From NCBI GenBank assembly GCA_965225855.1, contig CBDDCK010000005.1:1-64000 (forward strand): a stretch of DNA of 64,000 nucleotides, read 5' to 3'. Position 1 is the first letter of the stretch. Each line of letters opens with the position of its first letter. This document shows positions 1 to 64,000 of the stretch, piece after piece. Below the pieces are notes generated by a model. The model was given only the letters and a program-made list of their open reading frames with translations, was not told where the DNA came from and did no database searches. Origin of the DNA: Spirochaetia bacterium (GTDB taxonomy: Bacteria > Spirochaetota > Spirochaetia > SP-2023). The position numbers and the translations under genes were made by a program.

Positions 1-740
1 CGCAAAATTTGCCCCACTTGGATATAATCATCTTTTAACTGGTTTAAGGCCCGAATCACACCAATACTCACTTTTATTTTGCGGCTAATTCCCAAAAGAG
101 TATCGCCATCTTCCACTGTATAACTGGCTTCGCCTGTTTTGTCATCTGGCTTTGCTGAAGTATTGAAAGCTGGTATCCGCAATGTTTGCCCAATGCGTAT
201 TTTATCGGAATCCAATTGATTCCATTTTCTTATATGGATTGCATCAATGCCAAAACGAACAGCTAAGAGCGAGAGCGTATCGCCTGATTGTACTTTATAT
301 TCTGTATATTGGTTAGCTGTAGCGTTTGGATTCTCAATTTCGTTGGGGCGGCTTAGGTTTGGCTGTGCGTTGGGCTCAATATTAACAGGAGTATCCTCTG
401 AAGATGGTTTGGGTGGTTGTTTGATAGGCGCACGAGCTAATTCAATTTTTGGCTTAGAAGGCTCTGTTTCAATACCTTGCTCTCCAACAGAAGCAAACAC
501 AATATCGGATTCAGGTATTAAAATGCTTTGACCACGGACAATATTTTGTTGCGCTTGTTCCAGATTTTGAAAGCGGTTTATTTTGATGAGAGAGGCAATT
601 GAAACTTTAAAACGTTCTACAATACTTTCCAGCGTATCGCCTTCTTCGATTGTATAAATGAGCGTTTCGCCATAAAGCTGGCTTGCTCCCGTTACAATGG
701 GGAAAATGAATATAATGCTAACAGCTATAAAGTATGTCAT
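1..740 (-). CDS. LysM-repeat peptidoglycan-binding protein (3' end beyond window)
   Basis: Manual translation from ATG 740: signal-like MTYFIAVSIIFIFPIV, then YTIEEGDTLESIVERFKVSIASLIKIN, and further LysM repeats YKVQSGDTLSLLAVRFGI and YTVEDGDTLLGISRK. Not in the ORF track because it runs off the edge. Confidence 0.85.
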   Translation of the reverse strand, partial: MTYFIAVSIIFIFPIVTGASQLYGETLIYTIEEGDTLESIVERFKVSIASLIKINRFQNLEQAQQNIVRGQSILIPESDIVFASVGEQGIETEPSKPKIELARAPIKQPPKPSSEDTPVNIEPNAQPNLSRPNEIENPNATANQYTEYKVQSGDTLSLLAVRFGIDAIHIRKWNQLDSDKIRIGQTLRIPAFNTSAKPDDKTGEASYTVEDGDTLLGISRKIKVSIGVIRALNQLKDDYIQVGQIL

Positions 741-1548
741 AAAAGGTAGTTTAGAACAAACGCTTTTAAACAATTCTATTGGAAGATTTTTATGAAAAAA
801 CAATGTAATACCTATTCTACGCTACTATGGGAATTTGACAAAGTCGATGCGCAAGCATTGTACCGAAGTATCATGAATAACAATGCTTGCCTATCGGCAC
901 AATTTGAAAAATGGCTAAACTTGTTTCCTAACTTTATCTGCAATAGTCTGGCTATTTTAATTGGCTATTTTAATTGGTGAACCAAAAAAACTTGTTTTTT
1001 TATTTCCTGCTACATTGAGAATCCTAATCCAAAGAGACCCTAGAATGTAAAATAATTATTGCATAATTCCAAAACTGTGCTGAGCTGCTGCCCAAGACCA
1101 ATAATACAAGGCAAAATACAAATCAAGTACCATTTCTGGAGGTTTCATCATAGTTAGCCGAACAGTAGAAATGATCAATCCAACAGGTTTACACACCCGT
1201 CCGGGCAAGCAAAGAGGGTGGGGCTTGATAATCCACCCCACCCCCAACCAACACCCCAAAGCAACAAACCCGATCAACACTGTATGGCCAAAGTTGTTTG
1301 CGCAAAGAGCCCCGACTAAATAGTTAATCCGGAACATGATAACTGAATGGGATAGGCGCGATAACTCGGGATTTTTTTGGGACAAATGGAAGGTAAAAAT
1401 TGGCTTACTTTCCAAAATAAAAAGGTAAAAAAATTTTTGTTTTTCGGCCTATGGGCCATTGTCGGCAGTAATTGGGCAACAATATGGCATCAAGTATCAA
1501 AATATCATGGTAACGGGCCACGGTCTCAAAAAGCTAGTAAGGTTTCTG

Positions 1549-1593
1549 AAAAAAGCTAGTAAGGTTTTCAGTCAAAACCTTACTAGCTTTTTT
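1549..1593. repeat. 20-bp perfect inverted repeat preceded by a direct copy of its left arm
   Basis: aaaaaagctagtaaggtttt-cagtc-aaaaccttactagctttttt; the arm also occurs 22 bp upstream. Confidence 0.85.
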
Positions 1594-1775
1594 GATTGGC
1601 AACCTGGGGATTTTCCAACAAACCCGATCAACACTGTATGGCCAAAGTTGTTTGCTTGAAGAGCCCCAGCTAAATACCCAGAAGCCCATATAGCCCAAGC
1701 TAAAGTACCCTAACACAAAAAAAGTGCCCAAACATAAAAAAGCACAAAAAAACTTACAAAAAGCTTACATGGGCC

Positions 1776-1802
1776 TTGACGCAACACCCCCCCTAGCAAA
1801 AT
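1776..1802 (+). promoter_or_regulatory. Putative promoter with C7 tract, conserved upstream of all 7 lipoprotein paralogues
   Basis: TTGACG-caaca-C7-tag-CAAAAT (15-nt spacer); GGAGG RBS before ATG 1866. Confidence 0.45.
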
Positions 1803-1865
1803 AGGGATTTACAGACTAGCCCGTATGGGTTGGCGAATCTTTATCCATTGTTGGAGGTATTGCTT

Positions 1866-3935
1866 ATGTATAAGCTCAAACTACTTTTATTGCCTGTAGC
1901 CTGGCTACTGGCCTTTATGGCCTTTGCCTGCGCACCACCCGATGACGATGATCGATCTTCTGCGCCGTCTGGGCCGACTATCAATAACGCTATCTACGAC
2001 TTTGCTACGGCTCTGTTAACCGTACAAGGTACTGACTTAAGTCCTACCAGTGTGAAACAAGCGCAAATCCAAACTATCAGGGTAGGAAGCCGAACAAATG
2101 GTGTAGCCTTAAGTTCCTATACTGCAGATGACCCAGCCACTGGGGTAAATAGTAACGGTCTTGCAAAAGGTAAGTACCGTATTAAAAGCGATGGCACAGC
2201 GCTTTGGCTGAAACTTACCGATGACGATAAAGCTACTCTTGAGGCCAAGGTGGGTAGCGATGGTCTAAAAAAAGGGTTGCTTACTAGCTCTGGTGCTTGG
2301 GCGGGTTTAAATACACCTAAAGACTTGGACGTTAGTAATGTACCCGAAAATAAGCAGTCTAAAGTATCCGATGACAATCAGCCATCTAAGCAAACTGAAG
2401 AAGCTGAACAAGACGAACAAGCTGAACAAGTCGAACAAGCTGAAGAGGAGTCGCGTAAACTACCCGAAGCCGAACAAGCTGAAGAGGAGTCGCGTAAACT
2501 ACCCGAAGCCGAACAAGCTGAAGAGGAGTCGCGTAAACTACCCGAAGCCGAACAAGCTGAAGAGGAGTCGCGTAAACTACCCGAAGCCGAACAAGCTGAA
2601 GAGGAGTCGCGTAAACTACCCGAAGCCGAACAAGCTGAAGAGGAGTCGCGTAAACTACCCGAAGCCGAACAAGCTGAAGAGGAGTCGCGTAAACTACCCG
2701 AAGCCGAACAAGCTGAAGAGGAGTCGCGTAAACTACCCGAAGCCGAACAAGCTGAAGAGGAGTCGCGTAAACTACCCGAAGCCGAAGAAACCGAACAGCA
2801 GTCGCCTAAGCAAACCGAACAAGCTGAACAAGCCGAACAAGCCGCAATTACCAGTGCAACCTACAATGTAAATACGGGTAAATTAGTGATTACAGGTACT
2901 AATTTACCGAAAACAGTTGCAGAATGGGACTTTATCAAATTGACGCTTGTATCCGGTGATGGTAGTGATAGATTCACATTACCCCGGCACTCATTAGATA
3001 AAAACAGTGCCAGAGGTTTTGCAGCAAGTACAACAAGCTTAACGATTACTTTAAAGGGTAGTGTAAAAGCGGAAGCCGAGAAGATACTGGTTAAGGTTGG
3101 TGATAGTGATAATAATGGTGCATACAACCTTGAAGCAGCAGCAGGATTTGTAATTGGTAGCGCAGAAGACACAAGCAATAACCCTATTACCGTTAGTGAG
3201 TATGCAGCCAGCATCACCAGAGCAACCTACGATGCTAATACAGGTAAGTTACAGATTCAGGGTAGGAATTTACCGAGAGCAGTTGCAGACTGGGACTTTA
3301 GCAAATTGACGCTTGTATCCGGTGATGGTAGAAATAGATACCCATTACCCCGGCACTCAACTGCAGGTGAAAACACAGCCACAGGTTCTAGTGCAAATGT
3401 AACAGGCTTATTGATTACTTTAAGCGGTACTGAAAAAGCCAAAGCCAATGCTATACTGGTTAAGTCTGGTGGTAGTGATAATAATGGTGCATACAACCTG
3501 GAAGCAGCAGCAGGATTTGCAGGTGGTAGTGCAGAAGACACAAGCAATAACCCGATTACCGTTAGTGGCTACGTAATCTTGCTCAAAACCGTATCATATA
3601 TATCTCATAGAAGTTTGTTACATATTAGTGGTAGCAGGTTACCGACAGCAGTTGCAGACTGGGACTTTAGCAAATTGACGCTTGTATCCGGTGATGGTAA
3701 GAAGAGATACACATTACCCCGGCACTCAACTACAGGTGCAAACAAAGCCACAGGTTCTCGTGCAAGTAGAACAAGCTTAAATATTACTTTAAGCGGTATT
3801 GTAAAAGCCAAAGTCGAGGCTATACTGGTTAAGGTTGGTGATAGTGATAATAATGGTGCATACAACCTGGAAGCAGCAGCAGAATTTGTACCTGGTAGTC
3901 CAGAAGACCTAACCACTAGTATATACAAGTTATAA
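1866..3935 (+). CDS. Modular surface lipoprotein, paralogue 1 (A-linker-B-B-B)
   Basis: GGAGG RBS then ATG 1866; signal peptide with lipobox AFMAFAC; E/Q-rich linker; three ~120-aa repeats with WDFSKLTLVSGDG and YNLEAAAGF. Confidence 0.9.
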   Translation: MYKLKLLLLPVAWLLAFMAFACAPPDDDDRSSAPSGPTINNAIYDFATALLTVQGTDLSPTSVKQAQIQTIRVGSRTNGVALSSYTADDPATGVNSNGLAKGKYRIKSDGTALWLKLTDDDKATLEAKVGSDGLKKGLLTSSGAWAGLNTPKDLDVSNVPENKQSKVSDDNQPSKQTEEAEQDEQAEQVEQAEEESRKLPEAEQAEEESRKLPEAEQAEEESRKLPEAEQAEEESRKLPEAEQAEEESRKLPEAEQAEEESRKLPEAEQAEEESRKLPEAEQAEEESRKLPEAEQAEEESRKLPEAEETEQQSPKQTEQAEQAEQAAITSATYNVNTGKLVITGTNLPKTVAEWDFIKLTLVSGDGSDRFTLPRHSLDKNSARGFAASTTSLTITLKGSVKAEAEKILVKVGDSDNNGAYNLEAAAGFVIGSAEDTSNNPITVSEYAASITRATYDANTGKLQIQGRNLPRAVADWDFSKLTLVSGDGRNRYPLPRHSTAGENTATGSSANVTGLLITLSGTEKAKANAILVKSGGSDNNGAYNLEAAAGFAGGSAEDTSNNPITVSGYVILLKTVSYISHRSLLHISGSRLPTAVADWDFSKLTLVSGDGKKRYTLPRHSTTGANKATGSRASRTSLNITLSGIVKAKVEAILVKVGDSDNNGAYNLEAAAEFVPGSPEDLTTSIYKL
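2433..2786 (+). repeat. 39-bp coding tandem repeat x9 (AEEESRKLPEAEQ)
   Basis: gctgaagaggagtcgcgtaaactacccgaagccgaacaa recurs every 39 bp. Confidence 0.95.
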
Positions 3936-3981
3936 TTCGGTAAGTAGGGTTTGGTTGTTGCAACCCTTGCATTGGCCAAAA

Positions 3982-4200
3982 GCAGCCTTGGTAAGTTTTT
4001 TATCAAGGCTGCTTTTACCAATTATAGCCTTGGTATGGAGAAAATACCAAGGCTATAAATTTTTTTATTAAGGCTGTAAATTTTTTTGTCAAGGCTACAA
4101 ATTTTTTTGTCAAGGCTGTAAATTTTTTTATTAAGGCTGCTTTTGCCAATTATAGCCTTGGTAAATTTTTTTATCATGGCTGCTTTTACCAATTATAGCC
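3982..4200 (+). repeat. Downstream hairpin and 21-bp tandem array (terminator-like)
   Basis: Hairpins gcagccttg...caaggctgc and tatagccttggtat...ataccaaggctata; 21-bp units aaggctRYaaatttttttRtY. Related copies at ~10780-10880, 21837-21890, 38485-38700 and 48200-48250. Confidence 0.8.
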
Positions 4201-4384
4201 ATTCTGGAAAGTAGAAAAAAATCGAGTTATCACTTCCTGCATCACTACGATAGACGAATTTAGATAGCGGAATAATTTTAAAGAAAGTGCTGCATCAGCA
4301 AGTGTGGCATTTTGCTTTAAGTCTTTTTTTAAGGCTTAAAGCAATGTTTAGTCCAATTTTGGGTTAATGGGGCTTATGGGTAAT

Positions 4385-5209
4385 TTATTCATAGCAATAA
4401 CGACAGGAAACCCCATATTCCCAATATTGATTTTTCGTCATATCTTCTGGCTTTAAAGAGCTTTGGCAATTCAGGCATAAACTGGACTCTCCTAACTCTA
4501 AACTATATTTTAGAGCAATACGGTTGTCAAAGACAAAACATTCTCCGCCCCAACGGTTATCTTCTTGCACATCTTCAAGATATTTTAGAATACCACCCTT
4601 TAAATGGTAAACGACTTTAAAACCTTGTTTCAACATATATGCTGAAGCTTTCTCGCAGCGGATACCACCAGTACAAAACATGGCAATTTCCGGGGTAGCC
4701 TGTGGGTCTAAAGTAGCTACATAATTTTTAAATTCTTTAAAAGTTTTCGTTTGGGGATTGATTGCACCCGGAAAAGTTCCCATTACATATTCGTAGTGAT
4801 TGCGTGTATCAATAAGGGGAATTCCTTTGTCCAACACTTTCGCATTCCAGTCATCGGGCTGAACATAAGTGCCCCGTTGTTCTGCAGGGTTGGCTTCGGG
4901 CGCATCTAAAGTCACAACTTCACGTTTGATACGAACTTTCATGCGTTCAAAAGGCATTTCCCAAGCCCAAGAATCTTTCATTTCACTGTTGCAAAAACGC
5001 TGATCTTGGTTAAAGCGGCCTTTCAATTTGGCAATGGCTTCTGCGCTACCGGCCACAGTACCATTAAAACCTTCACGAGCGAGTAAAATAGTGCCATAAA
5101 TCCCCTGCTCTAAACAAAACTCTTTGAGTAGCATTTGCTGCTCCCGATAATCCTCTAAAGTAACAAACTTATAAAAAGCACAAACGCTTAGGCGCTGTTG
5201 TTCGTCCAT
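4385..5209 (-). CDS. trhO: Rhodanese-domain tRNA uridine(34) hydroxylase (TrhO/YceA family)
   Basis: GTILLAREGFNGTVAG, DTRNHYE and MFCTGGIRCEKAS motifs; GGAGG RBS before ATG 5209. Confidence 0.9.
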   Translation of the reverse strand: MDEQQRLSVCAFYKFVTLEDYREQQMLLKEFCLEQGIYGTILLAREGFNGTVAGSAEAIAKLKGRFNQDQRFCNSEMKDSWAWEMPFERMKVRIKREVVTLDAPEANPAEQRGTYVQPDDWNAKVLDKGIPLIDTRNHYEYVMGTFPGAINPQTKTFKEFKNYVATLDPQATPEIAMFCTGGIRCEKASAYMLKQGFKVVYHLKGGILKYLEDVQEDNRWGGECFVFDNRIALKYSLELGESSLCLNCQSSLKPEDMTKNQYWEYGVSCRYCYE

Positions 5210-5359
5210 ATATCCTCCATACAATATTTTAGAATATTTTTATAACTCAATGTTTCGTAAATCTTAGAATAAAAATTATCGGCCTTGTGCGCCTGAATAA
5301 GAACTTGAGCTTAATACATTCAACAATAACTTCATTCCATCACCATGTGGGCAAAGTTT

Positions 5360-6548
5360 CTACTTTTTGGGATACGCAATTAAATATTCAATCGCTGCAA
5401 TTAAAGCATTATCACGTTTATGGTATTGATTGGTAGGCTGAAAGTGCTCATTAATGGGTTGTAAACCGACTTTAAAATAATCCGTTCCATTAACGGCATA
5501 GGTACGCGATGAAGTAAAACGAAAAATCCAACCATTGGGTAGTTCTCGGTCAATCACGGTACCGGTACAACCATTGGTCGGAACACCCCATTGGCCAATA
5601 AAACCATCGGCTTGTTGCAACATCAATACTAACATTTCACCGGCACTACAGGTATTGGAGTTTGCCAATATTGCCAATTTTTTACCTGCTAAAGCCCTAT
5701 TGCCAGCCGGTTCAATATATTCACCTTTGCTTTGTTCTTTGCCAAATTGCACAGTAGTTTTGGAAATCATGTATTTTTTGCGTTTGCTAATAAACCGAGC
5801 GGCTATTCTTGCACCGTTATAAGGGGCCCCTCCTGCTGAAGAGCGAATATCCAAAATCACTTTTGTTGCTTGTTTGCTCACCAAATCAGCTACAATTTTA
5901 TCGGTAAGCTCTTCAAATATTTTTCCCGGATTTACCAACCGTTTGGTGCCACCCGCACCCGCACCATCATACGTTACAGAATCAACATAGATATAGCCAA
6001 TCCTACGACTATTCAATTCAATAATCGCATAACGTATCGGCTCGGTATGATCTGTACTTAGAGAACGAAATTTTGCTATTACCCCTCTGGAAAGAGTCAA
6101 TGGCCTATTGCTCAATGTTGGCATATCCCAGCTCTATAAGCTTTGCATCATTGTTTCTACGCAGTTTAAGATGCTCGTTATTGCTAATGGTTTTCATCGG
6201 GGAGTATACACTATACAAATGTGGGTCGGCAATATATTTATCTAGTAAATCGGTGAGAACAAGCACCAAGTTTTCCCAAGACGGGTTTGCAACAATGCGG
6301 GACCTAAGTATATTTTCTATTTCACTAAGCAAGCGATTTTGTTCAAATCTGTAATCGCTGTAAGCATAACTATGGTTTAACTCATGGAAAAAAGCATCAA
6401 AATTTCCAATTGGAGTATTTTTGTAGCCACCTTCAAAAGTAACTTCACAATTAAGTAAAGATATCACTGCAATTGTTACAGCAAACAGCTTAATCCATTT
6501 AATAAAAAAACGATATTTAAAAATAGAATGATACGCCAAGGCTGACAT
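5360..6548 (-). pseudogene. S41-family peptidase split into two overlapping ORFs (6105-6548 and 5360-6124)
   Basis: N-part: lipoprotein-like signal plus NFDAFFHELNHSYAY. C-part: IGYIYV, LDIRSSAGG, TCSAGE, RELPNGW. Frame change near 6108-6133. Confidence 0.6.
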
Positions 6549-7389
6549 AACTTTGCAACTCCAGTCTTCTACGAATTGCGATTGTATAGAGAATTTTACT
6601 CTGATAATCGACTAGCAGACTCATAAATCGAAAGAGTCTATATTGATAACTTACTTGCAGATTTACATCTATCATATTGTGGAAAGACAAAAACACCGGC
6701 ATGGCAAAAATCGGTGACAAAATGCCTTGTGTTTCCAGTAATTTTTCTTCCTTTAAAGTATAGCCAACATAGGGGGACCGCCAACCTACATTGATTATGG
6801 GCATATAAAAACCAAAAGATAGCTTATGTTTTAAATTGGGTTGAAAACTTAAAAATAACTTTAAGCCAAGGCCAGTATTAACAAACCAAGCATAACGGAA
6901 CAGATCCGGGTCATTGACCAACCATAGATCGCTAAAAAAATGAATTCCCGGGCCAAGCCGAAAACGCAAATATGGATTACTCCACAGAGTAAATGAGACA
7001 TTATATTGCAATTGAGCTTCAATTGGAAGATCGACTTTTGGTTCATAACTTTCACCAAACACTTTACCAGCTGCTTTGTAAGGGGACACCAACCAACCCG
7101 CCGCCCCTTGAAGGGCAACTATATGCTGCATAAAGGCATTTTCATAAACATAACCAAAATTGCCACCGAGTAAAATCGGTAGCTTATATAAACTGGAATA
7201 AACAGTATCGGCAGCAGGGCCTATAGAAAATACAAAACCTAGGTTTAATTGATGATGGCGCATTCGCTCTTCCGTTGATTTTTTAGGTTTTGCTTTTGAC
7301 TTAGCTGGCTCATTTATTTGTTGTGCAAAGGTTGGAACCATTACAAAAAAACAAACGGGCAACCAAAAAAGATAAAGATACTTTGTCAT
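6517..7389 (-). CDS. Putative outer-membrane beta-barrel protein (DUF3316-like, next to S41 gene)
   Basis: Signal peptide, amphipathic beta-strands, C-terminal F. Confidence 0.55.
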   Translation of the reverse strand: MTKYLYLFWLPVCFFVMVPTFAQQINEPAKSKAKPKKSTEERMRHHQLNLGFVFSIGPAADTVYSSLYKLPILLGGNFGYVYENAFMQHIVALQGAAGWLVSPYKAAGKVFGESYEPKVDLPIEAQLQYNVSFTLWSNPYLRFRLGPGIHFFSDLWLVNDPDLFRYAWFVNTGLGLKLFLSFQPNLKHKLSFGFYMPIINVGWRSPYVGYTLKEEKLLETQGILSPIFAMPVFLSFHNMIDVNLQVSYQYRLFRFMSLLVDYQSKILYTIAIRRRLELQSYVSLGVSFYF

Positions 7390-7496
7390 TTATATACAAA
7401 TCTTCTTATTGAAATTGAAAAACAAAATTTATCAAACAAAAATACAGGAGGAATCCAGAAATTAAACTTTTCATATAATCATAGCATAGATATTGA

Positions 7497-8516
7497 TTAT
7501 TCTAAACTATCCTGTCCCATTTCTTCTTGCCAAAGGTCTTCACTATCAATTTCTGAATCTAAGTTTAACCCTTTATCTGCCAAAACTTTGAAACTGTTTT
7601 CAGGTAAATTTTTGGCAAGAATGGGTTGGCCTTCAACCAAAATTCGCAAAGCCCGAACATTTGGATATTCTGTTACCGTAAAAATTAACTGCTTCACCGC
7701 AGCAATCAATACAGCAGGTAAAGCCACTATTTCATAAAACTCTTGGCTCAAATTTAGGAAAGCGGTTGTTCCAATAATCCGAATACCAAGTATCTCTATA
7801 TTTGGTGGCAGCATAGAATGGAAACCTTTATTGATTTCTTGGGGACTAGGGCCTTTAAGCAGCTGCTCTACCGTCCGGCTCAAAGGCGCTTGATCAAAAG
7901 GAACTTGATGCAGCACGCTCTTTAATTCAAGTTGCCCATCATCTTGCACTCGAACAAAAAATAAACGGATATCTCTAAAACGGCCCATATTTGCTAAATT
8001 ATCAGACTGTTTTTCAATACGTAAAAGCTCCCCAATTGGTTGCTCAAATTGTTGCAACGAATTTTTATCCAATTCTGTTGAGCTCTCTTGTTGTTCCTTG
8101 TCTGAGGGAGGCTCTAATCGTAGCACTTCAACACTTAACTCGAGAAGCTCTCTATTATCAAATGGAAATAATTTTAACAACCAGCTTCGTTGTGAAAATA
8201 AAATCACAAGCGGTAGTAGCAAACAGAAAAAGCACCATAGTAGAATATCGCCATCTCTTTTTTCTTTTACTTTTGGTATTTGTTTATCGTAGTCCCAACC
8301 TTGGACTCCAAGTTGCTTCGTTCTTTTTTGAGGGGGTTCTTTTGAAGTTTGCCTTGTATCCACGCTCCCCAAATTATCGCTAAGGCTTGTTATCAAGCGC
8401 TCTCTAACGCTAGCAGAATAATCCAAACGGTGGGCCCGAAAATCCCTAAGTTTTGAGTGTTCATCAAAATCAAGGCGATTATCAATACGAATTTCTCGAT
8501 GCGTCTTTTTCTTCAT
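7497..8516 (-). CDS. GerMN domain membrane protein
   Basis: TM helix, then LLKGPSPQEINKGFHSMLP...QLIFTVTEYPNVRALRILVEG. Confidence 0.85.
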   Translation of the reverse strand: MKKKTHREIRIDNRLDFDEHSKLRDFRAHRLDYSASVRERLITSLSDNLGSVDTRQTSKEPPQKRTKQLGVQGWDYDKQIPKVKEKRDGDILLWCFFCLLLPLVILFSQRSWLLKLFPFDNRELLELSVEVLRLEPPSDKEQQESSTELDKNSLQQFEQPIGELLRIEKQSDNLANMGRFRDIRLFFVRVQDDGQLELKSVLHQVPFDQAPLSRTVEQLLKGPSPQEINKGFHSMLPPNIEILGIRIIGTTAFLNLSQEFYEIVALPAVLIAAVKQLIFTVTEYPNVRALRILVEGQPILAKNLPENSFKVLADKGLNLDSEIDSEDLWQEEMGQDSLE

Positions 8517-8526
8517 ATTTTAAAAG

Positions 8527-9078
8527 TCAAATCCCTGTTGCTTCATGAGCCAAAGCATCATAAAGATAGGCAAGATCATCATTTGTTTTTTGTAAGCGAT
8601 CAGCTAATACTCGGCAGATGGAAAATGTTAGCCCAACCGCAACAGCAGGTTGTTTCTTTGTCATGCGAATAAAATTCTTACGGGAAAGAACAAGAAGTTT
8701 GACATCACTCACGGCCTTTACTGTAGCATTATGCAATTCATTGCGCACCAAGCCCATTTCACCAAAAAAAACATTATTGCGTCCATTTAATTCCTTCAAT
8801 AGAAATTGCTCATCGCTATTGGATTTTTTTAGAATCCTTATCGTTCCTTCTAAAAGAATATACATCGCATTGGAAGGCTCCCCTTCTTGAGAAATAGTAC
8901 AATTTTTTTCTAAAGACAGTATGTGGCAATAACTTAACAACACTTGCAGCAGTTTGATCTCGTTTTTCAGTTCACTCAAGATAAACACATTTTTTAGAGC
9001 ATTCACATCAATACGATTAGCTACATGCCTGTTTCTTTTTCGTTTATAGAGCTTTTTTAGTCTAAACAATAAGTTCAC
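8527..9078 (-). CDS. Cyclic nucleotide-binding domain protein
   Basis: QEGEPSNAMYILLEG...FFGEMGLV...ATVKA; no clear HTH. Confidence 0.85.
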   Translation of the reverse strand: MNLLFRLKKLYKRKRNRHVANRIDVNALKNVFILSELKNEIKLLQVLLSYCHILSLEKNCTISQEGEPSNAMYILLEGTIRILKKSNSDEQFLLKELNGRNNVFFGEMGLVRNELHNATVKAVSDVKLLVLSRKNFIRMTKKQPAVAVGLTFSICRVLADRLQKTNDDLAYLYDALAHEATGI

Positions 9079-9088
9079 AATCAGATTC

Positions 9089-10285
9089 TCAATTTTGCCT
9101 TTCCAAGAATATCAATTTGCTAAATGGCTTAATAATATAATTTTCCTCCGGCATAAAAAATGGCTTATTTAATTCAATGCTTTTTGCTTCGTTAATATAG
9201 CGGAGAACATCTTTCACACTGTTTTCTTTTTGAGCTTTGCGAATAAGCCATTTTTGAATATCTTTTGCCGTGCCGCTGTTTTCTATCAGGCCTAATAAGA
9301 TTATTTTTTTATTGTTGTTATATAATTTTTGCACTTCGTTGTATTCTTTTCCCACCAAATGGTGGGGCACAGATGAGGCATTGATGCATACCACGTTATG
9401 CTCGCTTTCATGAAGCGATAGTAAGTTTTGTATGACGTGCGACATGCCATCTATTTTACTGGAAACCACTAGCAATTGCCGGCTGGCATCACGCACTAGG
9501 ATAATCTCATCGCAGAATGAACGGCGCAGATAGTCTTCATATTTGGGGTCGAGTAGTTCGGCACAGGTGTAAATGTTGCGGGAAATCCCTTTGATTTTCA
9601 GCACAGCTAATACCGTTTTTGCATCGGTTTCGGCTGATGTTTTGCTATCATAGGTGTCGGCAAGCACAAGCACTTTACGCGCCTTTTTGACATTGGCTTT
9701 CTCTAAGTAAACTTCTGAACAGTAATCACCGTGCACGAATTTAACCCCACGTAGTTGAGGTTCTTCTACCATCGTTTCAAAAGTTTCCCCATCTATGTTG
9801 GAGATCAATACGATGTCTTCGTCCATTAAATCCTGATCATTGTCGAGTAAATCTTTTAATAAAGAGCTAATATGGCTCTTCCAACCACAGATCACTAAAT
9901 GGTTTTTTAGTTTAGGGAACTCCATTAGCCCTTTCCTCCAAAGTGAGTTTCGCTGAATAAATAGTGATGCCAAAGCAGCAGAGATCAACGTTGTTACCGC
10001 AAAGCCCATCAAAGTAGTAAGGCCTGCGAGTACTCTACCGGCGGTAGTTTTGGGCACAATGTCGCCATATCCTACCGTAGATGCGGTAACCATGGCCCAC
10101 CAAAAACTGTCTTGCAGACTGGAAAACTGGTTTTCTGGGCTGCTTTGTTCGATAACATAGATGGCAATGGCTAGGATACAGTACGATGGTAGCGCAATGA
10201 GTAATGGCAAATAAAAAGAAGAGCGCTGGAAATTGCGGAACAACTGGAAAACCTTCGCTTTGTATTTGCCCGTCCTTTGCTTCAC
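9089..10285 (-). CDS. Two-TM potassium channel with RCK/TrkA-N domain
   Basis: Selectivity filter TVGYGD; HLVICGW NAD-binding-like motif. Confidence 0.9.
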   Translation of the reverse strand: MKQRTGKYKAKVFQLFRNFQRSSFYLPLLIALPSYCILAIAIYVIEQSSPENQFSSLQDSFWWAMVTASTVGYGDIVPKTTAGRVLAGLTTLMGFAVTTLISAALASLFIQRNSLWRKGLMEFPKLKNHLVICGWKSHISSLLKDLLDNDQDLMDEDIVLISNIDGETFETMVEEPQLRGVKFVHGDYCSEVYLEKANVKKARKVLVLADTYDSKTSAETDAKTVLAVLKIKGISRNIYTCAELLDPKYEDYLRRSFCDEIILVRDASRQLLVVSSKIDGMSHVIQNLLSLHESEHNVVCINASSVPHHLVGKEYNEVQKLYNNNKKIILLGLIENSGTAKDIQKWLIRKAQKENSVKDVLRYINEAKSIELNKPFFMPEENYIIKPFSKLIFLERQN

Positions 10286-10604
10286 AGCCCCTCCTACTAA
10301 ATAGCCTATTGTTGCTGTTAGGTAAACTTAGCAAGTCTTCCATTCTACGGCAATGGCAAAGTAAACATTTTACAGAAAATAGCCCACATTCACTTATTTT
10401 GTACCCTGAATAAGGCGTAGTCATTGTCTCTTAGTTCTAAGACAATGAGCGTTGGCTAAGTAGTGTCTACCGCAATACGCCATTACCATAAAGCCCAAAC
10501 CGTTACATTACCCCACATTTCATTGTTCACGCCCTCAACCAATACCCACCAAAAAGGCAAGCAAGGCTTGGCCAAAGTTTATCTTGTTACAAAAAATTCT
10601 TGTT

Positions 10605-10711
10605 AGTTATTAAGAAGGTCTCTTATTAAGAAATTCTCTTGTTAGTTATTAAGAAATTCTCTTGTTGGGCATTAAGAAACTCTGTTGTTGGGCATTAAGA
10701 GACTCTCTTAA
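10605..10711. repeat. ~23-bp tandem array ending in a small palindrome; related copy at ~38370-38421
   Basis: attaagaaattctcttgttagtt-type units; attaagagactctcttaat. Confidence 0.8.
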
Positions 10712-10927
10712 TTGTTATGGCAACGTTCTGGTAATAATTATTGTAAGGGGTTTGTTCAAAGCTATTACTAAAAAAAGTTTGTAGCCTTAATAAAGTTTTT
10801 CTAGCCTTGGTATTTTCTCCATACCAAGGCTATAATTGGCAAAAGCAGCCTTGATAAAAAAACTTACCAAGGCTGCAATAGGCCAATGCAAGCGTTGCTT
10901 ACAGCAACAACCAAACCTTACTTTAAT

Positions 10928-13336
10928 TCAAAACCTTGTTATACTAGCGGTTAGGCCTTTTGGACTATCAGGTACAAATCCTGCTGCTGCTTTAAGTTTG
11001 CCATTCTTAACCAGTATAGCATCGACTTTGTCTTTTACACTACCGCTTAAAGTAATCAATACGCTTATTGCATCTGCATTAGAACCTGTGGCTTTATTTG
11101 TACCTACAGTTGAGTGCCGGGGTAATGTGAATCTCTTACTACCATCACCGGATACAATCGTCAATTTGCTAAAGTCCCATTCTGCAATTGTTGTTGGTAA
11201 CTTGATACCCTGAATCAATAACTTGCCATTATTAGCATTGTAGTATACTTCAGTGATAGAACTTACATACCCACTAACGGTAATAGGGTTGCTTGTGTCT
11301 TCAGCCCTACCACCTGCAAATCCTGCTGCTGCTTCCAGGTTGTATGCACCAGCATCATCACTATCACCATTCTTAACCAGTATATCCTCGGTTTTAACTT
11401 GTTCATGACCCTTTAAAGTAATCGTTAAGCTTGTTGCACTTGCTGCAGAACCTTTGGCACTGTTTCTACCGGATGAGTCGTGGTGTGCTCTTAATGGTTG
11501 ACTCTTACGACCATTACCTGCGACAAACCTCAATTTGTTAAAGTCCCAGCCCCGCACTGATGACGGTAAATTGACACCTGTAATCACTAATTTACCTGTA
11601 GCAGCATTGTAGGTTGCACGGGTAATTGTGGGTGCGGGGTTACCACTAACGGCCAAGCCTTTGGCTGTATCTAAACCCGCCCAAGCACCAGTGCTAGTAA
11701 GCAACCCATCTTTTAGACCATTGCTATCCATACCGTCCTTGCCATTCAGAGCATCTTTATCGGTATCGGTAAGGTAAAGCCAAAGCGCTGTGCCATCGCT
11801 TTTCATACGGTACTTACCTTTTGCAAGACCACGACTATCTGGCCCAGTAGCTGTGCCATCTGCAGTATAGGAACTTAAGGCTAAGCCATCTACCGTGATA
11901 GTTTGGATTTGGGCTTGGGTCGCACTACCTAAGTGAGTACCTTGTACAGTTAGCAGCGCCGTGCCAACATGGTAGCTTGCACTGGTAATTGCAGGGTTTC
12001 CACTAACGGCCAAGGCTTTGGCTGTATTTAAACCCGCCCAAGTACCAGTGCCAACGCTAAGCAACCCATCTTTTAGACCATTGCTATCCATACCGTCCTT
12101 GCCATTCAGAGCATCTTTATCGGTATCGGTAAGGTAAAGCCAAAGCGCTGTGCCATCGCTTTTAATACGGTACTTACCTTTTGCAAGACTGCGACTATCT
12201 GGCCCAGTGGCTGTGGCATCTGCAATATAGGAACTTAAGGCTAGGCCATCTACCACGATGGTTTGGATTTGGGCTTGGGTCGCACTACCTAAGTGAGTAC
12301 CTTGTACAGTTAGCAGAGCCGTGCCAACATTGTAGCTTGCACCGGTAATTGTAGCTTCGGGGTTTCCACTAACGGCCAAGTCTTTGGCTGTATCTAAACC
12401 CGCCCAAGTACCAGTGCCAACGCTAAGCAACCCTTCTCTTAGACCATTGCTATCCATACCTGTCTTGCCATTCAGAGTAGTTTTATGTTGATCGGTAAGG
12501 TAAAGCCAAAGCGCTGTGCCAGCGTTTGCAATGCGGTATTTACCTTTTGCAAGACCACGACTATCTGGCCCAGTGGCTGTGCCATCTGCAGTATAGGAAC
12601 TTAAGGCTAAGCCATCTACCGTAATGGTTTGGATTTGGGCTTGGGTCGCAGTTGTAGCACTTAAGTGAGTACCTTGCAAGGTTAACAGCGCCGTGCCAAC
12701 ATGGTAGGTTGCACGGGTAATTGCAGCTTCGGGTAGTTCATGCGACTCTTCTTCGACTTCTTCAGCTTGTTCGACTTCAGTTTGCTTAGGCGACTCTTCT
12801 TCAGCTTGTTCGTCTTCTTCAGCTTGCTTAGATGGCTGATTGTCATCGGATACTTTAGACTGCTTATTTTCGGGTACATTCCTAACGTCCAAGTCTTTAG
12901 GTGTATTTAAACCCGCCCAAGCACCAGAGCCAACGCTAAGCAACCCATCTTTTCTACCATTGCTACCCACCTTGGCCTCAAGAACAGCTTTATGTCGATC
13001 GGTAAGTCTAAGCCAAATCGCTGTGCCATCGCTTTTAATACGGTACTTACCTTGTTCAAGACCGTTACTATCTGGCCCAGTGGCTGGGTCATCTGCAGTA
13101 TAGGAATCTAAAGCTATGCCATCTACTACGATGGTTTGGATTTGGGCTTCTGTAGGACTTAAGTCAGTACCTTGTACGGTTAACAGAGCCGTAGCAAAGT
13201 CGTAGATGGCATTATTGATAGACGGCCCAGAAGATGGCCCAGAAGATCGATCATCGTCATCGGGTGGGGCGCAGGCCAAGGCCATAAAGGCCAGTAGCAG
13301 TGCTACAGGCAATAAAAATAGTTTGAGCTTATACAT
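10928..13336 (-). CDS. Modular surface lipoprotein, paralogue 2 (A-linker-A-A-A-B-B)
   Basis: Same RBS and lipobox (FMALAC); four A repeats (KYRI..DGTALWL.LTD) and two B repeats. Confidence 0.9.
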   Translation of the reverse strand: MYKLKLFLLPVALLLAFMALACAPPDDDDRSSGPSSGPSINNAIYDFATALLTVQGTDLSPTEAQIQTIVVDGIALDSYTADDPATGPDSNGLEQGKYRIKSDGTAIWLRLTDRHKAVLEAKVGSNGRKDGLLSVGSGAWAGLNTPKDLDVRNVPENKQSKVSDDNQPSKQAEEDEQAEEESPKQTEVEQAEEVEEESHELPEAAITRATYHVGTALLTLQGTHLSATTATQAQIQTITVDGLALSSYTADGTATGPDSRGLAKGKYRIANAGTALWLYLTDQHKTTLNGKTGMDSNGLREGLLSVGTGTWAGLDTAKDLAVSGNPEATITGASYNVGTALLTVQGTHLGSATQAQIQTIVVDGLALSSYIADATATGPDSRSLAKGKYRIKSDGTALWLYLTDTDKDALNGKDGMDSNGLKDGLLSVGTGTWAGLNTAKALAVSGNPAITSASYHVGTALLTVQGTHLGSATQAQIQTITVDGLALSSYTADGTATGPDSRGLAKGKYRMKSDGTALWLYLTDTDKDALNGKDGMDSNGLKDGLLTSTGAWAGLDTAKGLAVSGNPAPTITRATYNAATGKLVITGVNLPSSVRGWDFNKLRFVAGNGRKSQPLRAHHDSSGRNSAKGSAASATSLTITLKGHEQVKTEDILVKNGDSDDAGAYNLEAAAGFAGGRAEDTSNPITVSGYVSSITEVYYNANNGKLLIQGIKLPTTIAEWDFSKLTIVSGDGSKRFTLPRHSTVGTNKATGSNADAISVLITLSGSVKDKVDAILVKNGKLKAAAGFVPDSPKGLTASITRF

Positions 13337-13588
13337 AAGCAATACCTCCAACAATGGATAAAGATTGACAAAACCCATACGGGCTAGTGTACAGTGCCCC
13401 ATTTTGCTAGGGGGGGTGTTGCGTCAAGGCCTATATAAGCTTTTTGTAAGTTTTTTTGTGCTTTTTTTATGTTTGGGGTACTTTTTTTGTGTCTTATTTG
13501 TGTTTTAGTGTTGTAAGGTGGTTAAAAATCCATGCCAATCCATTTGCATTCCATATTATTGTAATCTATAAACCATCAAAGCAACCAA

Positions 13589-13660
13589 TCCATAGTTATA
13601 GACGCAGCAAGTCGATAACTATGGACCGACCTAGTCCATAATTGTTACTTTTCAAAAGTA
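13589..13660. promoter_or_regulatory. Conserved overlapping-hairpin module upstream of paralogues 2, 4, 5, 6 and 7
   Basis: tccatagttat.gac-N7-gtc.ataactatgga overlapping tatggac-N7-gtccata, plus tactttt-c-aaaagta. Also at 27675-27746, 40818-40889, 46091-46162 and 56971-57042. Confidence 0.6.
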
Positions 13661-13719
13661 CATAATTAGGGCATGGTTTGGTTTTTGTTGTGAAGGCTTG
13701 GGGGTGGTGTGTTGGTTGG

Positions 13720-14296
13720 TAGCTAAGTCGGATTCGCTCAATATATCTGGCAATTCAGATATTGCGGGCAATTTTGTCAAATCGGGTAGATCGGTTGTTT
13801 TTTTAGATTTTTCTATTGACTTAATTCCACTTCTGAGATATTTTCTATTTATTCCAAAAGTCTGGTGGGATTCGGACGCGCTCTCTGATAGCTGGGGAAC
13901 TTTAATAGGGCCTTCTTGTGAATATGGGAAGCTCGATTGCTCTTTAATGCATTTCTTACCAGTGATTATAGCGGCCGGGGTAGCCCCAGCCTTTTGTTCC
14001 CTTTTAAATAGGCTTTTACTAATAAATTCATTTTGTTTTGATTGATCTATTACAAGATGATCGTAAAAAGTTTCCCCAGTGTCTTTTCACTTTTTGACGA
14101 TTAAATTGACATTATAGATTTTGTTATTGCTAATAATATTGGCTCTGTAAGTGTCTACTTGCACTATATCATCATTATTGCGTTTATCTGCTTGTTCTTT
14201 TATCTTGATAGAGTTTTTAGTAACCAATCCAATTTTATGTATACTAGCCCTTGTTACATTTACTGATTCGGGACTATATCTAATGTTTAATACCAC
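13720..14296 (-). pseudogene. Decayed ORF with one in-frame TGA, running into the paralogue-2 upstream repeat
   Basis: KIYNVNLIVKK*KDTGETFYDHLVIDQ... stays in frame past the TGA (14087-14089) down to the repeat boundary near 13720. Confidence 0.5.
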
Positions 14297-14362
14297 TTTT
14301 AAGGATTAGAATATTGGCCCCTGTGTGTTTGTTAGATTTGGAAAATAAATATAATATCCAAG

Positions 14363-15589
14363 ATGAACAGCAAAAATCGAACTCTAAATAAAGCTGTAAA
14401 TTTATTAATAAAAGGGCAACTAACTCGCTGTATTCAGCTGCTGGAACCCAAAATATCATTATTTTTGGATAATGCAGATTACTTTTACCTGTTGGGGCGT
14501 TGCTATTTTACCGCTGGAGACAGCGAAAATGCCAAGCTCTATTTAAAACGCGGGTTGGAAAATAACCCGAATCATGAAGAGATTCTATTGCTACAAGCTT
14601 GTTTTGCCGTCAAGGAACGCAATACTTACCGCGCTATTTCCATTTGGTTGAAATTGGAAAATACAGGTTGCCGTCTTTTCTGCCTGCGTTATGGCTTAGA
14701 TCAAATCCGCCGTATCAATGATGTTGAAGAATTATATAATTTTACTCGTGGCCCGAAATTTGCTAAGTTGTTTCCCGCTTTGCCGGGTATATATCGCTAC
14801 CGTATTCTCTGCAGTCTGAAGCGGTTATTTCTTATTGCATCGTTATTTACGGCTGTTTGGTTTCTGTATCGTTCTGGTGTGCCAAAATTAGAGGAATGGT
14901 ATACCGAATGGCGGCAGCAGCGTGAAGAATCGGCTATTATTTCTTTGGCAGGCTTGGAAAGCGCTGATTATTTGGCTTTTGAAAAAGAAGAAACTTTATT
15001 CACTTTGGATATTGAAGAGCTTGATGAACTGGTAAAAACAATTCGCAAAAATTATGATTCATATAATGATAATTTAGTGCAGCGCGATATAAATAAAATT
15101 TTTTATTCCAATGCTAGTAATAAAGTGAAAGAAAAATTTCACATTATAGAAAGCATGCTGGCAAAACGACAAGAAATTTATAATTTAAAGAATAATTTTG
15201 ATTTTTCCAAGGTCCGTCAAAATCCCCAGCTTTACCAAAATTGTTTTGTTCGTTGGGAGGGGAAACCAACCAATATACGGATAAACGATGATGGTAAGTT
15301 GGAATTTTCTTTACTGGTAGGCTATACCGATGGTCGGGTGTTGGAAGGACAAGTTTCGGTTCAAGTAGCTGATTTAGTAAGTGTCTCGGTCGATCAGCCT
15401 ATTATTGTGTTTGGGCGCATTCAAATTATTGACTTGGTGGCAGAGCAGCGAAAGGAAATAACGGCAAAAGCGGCTGGCAAAAAAAATAATAGTTTTAGGC
15501 AAGAACAAAAGGCTGATTCTAAAGAAGACCATGAAAAAAAAACTCCGGCAACTTTTTATATTGAAGCAAAGACTTTAGCTTATTCTTAA
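14363..15589 (+). CDS. TPR-containing membrane protein
   Basis: N-terminal TPR-like YFYLLGRCYFTAGDSENAKLYLKRG; central TM helix. Confidence 0.75.
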   Translation: MNSKNRTLNKAVNLLIKGQLTRCIQLLEPKISLFLDNADYFYLLGRCYFTAGDSENAKLYLKRGLENNPNHEEILLLQACFAVKERNTYRAISIWLKLENTGCRLFCLRYGLDQIRRINDVEELYNFTRGPKFAKLFPALPGIYRYRILCSLKRLFLIASLFTAVWFLYRSGVPKLEEWYTEWRQQREESAIISLAGLESADYLAFEKEETLFTLDIEELDELVKTIRKNYDSYNDNLVQRDINKIFYSNASNKVKEKFHIIESMLAKRQEIYNLKNNFDFSKVRQNPQLYQNCFVRWEGKPTNIRINDDGKLEFSLLVGYTDGRVLEGQVSVQVADLVSVSVDQPIIVFGRIQIIDLVAEQRKEITAKAAGKKNNSFRQEQKADSKEDHEKKTPATFYIEAKTLAYS

Positions 15590-15627
15590 CTCAAAACTAA
15601 AAAATCAAACCGATAAACGGTTTATCT

Positions 15628-16668
15628 TTAAATTCTCGGTTTCATCAAAAATTCTATACTTGTTTCATCAGGAATCCAGCGGCCTAAAATTTCCGTTGAG
15701 GCTTTGTTATTTAAATGGCTATCTCCTCTACGAAAAATCCAATTACAGACAAAAATACCAATTTGACCATAACGATTGCGCACTTGCTGTACAGAACGGA
15801 GCATATATTGGCCGGATTTATGCCGTACTGGAAACAAAATGGGTTGAAAGTCTAAGTGAGGAATCCCCCGTTTTTGTAAAATTAAACCTTCGTGATCATA
15901 AATTTTATTTCGTATCAACACATCAGAAAGGGGCGCAAGATCAATCGTAATTTTGTAATTGAAGTCCAGACCAATTTCAGCGACAAATGCAGGATAAATA
16001 TCGGCACTGATTTCGCGCATAAAAGGCGAATAATATTTCTGAATGCCATTTTGCTGTTCTTGTTCTGAAAAACTGTTCCAAGGGCGTACAATGGTTTTTA
16101 GCGCCATATCTATAAAACTGTAAACATAATAATAGGGTAGGCTCTTTTCTTGTTCAAAACCAAAGAAAAAGTCAGCTAAACCATCACCACTGAAATCTTG
16201 TACGGATAGTACAAATTTTTTTACTGTGAGTGTTTGTTTTTGATTTAAAGAAAAATGCAAGTATTGCTTTTCTTTGCGGCCATTTTTTTCAACAGCATGC
16301 TCGACAACCAACCATAAATCATAGTATTCTTTAGGTTTTTTTTTGCCATTTTGATTGTTCTCTAAAGTTTGTTTTATATCGGGGCGGTGTTCACCTACAA
16401 TGTATATCCGTTCTTTGCCATGGCTAATGGCAAATATATTGCGATAATACTGTTCAAATAAAACATAATCTATATTTTGGTCATTATTGAGTTGGAGTTT
16501 TTTACGGTTTGCTTTACTAAGCAATTTAAAATCTTGAAATTGGTATTTGCCTAGGGCAGACCCATAATGAGTATTTATTGGGTCTGCCAATGTTTTATTC
16601 TCAAAGAAATTATTACTAATACAAGACTGCAGTATTGTGAAGAAAACAAATATTCGCAAAGGGTTCAT
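15628..16668 (-). CDS. Hypothetical lipoprotein
   Basis: 346-aa ORF; ILQSC lipobox; DFSGDGLAD FG-GAP-like motif. Confidence 0.65.
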   Translation of the reverse strand: MNPLRIFVFFTILQSCISNNFFENKTLADPINTHYGSALGKYQFQDFKLLSKANRKKLQLNNDQNIDYVLFEQYYRNIFAISHGKERIYIVGEHRPDIKQTLENNQNGKKKPKEYYDLWLVVEHAVEKNGRKEKQYLHFSLNQKQTLTVKKFVLSVQDFSGDGLADFFFGFEQEKSLPYYYVYSFIDMALKTIVRPWNSFSEQEQQNGIQKYYSPFMREISADIYPAFVAEIGLDFNYKITIDLAPLSDVLIRNKIYDHEGLILQKRGIPHLDFQPILFPVRHKSGQYMLRSVQQVRNRYGQIGIFVCNWIFRRGDSHLNNKASTEILGRWIPDETSIEFLMKPRI

Positions 16669-16833
16669 GATAATGTTTCAGTAGAATAAGTTACAAGTTT
16701 TACATGGAAAGAGCAAAAATGGATAAGGCCATCGATGATTATAGTGATCTTCAAAATTATTGTAATAGCTTTTAAGCTTTGTTATGAGCAGTGTCTGTAC
16801 AGAATTTGGCAAAATAATTATTCTTGCGGCCTC

Positions 16834-17721
16834 ATGAAAGCAATTAAGTCTCCCAATCATTTATATTCTGGTTTATATGATTCCCATTGCCATTTATTTT
16901 TCCTAGCGAAAAAAGGCTTGGATATAGCAACCATTTTACAGCAATACTATGGTGAAGGGCTAAGCTCTCTATTGAATATTGTGCTAGAGCCAGATGAAGA
17001 AAGTTGGGATTGGCATCTTAGCATTGCACAGCAAAGTTACCAACAAAGGCAATGGCCAAAAATTCGGCTTGCAGTTGGTATCCACCCAAATGATGCCGAT
17101 GGTAGTTCTGCTTCCCGCTATCCTCAGCGCAATCAAACCAAAGATTTTGTCAAAGAGGTGCTAGAGCCGGGTTTGGAGCTTGTGGCACAAAGAGTTCGAT
17201 GCCCTGAAGTAGTAGCCATTGGCGAAACGGGGTTAGATTATTACCGCAATGAACAGGATAAAGATTTGCAACAGCAAAGTTTAGAATTTCACATTGCCTT
17301 GGCCCAACAATATCAAAAAACACTGATCATTCACAATCGCGATAGCGATGAAGATATTCAACAAATACTTTGCCATAGAGATTTACCGGCTGGGGGAATT
17401 ATGCATTGTTTTAGTGGCAATATCATGTTGCTAGAATCTTTGCTGGACAAAGGTTTTTACTTTTCTTTTGCTGGTAATGTTACTTACAAAAATGCTGAGA
17501 ATCTGCGTGAAGCTGTTTGCCAAGTTCCATTGGAACGTTTACTCATAGAAACCGACGCCCCTTTTTTAGCACCACAACCTGTGCGTGGTCAAATCAATCA
17601 CCCTGGGTTTATAGGCTATACTCTTGATGTATTAGCTCAATGCCATAACATGGCTTCTAATGTTATGTTACAATATCTGCGCCAAAATTGGCTTCAGCTT
17701 TTCCCTGTATTTTCTTCGTGA
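16834..17721 (+). CDS. tatD: TatD family deoxyribonuclease
   Basis: DSHCH, GIHP, AIGETGLDYY, IHNRD, HCFSG, ETDAPFL. Confidence 0.92.
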   Translation: MKAIKSPNHLYSGLYDSHCHLFFLAKKGLDIATILQQYYGEGLSSLLNIVLEPDEESWDWHLSIAQQSYQQRQWPKIRLAVGIHPNDADGSSASRYPQRNQTKDFVKEVLEPGLELVAQRVRCPEVVAIGETGLDYYRNEQDKDLQQQSLEFHIALAQQYQKTLIIHNRDSDEDIQQILCHRDLPAGGIMHCFSGNIMLLESLLDKGFYFSFAGNVTYKNAENLREAVCQVPLERLLIETDAPFLAPQPVRGQINHPGFIGYTLDVLAQCHNMASNVMLQYLRQNWLQLFPVFSS

Positions 17722-17742
17722 GGGACTATTTATTGTATTTGT

Positions 17743-18412
17743 ATGAGCTCAATTTTTTTGAATCAAATTTCATTAAAATTCTAGTCTGGTGGTGTCTACT
17801 ATTGTTGTTTATTTTTTCCATTGCTTGCCCATGGCAAAAATGGAAATGAAAACGCAAATTACCAAACCGAAAACCCAACGAACCAACAAGAACAACTCTC
17901 TAATTCGCAAGCAAATCTTGTATTATAAGAAGTGGAACAATATCAGTATAGCCTATTTTATTCCGCAGTGCTTGATCGTAACAGGGCAAAATACAGAGGG
18001 TTTGCGTTAGCGCTTGAGTTTTATCGAGCAGAAAAAGCTTTATACTCTACAAAAACTCACTCACAGTACAGCACCCAAAAAACGCTCAAAATCTTGCGCA
18101 GTTATTTATAAGATGGAATAACAGATGACTATATTGATTCAGAGATAAAGGCTTTGAGTCGGCGGCAATTAAAGCCCACTGATTACTTCTTATTGCGATA
18201 AATCAATCTCTACTATTACCTGCTTTATGAACCATAAAAGTCTAACCGTTTTATTATTGTTCAGAACAATAAATGGCAATTAGATAATGCTGCTAGTAGA
18301 ACCCAGAGCCTATGGTGTATTCAAATCCACAAGATATGGGCAGCCATTCAGTCTGTGCGCCTACGTTTATAGTGAAGAATTTAGGAATCTATTACTAGGT
18401 GTAGAGCCATAA
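17743..18412 (+). pseudogene. Decayed gene interrupted by element E3 (appears to resume at 21952-~22070)
   Basis: Long protein-like frame broken by several isolated in-frame TAA/TAG stops; ends exactly at the E3 left end. Confidence 0.5.
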
Positions 18413-18625
18413 TGAAAGAGGACATGATAACTGAACGGGATAAGACGCGATAACTCGGGATTTTTTGGAACAAATGGGAAGGTAAAGGCGAAAGGGCTTC
18501 AGATAAAAAAGCCTAAAACATAGCCAAACGATTATTAATGATCGGCTGGTAAAAGAAATTTTAGCTAAGGCTAAAGCAGAGCTTGAGAACAATACCGATA
18601 AATAAATACCCCAGCCCCTCTAACC

Positions 18626-18838
18626 ATAGAATTACCTCGCACCTATTCAATAGAATTGACCCAAATCTATTGATAGAATTACCTCGCACCTATTCAATAG
18701 AATTGACCCAAATCTATTGATAGAATTACCTCGCACCTATTCAATAGAATTGACCCAAATCTATCAATAGAATTACCTCCCACCTATTGATAGAATTGAC
18801 CCAAATCTATCAATAGATTTACCTCCCACCTATTGATA
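18626..18838. repeat. Alternating 24/23-bp (47-bp) tandem array, ~4.5 units
   Basis: atagaattacctcgcacctattca / atagaattgacccaaatctattg; shorter copy at 45745-45840. Confidence 0.9.
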
Positions 18839-18840
18839 CC

Positions 18841-19248
18841 CTAGTCTTTAATGAAATTTTCTACATCGGCAATACGCAGTTTGCCCGATAGCAATTGGGG
18901 CAAAAGTGTATCCCTAATTTTAGTTAAAGTTTGGTTTTCTATTTTGTTATCAATGTGTGAAATATTTTTATTCAATGTATAGCAGATTATTTGATTGGGA
19001 GACACATTTGAGACGGCATATAGTGCGTATGATTGAAAAGCTTTTTTATGTTTAATGGCACATAATCCACGACCTATACAACAATCATCGGAAATCGTTG
19101 GCCAAATTCTGAACGCCCCTGAAAGAATAATATCCCGTTTTCATTTTCATTAAATGTTTCACCTTTTGGAGATTGCCCCATAGTGTAATCAAGGTGTAAT
19201 CAAGGTGTAATCAAGTATTTTATTCAATTCTACACTTTCCCACCCCCC
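18841..19248 (-). pseudogene. hsdS: Type I restriction-modification specificity subunit remnant
   Basis: Manual translation gives GWESVELNKILDYT / MGQSPKGETFNENENGILFFQGRSEFGQRFP / DDCCIGRGLCAIK...ENQTLTKIRDTLLPQLLSGKLRI*, which are HsdS TRD and conserved-region motifs, with deletions and frameshifts. Confidence 0.8.
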
Positions 19249-19457
19249 CAAAGGCCAAACAAAGGCCAACACCCCACCCCACCCAAGACTTTTGATTGGC
19301 ATTGATTTTTAACCACCTTACAACACTAAAAAAACACAAAAAAACTTACAAAAAGCTTATATAGACCTTGACGCAACACCCCCCCTAGCAAAATAGGGAT
19401 TTACACACTAGCCCGTATGGGTTGGTTAATCTTTATCCATTGTTGGAGGTATTGCTT

Positions 19458-21791
19458 ATGTATAAGCACAAACTATTTTTATTGCCATTAGCATTGCTAC
19501 TGGCCTTTATGGCCTTGGCCTGCGCCCCACCCGATGACGATGATCGATCTTCTGGGCCTGCAATCACCAGTGCAAGCTACGACTTTGCTACGGCGCTGTT
19601 AACCGTACAAGGTACTGACTTAAGTCCTACAGAAGCCCAAATCCAAACTATCACGGTAGCTGGCCTAGCCTTAAGTTCCTATACTGCAGATGACCCAGCC
19701 ACTGGGTCAGATAGTAGCGATCTTGCAAAAGGTAAGTACCGTATTAAAAGCGATGGCACAGAGCTTTGGCTGAAACTTACCGAGCAACATAAAGCTGTTC
19801 TTGAGGCCAAGGTGGGTAGCGATGGTCTAAAAAAAGGGTTGCTTACTAGCTCTGGTGCTTGGGCGGGTTTAGATACAGCCAAAGACTTAACCGTTAGGAA
19901 TATACCCGCAGCCGAACAAGTCGATGATCAATCGCGTAAGCAAACTGAAGACGAAGAAGCTGAAGAAGAGTCGCCTAAGCAACCTAAAGACAAACAAGTC
20001 GAACAAGCTGAAGAAGAGTCGCCTAAGCAACCTAAAGACAAACAAGTCGAACAAGCTGAAGAAGAGTCGCGTAAGTTACCCGAAGCCGAACAAACCGAAG
20101 AAGTCGATGATGAATCGCCTAAGCAACCTAAAGACAAACAAGTCGAACAAGCTGAAGAAGAGTCGCGTAAGTTACCCGAAGCCGAACAAACCGAAGAAGT
20201 CGATGATGAATCGCCTAAGCAACCTAAAGCCGAACAAGTCGAACAAGCTGAAGAAGAGTCGCCTAAGCAACCTAAAGCCGAACAAGTCGAACAAGTCGAA
20301 GAGGATTCGCCTGAAGCCGCAATTACCGGTGCAAGCTACAATGTTGGCACGGCGCTGCTAACCGTACAAGGTTCTAACTTAAGTCCTACAGAAGCGCAAA
20401 TCCAAACCATCACGGTAGGAAGCCGAACAAATGGCGTAGCTTTAGATTCCTATACTGCAGATACCACAGCCACTGGGGCAGATAGTCACAGTCTTGCAAA
20501 AGGTAAGTACCGTATTAAAAGCGATGGCACAGCCATTTGGCTTTACCTTACCGATCGACATAAAACTACTCTGAATGGCAAGCCCGGTATGGATAGCAAT
20601 GGTCTAAAAGATGGGTTGCTTACTAGCACTGGTACTTGGGCGGGTTTAGATACAGCCAAAGCCTTGGCCGTTAGTGGAAACCCACCCGCAATTACCAGTG
20701 CAACCTACCATGTTGGCACGGCGCTGTTAACCGTACAAGGTTCTAACTTAAGTCCTACAACTGCGACCCAAGCCCAAATCCAAACCATCACGGTAGATGG
20801 GATAGCTTTAGATTCCTATACTGCAGATGGCACAGCCACTGGGCCAGATAGTCGTAGTCTTGCAAAAGGTAAGTACCGTATTAAGAGCGATGGCACAAAG
20901 ATTTGGCTTTACCTTACCGATCAACATAAAACTACTCTGAATGGCAAGGACGGTATGGATACCAATGGTCTAAAAGATGGGTTGCTTACTAGCACTGGTG
21001 CTTGGGCGGGTTTAGATACAGCCAAAGCCTTAACTGTTAGTGGAAACCCACCCACAATTACCCGTGCAACCTACAATGCTAATACAGGCGTGTTAGTGAT
21101 TACAGGTGTCAATTTACCGACAGCAGTTGCAAGATGGGACTTCACCAAATTGAGGTTTGTCGCAGGTAATGGTGATAAGAGTGCCCCATTATTCCGGCAC
21201 TCCGTATATGGAACTATAAGCTTTGCCAAAGGTTCTGCAGCAAGTTCAACAAGCTTAACGATTCTTTTAAAGGGTAGTGAAAAATGGAAAGCCGAGAAGA
21301 TACTGTTTAAGAATGGTGATAGTGATGATAATGGTGCATACAACCTGGAAGCAGCAGCAGGCTTTGCAGGTGGTAGCGCTGAAGACACAAGCAATAACCC
21401 TATTACCGTTAGTGGCTACATAAGCAAGATCAACTCCGTACTCTACTCTACTATTGAAGGCATATTATTGATTGAGGGTGCCAATTTACCGAGAACAGTT
21501 GCAGAGTGGGACTTTAGCAAATTGACGATTGTATCCGGTGATGGTAATAAGAGATACACATTACCCCAGCACGCAACTGCAGGTGAAAACACAGCCACAG
21601 GTTCTATGGGGGTAAATAGACGCAGATTATTTATTACTTTAAGCGGTAGTGTAAGAGCGGAAGCCGAGAAGATACTGGTTAAGGTTGGTAAAAGTGATAA
21701 TAATGGTGCATACAACCTTGAAGTAGCAGCAGGATTTGTAATGGGTGGTTTAGCATACCCAACCAATGCTATTAAAGTTGTAAATTATTAA
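19458..21791 (+). CDS. Modular surface lipoprotein, paralogue 3 (A-linker-A-A-B-B)
   Basis: RBS, lipobox and repeats as in the other copies. Confidence 0.9.
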   Translation: MYKHKLFLLPLALLLAFMALACAPPDDDDRSSGPAITSASYDFATALLTVQGTDLSPTEAQIQTITVAGLALSSYTADDPATGSDSSDLAKGKYRIKSDGTELWLKLTEQHKAVLEAKVGSDGLKKGLLTSSGAWAGLDTAKDLTVRNIPAAEQVDDQSRKQTEDEEAEEESPKQPKDKQVEQAEEESPKQPKDKQVEQAEEESRKLPEAEQTEEVDDESPKQPKDKQVEQAEEESRKLPEAEQTEEVDDESPKQPKAEQVEQAEEESPKQPKAEQVEQVEEDSPEAAITGASYNVGTALLTVQGSNLSPTEAQIQTITVGSRTNGVALDSYTADTTATGADSHSLAKGKYRIKSDGTAIWLYLTDRHKTTLNGKPGMDSNGLKDGLLTSTGTWAGLDTAKALAVSGNPPAITSATYHVGTALLTVQGSNLSPTTATQAQIQTITVDGIALDSYTADGTATGPDSRSLAKGKYRIKSDGTKIWLYLTDQHKTTLNGKDGMDTNGLKDGLLTSTGAWAGLDTAKALTVSGNPPTITRATYNANTGVLVITGVNLPTAVARWDFTKLRFVAGNGDKSAPLFRHSVYGTISFAKGSAASSTSLTILLKGSEKWKAEKILFKNGDSDDNGAYNLEAAAGFAGGSAEDTSNNPITVSGYISKINSVLYSTIEGILLIEGANLPRTVAEWDFSKLTIVSGDGNKRYTLPQHATAGENTATGSMGVNRRRLFITLSGSVRAEAEKILVKVGKSDNNGAYNLEVAAGFVMGGLAYPTNAIKVVNY

Positions 21792-22151
21792 GTAGGGTTT
21801 GGTTGTTGCTGTAAGCAAGGCTCTTGGTTGGCCTATTGCAGCCTTGGTAAGTTTTTTATCAAGGCTGCAATAAGCCAATTCTAGCCATTCTGGAAAGTAG
21901 AAGAGTCGAGTTATCACGTCCGATGGCACAAAGTTATCACGTCCTGCATCAACATTATATCTGTACTTATCATCATACAAGGATAGTATGTTACAATCTT
22001 TATGATGGTTGTACCTCCATAAAGATTGTATTTTATTTTTGTAGATATATTCTTATCTAAATATTAAGTTAGTTCTATTTACAAAAATGAAACGCCCTTA
22101 CTATCGTCATGTAGGGTCGTATTATTCAACTTTATTCATTTTTGATGAATT

Positions 22152-23252
22152 TTATTTAAGGATAGTATCTTTTAGTTTTGTTTCACTATACTGTTGTAGT
22201 GCTTGGCGCGTTTTGCGTCCATATTTGTTGCCTAATCGTTTACTCAATGCGATGAAATCTTGTAGTGCAGTCAGTTCATTATTCGATTTAGTGATAAGCT
22301 TTTGATAGATATTGTCTAGGAAGTTATCCGGATCTTCGTAAAGAGAGAATAGAGCGAGGTAAGCATTGTTGATTGGGTACTCTGCCATGTACTGGTAGCT
22401 ATTGTTGGCAAATAGCTCTTGGTATTGTGGGGTTTGGAATTGCTGCTGCCAATATGTGATGGTCTGTTCTTTGGCTTGTAGGGCTTGCTCACGCGTTAGG
22501 TTTGGGTTTTCATAGATTTTGCTTAGCTCCTGCTTTAGCTGTAGTATGAGCTTGCGCAATGTTTGCCTATCTTGTTCGGCAGTGGTTGCAGGTCCTTTGG
22601 GGCCTGTGCCTTGCCCTTGGTTGTTGCGATTGTACTGTTGTTGCATATAGAGATCGGCTCCTTTGTCCCCCACTAGATTAGCTAAAGATTCATTTAGGGC
22701 AATGTCGCCTCGCACAAATAAAGTAGCGTGGTAGGATTCATGGATAATTAGGTTTGCCAACCGCGATTCCCTGTACTCGGCCATGTAGGAAAACAGAGGG
22801 TCGCGAATGTAGCCAAGTGAAGAAAAGGCATGTACTGGGCGGACAAAGACGTCATAGCCTTGTTGTTTTAGGCGTTGGGCTTCAGCCTGGGCTTGGCTTG
22901 GGACAAAGTAGCCGCGATAAGGCAGTTTGCCAACAAAGGGGTAGCTCCATAGGTAGTCCTCAAAACCAAGTGCTGGTGCAGCCGAGACCACAGCGGTTAG
23001 ATAGTCTTGGTCTAAACGCACATAGCGACTGTAGTTTTGGGTTGGCCGTAAGCCCAGTGTATTCTCGGCAAAGTCTTTAATTTGAAGTACTCGTTGAAAC
23101 AGTAGCTGTTCCTGCGGGCTAGGTTGTTCTACTCGCTCGAAACTTTTGCCTTGACTGACTAGGCATAGGTACTGGCTAGCAATAGAAATCGAATAGCAAG
23201 AGCTCAGCAATAGTGGTAGTGATGTACCTAGTAAAAGTGGGTAGTTCTTCAC
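22152..23252 (-). CDS. Putative zinc aminopeptidase lipoprotein
   Basis: LSSC lipobox; WSYPFVGKLPYRGYF, AFSSLG..RDPL, IIHESYH (HExxH). Confidence 0.8.
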   Translation of the reverse strand: MKNYPLLLGTSLPLLLSSCYSISIASQYLCLVSQGKSFERVEQPSPQEQLLFQRVLQIKDFAENTLGLRPTQNYSRYVRLDQDYLTAVVSAAPALGFEDYLWSYPFVGKLPYRGYFVPSQAQAEAQRLKQQGYDVFVRPVHAFSSLGYIRDPLFSYMAEYRESRLANLIIHESYHATLFVRGDIALNESLANLVGDKGADLYMQQQYNRNNQGQGTGPKGPATTAEQDRQTLRKLILQLKQELSKIYENPNLTREQALQAKEQTITYWQQQFQTPQYQELFANNSYQYMAEYPINNAYLALFSLYEDPDNFLDNIYQKLITKSNNELTALQDFIALSKRLGNKYGRKTRQALQQYSETKLKDTILK

Positions 23253-23275
23253 GGCTTGGCTCCATCGTTGGTTGG

Positions 23276-24370
23276 TTATTGAACTGGGGCAGCGGGGCGG
23301 CTTAGTTTAATTAAACGGTAGCTTTGGTCTAGGAACTTGGGGGGAACTACTAAGCCATAGGGTAGGCCACTTCGATCTTGCAGCCGTTGCCGTTCGATCT
23401 GCCAGTAATGTTTGTTTTCTGGAGGGCTCTGTTCTAAGCGGTGCAGTACGATAGTCCAAATTTGTGGCGGGGCCATTATGCGGAATTGCATACGGGAGGC
23501 ACCAAGCCCGTTGCTAACTAGTGTGGGAAAGTGCCTCCCTTGGTAGGGTTGGCGCAGATACTTGTGTTGGGCCGGTACGCTAAAGGCAAGGCCAAACAAT
23601 GTAACTTGGCCTCCATGTAAGTGGCCAGCTAAGGCTAAATCTACCAAATGGGGCTGGGTTAATAGATCAAAGCTGTCGGGATTGTGGCTTAGAGCTAGGA
23701 CAAAGTCATGGGCTTGTAGGCCTTGGAATAATAGTTGTTGCTGGGGCCTTTTGCCAAACATAAAGTCGTCAATACCGACTATATAGAGGACTTGGTTGCT
23801 ATCTGTGCTACCCGTGCTATTATCGGAGGGCATAGGATAGGGGTTTATTTGTAGTACTTGGTTGTTGAGAACCACTGCTTTAGCATTGGGCTTGGCCCTA
23901 CGGAATGCAAGGCTGGCGGGATTGGCCTTGCCCCGTGGTAGTAGAAAGTGGTCGTGGTTACCTAAGACGGCAACAATACCATCGCGAGTTTGAGGTAGTT
24001 TGGCCAAATAGGGGCTTAGGTCAAAATCTTGGCGTACGACTTGGCGATAGCTGACATAGTCGCCGGCTAATAGTAGTACTTGGCTTTGTTGTCTTTCTAG
24101 TAGCTGGCTAATCTCTTGGAGACGCTCTAAGTCAAAACGGCTTTGGCGGGCTTGGGCTTGGGCATTGCCATATGGAGCCCACACATGTAGGTCGCTAATC
24201 AAAGATAGGCGGTATTGATCGAAAGCGGTGGGCACGTCTTGGCTGTAAAAATGGTAATGCTGGATCTGGTATCGGCGCAGGCTAGAAAGGCAACTGACCA
24301 GCAGTAGGGATACACCAAGGCTTAGTAGCAAAGTACAACCAGTGCGGACGCCGGGGAAATATAGAGCCAT
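23276..24370 (-). CDS. Calcineurin-like metallophosphoesterase
   Basis: SDLH, GDYV, GNHD, HNPD, GHLHGGQ. Confidence 0.9.
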   Translation of the reverse strand: MALYFPGVRTGCTLLLSLGVSLLLVSCLSSLRRYQIQHYHFYSQDVPTAFDQYRLSLISDLHVWAPYGNAQAQARQSRFDLERLQEISQLLERQQSQVLLLAGDYVSYRQVVRQDFDLSPYLAKLPQTRDGIVAVLGNHDHFLLPRGKANPASLAFRRAKPNAKAVVLNNQVLQINPYPMPSDNSTGSTDSNQVLYIVGIDDFMFGKRPQQQLLFQGLQAHDFVLALSHNPDSFDLLTQPHLVDLALAGHLHGGQVTLFGLAFSVPAQHKYLRQPYQGRHFPTLVSNGLGASRMQFRIMAPPQIWTIVLHRLEQSPPENKHYWQIERQRLQDRSGLPYGLVVPPKFLDQSYRLIKLSRPAAPVQ

Positions 24371-24724
24371 GGGATATTATCGGCTTGTTCCTTATATAAG
24401 AAAACCCTAAACTGCTCTTTTTATAGTTAAAGATAGGCTCATTGATTAAAAGCTTCTTAGTTGATCAAAATACTTACTTAAATGATTATCAAACCAAGTA
24501 AGCACAACGGCACAACACCAATAAACTACCCGGCTCAGCAATATAGACTATATATTCATGATCATCTCAACTCAACCACCAACCGACTCTCTTTACAGCT
24601 TACAAGGTTTTCTCGTCACGGGCTTGGAGTTCTTATCTAGCCGAATTTATAGATACCTTAGTGATATGTCCTACCTATTCTAGTATAGCGACTGTAATGG
24701 CGATGGTAAATACGCACGCATAAA

Positions 24725-24960
24725 CAAAGTAAAGAGCTTAGCCGAAACTTTTACTAAAAAAGTCAACGCAATGGTTTGGTTGTACCAAGCCCAAAACAAA
24801 AGGCAAATAAGGTAGTCGATTGTAAAAGCTAAAATCCCATAACGGGAATTATTACACTACCAAGCGGGTAGTACCAACAAACCAATCTGGTAGCAACCCA
24901 CTACCAAGATGGTAGTGGAATATTAGCCATAGTTGCCTAACAAAAAGGCAAGCAAAGCTT
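24725..24960. repeat. Palindromic intergenic repeat R1 (other copies at ~52720-52900, 53452-53686, 54550-54745)
   Basis: Shared ...gtcaacgcaatggtttggttgtaccaagccc...ataacgggaattatt.cactaccaagcgggtagtacc...; internal hairpin ccactacca-aga-tggtagtgg. Confidence 0.85.
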
Positions 24961-25053
24961 GGCCTAAAGCCCAAAACTTTCTTGCCTACTTAGCCTATGT
25001 TCTAAAAGCGAACAATAGGCCAACCAAGCATTGTTTACAGCAACAACCAAACC

Positions 25054-27381
25054 CTACCTTAAAACATTAATACCAGTGGTTGGGTCTTCTGGACTACCCG
25101 TTACAAATTCTGCTGCTGCTTTAAGGTTGTATGCACCATTATTATCACTTTTACCCCTCTTAACCAGTATCTTATTGACTTCCGCTTTTACACTACCGCT
25201 TAAAGTAATATCTAAGCTTGTTGCACTTGCATTAGAACCTGTGGCTGTGTTTTCACCTATTGCGTGCTCGGGTAATGTGTATTTCTTCTTACCATCACCG
25301 GATACAAGCGTCAATTTGCTAAAGTCCCAGTCTGCAACTGCTGTCGGTAACCTAACACCTGTAATCAATAAAAAGCCTCTCCTAGCATAGTAGATTGCAC
25401 TGGTGATGCTGGCTGTATGCCCGCTAACGGTAATCGGATTGCTTGTGTCTTCAGCGCTACCACCTGCAAAGCCTGCTGCTGCTTCCAGGTTGTATGCACC
25501 ATTATTATCACTATCACCATCGTTAACCAGTATCTTCTCGGCTTCCGCTTTTACACTACCGCTTAAAGTAATCGTTAAGTAGGTTGTACCTGCACGAGAA
25601 CCTGTGGCTGTGTTTTCACCTATTGCGTGCTCGGGTAATGGGTATCTCTTACTACCATCACCGGATACAAGTGTCAATTTGCTAAAGTCCCAGTCTGCAA
25701 CTGCTCTCGGTAAATTATCACCAATAATATATAACTCGCCTGTATTAGCATCGTAGGTTGCTTCGGTGATGCTGGTTGTATACCCCCTAACGGTAATAGG
25801 ATTGGTTGTGTCTTCTGCGCTACCACCTGCAAATCCTGCTGCTGCTTCCAGGTTGTATGCACCAGCATCATCACGAACACCATCGTTAACGAATATCTTA
25901 TCGGCTTTGGCTTTTACACTACCGATTAAAGTAATCGTTAAGCCTGTTGCACTTGCACCAGAACCTTCGGCTCTGTTTTGTTTACCTTCTGAGTGCTTAG
26001 GTAATGTGAATCTCTTACTACCATCACCGGATACAAGCGTCAATTTGGTGAAGTCCCAGCCCCACACTGATGTCGGTAAATTGACACCTGTAATCACTAA
26101 CTGGCTTGTAACAGAACTGTAGGTTGCACGGGTAATTGTGGGTGCGGGGTTTCCACTAACGGCCAAGCCTTTGGCTGTATCTAAACCCGCCCAAGCACCA
26201 GTGCTAGTAAGCAACCCATCTTTTCTACCATTGCTATCCATACCGGTCTTGCCATTCAGAGTAGCTTTATGTTGATCGGTAAGGTAAAACCAAAGCACTG
26301 TGCCATCGCTTTTAATGCGGTACTTACCTTTTGCAAGACTGCGACTATCTGGCCCAGTGGCTGTGCCATCTGCAGTATAGGAATCTAAAGCTATGCCATC
26401 TACCGTGATAGTTTGGATTTGCGCTTGGGTCGCACTAGCTAAGTGAGTACCTTGTACGGTTAACAGCGCCGTGCCAACATTGTAGCTTGCACCGGTAATT
26501 GCGGCTTTAGGCGACTCTTCTTCAGCTTGTTCGACTTGTTCGTCTTCTTCAGCTTGTTCGGCTTGCTTAGGCGACTGCTGTTCGTCTTGTTCGACTTGTT
26601 CGTCTTCTTCAGCTTGTTCGGCTTGCTTAGGCGACTGCTGTTCGTCTTGTTCGACTTGTTCGTCTTCTTCAGCTTGTTCGGCTTGCTTAGGCGACTGCTG
26701 TTCGTCTTGTTCGACTTGTTCGTCTTTAGGTTGCTTAGGCGACTGCTGTTCGTCTTGTTCGACTTGTTCGTCTTTAGGTTGCTTAGGCGACTGCTGTTCG
26801 TCTTGTTCGACTTGTTCGTCTTTAGGTTGCTTAGGCGACTGCTGTTCGTCTTGTTCGACTTGTTCGTCTTTAGGTTGCTTAGGCGACTGATCTTCGGCTT
26901 TAGGTTGCTTAGATGGCTTATCGGTTATATTGCTAACGGTTAAGTCTTTGGCTGTATCTAAACCCGCCCAAGCACCAGTTCCAACGCTAAGCAACCCTTT
27001 TTTTAGACCATTGCTATCCATACCGGGCTTGCCATTCAGAGTAGCTTTATCGGCATCGGTAAGTCTAAGCCAAAGCGCTGTACCATCGTTTGCAATACGG
27101 TACTTACCTTTTGCAAGACTGTGACTATCTGGCCCAGTGGCTGGGTCATCTGCAGTATAGGAACTTAAGGCTAGGCCAGCTACCCTGATGGTTTGGATTT
27201 GCGCTTCTGTAGGACTTAAGTGATTACCTTGTACGGTTAACAGAGCCATGCCAACATCGTAGATGGCGTTATTGATAGTCGGCCCAGAAGACGGCGCATC
27301 GTCATCGGGTGGGGCGCAGGCCAAGGCCATAAAGGCCAGTAGCCAGGCTACAGGCAATAAAAGTGGTTTGAGCTTATACAT
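25054..27381 (-). CDS. Modular surface lipoprotein, paralogue 4 (A-linker-A-B-B-B)
   Basis: RBS, lipobox and repeats; linker of 48-bp and 60-bp tandem units (~26510-26890). Confidence 0.9.
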   Translation of the reverse strand: MYKLKPLLLPVAWLLAFMALACAPPDDDAPSSGPTINNAIYDVGMALLTVQGNHLSPTEAQIQTIRVAGLALSSYTADDPATGPDSHSLAKGKYRIANDGTALWLRLTDADKATLNGKPGMDSNGLKKGLLSVGTGAWAGLDTAKDLTVSNITDKPSKQPKAEDQSPKQPKDEQVEQDEQQSPKQPKDEQVEQDEQQSPKQPKDEQVEQDEQQSPKQPKDEQVEQDEQQSPKQAEQAEEDEQVEQDEQQSPKQAEQAEEDEQVEQDEQQSPKQAEQAEEDEQVEQAEEESPKAAITGASYNVGTALLTVQGTHLASATQAQIQTITVDGIALDSYTADGTATGPDSRSLAKGKYRIKSDGTVLWFYLTDQHKATLNGKTGMDSNGRKDGLLTSTGAWAGLDTAKGLAVSGNPAPTITRATYSSVTSQLVITGVNLPTSVWGWDFTKLTLVSGDGSKRFTLPKHSEGKQNRAEGSGASATGLTITLIGSVKAKADKIFVNDGVRDDAGAYNLEAAAGFAGGSAEDTTNPITVRGYTTSITEATYDANTGELYIIGDNLPRAVADWDFSKLTLVSGDGSKRYPLPEHAIGENTATGSRAGTTYLTITLSGSVKAEAEKILVNDGDSDNNGAYNLEAAAGFAGGSAEDTSNPITVSGHTASITSAIYYARRGFLLITGVRLPTAVADWDFSKLTLVSGDGKKKYTLPEHAIGENTATGSNASATSLDITLSGSVKAEVNKILVKRGKSDNNGAYNLKAAAEFVTGSPEDPTTGINVLR

Positions 27382-27839
27382 AAGCAATACCTCCAACAAG
27401 GGATAAAGATTGGCCAACCCATACGGGCTAGTCTGTAAATCCCCATTTTGCTAGGGGGGGTGTTGCGTCAAGGCCCATATAAGCTTTTTGTAAGTTTTTG
27501 TAAGTTTTTGTAAGTTTTTTTATGTTTAGTGTTGTTTTGTGTTGTTTTGTGTTGTTTTGTGTTGGCACTTTTTTTGTGTCTTAGTGTTGTTTAGTGTTGT
27601 AAGGTGGTTAAAAATCCATGCCAATCCATTTGCATTCCATATTAGTTGAATCTATAAACCATCAAAGCAACCAATCCATAGTTATAGACGAGGCAAGTCG
27701 ATAACTATGGACCGACCTAGTCCATAATTGTTACTTTTCAAAAGTACATATTTATGGCATGGTTTGGTTTTTATTGTGAAGGTTTGGGGGGTGGTGTGTT
27801 GGTTGGGGCTTCTATTTACTACTTTGTTGGTTGGGTAGC

Positions 27840-29723
27840 TTAGATAATGGCGGTAGGACTTTGTCCGTTAAAAGCTTTTTGCTTTGGTATTTTGTCCATT
27901 CGGGGCCGTAGTTTCTGCCAAAAATAGCTAATTTCATAGCGGTACAGCAGTGCCATTAACATTGCACTAACTAGCCCATATAAGGATAGGCTACCAATTC
28001 GTAGGCTCTGATCTGCGTTGTAGAATTGCCATGGCTGGGCACGGGCAAAAAACTCCATTGGGCTTAAAGAAGCGTGGTAGAGTTGTCGATAGCCGGCTTG
28101 TAGCAGGGCTAGCCATGCTTCATGCTCTTGCAGTAGGTAGGCCATCAGCCAAAATAACAGCGATAGCCACATATACAGTGTAATAATTGGCGTTTCAACC
28201 AAGGAGGCCAGCAGGCCAATCCACTGAATTTGGCCAAAGTTGGCTATCAGAATGGGGGCGCTGCACAGTAAAACGGCAAGCGTTATGGCCATGCCTTGCA
28301 ACATGAATTGCATAAATCTTGATAATAGGCCTGGGACTGCGGCTTGGGATAAGCAGCATTGCAGTTTGTGATTGAGTAATAGAGCACAGGTATTGCCCCG
28401 CCCGGCAAATAAAATTAAACCGAGCAACGCAGCATAAGAGAGCTGGAATGAAAGCGTCTGCGCTGCAGTGGGGAACACTTGGGTTTGCCATATAGCACTC
28501 AAGGCCCAAATACTAAAGCCATCGCCACGCCGTAAAAAGAATTTAGAACCACTAAGTAAAATAAACATAAATACTGCTCTAGTTAATGATGGCAGGGGCC
28601 CCACGAGCCAAAGGTAGCTTAACAGTATCAGTGAACTAGCTAATAGCGAGCGCCTTAATCCTAGCAATGGACGCAGCAAAAAACTGGCAATACCAGCTAA
28701 AATCCCCACATGAAAGCCCGAAAGGGCTAATATATGGGAAGCTCCTGAAAGGCGGAAGTTTTCTTTTACTTGTTCTGGCAAATCTTGCGATATTCCAAAC
28801 AGCAATGCTAAGAATAAATCCCGCCCCGCTGCTGGGAATAGCTGGTTTAGGCTGGTAAAGAAATTACTGCGGATTGTGCTGCGCTTTTGCCATAGCTCTT
28901 GCCAAGTTGGCTCACCATCGCCCGCAAACCATTTTGCCGTAAGCTTGCCTAAAAATGTCTGCCTATGGGAATAGCTTGCTTGCTTTATACTATAAGCCAT
29001 GGCCTTTGGTATTGTAAAATTCTGCTTTACTGGGGCTATATCTATTGCAGATGTTGAGAAATCTTTGCTTGTAAATAGCTGGATTGCATTCCGCCCCGCG
29101 CGACTGAATAAAATAGCAGGCTTACCTTCATTCTTTATTTCTACAATAGGGGCTTTTATGGCAACCATTTGCCCCAAAGCTGGCAAAGGGTTTGGAATAG
29201 AGGCTTGGACAAAAACCCGTCCGCGGGCTGAACTTAGTAGTTGCTTGCCATCGCTTGTGGCAAACAATTGGATTGCAAAGCGAAAATTCCCGTGCTGGTT
29301 TGGGACGGCATCACGCAATATTTGGCCAAAGTAAGTGTGGATTTGCTGTGCTTCCATGCCTAAGCTACTATGATTTTGCAATTGTTCGGCCCGCTGGCGC
29401 AGCCCTTGGCCCATAAGTAATCCCAGCAGTATGCAGATGCTATAGCCCATGTATTTGGATATAGGTACTATTTCTATCGCCTTGAGCCAATGGCTATTGC
29501 CGTTGGGCTTGCAGCAGCGATTCCAAAAGGTATGAAAAGAGCCTAGCCAATAAAATAGAAATAAGAATAAAAGCCCTAGTAATGAACAAGCGGCAATTAC
29601 GGTAACGGGTTGCGGTATATAATAAGCAGCTAGATAAGCGCAAATAAAGCAGGCCAAAATTCCTTTTGGTTTTAACTTTAGTTTGGGTTTGAGTTTGGGC
29701 GTTGTGGAACAGAGTGTTTGCAT
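27840..29723 (-). CDS. comEC: ComEC/Rec2 competence membrane protein
   Basis: SHILALSGFHVG, SLTRA and FQLSY motifs; multiple TM helices. Confidence 0.85.
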   Translation of the reverse strand: MQTLCSTTPKLKPKLKLKPKGILACFICAYLAAYYIPQPVTVIAACSLLGLLFLFLFYWLGSFHTFWNRCCKPNGNSHWLKAIEIVPISKYMGYSICILLGLLMGQGLRQRAEQLQNHSSLGMEAQQIHTYFGQILRDAVPNQHGNFRFAIQLFATSDGKQLLSSARGRVFVQASIPNPLPALGQMVAIKAPIVEIKNEGKPAILFSRAGRNAIQLFTSKDFSTSAIDIAPVKQNFTIPKAMAYSIKQASYSHRQTFLGKLTAKWFAGDGEPTWQELWQKRSTIRSNFFTSLNQLFPAAGRDLFLALLFGISQDLPEQVKENFRLSGASHILALSGFHVGILAGIASFLLRPLLGLRRSLLASSLILLSYLWLVGPLPSLTRAVFMFILLSGSKFFLRRGDGFSIWALSAIWQTQVFPTAAQTLSFQLSYAALLGLILFAGRGNTCALLLNHKLQCCLSQAAVPGLLSRFMQFMLQGMAITLAVLLCSAPILIANFGQIQWIGLLASLVETPIITLYMWLSLLFWLMAYLLQEHEAWLALLQAGYRQLYHASLSPMEFFARAQPWQFYNADQSLRIGSLSLYGLVSAMLMALLYRYEISYFWQKLRPRMDKIPKQKAFNGQSPTAII

Positions 29724-29990
29724 ACTTTAGAACAGGACTCAATCTTTAAAATAATTAAATAAAGCATAACAAAGGAGAATAAAAATTAGGCAGTTCCTTT
29801 GAGTTATATTCTCGGCACTTGTGAAAAAACAACATTTTACGTTCCACTATTCCAGTTATCTAAGTAAGCTGGTTGGGTTTTGCAACGAGGTTTATTATCT
29901 GGGTAAGGGCATCTAATTCATGGCAATAAAACAGGTCAAATTATGTTACAAATTAATAGTTATAGTCTAGGACAGAGAACAGGATTGGTG

Positions 29991-31940
29991 ATGAGGCATA
30001 CAAAAAGAGCCAGTCGCATCATAGGCTTGGCATTTTGTTTATCGGTTATTCTGTTCATAGCCGGTTTTGCTGCATACCGCTTCTCAACTGATAAAGAGAA
30101 ACAGCTAGCAAACTACGGTTTAATTATCCCGGGTAATGATCGAACTTTTGCTGAAGGGATTGCCCGAGGTTACAAACTCTTAGTAGAAAGTTATGTTTCG
30201 TCTATTTCCCCAAAAATTTTGTACCAAGCTGCCAAAGAAACCATTGAACTGATTGAGCAGAATTGGCTTCCAGAAGAAAAAGCACTCAACAAAGAAGCTT
30301 TAGATACACTTATTCAGTGGCAACAAGAAGCTGAATCCAGTCCTAATTCTAGCCAAGATGGCAACGAAAATAATGGGGCTAATGCAAAGAGTGACGGTGT
30401 CCGTGCCCCTAAACGGGTGATATTGAGCGAAGAACAACAAATCAAACAAGAGCAGCTTTTTGCCGCAGAATATAAAAAATACAGTGCTAAAAGTTTAAAG
30501 CAGATTTACGAAGATGCATTGGCAAATAGTCGCTTGCAGGGGTTCTACAGCCAGGAATTTGCCAAGAAACTTTACACAGAAGCTCTTGCCGCCTTGTGCC
30601 GCCCACTCAATGACCCATTTAGTGGATTTTACCAAAAGAGTAGTTTTTATGAATTGAGCGATACTACCAATGGCAGTTTTGGTGGGGTGGGGATATATAT
30701 TAGTAAACAACCTATTCGCCAAGTGTTTGGCCTCTCTGAAGAAAAGCCAAGTGATGGCCAAACAACAGAAGAGGCCAAACAAAACAGCGAGATAGAACAA
30801 GAGACAAAGCATAGCTACCAATATTTGCAAAAGCATTACATCAAAGTTTCTCGTCCTTTTCCGGGCGGGCCTTCATTTCGCGCAGGAATTATGGCAGATG
30901 ATTTTATTTACGCTATTGATGGCGAACATGCCAAAGATTGGGAGGTAGAGCAAGTGCAAAATACCGTGCGCGGGGCTCCGGGCAGTAAAGTCAAAATTAC
31001 CGTACTGCGTGCACGGCAGCATAAGATTGATTTTGAAGTGGTGCGCGAAAAAATAGAAATTGTGGCCATCAATTCAGCTACAATCCCTTTGCCTAAGAAA
31101 GTGGATAACACAGAAAAGAATGGAGCAAAAATTTTGTATGTTGAGCTATCTCAATTTAATGCCGTAGCGGGTATGCAATTTAAAGAGCAAATGAAACAAT
31201 TCTTTCACAAGCAAATGAATGACAAAGATAAAGAGCCCATAGTTGCATTGCTCTTGGATATGCGCAATAACCCCGGAGGTTTGCTAAGTGTAGCTGTTGA
31301 TGTTGCAGACCAATTTTTGTCTGGTGGTTTGTTGGTTACCACCGATGCCCGCACTTCGGAAAATATTTTAAAGTTTGAAGCCAAAGAAAGAATAACGATT
31401 CCCGAAGATATTCCCGTTTATGTAATGGTCAACAGTGGCTCGGCATCTGCTGCAGAGATTGTTGCAGGTGCTCTGCAAGATAATCATCGTGCTCAAGTTT
31501 TAGGAGAAAAAAGTTTTGGTAAAGGCTCGGTACAAATTCCGGTAACTCTGCCTGAAGGTATTTTAAAATTAACGATAGCCCATTTTTATACGCCTAAAGG
31601 AGTAAACTTGGCCAATAACGGTATTCAGCCAGATCATGAATTTCATGTAACAGCTTTAAGTGAACAAGAATTAGCAGAGCTTGGAAAACTATGGCAGGCA
31701 TCTTTGATACCCAGTTTTGTTAGCCAAAATCGCAATTTTACCGATGAGGAATTTTTGGCATTTTTTGAAAAGGAAATCAAAGAACAATATAAGATTCAAG
31801 AAAAAACGGCTAAGCGGTTGGCTTATAGTGAAAAGATGCGCTATATGGAAAAACTTCCTGTATACAACTTAGAATATGACAGTATTTTGCGTGATGCAGT
31901 AGATTATATTTCTGCAAGTGTTGCAGTTAGCGCAGAATAG
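29991..31940 (+). CDS. C-terminal processing peptidase (S41A, PDZ)
   Basis: GSFGGVG, PDZ, LDMRNNPGGLL, SASAAEIVAGALQD, SFGKGSVQ. Confidence 0.92.
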   Translation: MRHTKRASRIIGLAFCLSVILFIAGFAAYRFSTDKEKQLANYGLIIPGNDRTFAEGIARGYKLLVESYVSSISPKILYQAAKETIELIEQNWLPEEKALNKEALDTLIQWQQEAESSPNSSQDGNENNGANAKSDGVRAPKRVILSEEQQIKQEQLFAAEYKKYSAKSLKQIYEDALANSRLQGFYSQEFAKKLYTEALAALCRPLNDPFSGFYQKSSFYELSDTTNGSFGGVGIYISKQPIRQVFGLSEEKPSDGQTTEEAKQNSEIEQETKHSYQYLQKHYIKVSRPFPGGPSFRAGIMADDFIYAIDGEHAKDWEVEQVQNTVRGAPGSKVKITVLRARQHKIDFEVVREKIEIVAINSATIPLPKKVDNTEKNGAKILYVELSQFNAVAGMQFKEQMKQFFHKQMNDKDKEPIVALLLDMRNNPGGLLSVAVDVADQFLSGGLLVTTDARTSENILKFEAKERITIPEDIPVYVMVNSGSASAAEIVAGALQDNHRAQVLGEKSFGKGSVQIPVTLPEGILKLTIAHFYTPKGVNLANNGIQPDHEFHVTALSEQELAELGKLWQASLIPSFVSQNRNFTDEEFLAFFEKEIKEQYKIQEKTAKRLAYSEKMRYMEKLPVYNLEYDSILRDAVDYISASVAVSAE

Positions 31941-32003
31941 CATATCTTTAGCAGAATAGGTATTGCCGAAGAGCTACTGCCCTATTACAATAGCAAGGCT
32001 ATT

Positions 32004-34100
32004 ATGATTTCTTTAAATAATATCAGCCTCAGCTTTGGTCAAACAGTAATATTTAATGGGGCTTCACTCAAAATTAACCCTGGCCAGCGCCTAGGGATTT
32101 GTGCTGCCAATGGCATGGGCAAAACCACATTACTAGGCTGTATTGCTGGAGAAATAGAAGTACATAGCGGGACGGTTGTTCGGCCCGAAAAAATGCGTTT
32201 AGTATATTTTCACCAGCAAGGTGTGGAATTAGGACAGAAGCGAATCCGTGATGAATTAGAGGAAGCCTTTGCTGCATATTTTGAATTAGAGCAAGCGATC
32301 AAACGACTAGAACAAAAAATAAGCCATCTATTCGAACAAGCTAAAAATAACAGCAACCAGCATAAGGAAATGAATCAGCTAGGCCGGGCGATTGATGAAT
32401 TGGAACATCTGCACCAGTTGCAAAGTGAAATGGGTTACGGTCAGTGTGAATCACAAATGATCTATATGCTCAAAGGTTTAGGTTTTCAGCCAGATGATTT
32501 GGAACGGCCGGGCGGTGAATTTTCCGGCGGTTGGCAGATGAAAATAGGGTTAGCAAAGGCCTTATTATCCCGCCCAGATATACTTATGTTGGACGAGCCT
32601 ACCAACCATTTGGATTTAGATGCGCTCATGTGGTTGATAGAAGTACTCAAAAAGCTAAACTGTACCCAAGTTATTATTAGCCATGACCGCTACTTTCTTG
32701 ACCATACCGTTAGCAGTATTGCAGAACTTTGGGACGGTAAGCTTACTTTGTACGCAGGCAATTACAGTACATATAAGCTGGAAAGGAAGAAACAAAATCA
32801 AGCTCAAGAGAAACAATACCTAGCCCAGCAAAGCTTTTTTAAAAAAGAACAAGCCTTGATAGAACGCTTCCGCTACAAAGCTTCCAAGGCCCGCCAAATG
32901 CAAAGCCGCATCAAGCTGTTGGGAAAAATGAAAGGCTCACAAGACACCCAAGGTTTCCCAGAGTTTGCAGTTGGTAGCAGCAAGCAGAGCCAAGTGCGTT
33001 TAAGTTTTACGCAAAACCGCCTCAGTGGTGAACAGGTGCTAGAAATAGAAAATATCTCGAAACGCTATCAAGGGCTATTAGCTTTAGAAAATATCTCCTT
33101 TACTATTGGAAGAGGGGAGCGGGTAGCCTTATTAGGGCCCAATGGCGCAGGTAAATCAACCTTAATGCGCATTATTGCTGGCCAAGACCAAAGCTATACC
33201 GGCAAGCTACGTTGGGGCGCACATGTTCAATTGGCTTATTTCTCCCAGCGCGCTGCCGATTTGTTGGACGAACGTCAAAGTATTTGGGATTATATCAATT
33301 CTTTGCCATCGGGTGCTGATGAACTAATGAGGCGTAAGACCTTGGGCATGTTCTTGTTTAGTGGCGATGATATATTCCAACTGATAGCTAGCCTTAGTGG
33401 TGGCCAGAAGGCTCGGGTTTTGCTGTGCTCGTTGGTATTGCAGCCTTGCAACTTTCTGGTTCTTGATGAACCCAATAACCATCTGGATTTAGAGACCCAA
33501 CAAATAATGCTTTCAGCCTTGCAAGATTTTCCCGGTACGGTGCTATTTACCACCCATGACCGCTATTTACTAGAGCAGCTAGCAAGTAAAATTGTATTGT
33601 TAGAAAAGCCTGATGATAAACCTAGCCATAAGGCAAAAGCTGGCAGCAACCCAAGCAACTCAAGCAGTAAGTTGCAAGCTGCGCATGCTCATATTTATTA
33701 TGGCAATTATCAATACTTCCTTTGGAAGCGCAGAGCAGAGGAACTAGGGGCTAAAGAGTTGCAGGATACTTCCCTAATAAAAGAGCAAGAAGGGAATAAC
33801 GAGCCTATAACAAGTAATAATCCAAATACCGGAAAGCCCAACAACAATAAGTCAGTATACCAAAATAGCAAAGAAGAAAGGGCCCAACGGCGCAAGCTCG
33901 AACGTGAAGAACAAAAAATAATAGAGCTGATAGAACTCATTGAAAGTGATATTGATACGATTCAATGTAGTTTTGTATTGGAAGAGATTTATTCCAAACC
34001 AGATAAATTGTTAAAACAGCAGCAGACATTAAAAGCCAAAGAGGCAGAATTAGAAGCTTGCCATAGCCGTTGGCAAGAAATTATGCGAAAGCTAGCGTAA
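32004..34100 (+). CDS. ABC-F family ATP-binding protein
   Basis: Two ABC domains (NGMGKTT...FSGGWQMK...LDEPTNHLD and GPNGAGKST...LSGGQK...LDEPNNHLD), no TM, C-terminal coiled coil. Confidence 0.92.
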
Positions 34101-34197
34101 TTTTTTTGAGGGAATCATAAATACTTTTCTGAAAACGATCAGTTTTTTATTGTAGCAGTTTTACTGCTCGTTATAATAGAGCGGCATTCAGCATACT

Positions 34198-34698
34198 TTG
34201 GCTGAAAAGGAGGGGGATAGGAGCTATCGCGTGAACGAATCTACCCCACATTTTTTGCGTTGTTCTTGGTGTGCCAATTATTTTGATGCTGGTGCGGAAG
34301 CGGCTGCAATCGATAATAACTGTTGTGCATATTGTGCTGCTGGACTGCCTTCGCAGATGGCATTGTCTGGTAAGTTGCCGCCAGCCAATAATGATATAGC
34401 GGAAAATATTCGGTGGATTCGTTGTTATATTTGCCGTAAGGCGGTTCAATTGCAGGTACTCGCCGATAGGAACAATTCTTTGGAAACCCACTTGCAACAC
34501 ACTCGTGAAGAACAAAAGGAAAAGTTGCGTAGGAAGTTAGAAATACTTGCGGATAGCCAAAGTATTAACGAAGTGCCTTCCAAGATGGATAAACAAATCC
34601 CAAAGTATTTTTATGAAAAGTTTTCTTTGAGAACATGGTATCCAGATAGTGCTGATTGTAATAGCTTATTCTGGTATCACTATGTAATCAATATTTAG
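34198..34698 (+). CDS. Hypothetical Cys-rich protein, possibly Zn-binding
   Basis: CSWC, CCAYC and CYIC...HLQH motifs; start uncertain. Confidence 0.45.
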   Translation: MAEKEGDRSYRVNESTPHFLRCSWCANYFDAGAEAAAIDNNCCAYCAAGLPSQMALSGKLPPANNDIAENIRWIRCYICRKAVQLQVLADRNNSLETHLQHTREEQKEKLRRKLEILADSQSINEVPSKMDKQIPKYFYEKFSLRTWYPDSADCNSLFWYHYVINI

Positions 34699-34723
34699 CT
34701 ACCAGTCTGGAAGTTATTACAAA

Positions 34724-34754
34724 CAAGGTTGGTAGAATAGCTTTACCAACCTTG
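34724..34754. terminator. Putative bidirectional terminator hairpin
   Basis: caaggttggta...taccaaccttg between convergent genes. Confidence 0.6.
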
Positions 34755-34839
34755 CTCTATAGATTTTCTTGAATTTTAAATTAAATTATTATTAGAGTAA
34801 ATATTAAAATAAATATAGCTTGCCCTGTATAGTGCCTAG

Positions 34840-36390
34840 TTACTGGAAACGAGGCTTATATTCCTCTTGCCATTTATCTACCCCATGATCAAAATGCTTA
34901 CGCTTTATGACTCGGTTTACTTCCCAGCTGCTTAGGTCTTGATTAAAGGCTCGGGCAAAATAAAACATATCCTCCATATTGGTAACTTTAGAAACATTCC
35001 ATTCGTTAATTGGTTGGTTAAAAGCGGTTGCCCCATGAAACATGAATCCCATATCGGTAACTTTGGTCGTATTCCAATTACCAATTGGCTGGTTAAAGGC
35101 GTATGCCTTAAAAAACATGAATCCCATATCGGTAACTTTGGCTGTATTCCACTTGTCGCCATTGGTGTTGATGGGCTGGTTAAAGGCTTCTGCCTCACCA
35201 AACATCAAGCGCATATCGGTAACTTTAGCGGTATTCCAATTGCCAATTGGCTGGTTAAAGGCTTGTGCCTCATAAAACATGGCTTTCATATTTGTAACTT
35301 GGGCGGTATTCCAATTGCCAATTGGTTGGTTAAAGGTTTGTGCCTTACGAAACATGTATTTCATATCGGTAACATTGGCCGTGTTCCAATTGCCAATTGG
35401 TTGGTTAAAAGCTTCTGCCCCATCAAACATGTGTTCCATATTGGTAACTTTGGCCGTGTTCCAATTGCCAATTGGTTGGTTAAAAGCCTTTGTCCTTCCG
35501 AATAAACCCGACATATTGATAACATTGGAAGTATCCCAGTTGCCAATTGGCTGGTTAAAGGCTTCTGTCATACCAAACATAACGTACATATTGGCAACAT
35601 TGGCGGTATCCCAATCGCCAATCGGTTGGTTAAACGCTTGTGTTCGAACGAATAAACCGCTCATATCGGTAACGTTGGCGGTATCCCAATCGCCAATCGG
35701 TTGGTTAAAAACTTTTGCTTCCGCAAACATAAATCGCATGTTGGCAACGTTGGAAACATCCCAACAGTTTATTGCACCATTAAAGTCAGTCTTACTAAAA
35801 ACCTTGCTTAAGTCGGTTATCTGGGAAGTATCTATAGCTTGTAAATCATCACCAGTTAATTTACTGTCGCCCGTTACCAGTGCTTTAAGCTGTTCGGTGG
35901 TGGCGGGCTTGTGTTCTGTACTTGGTGGCGGGCAGCCACTTTTTCGTACGGTGAATTTATAGAGTTTTGTGTGGCCGCCTCCATCAACCTTTACCTCATA
36001 CGCTCCGACTCGTTCGTCTGCGGGTATGGTGAGTTTTGCTGTTTGGCTTGTGGAGCTTAGCTTTGTCCAAGTGCGGCCCAACGAGCTATCGTCTTTTTTG
36101 CCACGCTTGCGCCATTGCCAGCTCAACTCCCCGCTACCTTCGGTTACAACGCTAAAGGTAATCGCTTTGCTTTGGAATACCCAGGCCGTTGTGCTCGCAT
36201 CTATGCCTCCATGGTCGGTATCGGTTTGGCTGAGAATCCCCCCCAAAGAGATAATCCCCTTGCCGTTATTATTATTGCTAAGGTCTCCTTTGTCTTCATC
36301 TAAGTCACCACACGAAAACATTAGAAAAAGGCCAAGCAAAGCGAAAAAGTCAACAAGGCGATGATTACTATTCAGATGATTACTATTCAT
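34840..36390 (-). CDS. DUF285 (BspA-like) repeat surface lipoprotein
   Basis: AGGAG RBS before ATG 36390; LMFSC lipobox; 25-aa repeats FNQPIGNWNTAKVTNM..MF. Confidence 0.9.
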   Translation of the reverse strand: MNSNHLNSNHRLVDFFALLGLFLMFSCGDLDEDKGDLSNNNNGKGIISLGGILSQTDTDHGGIDASTTAWVFQSKAITFSVVTEGSGELSWQWRKRGKKDDSSLGRTWTKLSSTSQTAKLTIPADERVGAYEVKVDGGGHTKLYKFTVRKSGCPPPSTEHKPATTEQLKALVTGDSKLTGDDLQAIDTSQITDLSKVFSKTDFNGAINCWDVSNVANMRFMFAEAKVFNQPIGDWDTANVTDMSGLFVRTQAFNQPIGDWDTANVANMYVMFGMTEAFNQPIGNWDTSNVINMSGLFGRTKAFNQPIGNWNTAKVTNMEHMFDGAEAFNQPIGNWNTANVTDMKYMFRKAQTFNQPIGNWNTAQVTNMKAMFYEAQAFNQPIGNWNTAKVTDMRLMFGEAEAFNQPINTNGDKWNTAKVTDMGFMFFKAYAFNQPIGNWNTTKVTDMGFMFHGATAFNQPINEWNVSKVTNMEDMFYFARAFNQDLSSWEVNRVIKRKHFDHGVDKWQEEYKPRFQ

Positions 36391-36471
36391 ATAAACACTC
36401 CTTATGAATAAAGAATTTTTACGATACATTACTCAATCGCTTTTTAAATGCATAATATTTTTTGCGCAGCA

Positions 36472-38214
36472 TCAAGAGTTAAAGGGAGGTTTGGCTTGTT
36501 GCCATTTTCTGGCATCCCGACTAAAACCATCACTTTTAACATTTTTATTTACCTTCCATCTACTTAAATCTTGATTAAAAGAATGTGCACCCCAAAACAT
36601 AAATCTCATATCGGTAACTTGAGCAACGTCCCAATCGCCAATATCTTGGTCAAAAGTGTTTGCACCCGCAAACATATGGTACATGTTGGTAACTTTGGCG
36701 GTGTTCCACTGGCCAATCGGCTGGTTGAAAGCGTCTGCTTCATAAAACATATGGTACATGTTGGTAACTTTGGCGGTGTTCCACTTGTCGCCATTGGTGT
36801 TGATGGGCTGGTTAAACGCCCTTGCGTCAAGAAACATCTTTTTCATACTGGTCACGTTGGCGGTGTTCCACTCGCCAATGGGCTGGTTAAAAGCTCTTGC
36901 GCCAAGAAACATAGCGGCCATATTGGTAACTTTGGCGGTATTCCACTTGTCGCCATTGGTGTTGATGGGCTGGTTAAAAGCTATTGCGTTCGTAAACATA
37001 TTTACCATGTTGGTCACGTTGGCGGTATTCCAGTTGCCAATGGCTTGGTTAAACGCGGTTGCATAGTAGAACATAGCGGCCATGTTGGTCACGTTGGCGG
37101 TATCCCAATTGCCAATCGGTTGGTCAAATACTTTTGCACTATCAAACATAAATCGCATGTCCTGAACGTTGGCGGTATTCCAGTTGCCAATGGCTTGATT
37201 AAAAGCGGTTGCTTCACTAAACATAGCGTACATATTGGTCACTTTGGCGGTATTCCAGTGGCCAATCGGTTGGTTAAATACTTTTGCTTCATTAAACATA
37301 GCGTACATATTGGTCACGTTGGCGGTATTCCAATTGCCAATTGGTTGGTTAAAGGCTTCTGCCCCATCAAACATGTGTTCCATATTGGTCACGTTGGCGG
37401 TATTCCAATTGCCAATGGGCTGGTTAAAAGCCTTTGTCCTTCCGAATAAACCTGACATATTGATAACATTGGAAGTATCCCAGTTACCAATTGGCTGGTT
37501 AAAGGCTTCTGTCATACCAAACATTAACTTCATATTGGCAACGTTGGAAACATCCCAGCAGTTTATTGCACCATTAAAGTCAGTCCTAATAAAAACCTTG
37601 CTTAAGTCGGTTATCTGGGAAGTATCTATAGCTTGTAAATCATCGCCAGTTAATTTACTGTCGCCTGTTACCAGTGCTTTAAGCTGTTCGGTGGTGGCGG
37701 GCTTGTGTTCTGTACTTGGTGGCGGGCAGCCACTTTTTCGTACGGTGAATTTATAGAGTTTTGTATGGCCGCCTCCATCAACCTTTATTTCATAGGCGCC
37801 GACTCTTTCGTCTTCGGGTATGGTGAGTTTTGCTGTTTGGCTTGTGGAGCTTAGCTTTGTCCAAGTGCGGCCCAACGAGCTATCGTCTTTTTTGCCACGC
37901 TTGCGCCATTGCCAGCTCAACTCCCCGCTACCTTCGGTTACAACGCTAAAGGTAATCGCTTTGCTTTGGAATACCCAGGCCGTTGTGCTCGCATCTATGC
38001 CTCCATGGTCGGTATCGGTTTGGCTGAGAATCCCCCCCAAAGAGATAATCCCCTTGCCGTTGTCTTCATCTAAGTCACCACACGAAAACATTAGAAAAAG
38101 GCCAAACAAGGCGAGAGTTACTCTTTTAAATCTTGTCGATGCTGTGTGAGAGCCGCAAAAATAGTGGGCTAAATAATGGATTTGGTAGAACCGATTGGTT
38201 GGGCGGTTATTCAT
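36472..38214 (-). CDS. DUF285 (BspA-like) repeat surface lipoprotein, tandem paralogue
   Basis: N-domain near-identical to the neighbour; 25-aa repeats. Confidence 0.9.
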   Translation of the reverse strand: MNNRPTNRFYQIHYLAHYFCGSHTASTRFKRVTLALFGLFLMFSCGDLDEDNGKGIISLGGILSQTDTDHGGIDASTTAWVFQSKAITFSVVTEGSGELSWQWRKRGKKDDSSLGRTWTKLSSTSQTAKLTIPEDERVGAYEIKVDGGGHTKLYKFTVRKSGCPPPSTEHKPATTEQLKALVTGDSKLTGDDLQAIDTSQITDLSKVFIRTDFNGAINCWDVSNVANMKLMFGMTEAFNQPIGNWDTSNVINMSGLFGRTKAFNQPIGNWNTANVTNMEHMFDGAEAFNQPIGNWNTANVTNMYAMFNEAKVFNQPIGHWNTAKVTNMYAMFSEATAFNQAIGNWNTANVQDMRFMFDSAKVFDQPIGNWDTANVTNMAAMFYYATAFNQAIGNWNTANVTNMVNMFTNAIAFNQPINTNGDKWNTAKVTNMAAMFLGARAFNQPIGEWNTANVTSMKKMFLDARAFNQPINTNGDKWNTAKVTNMYHMFYEADAFNQPIGQWNTAKVTNMYHMFAGANTFDQDIGDWDVAQVTDMRFMFWGAHSFNQDLSRWKVNKNVKSDGFSRDARKWQQAKPPFNS

Positions 38215-38250
38215 AAAAAGACTTCTCCTTATACAAAATGTAATACACTT

Positions 38251-38279
38251 AGTATAAAAAATAATGTATCTTTTGTCAA
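38251..38279 (-). promoter_or_regulatory. sigma70-type promoter of the DUF285 genes
   Basis: TTGACA-17-TATACT, followed by an AAGGAG RBS. Confidence 0.75.
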
Positions 38280-38722
38280 ATTTTTCTAAGTTATACTCTA
38301 TTTAACGAAATAGTTTAAGGAAGAATGTTTTATTAGCTGGGGCTATAGTAAAACCTACGCTTAAATCAATTGTTAGGCATTAAGAAATTCTGTTGTTGGG
38401 CATTAAGAGACTCTCTTAATGCTTATGCCAACGTTCTGGTAATAATTATTGTAAGGGGTTTGTTCAAAGCTATTACTAAAAAAAGTTTGTAGCCTTAATA
38501 AATTTACAGCCTTGCTATTTTGTCCATACCCAGGCTATAATTGGCAAAACCAACCACGATAAAAAAATTTACCAAGGCTGCAATTGATAAAAGCAGCCTT
38601 GATAAAAAAATTTACAGCCTTGACAAAAAAATTTGTAGCCTTAATAAAAAAATTTACAGCCTTGGTATTTTCTCCATACCAAGGCTATAATTGGCCAATG
38701 CAAGCGTTGCAACAACCAAACC

Positions 38723-40567
38723 CTACCTTACAACACTAATACTAGTGCTTAGGTTTTCTGGACTACCAGGTACAAATTCTGCTGCTGTTTCCAGGTTGTA
38801 TGCACCATTATTATCACTTTTACCCCCCTTAACCAGTATCTTATCGACTTCCGCTTTTACACTACCCCTTAAAGTAATATTTAATCTTGTTGTACTTGCA
38901 CTAGAACCTGTGGCTCTGTTTACACCTTCATTTGCGTGCCGGGGTAATGGGTATCTCTTCTTACCATCACCGGATACAATCGTCAATTTGCTAAAGTCCC
39001 AGTCTGTAACTGCTCTCGGTAACCTGACACCTCTAATAGTTAACTCGCCTCCATAATAATCGTAGACTGCACTGGTGATGCTGGCTACATACCCACTAAC
39101 GGTAATCGGGTTGCTTGGGTCTTCTGCGCTACCACCTGCAAAGCCTGCTGCTGCTTCCAGGTTGTATGCACCATTAGCATCACGAACACCTTCCTTAACC
39201 AGTATCTTCTCGGCTTCCGCTTTTACACTACCGCTTAAAGTAATACTTAAGTAGGTTGTACCTGCACGAGAACCTGTGGCTGTGTTTTCACCTGCAGTTT
39301 CGTGCCGGGGTAATGGGTATCTCTTACTACCATCACCGGATACAATCGTCAATTTGCTAAAGTCCCAGTCTGCAACTGCTCTCGGTAACTTGATACCTCT
39401 AATATATAACTCGCCTGTATTAGCATTGTAGGTTGCACTGGTGATGCTGGCTGTATACCCGCTAACGGTAATAGGATTGGTTGTGTCTTCTGCGCTACCA
39501 CCTGCAAAGCCTGCTGCTGCTTCCAGGTTGTATGCACCATTAGCATCACTATCACCATCGTTAACCAGTATCTTCTCGGCTTTGGCTTTTACACTACCTC
39601 TTAAAAAAATAAATAATTTTGTTGCACTTGCTCGAGAACCTGTGGCTGTGTTTCTACCTAAAGTTGAGTGCTTAGGTAATTTGAATCTATTACTACCATC
39701 ACCGGATACAAGCGTCAATTTGCTAAAGTCCCAGCCTGTAACTGTTTTTGGCAAATTAGTACCTGTAATCTCTAACTCGCTTATACTAACATTGTAGGTT
39801 GCACTGGTAATTGCGGCTTCGGGTAGTTCAGGCGACTGATCTCCAGCTTGTTCGACTTCTTCAGCTTGTTCGTCTTGTTCGGCTTTAGGTTGCTTAGGCG
39901 ACTCCTCTTCGGTTTCTTCGGCTTCGGGTAGTTTACGCGACTCCTCTTCGGTTTCTTCGGCTTCGGGTAGTTTACGCGACTCCTCTTCAGCTTGTTCAGA
40001 CTGTTCGACTTGTTCGTCTTCTTCAGCTTGTTCAGCTTCTTCAGTTTGCTTAGATGGCTGATTGTCATCGGATACTTTAGACTGCTTATTTTCGGGTACA
40101 TTACTAACGTCCAAGTCTTTAGGTGTATTTAAACCCGCCCAAGCACCAGAGCTAGTAAGCAACCCTTTTTTTAGACCATTGCTATCCATACCGGGCTTGG
40201 CCTCAAGAACAGCTTTATCGTCATCGGTAAGTCTAAGCCAAAGCTCTGTGCCATCGCTTTTAATACGGTACTTACCTTGTTCAAGACCGTTACTATTTAC
40301 CCCAGTGGCTGGGTCATCTGCAGTATAGGAACTTAAGGCTACACCATTTGTTGGGCTTCCTACCGTGATAGTTTGGATTTGCGCTTGTTGCGCACTACCT
40401 AAGTGAGTACCTTGTACGGTTAACAGCGCCGTAGCAAAGTCGTAGATGGCGTTATTGATAGTCGGCCCATAAGACGGCGCATCATCGTCATCGGGTGGGG
40501 CGCAGGCAAAGGCCATAAAGGCCAGTAGCAATGCTACAGGCAATAAAAGTAGTTTGAGCTTATACAT
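38723..40567 (-). CDS. Modular surface lipoprotein, paralogue 5 (A-linker-B-B-B)
   Basis: RBS, lipobox FMAFAC and repeats. Confidence 0.9.
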   Translation of the reverse strand: MYKLKLLLLPVALLLAFMAFACAPPDDDDAPSYGPTINNAIYDFATALLTVQGTHLGSAQQAQIQTITVGSPTNGVALSSYTADDPATGVNSNGLEQGKYRIKSDGTELWLRLTDDDKAVLEAKPGMDSNGLKKGLLTSSGAWAGLNTPKDLDVSNVPENKQSKVSDDNQPSKQTEEAEQAEEDEQVEQSEQAEEESRKLPEAEETEEESRKLPEAEETEEESPKQPKAEQDEQAEEVEQAGDQSPELPEAAITSATYNVSISELEITGTNLPKTVTGWDFSKLTLVSGDGSNRFKLPKHSTLGRNTATGSRASATKLFIFLRGSVKAKAEKILVNDGDSDANGAYNLEAAAGFAGGSAEDTTNPITVSGYTASITSATYNANTGELYIRGIKLPRAVADWDFSKLTIVSGDGSKRYPLPRHETAGENTATGSRAGTTYLSITLSGSVKAEAEKILVKEGVRDANGAYNLEAAAGFAGGSAEDPSNPITVSGYVASITSAVYDYYGGELTIRGVRLPRAVTDWDFSKLTIVSGDGKKRYPLPRHANEGVNRATGSSASTTRLNITLRGSVKAEVDKILVKGGKSDNNGAYNLETAAEFVPGSPENLSTSISVVR

Positions 40568-41046
40568 AAGCAATACCTCCAACAATGGATAAAGATTCGC
40601 TAACCCATACGGGCTAGTATATAGCACCCTATTGTGTTAGGGGGGGAATTGAGTCAAGGCCTATATAAGGCTTTTTACAAGTTTTTTTGTGTTTTTTTAT
40701 GTTTGGGCACTTTTTTTGTGTTAGTGTTGTTTTTTAGTGTTGGTTGGGGGTTAAAAATCCATGCCAATCCATTTGCATTGAATATTATTGTAATCTATAA
40801 ACCATCAAAGCAACCAATCCATAGTTATAGACGCAACAAGTCGATAACTATGGACCGACCTAGTCCATAATTGTTACTTTTCAAAAGTACATAATTAGGG
40901 CATGGTTTGGTTTTTGTTGTGAAGGCTTGGGGGTGGGTTGTTGGTTGGGTGTTGGGGTGTTGGTTGGGGGCTTGGATTATAAAGCCCCGCCCCCTTTGCT
41001 TGCCTTTTTTGCTTACCTTTTTGTCGGGTAATTAATTATTGGAGGC

Positions 41047-41075
41047 TTGCGGCAACAGCAAGACCGTATTATAAT
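41047..41075 (+). promoter_or_regulatory. sigma70-type promoter
   Basis: TTGCGG-17-TATAAT upstream of GGAGG and ATG 41102. Confidence 0.6.
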
Positions 41076-41101
41076 GATTCTTGATTTTGAGGAGGTCGCT
41101 A

Positions 41102-41860
41102 ATGGCTGATAATCATCAAGTTACCTTTGCTGAAATAAAGGAAATCTTAAATAGAAGCGCTATTAGGCAAGAAGAGCTACAAAAAGCCCAAGCAATTGCA
41201 CAAGAACAATCCGAGAGAGAAATCAAACAGCTAAGAGCTTCGCAAGCCCAATCCCAAGCAGAGTGGCAGCAACGCCAACAAGAGTGGCAGCAACGGCACG
41301 AAAAGTGGAAAGCTGAATGGGAGCAAGAGCGCAAAGCTTCGCACCAAGAGTGGCAGCAACGGCACGAAAAGTGGAAAGCCGAATGGGAGCAAGAGCGCAA
41401 AGCTTCGCACCAAGAGTGGGAACAACGACTGAAGAAGATTGGCAAGATGGTTGGCAGCATAGGCGACAATATTGGCGATTGTACTGAAGAATGGTTTTAC
41501 CGCAGCTTCGAGATCAAGCCCGTTCTGGGCAGTATAAATTATGATGTAGTGCACCGCAAGATTGAAGACGATAGCCAGAAGACAGAATATGATATAATGC
41601 TGCATAATGGCTATGCTTCGGCCATTATTGAAGTTAAGTATAAGGCACACCATAAAGATGTCCAGCGGATTGTAGAAACTAAGACGAGGGCCTTCCGTAA
41701 CAGCTACCCGCAGTATGCTGGGAACAGATTATACTTGGGTTTGGCTACTTTTGCTACCTATCCAGCACTAATAGAAACAGCAAAAGAACATGGCATTTAC
41801 TTGCTCACACAACAAGGCTCGCACATAGAGGTAGTCAACAACGCTGTAGAGAGTTTCTAG
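41102..41860 (+). CDS. Coiled-coil plus PD-(D/E)XK nuclease-like protein (DUF3782-like)
   Basis: Coiled coil with a 66-bp duplication; GDNIGDCTEEWF...EYDI...IIEVK. Confidence 0.75.
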   Translation: MADNHQVTFAEIKEILNRSAIRQEELQKAQAIAQEQSEREIKQLRASQAQSQAEWQQRQQEWQQRHEKWKAEWEQERKASHQEWQQRHEKWKAEWEQERKASHQEWEQRLKKIGKMVGSIGDNIGDCTEEWFYRSFEIKPVLGSINYDVVHRKIEDDSQKTEYDIMLHNGYASAIIEVKYKAHHKDVQRIVETKTRAFRNSYPQYAGNRLYLGLATFATYPALIETAKEHGIYLLTQQGSHIEVVNNAVESF

Positions 41861-42106
41861 TAAATACCGTTGTAGATTTTAATTATCTGGCGTGTTGTTT
41901 GGGTGTAGTTGGTTAAAGTGTTGGTTGTTAGCTAGTGAATAGACTACTGGTAAATTTTTTTGGCAGTGCTACAAAAAATCATTTGCTCACTTGTAATTCC
42001 CAACACAAAGTAAGCTTTTTATTAAGAAAAAGCAAAAATGCGAGAATGGCCCTGCTTTTCATTCAAGGCCCTTTGCCATAGTATGGCTAGCTGATAAGGA
42101 TACACT

Positions 42107-43045
42107 ATGACAAATTCTAAAAAGACAGCATGGCTGATTCCGGTTTTAACCAACTTTGCAATGCTGGTTGCTTTTTTCTTAGCTCCACAGTTCCCTAATT
42201 TGGAACCATTGCTAAAGCCCTATGCAAAGTATAGTTTAAGCATTTTACTCCTAATCAATGCATTGCATATCAACTACCGTTCTTTAAGCAATGTATTACT
42301 GCGCAAACCACTTTTATTGGGCTATGGCATTTTGGTAAAAAATATACTGTTACCCCTTAGTGCATTTGGGGTTTGTTATCTTTTATGGCCAACAGCCTTA
42401 ACTGCAGCCGTACTTCTTACTGGTATGAGCTCTGGTTTTTCAGCAGTATCTTTTGCCATTTTATTGGGGCTCAAGCCAGAAACCAATCTATTACTTACTC
42501 TAGGGACTTCCTTTGTAGTACCTTTCACATTGCCCCTTTTATTATACATTTTAGCTAATGCTAATGTTGAAGTAGAAGTTATAGCTATGATGTTGCAAAC
42601 CGCTTTCATGATATTTGCCCCATTGTTGTTAGAGCGTATTTTATTTTGGAGTTTACCTAAGTTCCATGCTTGGCTTACAAAATATTCCCATAAAGTATTG
42701 GCCATAAACCTATCTATGGCTGCATTCATTATAATGCTTTCGGGGCAAGAAGTACTTCGCCGGCAGGCATTTGAATTTTATTATATTTTGGCTTTTACTA
42801 TTTTTAGTGCTTTAATCATCTATATCATATCATTACTCTTTTCTTATAAGGCCAGTTTAGAAACGCAGCTTGTTATTTTAACCGGAAATTTAGTATCAAA
42901 TTCAGGCATGGCCTCCGTGCTAGCTTTGGACTATCTCGACAACCGCACCCTCGCTATTACCATTATTTATGGGGTAATTTGGAATTTTAATATTCCTATT
43001 TTGCGCACTTGGCCTCCATTGCGCAAATTGATAACCAAACAATAG
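42107..43045 (+). CDS. Bile acid:sodium symporter family transporter
   Basis: ~9 TM helices; P-rich and NSG.A motifs typical of SBF. Confidence 0.7.
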   Translation: MTNSKKTAWLIPVLTNFAMLVAFFLAPQFPNLEPLLKPYAKYSLSILLLINALHINYRSLSNVLLRKPLLLGYGILVKNILLPLSAFGVCYLLWPTALTAAVLLTGMSSGFSAVSFAILLGLKPETNLLLTLGTSFVVPFTLPLLLYILANANVEVEVIAMMLQTAFMIFAPLLLERILFWSLPKFHAWLTKYSHKVLAINLSMAAFIIMLSGQEVLRRQAFEFYYILAFTIFSALIIYIISLLFSYKASLETQLVILTGNLVSNSGMASVLALDYLDNRTLAITIIYGVIWNFNIPILRTWPPLRKLITKQ

Positions 43046-43107
43046 TGGCACACAGCCCGCCTTGCCCCCATGAGAAGAGAAGGCAAGGCAAAAAACAAAT
43101 AGAAAAA

Positions 43108-44589
43108 CTAGTTCACTGGAATCAAACTACTTTCACTGAATTGTTCCAAACTATCCATAAAATATTCTTTGTAAGCACCCACATGGTTTGCACGCTCAAA
43201 AGTTTTGAGTGAGACTTGCGCCCCAGCAGCATTCAAATTTGCTTGAGCATCTTGGCTATTGCTTACAGGTATTAAAGGGTCTTCTGTGTTGTGATACAAA
43301 TAAATAGGCCCTTTAGGTTGCCAGCCTTCATAGATATTTAACAACCGAGCCAATACCCAAAATTCTGAATTGGTGTCATTCAATTGTTGTAAGAAATCCG
43401 GCTGAAAAAGCTTTTCCCGCGGTGTAGGTTTCTGTAACAAAATACTTAGAATATTGGGAACTCTATGCAACCAAATCTCAGTTTTTTTCCATGAACGAGG
43501 GTTATCAATAAGTTGTTGCAAATTAGGGTTGGATTCAAAATACCGCTTTAAGTTTTTGTTTGCTGTATTGCTATCCCGCAGAAAGTAATCCCAAATAGCG
43601 TAAAGAGCCCAGTTGAATAATTTATCCACAGTGGGGTTGCCAAAAGCGGTTTTCTCTAATAGAGAACTTATATTGTATGGCCCCGCATAATAGGCCCCTT
43701 GTAGTTGAATATCTACAAAATCAGGAGCTTGTTCAATAAGCCTCTGCGCCCATATTCCAGCATAGGCACCTTCAGAAAGCCCCATAAGGTAAAGCTCTTT
43801 GCGCAGTTGTAACCCCTTTATTTTGGCCCATTGGTAAACAGCACGCAAAGCATCCATACTTTCTTGCCCTAGCTCTGGACCAATCATAAAAGGGTGCTCT
43901 GCACCAGCTTGCACACCATAGCCCATATAGTCTGGCATTACCGTAAGGTAGCCACTGCTTGCTGTAGGTAAACCGTAGTTTGTTACCGCAAAAAACTTCT
44001 TTTCATTGCGATAACGGCTACCAAAAAAACTAGGTGCTTCGTAGGCCCCGCCATTTTTGCGAGGGAAAGGAAGCAAAGCACCATGATGATATGATAATAC
44101 AGGATAATCGGTTATATCCGTACCTACCGGCAACAAAACCAATGCGGATAGTGGTGTAAAATTGCTACTGTGGTAGGTAATCCGATACACTTGTACTGGA
44201 TAGCGGCGCAAGTTTATATAGGAATCCTCTTCATCTAAAACAGCTAATTGAGGGTGGGAAAGCTCCATGACAAATTGGGCATCAATAAAAGTATTTTCTC
44301 GATCATAGGCGATCGATTCCTCTTTAATGGCTTCTTGAACCTTCAGTATTTCTTTTAGCTTTTCTGTCTCTGGCCCATAATTGACGCGTGCTGGGTAGTT
44401 TAAGCAGCTTTGCAGAGCTTGCAGTAGAAGAAATATGCTGGAAACAAATAAAACTTTCGGAGAACCCAAAAAGGTTTCCAGTTGAAGTGGTAGGATAGTT
44501 CCCCAGAATTTATGGGAGTTGCCCTTGTTATTTGGGCTTTTTTGGCCTTCTTGCCCTACCTTATTGTCATTTGGCGATTGTATATTCAT
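43108..44589 (-). CDS. Alpha/beta hydrolase (secretory-lipase-like) lipoprotein
   Basis: YHHG, PDYMGYG, GLSEG nucleophile, D-P-L-I-P and H near the C-terminus. Confidence 0.8.
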   Translation of the reverse strand: MNIQSPNDNKVGQEGQKSPNNKGNSHKFWGTILPLQLETFLGSPKVLFVSSIFLLLQALQSCLNYPARVNYGPETEKLKEILKVQEAIKEESIAYDRENTFIDAQFVMELSHPQLAVLDEEDSYINLRRYPVQVYRITYHSSNFTPLSALVLLPVGTDITDYPVLSYHHGALLPFPRKNGGAYEAPSFFGSRYRNEKKFFAVTNYGLPTASSGYLTVMPDYMGYGVQAGAEHPFMIGPELGQESMDALRAVYQWAKIKGLQLRKELYLMGLSEGAYAGIWAQRLIEQAPDFVDIQLQGAYYAGPYNISSLLEKTAFGNPTVDKLFNWALYAIWDYFLRDSNTANKNLKRYFESNPNLQQLIDNPRSWKKTEIWLHRVPNILSILLQKPTPREKLFQPDFLQQLNDTNSEFWVLARLLNIYEGWQPKGPIYLYHNTEDPLIPVSNSQDAQANLNAAGAQVSLKTFERANHVGAYKEYFMDSLEQFSESSLIPVN

Positions 44590-44612
44590 GATAACCTCTC
44601 AAATATAGTTGA

Positions 44613-45224
44613 TTAAAAGTACAGATGATAAATAGCAGCACTATAGCAATTCTTTAGATCTTTTTCTAGCCCAAAGATGGGCTTTGCTGTATTTATATGC
44701 CTATGTAATCTATTACATAGAATTTTAGGTAGGTAGATAGCCTGCTCTGTGGCGGTTCCAGTGTCGCTAAGATGTGTATTTATACGAGTAAAATAAATAT
44801 CAAGTAAAAGGTTTTGTTTCAAAGCTTGGGCAAATAAGCTTGCTCCCCCAATTAGAAATATTGTTGGTGGCAGAGGTTGCAGTAGAGCGAATTGCTGCCA
44901 GCTTTGCAATAGTAAGTGGCCCGTTTTAGGTAGAACATGCATAGGAGGCTGCAGGGTATGCTTGCCAAGCAATAATGCACTTTGTTGGCTTAGTACCAGA
45001 TTAAGCCTTTCTGGTAATAAGTTACCTGTACTTTGGTATATGCTTTCTGCTGTTTTACGGCCCATCAATATACAGGCCTTTTGGGTTGTTTTGCGGAAAA
45101 AGTCCAAGTCCTCTGGCATATCTTGGCCCCAAGGCAGACGACCACCCTGCGCTGTATTAAAGCCGATCAGAAAATCTTGGTCAGCAGCAACTATCCCCGT
45201 AAGTCTCTTTACCATGGTTTGCAT
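44613..45224 (-). CDS. folA: Dihydrofolate reductase
   Basis: LPW...EDLDFFRKTT, ILMGRKT, LPER.N.VLS, IGGA. Confidence 0.85.
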   Translation of the reverse strand: MQTMVKRLTGIVAADQDFLIGFNTAQGGRLPWGQDMPEDLDFFRKTTQKACILMGRKTAESIYQSTGNLLPERLNLVLSQQSALLLGKHTLQPPMHVLPKTGHLLLQSWQQFALLQPLPPTIFLIGGASLFAQALKQNLLLDIYFTRINTHLSDTGTATEQAIYLPKILCNRLHRHINTAKPIFGLEKDLKNCYSAAIYHLYF

Positions 45225-45842
45225 CGATCGCTTGTATAAAGTCCAGTTATTTGGTTGAATCGTTTGGAGGCTATTAATAGGCTATAACATTCCGAACTAA
45301 TAATTATCTATTAAATCCGATAGAAAGTATTTAATCGGCTACTTAGAAAGTATCTTGTTTAGTAGTATCAATTCAAATGCCTATTTTAAGAATTAGGAAA
45401 ACCAGAGTATATTCTAAAGACTAGCAAAAGCCTAGTCTAGGTTGCCTTTTGTGAAGCACTTAAATTTAGCTACACAAAACAAGCCACCTCTAAAGGAATC
45501 CACTGCCTTATTTGCTTTTTTTGTGGCTATAGGGTGTAATATAGCACCGGCCGCTAGGTTAGTAGTGGCTCTTTAATGAAAGAGGACATGATAACTGAAC
45601 GGGATAAGACTTGATAACTCGGGATTTTTTGGCACAAATGGGAAGGTAAAATTGGCTTACTTCCCAAAATAAAAAGGTAAAAAGATTTTTCATTGCACTA
45701 GAAAAAGCCAGAATCCATTTTTAACACCAAAGCCCCCTCTAACCATAGAATAACCTCCCACCTATGTAATAGAATCGACCCAAATCTATCTATAGAATTA
45801 CCTCCCACCTATTGATAGAATCGACCCAAATCTATTGATACC

Positions 45843-46050
45843 CTAGTCTTTAATGAAATTTTCTACATCGGCACATAATCCAGGACCTATACAACAATCA
45901 TCGGCAATCGTTGGCCAAATTCTGAACGCCCCTGAAAGAATAATATCCCGTTTTCATTTTCATTAAATGTTTCACCTTTTGGAGATTGCCCCATAGTGTA
46001 ATTAAGGTGTAATCAAGTATTTTATTCAATTCTACACTTTCCCACCCCCT
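45843..46050 (-). pseudogene. hsdS: Shorter hsdS remnant (further deleted copy of 18841-19248)
   Basis: Near-identical DNA to the E3 relic but lacking ~190 bp bounded by a ggca microhomology. Confidence 0.75.
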
Positions 46051-46416
46051 CAAGCCTTCACAATAAAGACCAAACCATGCCATAACTATGTACTTTTGAA
46101 AAGTAACAATTATGGACTAGGTCGGTCCATAGTTATCGACTTGTTGCGTCTATAACTATGGATTGGTTGCTTTGATGGTTCATAGATTACAATAATATGG
46201 AATGCAAATGGATTGGCATGGATTTTTAACCACCTTACAACACTAAAAAACAACACTAACACACAAAAAAAGTGCCCAAAACATAAAAAAAGCACAAAAA
46301 AAGTTTGCAAAAATCTTATATAGGCCTTGACGCAACACCCCCCCTAGCAAAATGGGGCACTGTACACTAGCCCGTATGGGTTGGCGAATCTTTATCCATT
46401 TTTGGAGGTATTGCTT

Positions 46417-48153
46417 ATGTATAAGCTCAAACTACTTTTATTGCCTGTAGCATTGCTACTGGCCTTTATGGCCTTGGCCTGCGCCCCACCCGATGACGAT
46501 GATCGATCTTCTGGGCCGACTAAGCCGACTATCAATAACGCCATCTACGATTTTACTACGGCTCTGTTAACCGTACAAGGTACTGACTTAAGTCCTACAG
46601 AAGCCCAAATCCAAACTATCAGGGTAGCTGGCCTAGCCTTAAATTCTTATACTGCCACAGCCACTGGGGTAAATAGTAACGGTCTTAAACAAGGTCAGTA
46701 CCGTATTGCAAACGATGGCACTGCGATTTGGCTTAGACTTACCGATCGACATAAAGCTGCTCTGAATGGCAAGACAGGTATGGATAGCAATGGTCTAAAA
46801 AAAGGGTTGCTTACTAGCTCTGGTGCTTGGGCGGGTTTAAATACAGCCAAAGACTTGGAAGTTAGGAATATACCCGAAAATAAGCAGTCTAAAGTATCCG
46901 ATGACAATCAGCCATCTAAGCAAACTGAAGACGAACAAGCTGAAGAAGACGAACAAGCCGAACAAACCGAAGAAGTCGAAGATAAGCAGTCTAAGACCGA
47001 AGCCGAAGATCAGTCGCCTAAGCAACCTAAAGACGAACAAGCTGAACAAGTCGAAGAGGAGTCGCCTAAAGCCGCAATTACCGGTGCAACCTACAATGTT
47101 GGCACGGCTCTGCTAAATTTACAAGGTTCTAACTTAAGTGCTACAACTGCGACCCAAGCGCAAATCCAAACTATCACGGTAGATGGCGTAGCCTTAAGTT
47201 CCTATATTGCAGATGCCACAGCCACTGGGCCAGATAGTCGCAGTCTTGCAAAAGGTAAGTACCGTATTAAAAGCGATGGCACAGCACTTTGGCTGAAACT
47301 TACCGATGCCGATAAAGCTACTCTGAATGGCAAGACAGGTATGGATAGCAATGGTCTAAAAAAAGGATTGCTTAGCGTTGGCACTGGTACTTGGGCGGGT
47401 TTAGATACAGCCAAAGACTTGGACGTTAGTGGAAACCCCGCACCCACAATTACCAGTGCAACCTACAATGCTATTACAGGCGTGTTAGTGATTACAGGTG
47501 TCAATTTACCGTCAACAGTGGATCGCTGGGACTTTAGGAAATTGAGGTTTGTCGCAGGTAATGGTCGTAATAAATACACATTACCCGGTCACTACCCAAC
47601 CGGTAATAACATAGCCACAGGTTCTGCAGCAAGTGCAACAAGCTTAACGATTACTTTAGGCCGTTATCAACGCAATAGAGCCAATAGGATATTGGTTAAG
47701 AATGGTGATAGTGATGTTGATGGTGCATACAACCTGGAAGCAGCAGCAGGATTTGCAGGTGGTAGGGCTGAAGACACAAGCAATAACCCGATTACCGTTA
47801 GTGGGTATGTAATTTCTATCACTGGAGCATACTACAATCCTAATAATGGCAATTTATTGATTCAGGGTACTAATTTACTGACAACAATTGCAGAGTGGGA
47901 CTTTAGCAAATTGACGCTTGTATCCGGTGATGGTAGTAAGAGATACAAATTACCCCGGCACGCAACCACAGGTGAAAACAGAGCCGAAGGTTCTAATGCA
48001 AGTGCAGTAAGCGTATTGATTACTTTAAGCGGTAGTGTAAAAGCCAAAGTCGATGCTATACTGGTTAAGAATGGCAACCTGGAAGCAGCAGCAGGATTTG
48101 TACCTGGTAGCGCAGAAGACCTAACCAATAATAAGATTATAGTTTTTAATTGA
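46417..48153 (+). CDS. Modular surface lipoprotein, paralogue 6 (A-linker-A-B-B)
   Basis: RBS, lipobox and repeats. Confidence 0.9.
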   Translation: MYKLKLLLLPVALLLAFMALACAPPDDDDRSSGPTKPTINNAIYDFTTALLTVQGTDLSPTEAQIQTIRVAGLALNSYTATATGVNSNGLKQGQYRIANDGTAIWLRLTDRHKAALNGKTGMDSNGLKKGLLTSSGAWAGLNTAKDLEVRNIPENKQSKVSDDNQPSKQTEDEQAEEDEQAEQTEEVEDKQSKTEAEDQSPKQPKDEQAEQVEEESPKAAITGATYNVGTALLNLQGSNLSATTATQAQIQTITVDGVALSSYIADATATGPDSRSLAKGKYRIKSDGTALWLKLTDADKATLNGKTGMDSNGLKKGLLSVGTGTWAGLDTAKDLDVSGNPAPTITSATYNAITGVLVITGVNLPSTVDRWDFRKLRFVAGNGRNKYTLPGHYPTGNNIATGSAASATSLTITLGRYQRNRANRILVKNGDSDVDGAYNLEAAAGFAGGRAEDTSNNPITVSGYVISITGAYYNPNNGNLLIQGTNLLTTIAEWDFSKLTLVSGDGSKRYKLPRHATTGENRAEGSNASAVSVLITLSGSVKAKVDAILVKNGNLEAAAGFVPGSAEDLTNNKIIVFN

Positions 48154-48298
48154 TGTTGGTAAGTAAGGTTTGGTTGTTGCAACGCTTGCATTGGCCAATT
48201 GCAGCCTTGGTAAGTTTTTTTATCAAGGCTGCTTTTGCCAAGTTATAGCCATTCTGGAAAGTAGAAGAGTCGAGTTATCACGTCCTGCATCACTTTAA

Positions 48299-48727
48299 GG
48301 TAATTGTCCAAACAGTAGAATAAACCTCATTATTAGGCCTTACTCGGGTCGGTCCTGCGTAATGTTTGGCTTAATAGTACCTCCGCTTGTTGTGCTTAAG
48401 CATGTGTAGGGCTATTGGTAACATCAAAGTGCAAAGTAGCCGCTTTTGTACTTTCAGTACCTTCTACTTTACCCTTTAACTTATTATCTAATCGACAGTT
48501 GTTCATAGTTACTGCTTGATCAAAGACCAACATAAGTTTGCTAGCATTGCTATAGTTACTGGGCACTACAGTAAAGCCATTTGTAATATAATTGTTTGTG
48601 AACTTCTTGGGGGACTTGGTATCCTTTTCTTTATTTTCTTCAGGTGGGACACAAGCCAAAATAGAGAGGCCCAGAAAAGCAAAAGCATCAAGCCTAAGGG
48701 GCTGGCCCCTAAATAGAATTTCTTCAT
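48299..48727 (-). pseudogene. Frameshifted unrelated lipoprotein gene, target of the E6 insertion
   Basis: GGAGG-ATG 48727 MKKFYLGASPLGLMLL, then a frameshift to FLGLSILAC-VPPEE; protein-like sequence resumes left of 45571. Confidence 0.5.
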
Positions 48728-48968
48728 AATCAACCTCCATAAGTCTATAAAATTTAGCTACCAAATTGATGGGCAAGCAGCATTCTATCTTGCTAGGGGG
48801 TATCGTCAACTATTTAGGGGTTGCTAATCGCACAAACTTTATAAAGGTTGAGTTTTAATCACCAAATATTTACAATTCTACATTCTAATACCTTGGCTCT
48901 GCAGCTAGCCATAAAGCAAATTTTTTGCTATAGTGCGTTCCCATGGTAAAGGATCATGGTAAAGGATA

Positions 48969-49892
48969 ATGGCTAAAGACACTCAGCGATTGAGAATCGC
49001 CTTACAAAAGTCAGGGCGGTTGCACCAAGAAAGCATGGCAATGCTAAAGCTCTGTGGCATTCAACTGTTGCCTAGCTCGCAGCAATTGCTATGCCGTTCC
49101 ACCGAGATGCCACTCGATTTATTGTTTATCCGCGATGACGATATACCCAGCTTTGTCGCTGAAGGGGTTTGCGATTTAGGCATAGTCGGCCAAAATATTT
49201 ATTGGGAAGAACAATGCTTGTGGCAAGAGCAACACCCAAGCCAATTCACAGCGCAGGTACATACCAAGCTAGGCTTTTCGCATTGCCGCTTATCGCTGGC
49301 AGCCCCCAAGGGATTTGCCCAGCTCTACCAGCAGCAGGGAAGTGCAGCCTTAAAAGGCCGAACTATCGCATCGTCTTATCCCGCAAGCTTACAGCACTTT
49401 TTACGTGCAAAGGGGGTGCAGGCAGAGATTGTCAAGATGAATGGCTCTGTAGAGCTGGCCCCCAAACTACAAATAGCAGACTTAATATGCGACCTCATCT
49501 CTACCGGTTCTACTTTAATTGCCAACAATCTAGTAGAGTGCGATAGCTTGTTGGAAAGTGAGGCCGTATTGTTAGAGCATAGCGGTAGCCAAAGCTGCTG
49601 GAGTCAAAGCAAGCTTGCTTGCTGGGCCCAATTACAAACCCGCCTACAAAGTGTGCTGTGTGCTAGGGAAAGCAAGTATGTAATGATGAATGCACCTAAG
49701 GATAAAGTGGTCCAAATTAGCCAACTACTACCCGGGGTGGACTCACCCACTATTATTCCTTTGGGAGACCCTAGCCAAGTGGCCATTCATGTAGTTTCCA
49801 CCGAGCCTGTGCTGTGGGAAACAATGGAAGCTTTAAAGGCAGCGGGGGCCCATTCTATTCTAATTCAACCCATTGAGAAAATGTTTCTGTAG
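48969..49892 (+). CDS. hisG: ATP phosphoribosyltransferase (long form)
   Basis: LRIALQKSGRL, RDDDIP, GSVELAP...DLISTGSTL, C-terminal regulatory domain. Confidence 0.95.
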   Translation: MAKDTQRLRIALQKSGRLHQESMAMLKLCGIQLLPSSQQLLCRSTEMPLDLLFIRDDDIPSFVAEGVCDLGIVGQNIYWEEQCLWQEQHPSQFTAQVHTKLGFSHCRLSLAAPKGFAQLYQQQGSAALKGRTIASSYPASLQHFLRAKGVQAEIVKMNGSVELAPKLQIADLICDLISTGSTLIANNLVECDSLLESEAVLLEHSGSQSCWSQSKLACWAQLQTRLQSVLCARESKYVMMNAPKDKVVQISQLLPGVDSPTIIPLGDPSQVAIHVVSTEPVLWETMEALKAAGAHSILIQPIEKMFL

Positions 49893-49897
49893 TCTAT

Positions 49898-51328
49898 ATG
49901 AAATACCTTATCTATTCCCAATTAAATACAGAACAACGCAGAGCTTTAGTGCGCCGTCCCGCCAGCTTAGAGCAGGAAACCATAGCCAAGCAAGTGGCCT
50001 CGTTGGAACAAGAGTTTTTACAAGGCGGGGATATAGCCTTGCAGGAATTGGGCCAGCGCTTTGACCATGTCGACTTAACACCACAGCAATTTGCGATTGA
50101 ACGCCCTCTATGGCGTGAAGCATGGCAAGAACTGGGCAATAGTTTAAAAGAAGCCTTGCAGGTTGCTTTGCACAATATAGCTAAGTTTCACCTCAGTGAG
50201 TTGCCTCAGCGCAATGAGCCCGTGGTTGAGACCACTAAGGGCGTCTACTGTTGGCGGGAGTTTCGCTCCATTGAAGCGGTGGGCCTTTATATTCCCGGAG
50301 GCTCGGCTCCCCTGTTTTCTACTATGCTGATGTTGGGCGTACCAGCCATTATTGCGGGTTGCCGCCAAATTGTCTTTTGCAGCCCACCTAATAATTTACC
50401 AAACAGCTCCAAATGTCGTGGGCCGTACGCTCCTGAACGCAGTGTATATGCTGCACAAGAAATGCTTGCCTGTATGGAATTGCTCTGCCAGTTTGGTGAG
50501 CAGTGGGTTGCTCAACACCAGGCTAGTGTTGAAACGCCATACCCTATGGTAAAGCCAGAGTTACAGTACTTCCAAGTGGGCGGAGCCCAAGCTATTTTTG
50601 CCTTGGCCTATGGAACGGCTCTCGGTAGTGTGCCTGCAGTGCATAAGATTTTTGGGCCGGGCAACCCTTATGTAACCCAAGCCAAGTTGCGCATGAGCCG
50701 CCATGTGGCCATTGATATGCTCGCTGGTCCAAGTGAGGTATTGGTTATTGCCGATGAACATGCTTGCCCTACCATTGTGGCTGCCGATCTTTTGGCTCAA
50801 GCCGAACACGGCCCCCACTCCCAAGTGCTACTGCTTAGCCCTTGTAAAAAACTGTTACGCATGGTGCAAGCAGAGCTTAACCAGCAAAAGGCATTGCTGC
50901 CACGTAGTAGAGAAATCCAAAGTACTTTGGGCAATAGCTATTTGATAGAGACCCAAAACCTTAGCCAAGCTATAGCCTTTAGCAATGCCTATGCCCCAGA
51001 ACATCTAATATTGGCAATAGAGGATTACCAGCCATTGTTGCCTCAAATTCGCAATGCGGGGTCGGTATTCTGTGGGCCCCATGCTTGCGAAAGCTTTGGT
51101 GATTATGCCAGTGGAACCAACCACACCTTGCCTACCTCTGGTTTTGCCCGCAGCTGCTCTGGGGTCAATACCGAAAGTTTTGGCCGTTGGTTGACGTTTC
51201 AAAACGTTAGTGAACAGGGCTTGCGTGCGTTAGGCCCAAATGTAGAGTTACTGGCTGCAAGAGAACAGTTGCAAGCCCACAAGAATGCGGTAACCTTGCG
51301 CCTGCAGCAGTTGTCCGCTTCTCAATAA
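49898..51328 (+). CDS. hisD: Histidinol dehydrogenase
   Basis: GLYIPGGSAPL, GPGNPYV, AGPSEVL, QAEHG, GDYASGTNHTLPT. Confidence 0.95.
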   Translation: MKYLIYSQLNTEQRRALVRRPASLEQETIAKQVASLEQEFLQGGDIALQELGQRFDHVDLTPQQFAIERPLWREAWQELGNSLKEALQVALHNIAKFHLSELPQRNEPVVETTKGVYCWREFRSIEAVGLYIPGGSAPLFSTMLMLGVPAIIAGCRQIVFCSPPNNLPNSSKCRGPYAPERSVYAAQEMLACMELLCQFGEQWVAQHQASVETPYPMVKPELQYFQVGGAQAIFALAYGTALGSVPAVHKIFGPGNPYVTQAKLRMSRHVAIDMLAGPSEVLVIADEHACPTIVAADLLAQAEHGPHSQVLLLSPCKKLLRMVQAELNQQKALLPRSREIQSTLGNSYLIETQNLSQAIAFSNAYAPEHLILAIEDYQPLLPQIRNAGSVFCGPHACESFGDYASGTNHTLPTSGFARSCSGVNTESFGRWLTFQNVSEQGLRALGPNVELLAAREQLQAHKNAVTLRLQQLSASQ

Positions 51329-51343
51329 AAAGGTGGAGACCTC

Positions 51344-52513
51344 ATGCAAGCAAACCCAAGCCCCCGTAAGACAATCTTACTCGACCGCGATGGTACTTTA
51401 ATTTATGAACCCCCCCGCACCCAGCAAGTCCACTCACTAGATGAGATGTCCTTGCTGCCGGGAGTGATCACTGCCTTGCGCCAGCTTTGTGCTGCTGGTT
51501 ACGAATTGATTGTCGTCAGTAACCAAGACGGTTTGGGAACATCGGCCAATCCTCAAGAAAACTATGATTATCTAAACCACAAACTATTTGCATTGTTACA
51601 GGGCGAAGGGATTGTATTCCAAGCTGTATTTAGCTGCCCCCACTTCGCCGATGATGGCTGTGAGTGTCGCAAACCTAAAATAGGCTTGGTGGAAGCCTAT
51701 CTAAGGCAAAAGCCCCTGCTTCTTGCCGATAGCTTTATGGTGGGAGATCGCAATAGCGATTGCCAGTTTGCTGCTAAGCTAGGAATTCCGGCCTTTTTAT
51801 TGGCCAGTGAAATCCATACAGAGGACAAGAGCCTATCGAGCCAGCAGCGTTTTTGGAATTGGGCAGAAATCGCTCACCATATTTTGCAGCAGCCCCGTTG
51901 TTCGCGCTTAGTGCGGGCTACTAAGGAAACCAATATCACTGTGGAGTTGAGCCTTGATGCGCTTGATGGTCAGGGTAACTATCACATTGACACTGGCTTG
52001 CAATTCTTTGACCATATGCTAGAACAATTGTCCCGCCACGGTGGCATAGATTTGCAAGTCTATTGTCAGGGGGACTTGCAAATAGATGCTCACCATACGG
52101 TGGAAGATGTGGCTCTAGCTCTGGGTCAAGCTTTTGCCGAGGCCTTGGGGGATAAACGGGGCATTGTGCGCTACAGCTGGGAGCGTATTTTGGTTATGGA
52201 CGAAGTCCGTTGTGAAATATCTATCGACCTTTCAGGGAGGCCTTATGTCGTCTTTGAAGCAGAATTTCCCCGCCCTTTTGCTGGGGATTTGCCTACCGAT
52301 ATGGTCGAGCATTTCTTCATTAGTTTTTGCAGTGCTGCCAAGATCAACTTACACCTACACTGTGCCTCGGGCCATTCGGTAGCTCGAACAACAAGTACAA
52401 AAGCGAATACCCATCATATGGTTGAGGCTTGTTTTAAGGCCTTAGCTTGCTGCCTTAAAGATGCAGTGAGGCGCGACAATACGGGTATCAGTTCTACCAA
52501 AGGTCTACTGTAA
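51344..52513 (+). CDS. hisB: Bifunctional histidinol-phosphatase / imidazoleglycerol-phosphate dehydratase
   Basis: HAD DRDGT...CECRKP, then FFDHML, HHTVED, NTHHMVEACFKA. Confidence 0.95.
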   Translation: MQANPSPRKTILLDRDGTLIYEPPRTQQVHSLDEMSLLPGVITALRQLCAAGYELIVVSNQDGLGTSANPQENYDYLNHKLFALLQGEGIVFQAVFSCPHFADDGCECRKPKIGLVEAYLRQKPLLLADSFMVGDRNSDCQFAAKLGIPAFLLASEIHTEDKSLSSQQRFWNWAEIAHHILQQPRCSRLVRATKETNITVELSLDALDGQGNYHIDTGLQFFDHMLEQLSRHGGIDLQVYCQGDLQIDAHHTVEDVALALGQAFAEALGDKRGIVRYSWERILVMDEVRCEISIDLSGRPYVVFEAEFPRPFAGDLPTDMVEHFFISFCSAAKINLHLHCASGHSVARTTSTKANTHHMVEACFKALACCLKDAVRRDNTGISSTKGLL

Positions 52514-52681
52514 AGGCCATTCCACAAAGTAAGCTTGCGGCCAGTTGTGGCTTGAAAGATGATAACCAAACAGCTTTTGCAAATCATTGAGCTCTTCAGT
52601 AGTTTTCCGTACCTGCTCATCGGTCTTGGCTTGGGCAATGGCTAAGCTTGCTACTAAGTCTTTTAATTCTTGATCAGTCAT
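52505..52681 (-). pseudogene. Truncated DUF3782-like N-terminus
   Basis: AGGAG RBS, MTDQELKDLVASLAIAQAKTDEQVRKT..., ends after 58 aa overlapping the hisB 3' end. Confidence 0.6.
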
Positions 52682-52900
52682 TGTATTGGCTCCTTTTGTA
52701 AATAAGATTTACCCCAATATAGCCCCAACAACAAGGGTAAGTAAGGTAGTGGATTGTAAAAACTAGATTCCCATAACGGGAATTATTTCACTACCAAGCG
52801 GGTAGTACCAACAAACCAAGCGGGTAGCAACCCAGTACCCGCTTGGTTTGTTGGTACTAGCCATAGTTATCCTAACAAAAAAGCCAAGCAACCGTAGGGC

Positions 52901-53416
52901 TTACATCAATTTAAGCAAGCCCAAGATACCGATAACTAGGCCAATGCCTGTTCCTATAAACCATTGCAACATCAAAAACCTTTTATCCATATTCTGTTGC
53001 ATAGCTTCAAAGCGCTTGTCGACTTGTTCAAAGCGTTTATCAATGCTTTGCTGCATAGCTTCAAAGCGCTTGTCGACTTGTTCAAAGCGTTTATCGATAC
53101 TTTGTTGCATAGCCTCAAAGCGCTTGTCGACTTGTTCAAAGCGCTTGTCCATTTGCTGCATAAAGGTTTTAAGCACTTCTTGGTTTTGTTGCAGCAGCTC
53201 CCTTTGGTGCTTGAGCTCTTCTTCCACACGCACCATGCGTTCTAGTAGTTCGGGCCCATAATTGGGCCTTTCGGCTTTAGCGGGTGCTGGCAATGGTTGC
53301 TGCGCCAATTGGTCTTGTAGTTGGCGCTGCACTTCCTTAGCTAAATTTTCTTTTAGTAGGTTTTCGATTAGGTCTTGTATCGAAGCTTGGTCATGGTGTT
53401 CGGCTAAATTATTCAT
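52901..53416 (-). CDS. Bdr/DUF1640-like coiled-coil repeat membrane protein, short allele
   Basis: DKRFEQV and DKRFEAMQQSI repeats; C-terminal TM helix. Confidence 0.8.
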   Translation of the reverse strand: MNNLAEHHDQASIQDLIENLLKENLAKEVQRQLQDQLAQQPLPAPAKAERPNYGPELLERMVRVEEELKHQRELLQQNQEVLKTFMQQMDKRFEQVDKRFEAMQQSIDKRFEQVDKRFEAMQQSIDKRFEQVDKRFEAMQQNMDKRFLMLQWFIGTGIGLVIGILGLLKLM

Positions 53417-53422
53417 TAGCCC

Positions 53423-53451
53423 AATATAGCCTAAAGTGTAAACAAAGTCAA
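53423..53451 (-). promoter_or_regulatory. sigma70 promoter, probably giving leaderless mRNA (second copy at 54521-54549)
   Basis: TTGACT-17-TATATT-gggcta-ATG; no RBS. Confidence 0.65.
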
Positions 53452-53686
53452 GGCTTGGTCTAAACTTTTGCTAAAAAAGTCAACGCAATGGTTTGGTTGT
53501 ACCAAGCCCAAAACAACAAGGGCAAATAAGGTAGTGGATTGTAAAAACTAGATTCCCATAACGGGAATTATTCCACTACCAAGCGGGTAGTACCCACAAA
53601 CCAAGCTAGTCGTAACCCACTAACCACTTGGTAGTGGGTTACGACTAGCTTGGTTTGTCTAACAAAAAGGCAAGCAACCGTAGGGC

Positions 53687-54514
53687 TTACATCAATTTAA
53701 GCAAGCCCAAGATACCGATAACTAGGCCAATGCCTGTTCCTATAAACCATTGCAACATCAAAAACCTTTTATCCATATTCTGTTGCATAGCTTCAAAGCG
53801 CTTGTCCATGTTTTGCTGCATAACTTCAAAGCGTTTATCCACTTGTTCAAAGCGTTTGTCCATGTTTTGCTGCATAGCTTCAAAGCGTTTATCGATGCTT
53901 TGTTGCATAGCTTCAAAGCGTTTATCGATGCTTTGTTGCATAGCTTCAAAGCGTTTATCGATACTTTGCTGAATAGCTTCAAAGCGCTTGTCCATTTGCT
54001 CAAAGCGCTTGTCGATACTTTGCTGCATAGCTTCAAAGCGCTTGTCCATTTGCTCAAAGCGCTTATCAATACTTTGTTGCATAGCCTCAAAGCGCTTGTC
54101 GACTTGTTCAAAGCGCTTGTCGACTTGTTCAAAGCGCTTGTCGACTTGTTCAAAGCGCTTGTCGACTTGTTCAAAGCGCTTGTCGACTTGTTCAAAGCGC
54201 TTGTCGACTTGTTCAAAGCGCTTGTCGACTTGCTCAAAGCGCTTGTCCATTTGCTGGATAAAGGTTTTAAGCACTTCTTGGTTTTGTTGCAGCAGCTCCC
54301 TTTGGTGCTTAAGCTCTTCTTCGACCCGCACCATGCGTTCGAGTAGTTCGGGCCCATAATTGGGCCTTTCGACTTTGGCGAGTGCTGGCAATGGTTGCTG
54401 CGCCAATTGGTCTTGTAGTTGGCGCTGCACTTCCTTAGCTAAATTTTCTTTTAGTAAGTTTTCGATTAGGTCTTGTATCAAGGCTTGGTCATGGTGTTCA
54501 GCTAAATTATTCAT
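53687..54514 (-). CDS. Bdr/DUF1640-like coiled-coil repeat membrane protein, long allele
   Basis: Near-identical ends to 52901-53416, with expanded 21-bp and 33-bp repeats. Confidence 0.8.
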   Translation of the reverse strand: MNNLAEHHDQALIQDLIENLLKENLAKEVQRQLQDQLAQQPLPALAKVERPNYGPELLERMVRVEEELKHQRELLQQNQEVLKTFIQQMDKRFEQVDKRFEQVDKRFEQVDKRFEQVDKRFEQVDKRFEQVDKRFEQVDKRFEAMQQSIDKRFEQMDKRFEAMQQSIDKRFEQMDKRFEAIQQSIDKRFEAMQQSIDKRFEAMQQSIDKRFEAMQQNMDKRFEQVDKRFEVMQQNMDKRFEAMQQNMDKRFLMLQWFIGTGIGLVIGILGLLKLM

Positions 54515-54744
54515 TAGCCCAATATAGCCTAAAGTGTAAACAAAGTCAAGGCTTAGCCGAAACTTTTGCTAAAAAAGTCAACGCAATGGTTTGGTTGTAC
54601 CAAGCCCCAACAAAAAGGCAAATAAAGTAGTCGATTGTAAAAGCTAAGCTTACATAACGGGAATTATTCCACTACCAAGCGGGTAGTACCAACAAACCAA
54701 GCTAGTCGTAACCTAGTACCATCTTGGTAGTGAATTACGACTAT

Positions 54745-56718
54745 CTATTGTGTCACTTGAATAACATTGTCTAGGTCTTCTGAACCACCAGGTACAAATC
54801 CTGCTGCTGCTTCAAGTCTGCCATTCTTAACCAGTATCTTATTGGCTTCCGCTTTTATACTACCGCTTAAAGTAATAGTTAAGTATTTTCTAAATGCTTG
54901 AGAACCTGTGGCTGTGTTTTCACCTGTTGAGTGCTTAGGTAATTGGTATCTCTTACTACCATCACCGGATACAAGCGTCAATTTGCTAAAGTCCCAGCCT
55001 TCAACTGTTGTCGGTAAACCTTTACCTGTAATAAGTAACAAGCCACTATTAGCAATGTAGGATACATTGCTGATGCTGGATGTATGCCCAATAACGGTAA
55101 TAGGGTTATTGCTTGTGTCTTCAGCGCTACCACCTGCAAAGCCTGCTGCTGCTTCCAGGTTGTATGCACCAGCATCATCACTATCACCATTCTTAACCAG
55201 TATCTTCTCGGCTTTTTTTCTTTCAATACTACCCGTTAAAGTAATCGTTAAGCTTGTTGCACTTGCTGCAGAACCTGTGGCTGCGTTAGAATGTGAAGTT
55301 GTTCTGTGCGGTAATAATGGGTCACTCTTAGTAATACCATCACCTGCGACAAACCTCAATTTGCTAAAGTCCCAGCCCCACACTGATGACGGTAAATTAT
55401 TACCTGTAATCACTAACACACCTGTAGCAACATTGTAGGTTGCACGGGTAATTGCGGGTGGGTTTCCACTAACGGTTAAGGGTTTGGCTGTATCTAAACC
55501 CGCCCAAGTACCAGTACCAACGCTAAGCAACCCATCTTTTAGACCATTGCTATCTATACCTGTCTTGCCATTCAGAGTAGATTTATCGGCATCGGTAAGT
55601 CTAAGCCAAATGGCTGTGCCATCTCTTTTAATACGGTATTTACCTTGTTCAAGACCACGACTATCTGGCCCAGTGGCTGTGCCATCTGCAATATAGGAAC
55701 TTAAGGCTAAGCCATCTACCACGATAGTTTGGATTTGCGCTTGTTGCGCACTAGCTAAGTTAGAACCTTGTAAAGTTAGCAGCGCCGTGCCAACATGGTA
55801 GGTTGCACCGGTAATTGCGGCTTTAGGCGACTCCTCTTCAGCTTGTTTGGCTTGTTTGGCTTGTTCGTCTTTAGGTTGCTTAGGCGACTGATCTTCGGCT
55901 TTAGGTTGCTTAGGCGACTCCTCTTCAGCTTGTTTGGCTTGTTTGGCTTGTTCGTCTTTAGGTTGCTTAGGCGACTGATCTTCGGCTTTAGGTTGCTTAG
56001 GCGACTCCTCTTCAGCTTGTTTGGCTTGTTTGGCTTGTTCGTCTTTAGGTTGCTTAGGCGACTGATCTTCGGCTTTAGGTTGCTTAGGCGACTCCTCTTC
56101 GGATTCTTCGGCTTCGGGTAGTTTACGCGACTCCTCTTCAGCTTGTTCGACTTGTTCAGCTTCTTCAGTTTGCTTAGATGGCTGATTGTCATCGGATACT
56201 TTAGACTGCTTATTTTCGGGTATATTCTGAACGTCCAAGTCTTTAGGTGTATTTAAACCCGCCCAAGCACCAGTGCCAACGCTAAGCAACCCTTTTTTTA
56301 GACCATTGCTATCCATACCTGTCTTGGCCTCAAGAACAGCTTTATGTTGATCGGTAAGTCTAAGCCAAAGCTCTGTGCCATCGGTTTTCAGGCGGTACTT
56401 ACCTTGTTCAAGACCGTTACTATTTAACCCAGTGGCTGGGTCATCTGCAGTATAGGAACTGAAGGCTAGGCCATTTGTTCGGCTTCCTACCCTGATGGTT
56501 TGGATTTGCGCTTCTGTAGGACTTAAGTTCGTGCCTTGTACGGTTAACAGAGCCGTAGCAAAGTCGTAGATGGCGTTATTGATAGTCGGCCCAGAAGATG
56601 GCGCACCATTGTCATCGTTGTCATCGTTGTCATCGTTGTCATCGGGTGGTGCGCAGGCCAAGGCCATAAAGGCCAGTAGCAAGGCTAATGGCAATAAAAA
56701 TAGTTTGTGCTTATACAT
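54745..56718 (-). CDS. Modular surface lipoprotein, paralogue 7 (A-linker-A-B-B)
   Basis: RBS and lipobox; 9-bp DDN repeats; 87-bp x3 linker repeat. Confidence 0.9.
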   Translation of the reverse strand: MYKHKLFLLPLALLLAFMALACAPPDDNDDNDDNDDNGAPSSGPTINNAIYDFATALLTVQGTNLSPTEAQIQTIRVGSRTNGLAFSSYTADDPATGLNSNGLEQGKYRLKTDGTELWLRLTDQHKAVLEAKTGMDSNGLKKGLLSVGTGAWAGLNTPKDLDVQNIPENKQSKVSDDNQPSKQTEEAEQVEQAEEESRKLPEAEESEEESPKQPKAEDQSPKQPKDEQAKQAKQAEEESPKQPKAEDQSPKQPKDEQAKQAKQAEEESPKQPKAEDQSPKQPKDEQAKQAKQAEEESPKAAITGATYHVGTALLTLQGSNLASAQQAQIQTIVVDGLALSSYIADGTATGPDSRGLEQGKYRIKRDGTAIWLRLTDADKSTLNGKTGIDSNGLKDGLLSVGTGTWAGLDTAKPLTVSGNPPAITRATYNVATGVLVITGNNLPSSVWGWDFSKLRFVAGDGITKSDPLLPHRTTSHSNAATGSAASATSLTITLTGSIERKKAEKILVKNGDSDDAGAYNLEAAAGFAGGSAEDTSNNPITVIGHTSSISNVSYIANSGLLLITGKGLPTTVEGWDFSKLTLVSGDGSKRYQLPKHSTGENTATGSQAFRKYLTITLSGSIKAEANKILVKNGRLEAAAGFVPGGSEDLDNVIQVTQ

Positions 56719-57152
56719 AAGCAATACCTCCAACAAGGGATAAAGATTAACCAACCCATACGGGCTAGTGTGTAAATCCCTATTTTGCTAGGGGGGGTGT
56801 TGCGTCAAGGCCCATATAAGCTTTTTGTAAGTTTTTTTGTGCTTTTTTTATGTTTGGGCACTTTTTTTGTGTGTTAGTGTTGTTTTTTAGTGTTGTAAGG
56901 TAGTTAAAAATCCATGCCAATCCATTTGCATTCCATATTATCGTAATCTATAAACCATCAAAACAACCAGTCCATAGTTATAGACGCAACAAGTCGATAA
57001 CTATGGGCCGACCTAGTCCATAATTGTTACTTTTCAAAAGTACATAATTAGGGCATGGTTTGGTTTTTGTTGTGAAGGCTTGGGGGGTGGGGTGTTGGTT
57101 GGGGGTGGTGGCTTTTATCTGTGATTTACAGTAAAAATTGGGGTCGTACTAA

Positions 57153-57698
57153 CTAATTATTAACCCCTAATTGGTCTTCCGATAGGGCCGATTGCCAATC
57201 ATATAATTTACTTGCAAAACTTTGGCTTGCATGGGCTGGGCTAGTAGATGGTAAGGTTTCTACCCTGTAATGCGGTGCTAACTGAATATACTTATAGAAC
57301 AGCTCAGCACTCTTTTGGCCGTTACAATAAATACAATCAATAGAGATTTCTGCCAGCAAGTTAGCCACGGCATTGCAAATCGGCTTACGGATACTGTGGT
57401 CGGCACTACTTTGTCGCTGGCAGCTAGCTAAAACGTCCCAAAGGGCAATGCCTGCACGTTCTAGTAATAAAATTTTCTGTCTAAACGGTAATAGATGGTG
57501 CTGCCCCTTTTGCCACAATACAGGCTCATTCGGTTCCAAATACTGTGGATATATCCGTGCCAATATCGGCCAAAATGCATTTTGTGGGTGGGCGTAATAC
57601 TGTTGTTGACCGAATGAACGCAGGCTGGGCATAGAGCCTAATAGCAAAACCCTAGCCTGTGCTGGCACAATCGGTGCAAACGAATGAAACTCTTGCAT
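57153..57698 (-). CDS. Uracil-DNA glycosylase superfamily protein (DNA-deoxyinosine/hypoxanthine glycosylase-like)
   Basis: LLGSMPS...YYAHPQNAFW, IALWDV, SSAD, LPSTSPA. Confidence 0.88.
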   Translation of the reverse strand: MQEFHSFAPIVPAQARVLLLGSMPSLRSFGQQQYYAHPQNAFWPILARIYPQYLEPNEPVLWQKGQHHLLPFRQKILLLERAGIALWDVLASCQRQSSADHSIRKPICNAVANLLAEISIDCIYCNGQKSAELFYKYIQLAPHYRVETLPSTSPAHASQSFASKLYDWQSALSEDQLGVNN

Positions 57699-57714
57699 AA
57701 TTACTATGGCAAAT

Positions 57715-60700
57715 TCAGAGCATAGACTTCCAATGTTCTAGCTGGGCTAAGGTATTGTTCACCTGTTCGCGTTCTTGTTCAAATAATTCTTCAGCCAGCT
57801 CAGGCATACTACGCAATAAATTGGCATAACGCCTTTCGGACTGTAAAAATTCGGCCACATCGCGCTTGGTTTGCCGGCTATCGCGCGAAAGCCGTTCGCC
57901 CTTAGGGTTCAACGGATTATAGCGGAATAGCGGAAAGTAACCCGTTTCTGTAGCTAACTTCTCTTGCTTCTGCATCTTCATCATATCAATACCGTGGGCA
58001 ATACAAGGGGAATAGGCCAAAATCAATGAAGGCCCTGGGTGGGCTTCCGCTTCCATAAAAGCGCGGATCACTTGCGCACGATTGGCCCCCATTGAAACGG
58101 TGGCAACATAGACATGGCCGTATTGCATCATCATCATCGCTAGGTTCTTTTTGCCATTGCGTTTGCCACGTTCGGCAAACTTGGCAATAGAACCCACCGG
58201 CGTAGCCTTAGACGATTGCCCGCCCGTATTAGAATAGACCTCTGTATCCAATACCAAAACATTGACATTGTGGGGCAACGATAACACATGGTCGAGGCCC
58301 CCAAAACCAATATCATAGGCCCAACCATCGCCACCAATCGCCCAGACGCTTTTATCGACAAAGTAGTCCGTTAGGCTTTGCAATTGCCCAAGCAGCGACC
58401 GCAGCTCAAGGCTAACATTTTGCTCTGACCCTTCTTCAAGAAAAACTCTTATAGAGCGATGAATTTCTAACTGCCTATCGTAGGCTTCCTCACTGGTGTC
58501 GTCAAAGCAATCCACTGCCTCTTGCAACAGTTCCGCTAGTGCTGCAAACTCGCTACGGCCTGCCATCTTGGATAGCAATTCCGTACTTAGGCTGTGGAGG
58601 TTTTCCCGCTTGCGGTCTACCGCCAAGCGCATGCCCAGGGCATACTCGGCATTATCTTCAAACAACGAGTTGCCCCAGGCCACGCCACGCCCCTTGCTAT
58701 CCTTGACAAAAGGGGTAGTCGGGTAGGTGCCAGCATAGATAGACGAGCAGCCCGTAGCATTGGCCACAATCATGCGAGAACCGTAGAGCTTGGTAACCAG
58801 ATTGTAGTACGGTGTTTCGCCACAGCCGGCACATGCGCTGTGGAACTCAAAGTAAGGCTTCTTAAAGCTAACCCCCTTAGGCGTATTGAGCTTAGTACCA
58901 TCGAGCACATCTTCCGGCAGCTTATCAAAGAATTGGTAGTGGCTAACCTCGCCCTCGCTAATCTCGGTTTCTATGGGGGAATACTCCAAGGCCTTGTTCT
59001 TGGCAGGGCAGACATCAATACAGACCCCACAGCCAGTGCAGTCATCGACAAATATCTGTATGCGGAACTCTAAGTCCCTACCATTGATGGTGTTCGAGCG
59101 TATGGTGGTGAATTTTTCGGGCTTGCTCTCCAACTTAGTGGGGGCTATCTGCTTGGCCCGAATCACCGAGTGCGGGCAAGTCATAACGCAGAGATTGCAC
59201 TGTATGCAGTTTTCAGGCAGCCAACGGGGCACCTCTAAGGCCATTCTCCGCTTTTCCAAGCGCGCAGACCCTTGGGGCATAGTACCATCGGGGCTCAAAG
59301 CCGAAACCGGTATTTGGTTGCCTTGGAAACGCAGTATCGGGGCGATCACATCTTTGGCAAAGCCGCTCTTGGCAAATTGGGGGTGCATCGGGGCAGCTTG
59401 GCTCTCACGCAGTAAGCGTTGTTGTTCATCGTTGGGCCTAGCCGTTAGTTGCTTGCTATCGAAAAGTTGCAAGGCTGCTATGGCGGAGTCCACAGCGCGA
59501 TAGTTTCTTTCGACAATTGCTTGGCCCTTCACTCCATAGGTTTCTGCTATACTCTGCTTAATCAGTCTTATCGCTCTATCAGCATCTATCACACCGGACA
59601 GATGGAAGAACGCTGCCTGCATAATGGTATTGATACGGCTTTTAATGCCGAGCTTCAAAGCTAGGTGGGAGGCATCAATCACATAAAAGGCAATCTCACG
59701 TTGCAATATTATCTGTTGGTCATCATCTTTTAATGAATAAAAAGCCTCTATCGGGCTTAGATTGGTATTGAGCAGGAAGGTCGCCCCTTGCTTCAAGGGC
59801 TTGAGTACCTCATAGCGTTGTGGATAGCTAGGGTGATGGCAGGCAATAAAGTCGGCATGATAAATCTCATAGGGCTGTAAGAGAGAATCTTGACCAAAAC
59901 GAAGATGGGATACTGTGAGGCCAAAAGCCTTGCGCGAGTCGTAGACAAAGTAGGCTTGGGCCTTTAGCTCCGTTTGTTCGCCAATAATCTTGACCGAGTT
60001 CTTATTTGCGCCCACCGTGCCATCGGAACCCAAGCCCCAAAAAAGGGCACTGATAGTGTTCTTAGGGGTTAAATCTATTTCCTGAAACTCTGCGGGTACT
60101 GCCAAGGAGCGGTGGCTTATATCATCTTCAATTCCAATGCTAAAGTTGTGCTGGCCGCCGTTTGCTAGGTACTCGAACACCGTACAGGCATGGGAGGGGG
60201 TAAACTCTTTGGAGGAGAGGCCATAGCGGCCGCCGATAATCTCTACCTGCAAGTGCTGACGGTGGGCCGCACTAAGCACATCGAGATATAGCGGTTCACC
60301 ACTGCTACCCGCTTCTTTGCAGCGGTCTAGCACCGCAATCCCTTTTACGGAACACGGCAGCGCAGCAGCAAAGGCCTGGCCATCAAAAGGCCGATAGCAG
60401 CGCACATGCAGACAACCCACCCGCTTGCCTTGTTGGTTTAAATAGGCTACGGTTTGCTTTAGCGTATCGCAGGCCGAGCCCATTGCAACCACTACTTCGG
60501 TGGCATCGTCCGCACCCGTATATTCAAACAACTGATATTGGCGGCCGGTCAATTGCGCTACTTCGTCCATGCAGCCTTGGAGCAACTGGGGCAATTCCTC
60601 ATAATAGGGGTTGCGCCGTTCACTTGCCTGAAAGAACACTTCGGGATTTTGCGCTGCAATGCGAACCTCTGGGCTTTCGGGGCGCAGTGCCCGCTGGCGG

Positions 60701-61314
60701 AAACGCTGTAGGTGCTCCATATAATGGGTAGTAAAGTGCTCTTCGAGTGCTTGGCGGGCTATCCATTGCACCTTTTGAATTTCATGGGAAGTCCGAAAAC
60801 CATCAAAGAAGTGCAAAAAGGGCAAAGACGCTTTCAAACTGGCTAGATGGCTTACAAGCGCAATATCGAGGGCTTCTTGCGGGTTGGCCGAGTTAATTAT
60901 TGCAAAGCCAGTATTGCGGGCACTCATCACGTCCGAGTGGTCTCCAAATATAGAAAGCGAATGGCTGGCTATAGAGCGCGAAGCCACGTGAAAAACAGTT
61001 GGCAATAGTTCACCAGCGATCTTATGCATATCGGGCAGCATCAGTAACAATCCTTGCGAAGCAGTGAAAGTACTGCACAAGGCACCTGCACATAAAGCAC
61101 CGTGGACGGTTCCCGCTGCTCCAGCTTCAGATTGCATTTCGATAACTTCTACACTTTGGCCAAAAATATTGCTTTCACCTTTGCTAGCCCATTCGTCAGC
61201 GTTTTCCCCCATGGGGGAAGATGGAGTAATGGGGTAGATAGCTGCAAGCTCGCTCAAAAGATAGGCTATGTAAGAAGCAGCATAGTTGCCATCTACCATT
61301 TTCAATTTGTACAT
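57715..61314 (-). CDS. nifJ: Pyruvate:ferredoxin (flavodoxin) oxidoreductase
   Basis: YPITPS, two 4Fe-4S motifs (CIQCNLC, CTGCGVC), ACAGCGET, GGDGWAYDIG; start uncertain (61314 or 61389). Confidence 0.95.
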   Translation of the reverse strand: MYKLKMVDGNYAASYIAYLLSELAAIYPITPSSPMGENADEWASKGESNIFGQSVEVIEMQSEAGAAGTVHGALCAGALCSTFTASQGLLLMLPDMHKIAGELLPTVFHVASRSIASHSLSIFGDHSDVMSARNTGFAIINSANPQEALDIALVSHLASLKASLPFLHFFDGFRTSHEIQKVQWIARQALEEHFTTHYMEHLQRFRQRALRPESPEVRIAAQNPEVFFQASERRNPYYEELPQLLQGCMDEVAQLTGRQYQLFEYTGADDATEVVVAMGSACDTLKQTVAYLNQQGKRVGCLHVRCYRPFDGQAFAAALPCSVKGIAVLDRCKEAGSSGEPLYLDVLSAAHRQHLQVEIIGGRYGLSSKEFTPSHACTVFEYLANGGQHNFSIGIEDDISHRSLAVPAEFQEIDLTPKNTISALFWGLGSDGTVGANKNSVKIIGEQTELKAQAYFVYDSRKAFGLTVSHLRFGQDSLLQPYEIYHADFIACHHPSYPQRYEVLKPLKQGATFLLNTNLSPIEAFYSLKDDDQQIILQREIAFYVIDASHLALKLGIKSRINTIMQAAFFHLSGVIDADRAIRLIKQSIAETYGVKGQAIVERNYRAVDSAIAALQLFDSKQLTARPNDEQQRLLRESQAAPMHPQFAKSGFAKDVIAPILRFQGNQIPVSALSPDGTMPQGSARLEKRRMALEVPRWLPENCIQCNLCVMTCPHSVIRAKQIAPTKLESKPEKFTTIRSNTINGRDLEFRIQIFVDDCTGCGVCIDVCPAKNKALEYSPIETEISEGEVSHYQFFDKLPEDVLDGTKLNTPKGVSFKKPYFEFHSACAGCGETPYYNLVTKLYGSRMIVANATGCSSIYAGTYPTTPFVKDSKGRGVAWGNSLFEDNAEYALGMRLAVDRKRENLHSLSTELLSKMAGRSEFAALAELLQEAVDCFDDTSEEAYDRQLEIHRSIRVFLEEGSEQNVSLELRSLLGQLQSLTDYFVDKSVWAIGGDGWAYDIGFGGLDHVLSLPHNVNVLVLDTEVYSNTGGQSSKATPVGSIAKFAERGKRNGKKNLAMMMMQYGHVYVATVSMGANRAQVIRAFMEAEAHPGPSLILAYSPCIAHGIDMMKMQKQEKLATETGYFPLFRYNPLNPKGERLSRDSRQTKRDVAEFLQSERRYANLLRSMPELAEELFEQEREQVNNTLAQLEHWKSML

Positions 61315-61546
61315 AATGGAACTCTCATTTATATCATTCAAAATTGGCTCTATGTAGATGAAATTCTCTGTATCAAAAAACATAGGCAAATTTGACGATA
61401 CAATCTAGCTAGAAAAATAATTCCTGTCCAGTTTCTAGGATTGTTTACTTTAGGAAAATCCAATACAATCACAACCACATAACTTATTGCAAATTACATT
61501 TAACTTATTATAATATTATAAAATATAGTTTTAAGGTTTATCATAC

Positions 61547-62959
61547 GTGGAAAAAACAAAAAATTCTGGCTTTACCATTATTGTTGGGAAATTACATAGA
61601 AGACTAAAAGTATTTTTCCTATTTAATCTTTTATTATTGACAGCTCCAATATTTGCTCAAGAACAAGAAGTTCTGGAACAAACCCGTGAAACTTTTGTTG
61701 ATGAGGGTAGGCCTGTGTTGTTGGAAACTATTAATATTCGGGTAGAAGGTTTGTCCAACAAGAGAATTTTGAGCAACCGGCTTGGCGTGAAAGCCGGCCA
61801 AGAATTTATCAATTTAACAAAATTGCGCGCAATCCTCGATGATGGTTTTAATAAGCTCAAGAGCACCGGTTATTTTAAAAAAGACAGTATATCATACTGC
61901 TTAGTTCGTATAAACAATACCAACATAAAGGTATTTGAACATATCCATTTAGAAGCGAAGTTCAAAGATGCATGGACGATTTACCCGATTGCCTATCCTA
62001 ACTACAGCACGGCCAAAGGCTACGGAATAAAAGGCCGACTCAAATGGGATAATTTTCTGGGCCTACTGGGAGATATAACTTTGCGCCTCGATGTACTTGA
62101 AGGCGGGCCCGATATTCACAGCGGTTTTGACATTAGCACCATAAACATTACGCCCGATTTTGGCATAAGAGGAGCATTTGATTTAGATCGCAATGTAGAT
62201 GATGATGGGGCAAATTGGAAAATGGGCTTTGGTATGGGAGCAACTTGGAATATCAAAGCGTTACAGGCCAAGAATGTTATCAATATGAGTTATTCCGCTT
62301 CTACTAAGTTTGGTGGAACTTTTGGCTATACGGGGGAAATGACAACCCACCCATATTTTTTTACCAGCTTTAGTCATGGCTTAAATTTGGATAAAACCAA
62401 AACCAGTTGGGGCGGCGTCTTGCGTGATGGCTATACTTTATCACTCGGCAATAGCTACAGTTTTGATAGCGACCCCGGCAATTTGGACGATTCCAGAGCT
62501 TTTGCCTTAGAAGATATTAAACTGGATTTTACCATGATATTGAGTCGTTCTTATTTTGATATGCTTAATTTTAAAGGCCGAGCTGGGCTGGGTGGAGCAT
62601 TGGATTTTAAGAACGGCAAGTACAATAAACAAGGTACAAACTACGATGTTGCCAGTTACAACCGAGGCAAAAGAGATAATGCCTTAGAAGGCAATGTTAT
62701 TGCCTTTTTGAATATGGATATGGCTATTTTAGTTTTTAGCGATCAACTGTTGGGAGACCTACTATTAGAACCTTTCTTAGATGTAAGCTGGGCTTGGGGT
62801 AAAGATTCGAACGACTTTCGCCTAGAAAATGCCGCATTGGGTTCTGGTTTTGAATTGATTTGGATTTTCCATAGCTTGAAGTTTCGTTTCAGCTTTGGCT
62901 TTGACCTTGCTAACCCCGAATTATATACGATTGGTATTACTACGGGCTTTTATTTTTAA
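61547..62959 (+). CDS. Outer-membrane protein, POTRA-like N-terminus plus beta-barrel (Omp85-like)
   Basis: Signal peptide; INIRVEG...LKSTGYFK POTRA-like segment; C-terminal YF. Confidence 0.6.
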   Translation: MEKTKNSGFTIIVGKLHRRLKVFFLFNLLLLTAPIFAQEQEVLEQTRETFVDEGRPVLLETINIRVEGLSNKRILSNRLGVKAGQEFINLTKLRAILDDGFNKLKSTGYFKKDSISYCLVRINNTNIKVFEHIHLEAKFKDAWTIYPIAYPNYSTAKGYGIKGRLKWDNFLGLLGDITLRLDVLEGGPDIHSGFDISTINITPDFGIRGAFDLDRNVDDDGANWKMGFGMGATWNIKALQAKNVINMSYSASTKFGGTFGYTGEMTTHPYFFTSFSHGLNLDKTKTSWGGVLRDGYTLSLGNSYSFDSDPGNLDDSRAFALEDIKLDFTMILSRSYFDMLNFKGRAGLGGALDFKNGKYNKQGTNYDVASYNRGKRDNALEGNVIAFLNMDMAILVFSDQLLGDLLLEPFLDVSWAWGKDSNDFRLENAALGSGFELIWIFHSLKFRFSFGFDLANPELYTIGITTGFYF

Positions 62960-63009
62960 TTTACTACCAAACAGGCCTAGCCTTTTTTCTCTACAATAAC
63001 AATCTTGGT

Positions 63010-64000
63010 TTATTCCAATAGTTCAGCTATCGCTTGGCCCATTCCTCTGGTAGCTAACTTTCCACCTAGCTCTTGAGTAAATTGGCCTGCTGCAATTGCT
63101 TTAGCTACCGCTGCCTCAATCTTTTTGGCACTGTTTTCATAACCCAAAGCATAACGCAACATCATTGCTCCAGAAAGGATTTGGGCCACAGGGTTCGCTA
63201 TATTCTTCCCAGCAATTGAGGGTGGATAGTTACCACTGCCATGACATGGTTCAAAAAGGCCAAAGCCTTGATCATTGAGTGATGCAGAGGCCAACAAACC
63301 AATGGAACCCGGCAAAGTAGCAGCTTGATCACTTAAAATGTCGCCAAAAGTATTTTCCGTAAGAATTACGTCAAACTGGCCTGGATCGAGTATTAACTGC
63401 ATGGAAGCGTTGTCAATATAAAGGTGCGAAAGCTCAATATCGCTGTATTGCTCTGCATGCATTTTTTTTACGGTCTCACGCCAAAGAATACTCGAAGATA
63501 AGACATTGGCTTTATCGACACTACAAACTTTTTTACGCCTTCCCCGTGCCGCTTCAAAAGCGGTGCGTGCAATGCGCTCAATTTCGCTAACATTATAGCG
63601 CATAGTATCTAAGGCTTCCCCATTTTTGCGATCGAGCACTTTGGGTTGTCCAAAATATAAACCACCCGTTAATTCACGCATAATCACAAAATCAACCCCG
63701 CCACCCTCAACATTCAAGCGTTCTTTTTTCAGTGGAGAAGCCGCTACTAAACTAGGGTAGACCAACACGGGGCGAATGTTGACATACAAATTATAGCGTT
63801 TGCGTAAAGGCAATAAGGCTCCCCGTTCGGGCTGCTGCTCTGGCGGCAAATTTTCCCATTGAGGGCCACCCACTGCCCCAAAAAATATTGCATCGGCCTC
63901 ATCACAAATGCGCAAAGTTTCATCGGGCAACGGGCTACCTGTAGCTTCATAAGCGGCACCACCAACCAAGGCTTCCGTATATTGCAATTGCAAATGATCG
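63010..64000 (-). CDS. leuB: 3-isopropylmalate dehydrogenase (5' end beyond window)
   Basis: GAVGGPQW, RELTGGLYFG, VDKANVL, FGDILSD, NIANP. Confidence 0.95.
   Translation of the reverse strand, partial: DHLQLQYTEALVGGAAYEATGSPLPDETLRICDEADAIFFGAVGGPQWENLPPEQQPERGALLPLRKRYNLYVNIRPVLVYPSLVAASPLKKERLNVEGGGVDFVIMRELTGGLYFGQPKVLDRKNGEALDTMRYNVSEIERIARTAFEAARGRRKKVCSVDKANVLSSSILWRETVKKMHAEQYSDIELSHLYIDNASMQLILDPGQFDVILTENTFGDILSDQAATLPGSIGLLASASLNDQGFGLFEPCHGSGNYPPSIAGKNIANPVAQILSGAMMLRYALGYENSAKKIEAAVAKAIAAGQFTQELGGKLATRGMGQAIAELLE

Follow-up and report, generated by a model that had tools for sequence, protein, structure and literature searches.

A putative transposase-less cassette with prophage-type ends and a likely adhesin-type lipoprotein gene in a Spirochaetia bacterium

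How did an intact lipoprotein gene come to lie between symmetric, two-site ends next to a decayed gene in a Spirochaetia bacterium? The element in question, E3, is ~3.5 kb long (18413-21951), has TG...CA termini and was studied in a window of 64,000 nucleotides, the whole stretch of DNA analysed. With a probability of roughly 0.85, E3 would be a transposase-less cassette with the ends of a B3/BcepMu-type prophage and a lone gene for an adhesin-type lipoprotein; cassettes of this kind were likely moved in trans by the prophage transposase, and one flank of E3 was likely exchanged or deleted later.

Ends and class of the cassette

The left end (18413..18486, forward strand) began with TG at 18413, followed by sites at 18420-18432 and 18443-18457, and the right end (21880..21951, reverse strand) had sites at 21932-21944 and 21907-21921, with CA at 21950-21951. 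Each end contained two 13-bp sites, 23 bp apart, and the spacers were 10 nt long with sequences differing between left and right; these coordinates agreed with the symmetric two-site ends, TG termini and 10-nt spacers described in the initial annotation. The two-site end motif, which picks up just the kin of this phage, gave 49 strict matches in the genome (66 by profile), one match with three mismatches across 400 further genomes from the phylum, and 0 exact matches among viral contigs. Ends of this type are far above chance expectation. The proposal that the paired sites are bound by protein was supported, in that they resemble transposase-binding sites.

The lipoprotein gene was the only long ORF inside E3. 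No transposase was found there, and the lone rve-family match in the genome (94% complete, 5 contigs) lay elsewhere, which confirmed the earlier description of a mobile unit without its own transposase. A non-coding tandem array of 23-bp subunits (18619..18834; 47-bp period, 4.6 copies, neither strand assigned) was also present, whose palindromic core was found upstream of 28 genes of the lipoprotein family and was absent from the prophage. Mobile insertion cassettes (MICs) have a passenger gene between terminal repeats and no transposase, the cognate enzyme being encoded at another place in the genome, and all of these features were found for E3. Judged from its sequence, E3 is best classed as a MIC-type element with phage ends instead of the usual transposon ends.

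The donor prophage

The left and right ends of E3 were 90% (63 nt) and 92% (72 nt) identical to those of a B3/BcepMu-type prophage of 36,089 bp (G000:C5:1257678-1293766). Since this prophage carried the sole rve-family transposase found, E3 is read as a transposase-less mini-Mu cassette, retaining ~70 bp of phage sequence per end and zero phage genes. The phage origin of the ends lay beyond the view of the initial annotation.

The prophage transposase (586 aa) lay between the same ends as E3, had an intact DDE motif with D144, D238 and E274 present, and adjoined a MuB-like ATPase. Its best phage matches were Komp_PAO1_1, Bise, Ps59, BcepMu and B3 at 28-38%; a search with PF09299 (Mu transposase C-terminus) gave no match, but it also missed the controls and is uninformative. 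Terminase, portal, repressor, MuB-like protein, Mu gpT capsid, protease, tail sheath and baseplate genes were identified, so that the related DDE transposase with MuB-like ATPase and the Mu-like head and tail genes within 36-39 kb, which mark B3/BcepMu-type phages, were all revealed. The right end was canonical, and the left end had TG with the outer site degenerate and one base short. The flanks of the prophage differed, with no 6-bp duplication around it, and several structural genes were split. The missing duplication, the degenerate outer left site and the split genes weigh against the account proposed for E3. The prophage looks structurally defective; it would work like a transposable phage, though not necessarily as a complete, active one. 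In a search for multi-copy ends among the congeners, G001 and G002 had two matches each and G003 had none. G002 independently carried a related transposase (55%), enclosed by one pair of ends that share the two-site layout and are separated by 27.8 kb.

It could be argued that the ends came from a non-phage transposon, absent or unassembled, and match the prophage by accident. The IS21-, Tn552- and Tn7-like families commonly have TG...CA ends that contain repeated sites, and the assembly is incomplete, both of which count for such a source. However, both this prophage and the related one in G002 are bounded by the same ends, some cassettes carried an additional 196 nt of the phage left arm and two an additional ~270 nt of the right arm, and just one rve match was found. 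A non-phage origin is largely refuted and would be very surprising.

The decayed neighbouring gene

A host gene of no known family (17743..18404, forward strand), a neighbour of E3 and not part of it, was indeed decayed, with ~660 nt left compared with ~1,480 nt in orthologues, 5 in-frame stops from 17743 and then a frameshift near 18367. The intact orthologue expected downstream of tatD in relatives was found in all three congeners (G001, G002 and G003), that of G001 having no Pfam match. All of them ended in ...YSRxFxxLLPG-stop, which mapped to 18368-18404, with the ancestral stop at 18401-18404. Because these orthologues stop 8 bp before E3, the element lies outside the gene; the decay noted in the initial annotation stood, but an insertion within the gene was ruled out. 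Likewise, the in-frame join obtained by removing E3 matched the frame of the last 11 codons, but it adds residues present in no orthologue, as E3 begins past the ancestral stop. Local scores against the orthologues were 26-40 for the left flank and 12-16, that is no similarity, for the right flank, contrary to the view that both flanks came from one gene. The gene following the decayed one was different in each of the three congeners.

Flank hexamers and target duplications

The left flank hexamer CCATAA (18407..18412, forward strand) is a candidate target duplication, and the right hexamer ACATTA (21952..21957, forward strand) differed from it at two of six positions, a chance-level match. 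Among the sister cassettes, this feature of MICs was seen as perfect 6-bp target duplications in 5/17 two-ended cassettes against 3/823 non-cognate pairs (P = 4e-9). No perfect scars of 4, 5 or 7 bp were observed among the 17 end pairs, and 6-bp duplication by the family of E3, as first proposed, was confirmed. The mismatches per flank pair (n = 17) were zero in five, two in two, three in three, four in two, five in four and six in one, and the lack of any one-mismatch pair indicated that flanks are either perfect or random and do not age gradually.

This spread bears on the earlier reading of E3 as an old insertion into a gene, whose duplication was later mutated once per side. In favour of that reading, the two hexamers of E3 agree at 4/6 positions and have an atypical core in common; two or fewer mismatches to them occurred at 1/30 and 2/26 non-cognate ends, below the average rate; moreover, gene conversion or mosaic exchange could keep an old interior young and hide its age. 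Against an aged scar, two mismatches in six were found in 113/823 non-cognate end pairs (13.7%), and chance alone would give two such pairs among 12 imperfect ones in half of all cases (P = 0.50). Two changes in 12 nt at the private divergence of E3 (0.5-1%) have P = 0.002-0.006. E3 had ~6 private changes per 1,205 non-coding nt compared with 0-8 in copies with perfect scars; the interiors of those copies have diverged as much as that of E3, and nothing points to E3 as old. The tatD and aminopeptidase genes were also non-adjacent in G001 and G002, though gene order is poorly kept in the genus. The aged scar is thus improbable, its intragenic part having practically no chance, and the resemblance of the E3 flanks is likely due to chance.

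For a phage-ended cassette with one flank exchanged or deleted, the displaced partner might be found at another end. No partner of either E3 flank was present among 63 ends, which counts against exchange. Cross-matching flank pairs numbered 3 where 1.15 were expected, which is not above chance (P = 0.135), and joining their flanks gave no telling gene continuity. The gene next to the aminopeptidase gene in G001 mapped to C5:857671, and none of the family genes or ends listed adjoins that position.

The lipoprotein gene and its promoter

The cargo gene (19458..21791, forward strand) was an intact ORF of 777 aa with a signal peptide and Cys22. Domain A1 was followed on the same strand by an acidic linker encoded by 48-bp repeats (19948-20317), and then by predicted beta-sandwich repeats A2 (20319-20684), A3 (20685-21050), B1 (21051-21419) and B2 (about 21429-21788). 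The fold model was of middling quality (pLDDT 69.7) and had at best a weak match (Z 7.0), to the SbsC S-layer protein. Foldseek gave no match at E <= 0.001, with Ig folds appearing weakly, a wide structural search gave no clear family, Atlas placed the protein in unnamed clusters with low recognition, and PHROGs gave no match. One marginal Pfam score for CrtC was taken as spurious. The cargo was not found in 3/3 congeners with the query used. The B domain occurred as tandem repeats in giant proteins, with DUF4347 in 10/15 scanned and cadherin, Big_9, Calx-beta or RTX domains in several. The cargo is likely a surface-anchored, adhesin-type lipoprotein.

A promoter was predicted at 19368..19394 (forward strand), with TTGACG, a 15-nt spacer containing a run of 7 C, and CAAAAT. 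Among the 106/112 family genes parsed, the predicted -35/-10 spacer was 13 nt in one, 14 in 17, 15 in 85, 16 in two and 17 in one, homopolymer miscalls being possible; copies with 16-17 nt include those at C5:803129 and C5:1508714. The E3 promoter is predicted to be weak or off at 15 nt; a consensus promoter scan did not list the site with the 15-nt spacer, and shuffled sequences yielded more sites than the real one.

The lipoprotein gene family

The cargo belonged to a family of 112 paralogous lipoprotein genes making up 8% of the genome, with a median best-hit identity of 75%. A phage end was kept by 40/112 genes (36%), while 72/112 had none. As in phase-variable multigene families, many paralogues were intact and their distal parts were variable. 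The cargo ORF is intact, as first noted, but selection on it does not follow, as 106/112 paralogues are intact (at least 400 aa) and exchange between copies confounds the inference. Codon-model omega, estimated from 30/102 genes and biased by recombination, was 1.79 in the last domain and 0.84 in the N-terminal part; the distal domain looks to be under diversifying selection rather than conservation.

E3 was a mosaic, each piece being 85-100% identical to a different paralogue, and its sisters were also mosaics. This mosaicism, the 72 end-less genes and one identical flank common to five left ends, within cassette-type upstream sequence, raise the possibility that the family spread chiefly by host recombination or segmental duplication, and that phage ends were acquired by a subset and moved few copies. 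The shared flank indicates that some copies did spread without cutting at TG. On the other side, the five perfect duplications lay at unrelated sites, and the end-less copies were dispersed single genes with erosion-like, ragged borders within the common interior: 69/82 genes without a left end had the distal interior in common with left-ended cassettes. Counting against movement by the phage, inner phage left-arm sequence was in just 3/82. Spread mainly by the host is a possible but less favoured account. It would alter the phage-moved share of the family and not the identity of E3.

Proposed spread and significance

For the phage-ended cassette, the following course is proposed. The lipoprotein gene would first have come to be flanked by phage ends, and the cassette would then have been copied to new sites by the phage transposase and ATPase. 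Recombination among ~110 dispersed copies may have led to domain shuffling, end erosion and flank swaps, or else transposase-driven adjacent deletions and inversions may have done so. Diversifying selection may have acted on the distal domain, as for a host-facing surface. Least certain, the C-run in the promoter spacer might turn single copies on, E3 being predicted off. A phage enzyme likely helped to scatter a large, fast-varying gene family. A bolder and rather doubtful idea is that the spirochaete domesticated a transposable phage, with mini-Mu dispersal of an antigenic-variation library of more than a hundred adhesin genes across the chromosome, shuffling of Ig-like modules by recombination, and a slipping C-run in every promoter that silences nearly all copies and leaves one or two on.

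Mini-Mu elements are chiefly laboratory tools. Full-text searches of a literature with few subscription journals listed no paper on natural phage-ended passenger cassettes. Phage-ended cassettes tied to a gene family of this size would show in concrete terms how a phage can build the surface repertoire of its host, and the weight lies on the cassette family and not on an aged scar in a dead gene. A transposase with ~70-bp minimal ends for spirochaetes, in which genetic tools are scarce (PMC8705779), and a predicted promoter-length switch are candidate parts that lend themselves to testing.

Comparison with known systems

As far as the excerpts of PMC8705779 go, B3/BcepMu-type phages, Leptospira prophages included, have Tn552-related transposases, and those of the B3 family make 6-bp duplications. 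The present system shares with them TG...CA ends, the 6-bp duplication, a DDE transposase with an ATPase partner, and a 36-kb donor prophage with Mu-like head and tail genes; unlike them, E3 retains ~70 bp per end, and the donor prophage is scarless and seemingly defective. Engineered mini-Mu and mini-D3112 elements, in the same excerpts, also carry foreign DNA between phage ends and are transposed by phage proteins, whereas the E3 type is natural and multi-copy, has a host surface-protein cargo, and its mobility is deduced from scars. The available part of PMC5977238 had no bearing on mini elements.

The vlhA genes of Mycoplasma gallisepticum, in the portion of PMC6258824 consulted, are likewise many lipoprotein paralogues with a promoter repeat of variable length, one length being thought active. 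Their GAA repeats lie upstream of the promoter, whereas in the present family the predicted -35/-10 spacer itself contains a short C-run, phage-ended cassettes hold the genes at scattered sites, and any switching is putative.

The closest likeness to the cassette itself was offered by the TALE-carrying MICs of Xanthomonas, which have TnXax1 (Tn3-family) ends (PMC4337579, in part). Both have a passenger gene between ends, no transposase of their own, a cognate enzyme elsewhere, solo ends, and target duplications on some copies only, and both involve a large repeat-protein family that keeps the ends on part of its members (45% of TALE genes, 36% here). They differ in that ends and enzyme here are phage-derived and not of Tn3 or IS origin, the scar is 6 bp instead of 5, and the cargo genes form a family of predicted surface lipoproteins occupying 8% of the genome.

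Architecture of E3 and its ends

The window corresponds to C5:1-64000 of a genome 2.71 Mb in size and 94% complete. Three FlaA matches, FlaA being typical of spirochaetes, mark it as a spirochaete genome. Element E3 occupies 18413-21951 (3,539 bp), begins with TG and ends with CA, and carried a single long ORF encoding a 777-aa lipoprotein (the cargo, 19458-21791). The two-site layout with a 10-bp spacer claimed for both ends was borne out by the sequence, with 7 bp ahead of a 13-bp site at each end and a spacer of 10 bp between this and the second site. Such ends were matched 49 times in the genome by a strict search; a profile gave 66, equally divided between left (33) and right (33) ends, and 400 other genomes of the phylum gave one match, at three mismatches. 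The first 74 bp of E3 were identical to another left end in the genome.

Probable donor prophage

A single rve-family match was identified in the genome, a 586-aa ORF with residues D144, D238 and E274 (C5:1273165-1274925), housed in a B3/BcepMu-type prophage of 36,089 bp (C5:1257678-1293766) which also encoded terminase, portal, repressor, MuB-like ATPase, Mor, Mu gpT capsid, tail sheath, tape measure and baseplate proteins. The nearest phage transposases were those of Komp_PAO1_1, Bise, Ps59, BcepMu and B3 (28-38%). The prophage was bordered by two-site ends of the E3 type, to which the E3 ends were 90% identical over 63 nt and 92% over 72 nt. No phage gene was common to E3 and the prophage, and longer pieces of the prophage arms were kept in other cassettes. 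In the congener G002, a transposase of 55% identity was enclosed by one pair of ends with this two-site layout, giving an independent check on the phage origin of the ends.

The prophage appears to be defective: structural genes are split, the outer site of its left end is worn, and its two flanks carry no matching duplication. Pieces of 93-100% identity at contig ends (C4:334779-343005, C3:1-774 and C5:2030137-2030826) suggest further copies, likely collapsed in assembly.

The lipoprotein family

From 116 upstream matches, 112 with a gene start were counted as the family, which totals 221,736 bp or 8.2% of the genome; 106 of them encoded proteins of at least 400 aa (40/40 with an end and 66/72 without), and 17 possessed both ends. 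Close homologues in the protein database numbered 90, with 85 from this genome and five from other assemblies, the latter 76-86% identical to the nearest copy here, and the E3 cargo as query did not find the family in three congeners. The best-match paralogue of E3 switched along its length (85-100% in 150-nt windows), and E3 is a mosaic of paralogues.

Six further family genes start in the window at 1866, 13336, 27381, 40567, 46417 and 56718; one of them forms a cassette (45577-48292) flanked by a perfect 6-bp duplication, and its right end has a single site. Eight right ends had one site (approximately C1:131306, C5:4244, 48292, 174753, 1300913, 1385280, 1452721 and 2013491), as recombination between two direct repeats would give, and perfect scars persisted at two of the eight. 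Five left ends (C1:227251, C5:1325, 172403, 427678 and 1477305) had an identical outer flank of cassette-type upstream sequence, a nested junction copied without a cut at TG. At C5:1590138-1616622, a right and a left end faced each other across 26.5 kb, their 6-bp flanks matching perfectly; the segment is possibly a composite transposon, flank cross-matches overall being not above chance. Divergent end-less members at C5:353763 (1,279 aa), 571748 (1,017 aa) and 1104103 (217 aa) had more canonical promoter-like sequences and are possibly ancestral copies. Other repeat-protein gene pairs, with 75-bp and 21-bp repeat units, were observed at window 34840-38214 and 52901-54514, and the 21-bp type seems to return downstream of several lipoprotein genes.

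Target duplications and the age of E3

After exclusion of three degenerate ends, the remaining 63 gave 17 pairs with left and right ends facing within 7 kb. A perfect 6-bp duplication was present at 5/17 facing pairs vs 3/823 non-cognate pairs, which shows that cassettes moved as units; at 4, 5 or 7 bp, perfect duplications were found in 0/17. B3-family transposases are described as leaving a 6-bp scar (PMC8705779), which the cassette duplications fit.

The other 12 pairs had two to six mismatches, none having one. The origin of the mismatch between the E3 flanks (CCATAA left, ACATTA right) has to be inferred, and the aged duplication proposed in the initial annotation is unlikely. At most two mismatches occurred in 113/823 non-cognate pairs, so that two such cases among 12 are in keeping with chance (P = 0.50), although the E3 hexamers themselves agreed this well with only 1/30 and 2/26 non-cognate ends. 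Exact 21-mers present elsewhere in the genome covered 98.6% of the E3 interior, and its six private runs in 1,205 non-coding nt were within the range of perfect-scar copies (0-8). At this divergence two changes in 12 nt would be improbable (P 0.002-0.006), though conversion could hold the interior of an old element young. No partner of either E3 flank was found among the ends of the genome.

Nor does E3 lie inside the decayed gene, as had been proposed. In all three congeners tatD was directly followed by an intact ORF, roughly 490-500 codons long, the expected orthologue. Its C-terminal part aligned to window 18004-18366 at 43% (56-63% among congeners), and, beyond a frameshift, its last residues matched 18368-18400 and its stop fell at 18401-18404, 8 bp before E3. 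The right flank had no resemblance to the orthologues; the proposed join across E3 is in frame and is located past the end of the gene. The gene has five stops, frameshifts and a loss of about 800 nt, and since E3 starts after its end, this decay is uninformative on the age of E3. The aminopeptidase gene right of E3 was away from tatD in G001 and G002 and not found in G003. Because gene order is little conserved in the genus, this gives the idea of unrelated flanks weak support. A separate family of lipoprotein-like paralogues lies in tandem near tatD in G002 (C1:2478000-2493000).

Cargo and candidate promoter

The two-domain structure model of the cargo (pLDDT 69.7) was predominantly of beta strands, with S-layer protein SbsC as top match (Z 7.0, rmsd 2.9 over 94 residues), a match which may reflect no more than a common sandwich. 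A profile search with domain B, the distal repeat domain, recovered 525 proteins, of which many are 2,000-7,000 aa long and contain 5-30 repeats. Among 15 scanned, DUF4347 was found in 10, and several had cadherin, Big_9, Calx-beta or RTX domains; this co-occurrence points to adhesin-type stalk repeats. Selection on the cargo had been deduced from its intact ORF, while dN/dS values computed pairwise between E3 and 101 paralogues (median 0.81 over the 160 N-terminal codons, 2.15 over the 125 C-terminal ones) and a codon model for 30 of 102 genes (0.84 and 1.79), all biased by recombination, show no plain purifying selection.

In 106/112 genes a short C-run was located between a TTGACN hexamer and a second one resembling a -10 element, a promoter assignment predicted from sequence, with spacers of 13 (1 gene), 14 (17), 15 (85), 16 (2) and 17 (1); that of E3 is 15. 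Should the hexamers act as promoter elements, the majority of copies would be weakly expressed, with one or two switched on, a predicted pattern resembling phase-variable families such as vlhA, as described in PMC6258824.

A tandem array at window 18619-18834 (47-bp unit, palindromic 10-bp core) had 113 genome matches, 89 upstream of family genes (28 genes) and none in the prophage; these are possibly operator sites. A 17-nt piece of the lipoprotein leader (window 19407-19423), in a predicted hairpin, had an exact second copy before a prophage early gene (C5:about 1270716-1270732).

Mechanism and comparison with known systems

E3 is best read as a natural mini-Mu, in which phage ends would surround a host surface gene, the prophage enzyme would move the cassette in trans, and recombination among copies would then shuffle and erode the cassettes. 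The phage may have moved anything from a few copies to most of the family: 72 genes are end-less, yet 69/82 left-less genes have distal interior sequence in common with ended cassettes. The initial observation was confirmed in part and its interpretation supported in part, with the special claims for E3 itself failing, and the significance sits with the cassette family. In the literature searched, no description of natural phage-ended cassettes was found. The nearest likeness, in way of working, is to the TALE-carrying mobile insertion cassettes of Xanthomonas as presented in PMC4337579, from which the present cassettes differ in their phage ends and 6-bp scar.

Follow-up and report, generated by a model that had tools for sequence, protein, structure and literature searches.

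How a single predicted lipoprotein gene of a Spirochaetia bacterium came to lie between transposon-type ends, with no transposase gene inside them, is the question raised by one locus in the 64-kb stretch of DNA analyzed here (the window). At this locus, CTTTAA (45571-45576) is followed directly by TGA (45577-45579) at the left boundary of the element, and TCA (48290-48292) is followed by a second CTTTAA (48293-48298) at its right boundary, so the element spans the 2716 bp between the two copies. A sequence-only reading of the window had proposed such a CTTTAA-bracketed element, containing a repeat array, an hsdS relic, a promoter module, and lipoprotein paralogue 6. The exact coordinates are present in the sequence, and each of these components was located within the element. 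The lipoprotein gene, which is number six among the seven family members of the window, is the only long ORF inside it. The features of the element and of two sister elements in the window are as follows.

45571..45576, + strand: left CTTTAA copy (6-bp target duplication), from the sequence
45577..45730, + strand: left arm, phage-derived, with a TGA terminus and two 23-bp-period repeats, from an alignment of 31 left ends
45584-45596 and 45607-45619, + strand: left-arm repeats, predicted transposase-binding sites, from the end alignment
45738..45835, no strand: tandem array of 2.1 copies of a 47-bp unit, within a module common to ~30-50 loci
45887..45994, - strand: relic of HsdS (type I restriction specificity subunit), 31 aa, from matches to structure chains and plasmid HsdS
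46041..46416, + strand: upstream module common to most family genes
46327..46353, + strand: promoter-like site (TTGACG, 15-bp spacer with a C7 run at 46338-46344, CAAAAT), predicted to be phase-variable, from a pattern match
46417..48153, + strand: predicted lipoprotein gene, 578 aa, from ORF, alignment, and structure model
48154..48244, + strand: downstream repeat module common to ~80-100 loci
48245..48292, - strand: right arm, phage-derived, with a TCA end and one 23-bp-period repeat (two are usual)
48293..48298, + strand: right CTTTAA copy (6-bp target duplication), from the sequence
1325..4244, + strand: sister element carrying paralogue 1, without a duplication (5 of 6 flank positions mismatched), left terminus TAA rather than TGA
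18413..21951, + strand: sister element carrying paralogue 3, without an exact duplication (flanks agree at 4 of 6 positions)

The repeat GAC.TGATAACT occurs twice at the left end of the element, 23 bp apart, and once at the right end, where most right ends genome-wide have two. The HsdS relic matches two solved HsdS chains (E 2e-4) as well as plasmid HsdS genes, and the module that contains it occurs about 25 times upstream of family genes, both with and without ends. The same ends had been described around paralogues 1 and 3; they are present at both loci, but neither pair is flanked by an exact duplication. Elsewhere in the window, two tandem proteins with DUF285 repeats of 75-bp period (34840-38214), which form a second family of likely surface proteins, and two genes with 21-bp coiled-coil repeats (52901-54514) were observed. 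Sequence related to the latter genes lies on both flanks of another element (C1:5963-8996, on contig C1).

As the sequence-only reading had stated, no transposase lies in the window: profile scans of 39 window ORFs detected no transposase family. When the whole genome (2.71 Mb in 5 contigs, 94% complete) was searched with the rve profile, a single match was obtained, a 586-aa ORF outside the window at C5:1273165-1274925. The rve_3 profile, which matches 8 of 14 controls, had no match in the genome, and Mu-transpos_C matched neither the genome nor any control and is therefore uninformative. The rve ORF sits in a 36.1-kb prophage (C5:1257677-1293766) containing terminase, portal, major head, sheath, baseplate, repressor, and late-activator families. 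Its product matches phrog_310 (E 2e-70); among the 25 records listed out of 69, its identity to transposases of B3, BcepMu, and their relatives is 28-37%. The DDE residues D144, D238, and E274 align with those of B3 and are intact, and the gene order (DUF3102, transposase, one extra gene, ATPase) is that of B3. The transposase and the ATPase are full length when compared with those of a related prophage in G002, a genome of the same genus (for the ATPase, 279 versus 283 aa, 68%).

The ends of this prophage identify it as the relative of the element. Its right end is intact and is the right end of the elements, and its left end retains the repeats and has lost the terminal bases. Positions 45588-45730 and 48245-48285 of the element are 81% and 88% identical to the left and right prophage ends, respectively. 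The DDE transposase with the same ends for which the sequence-only reading had proposed a search was thus found, together with an ATPase partner, and the description of the element as non-autonomous, of DDE type, with a 6-bp duplication and a transposase elsewhere, is supported. According to parts of PMC8705779, B3 has TG-CA ends and makes 6-bp duplications, and such prophages are 36-39 kb long. The resident prophage has a DDE transposase, an AAA ATPase, and head and tail modules within 36.1 kb; it lacks two intact TG...CA termini and a duplication, as its flanks differ, and its virion genes are broken (the portal is short, the baseplate gene is frameshifted, and the tape measure is split) while its transposition genes are open.

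The family assignment made from the window, to Tn552/IS481-type elements, did not survive this comparison. That the helper is an ordinary element of this type, with only a secondary likeness to the prophage ends, would agree with the 6-bp duplications common to a "B3/Tn552 family" in parts of PMC8705779, and a further transposase could escape an assembly that is 94% complete and in 5 contigs. This explanation is nonetheless highly improbable. The one rve match in the assembly is in the prophage and rve_3 has none, the arms match the phage beyond the repeats, for up to ~270 bp in left arms and 349 bp in right arms, and the related G002 prophage has the same type of end. With no non-phage rve transposase between such ends in this 94% complete assembly, an IS481/Tn552 identity is largely refuted. 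A phage satellite was also considered and rejected, as the element encodes the lipoprotein as its only long ORF and no helper-exploiting genes.

Other parts of such phages are present in the assembly: the phage right ends number three or more and are 97-100% alike, and there is a long left arm. Phage pieces occur at contig ends, where C4 has 8.2 kb of the right end and C3 has 774 bp; the left arm at C5:2030137, which is intact, also lies near a contig end. Since these pieces run into contig ends, an intact helper may lie in an assembly gap. In the stretch C5:2030137-2033073, the intact left arm is followed by an AIPR-family gene and then the contig end, and an ArdC-like gene lies near the left end of the resident prophage. 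A 46-bp-period repeat with a palindromic core is found at C5:1264372-1264475 and 1292605-1292855, downstream of the short portal and broken baseplate genes, and at about a dozen other loci, near several family genes.

Related phages have similar ends. The G002 prophage, whose transposase is 54% identical, has the same repeat type with a 23-bp period, and each of its ends occurs once in that genome. Amplified phage ends were not found in G001 or G002, where left ends occur twice and once, respectively. In G001, two B3-type prophage copies (C4:24914 and 895520), with one end located, apparently start with TA rather than TG; such starts are reported for some Leptospira prophages in parts of PMC8705779. 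Searching for the two-repeat pattern returned 17 genome matches and 12 viral ones, among which only a locus of the spirochaete Ca. Haliotispira prima also matched a gene of the prophage: there, the same left-end type lies beside a 53% homolog, which by itself would make a spirochaete host likely. The twelve viral contigs have a similar 23-bp-period repeat, with a related transposase in none of the five tested. The exact right end gave 2 unrelated metagenome matches and no viral match.

The proposed tabulation of flanking 6-mers was performed across the genome. It contains 31 left and 32 right ends, forming 18 facing pairs within 20 kb; 17 enclose a single family gene, and one encloses 14 kb. 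An exact 6-bp duplication flanks 5 of the 18 pairs, and an exact duplication of 3, 4, 5, or 7-10 bp flanks none. Five exact 6-mers would be obtained by chance with a binomial p of 2.5e-11 (n = 17, with a match probability of 0.0013 per pair derived from the base bias of the flanks themselves). Matches of 6-mers between different loci were within chance (3 versus 1.3 expected, p 0.14). All ends share one target bias, as 28 of the 48 unique flank 6-mers are centered on TA or TT. The insertions are intergenic: when the eight exact-match junctions were rejoined in silico, no long frame crossed any of them (shorter side ≤92 nt), so there is no split gene to prove insertion.

With ends that it shares with the prophage, a 6-bp duplication, and no internal transposase, and with an open transposase/ATPase gene pair in the prophage, the element is very probably a natural mini-Mu: short pieces of both ends of a B3/BcepMu-type prophage of this genome around one host gene, likely inserted by the transposase of that phage acting in trans. 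Its two phage ends face inward, its transposase lies elsewhere, and its duplication is of the length made by the B3 type. In the proposed pathway, a family gene would have ended up between left and right phage ends, the arms of which were shortened by internal deletions. When phage early genes were expressed, the transposase would bind the 23-bp-period repeats, cut at the CA-3′ ends, and insert the unit with a 6-bp stagger, mostly at intergenic sites centered on TA or TT. Gene conversion among the ~110 paralogues would then scramble the cargo, and crossovers or adjacent deletions would part some ends from their original flanks, leaving unduplicated pairs and one-ended copies. Each copy would bring its own promoter with a poly-C spacer, likely switched on and off by slippage.

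The structure of the arms bears on whether the mini-element itself was the unit that moved. Left arms comprise 73-271 bp of the phage end, and 24 of 30 are collinear deletion products in which another segment of the long arm at C5:2030137 follows. Most copies have a right arm of 43-73 bp, whereas two have one of ~320-349 bp, and these two length classes suggest at least two captures. Base 13 of the right end is C in all five full phage-type ends and T in the mini-elements, and all five duplication-bearing mini-elements share one form of the left terminus, unlike the phage-type left terminus. These differences from the phage copies argue that the mini-element itself was moved, and the arm-to-cargo junctions shared between loci point to few founding events.

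It could instead be proposed that whole prophages transposed first, making the 6-bp duplications, and that recombination through the arms later replaced their interiors with a lipoprotein cassette, so that no mini-element ever moved. The several phage right ends and the long left arm in the assembly, the internally deleted phage pieces that adjoin family genes (C5:1036215-1041147 and C5:1594979-1595467), and the plainly frequent recombination among loci are all consistent with this order of events. It would have to operate, however, through right-arm homology of just 43-73 bp in most copies and should leave phage-type termini, whereas the terminal bases of the mini-elements differ at fixed positions; the few founding events implied by the shared junctions also count against it. 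We consider this order of events unlikely.

The natural mini-Mu identity leaves 13 of the 18 facing pairs without an exact duplication to be accounted for. The simplest account of these pairs is probably that crossovers and adjacent deletions took place after insertion, and several signs of such events are present. Truncated ends occur in the genome. Five left ends have one repeated outer flank in common, indicating that these ends were copied together with the flank. At C5:1508059 and 1385280, two genes that are inverted and have similar termini show a left/right 6-mer match, and one element (C5:402242-405702) has a 232-bp direct repeat (99.1% identical), rather than a 6-bp one, that abuts both of its ends exactly. 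The flanks of the 14-kb pair (C5:1027022-1041147) agree at 5 of 6 positions; between its ends lie phage fragments and an ABC-transporter-like operon as well as two family genes, and it is possibly a composite or intermediate form. At C5:1594979-1598895, a family gene lies between two inward-facing right ends, one of which has internal phage fragments.

Precise empty sites, which the sequence-only reading had proposed to look for in related strains or reads, did not appear among the contig-based joints listed for runs X1, X4, X5, and X6 at two stretches. A contig from X5, another study, spans the left junction of the element with the element in place, and a contig from X1, possibly the source sample, spans the right junction. 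Contigs from X1 and X6 (two studies) depart from the reference at a point 92 bp ahead of the left end at C5:1620029, which hints at variation between strains. Gene order at three insertion sites (folA/hisG, lnt/murJ, and the dnaJ side) is not conserved in the genomes G001-G003, where the adjacent genes were not found within 1.5 kb of each other. Within the genome, no near-identical donor copy was found for any duplication-bearing element, and thus nothing shows recent movement.

The cargo belongs to a family of 110 genes of ≥380 aa and 7 shorter matches, which together occupy 229 kb, or 8.5% of the genome. Its homologs are almost confined to this genome: 85 of 92 matches in a homolog search were attributed to its contigs and 7 to other ENA contigs, and the family was not found in G001-G005 with the query used. 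The predicted signal peptide has a Cys22 that is invariant in 61 of 61 aligned sequences, which predicts lipidation. In a structure model (mean pLDDT 72, 61 sequences), a signal helix and four β-sandwich domains are accompanied by an acidic linker, disordered and of low complexity, at about residues 155-216 of the 578-aa protein. The fold matches are generic Ig-like ones, the best being to the S-layer protein SbsC (Z 8.3, rmsd 2.8 over 94 residues). No credible Pfam family was found for the cargo protein, and Atlas matches were either without names or gave an SWM-repeat lead. From the modeled fold and the variability of the family, its members may function as adhesins, coat proteins, or antigens.

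The distribution of ends across the family limits how much of its spread can be attributed to the element. Both ends adjoin 17 of the 110 genes, a left end only 13, a right end only 10, and no end 70. The two kinds of end tend to be found at the same genes (odds ratio 8.8, p 1e-5), and possession of ends is unrelated to gene sequence lineage. The genes are mosaic, as the 5′ and 3′ parts share a nearest neighbor in only 10 of 107 (three of the 110, which lack the start motif, were left out). The 70 end-less genes have ragged boundaries, and a same-orientation left-arm trace was found in 2 of them. Because 68 of these 70 lack such a trace, the element accounts for at most about one third of the present family loci. 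The proposal that the element dispersed the family across the chromosome was therefore overstated: 40 of the 110 genes do touch an end, but most genes are end-less, most facing pairs are unduplicated, and the empty-site search found none. At a lower strength, the element likely contributed to the dispersal of some members of a surface-antigen repertoire that is probably switchable. C-run tracts mark the start of many end-less copies. Four C-runs (G-quadruplex-like on the other strand) occur within 1 kb upstream of 30 of the 110 genes, with 77 such motifs genome-wide; these motifs are copies of shared modules and so are not independent.

The same data raise the possibility that the ends are mostly fossils of a short past burst, and that the family spread mainly by RecA-type or illegitimate recombination through shared modules, dragging ends along. 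This is compatible with the mini-Mu identity, agreeing with it on origin and differing on present activity. The end-less majority with its ragged boundaries, the five left ends copied with one flank, the truncated ends, and the presence of the element at the same site in the contig of another study all fit a burst that has ended. Set against them are the near-intact state of ~60 ends, the single-copy nature of most outer flanks, the one target bias at all ends, and transposition genes that have stayed open although the virion genes are broken. We regard a past burst as a real possibility, with rather less than an even chance of being correct.

Besides its ends, each copy of the natural mini-Mu also carries a candidate regulatory site. 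A pattern of TTGAC(G/T/C), a C-run spacer, and CAAAAT or CACAAT is matched ~63 nt ahead of the start codon in 99 of 107 genes; the spacer is 15 bp long in 82 of them and 14 bp in 15, and one gene each has a spacer of 16 bp and of 17 bp. This assignment is a consensus match only, with a -10 hexamer that lacks its first T. A consensus promoter scan gave fewer sites than shuffled sequences and missed the site at 46327..46353 because its spacer is 15 bp. With a looser pattern (108 sites), the spacer run is C5 in 1, C6 in 20, C7 in 85, C8 in 1, and C9 in 1, lengths that may include homopolymer assembly errors. The genome has 136 C or G runs of 7, 85 of which are in promoter-like sites, and two runs of 8 and one of 9, two of these three being in promoter-like sites. 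The sole C9 run belongs to the gene at C5:800631, one of the five duplication-bearing elements. This run gives that copy a 17-bp spacer, suggesting phase variation. To judge from such patterns, the family may undergo slipped-strand phase variation, with few genes on at a time.

In spirochaetes, phages have been linked to paralogous surface lipoproteins before, as the cp32 prophages of Borrelia carry Erp lipoproteins. These are whole plasmid prophages that do not transpose, and they differ in this from a mini-element. For the putative switch, the closest parallel is found in mycoplasmas, where, according to PMC2268961, indels in the -35/-10 spacer switch vlp, maa2, and vmm on or off. The Vlp lipoproteins of Mycoplasma hyorhinis resemble the present family in having a conserved leader and a variable-length homopolymer in this spacer (PMC2268961, in part), a feature seen here as C5-C9 across the paralogues. 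The family differs from Vlp in its ~110 dispersed copies, its C run, its Ig-like domains, and its link to phage ends, and its switching is predicted from sequence. What is new here is the presence of a predicted promoter-like site with a C5-C9 run between the hexamers in nearly every family gene.

The mini-Mu and mini-D3112 described in parts of PMC8705779, PMC5977238, and PMC5847225 are engineered tools. Like the element, they have two phage ends around non-phage DNA, encode no transposase, and depend on phage proteins supplied in trans. In contrast to them, the element is natural and amplified to about 30 end pairs, has B3-type ends and 6-bp duplications, and carries as cargo a member of a host multigene family with its own promoter-like site. 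It shares its transposase family, the DUF3102-transposase-ATPase order, TG...CA ends, the 6-bp duplication, and a 36-kb helper with B3/BcepMu-type phages, including Leptospira prophages (PMC8705779, in part). Unlike these phages, it retains no phage gene, and in the helper as assembled the left terminus is truncated and virion genes are broken. Tn3-derived mosaic non-autonomous transposons (TIMEs; PMC4133298, in part) and phytoplasma potential mobile units (PMC10210161, in part) likewise use mobile ends to multiply host-interaction or passenger genes; in the present case, a transposable phage is the source of the ends and there is normally one gene per unit. A natural mini-Mu with a host gene family as cargo was not encountered in the main texts, as far as covered, of the open-access PMC and bioRxiv literature, including PMC8987985; the prophage tables of PMC8705779, a source represented here in part, might list such remnants.

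A broader proposal is that the host took over a B3-type phage as an engine of antigen dispersal, keeping the transposase and ATPase while the virion genes decay, copying single cassettes, shuffling the Ig-like domains, and using the poly-C switch to turn on only one or a few of the ~110 genes at a time, the expressed copy being the C9 one, which is itself a mini-element with a duplication. We offer this tentatively, and consider it doubtful in its full form. Mini-Mu elements are known as laboratory tools, and the natural version that we propose here would carry and multiply a gene for a surface protein of its host, so that the expansion of a variable-antigen family of 110 genes, occupying 8.5% of the genome, would be tied to a transposable phage. 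Should the poly-C switch prove real, on/off control would be encoded in the cassette as well. The ~60 scattered ends would be a source of chromosome rearrangement, and this organism would offer a compact, testable case of phage transposition machinery feeding surface variation.
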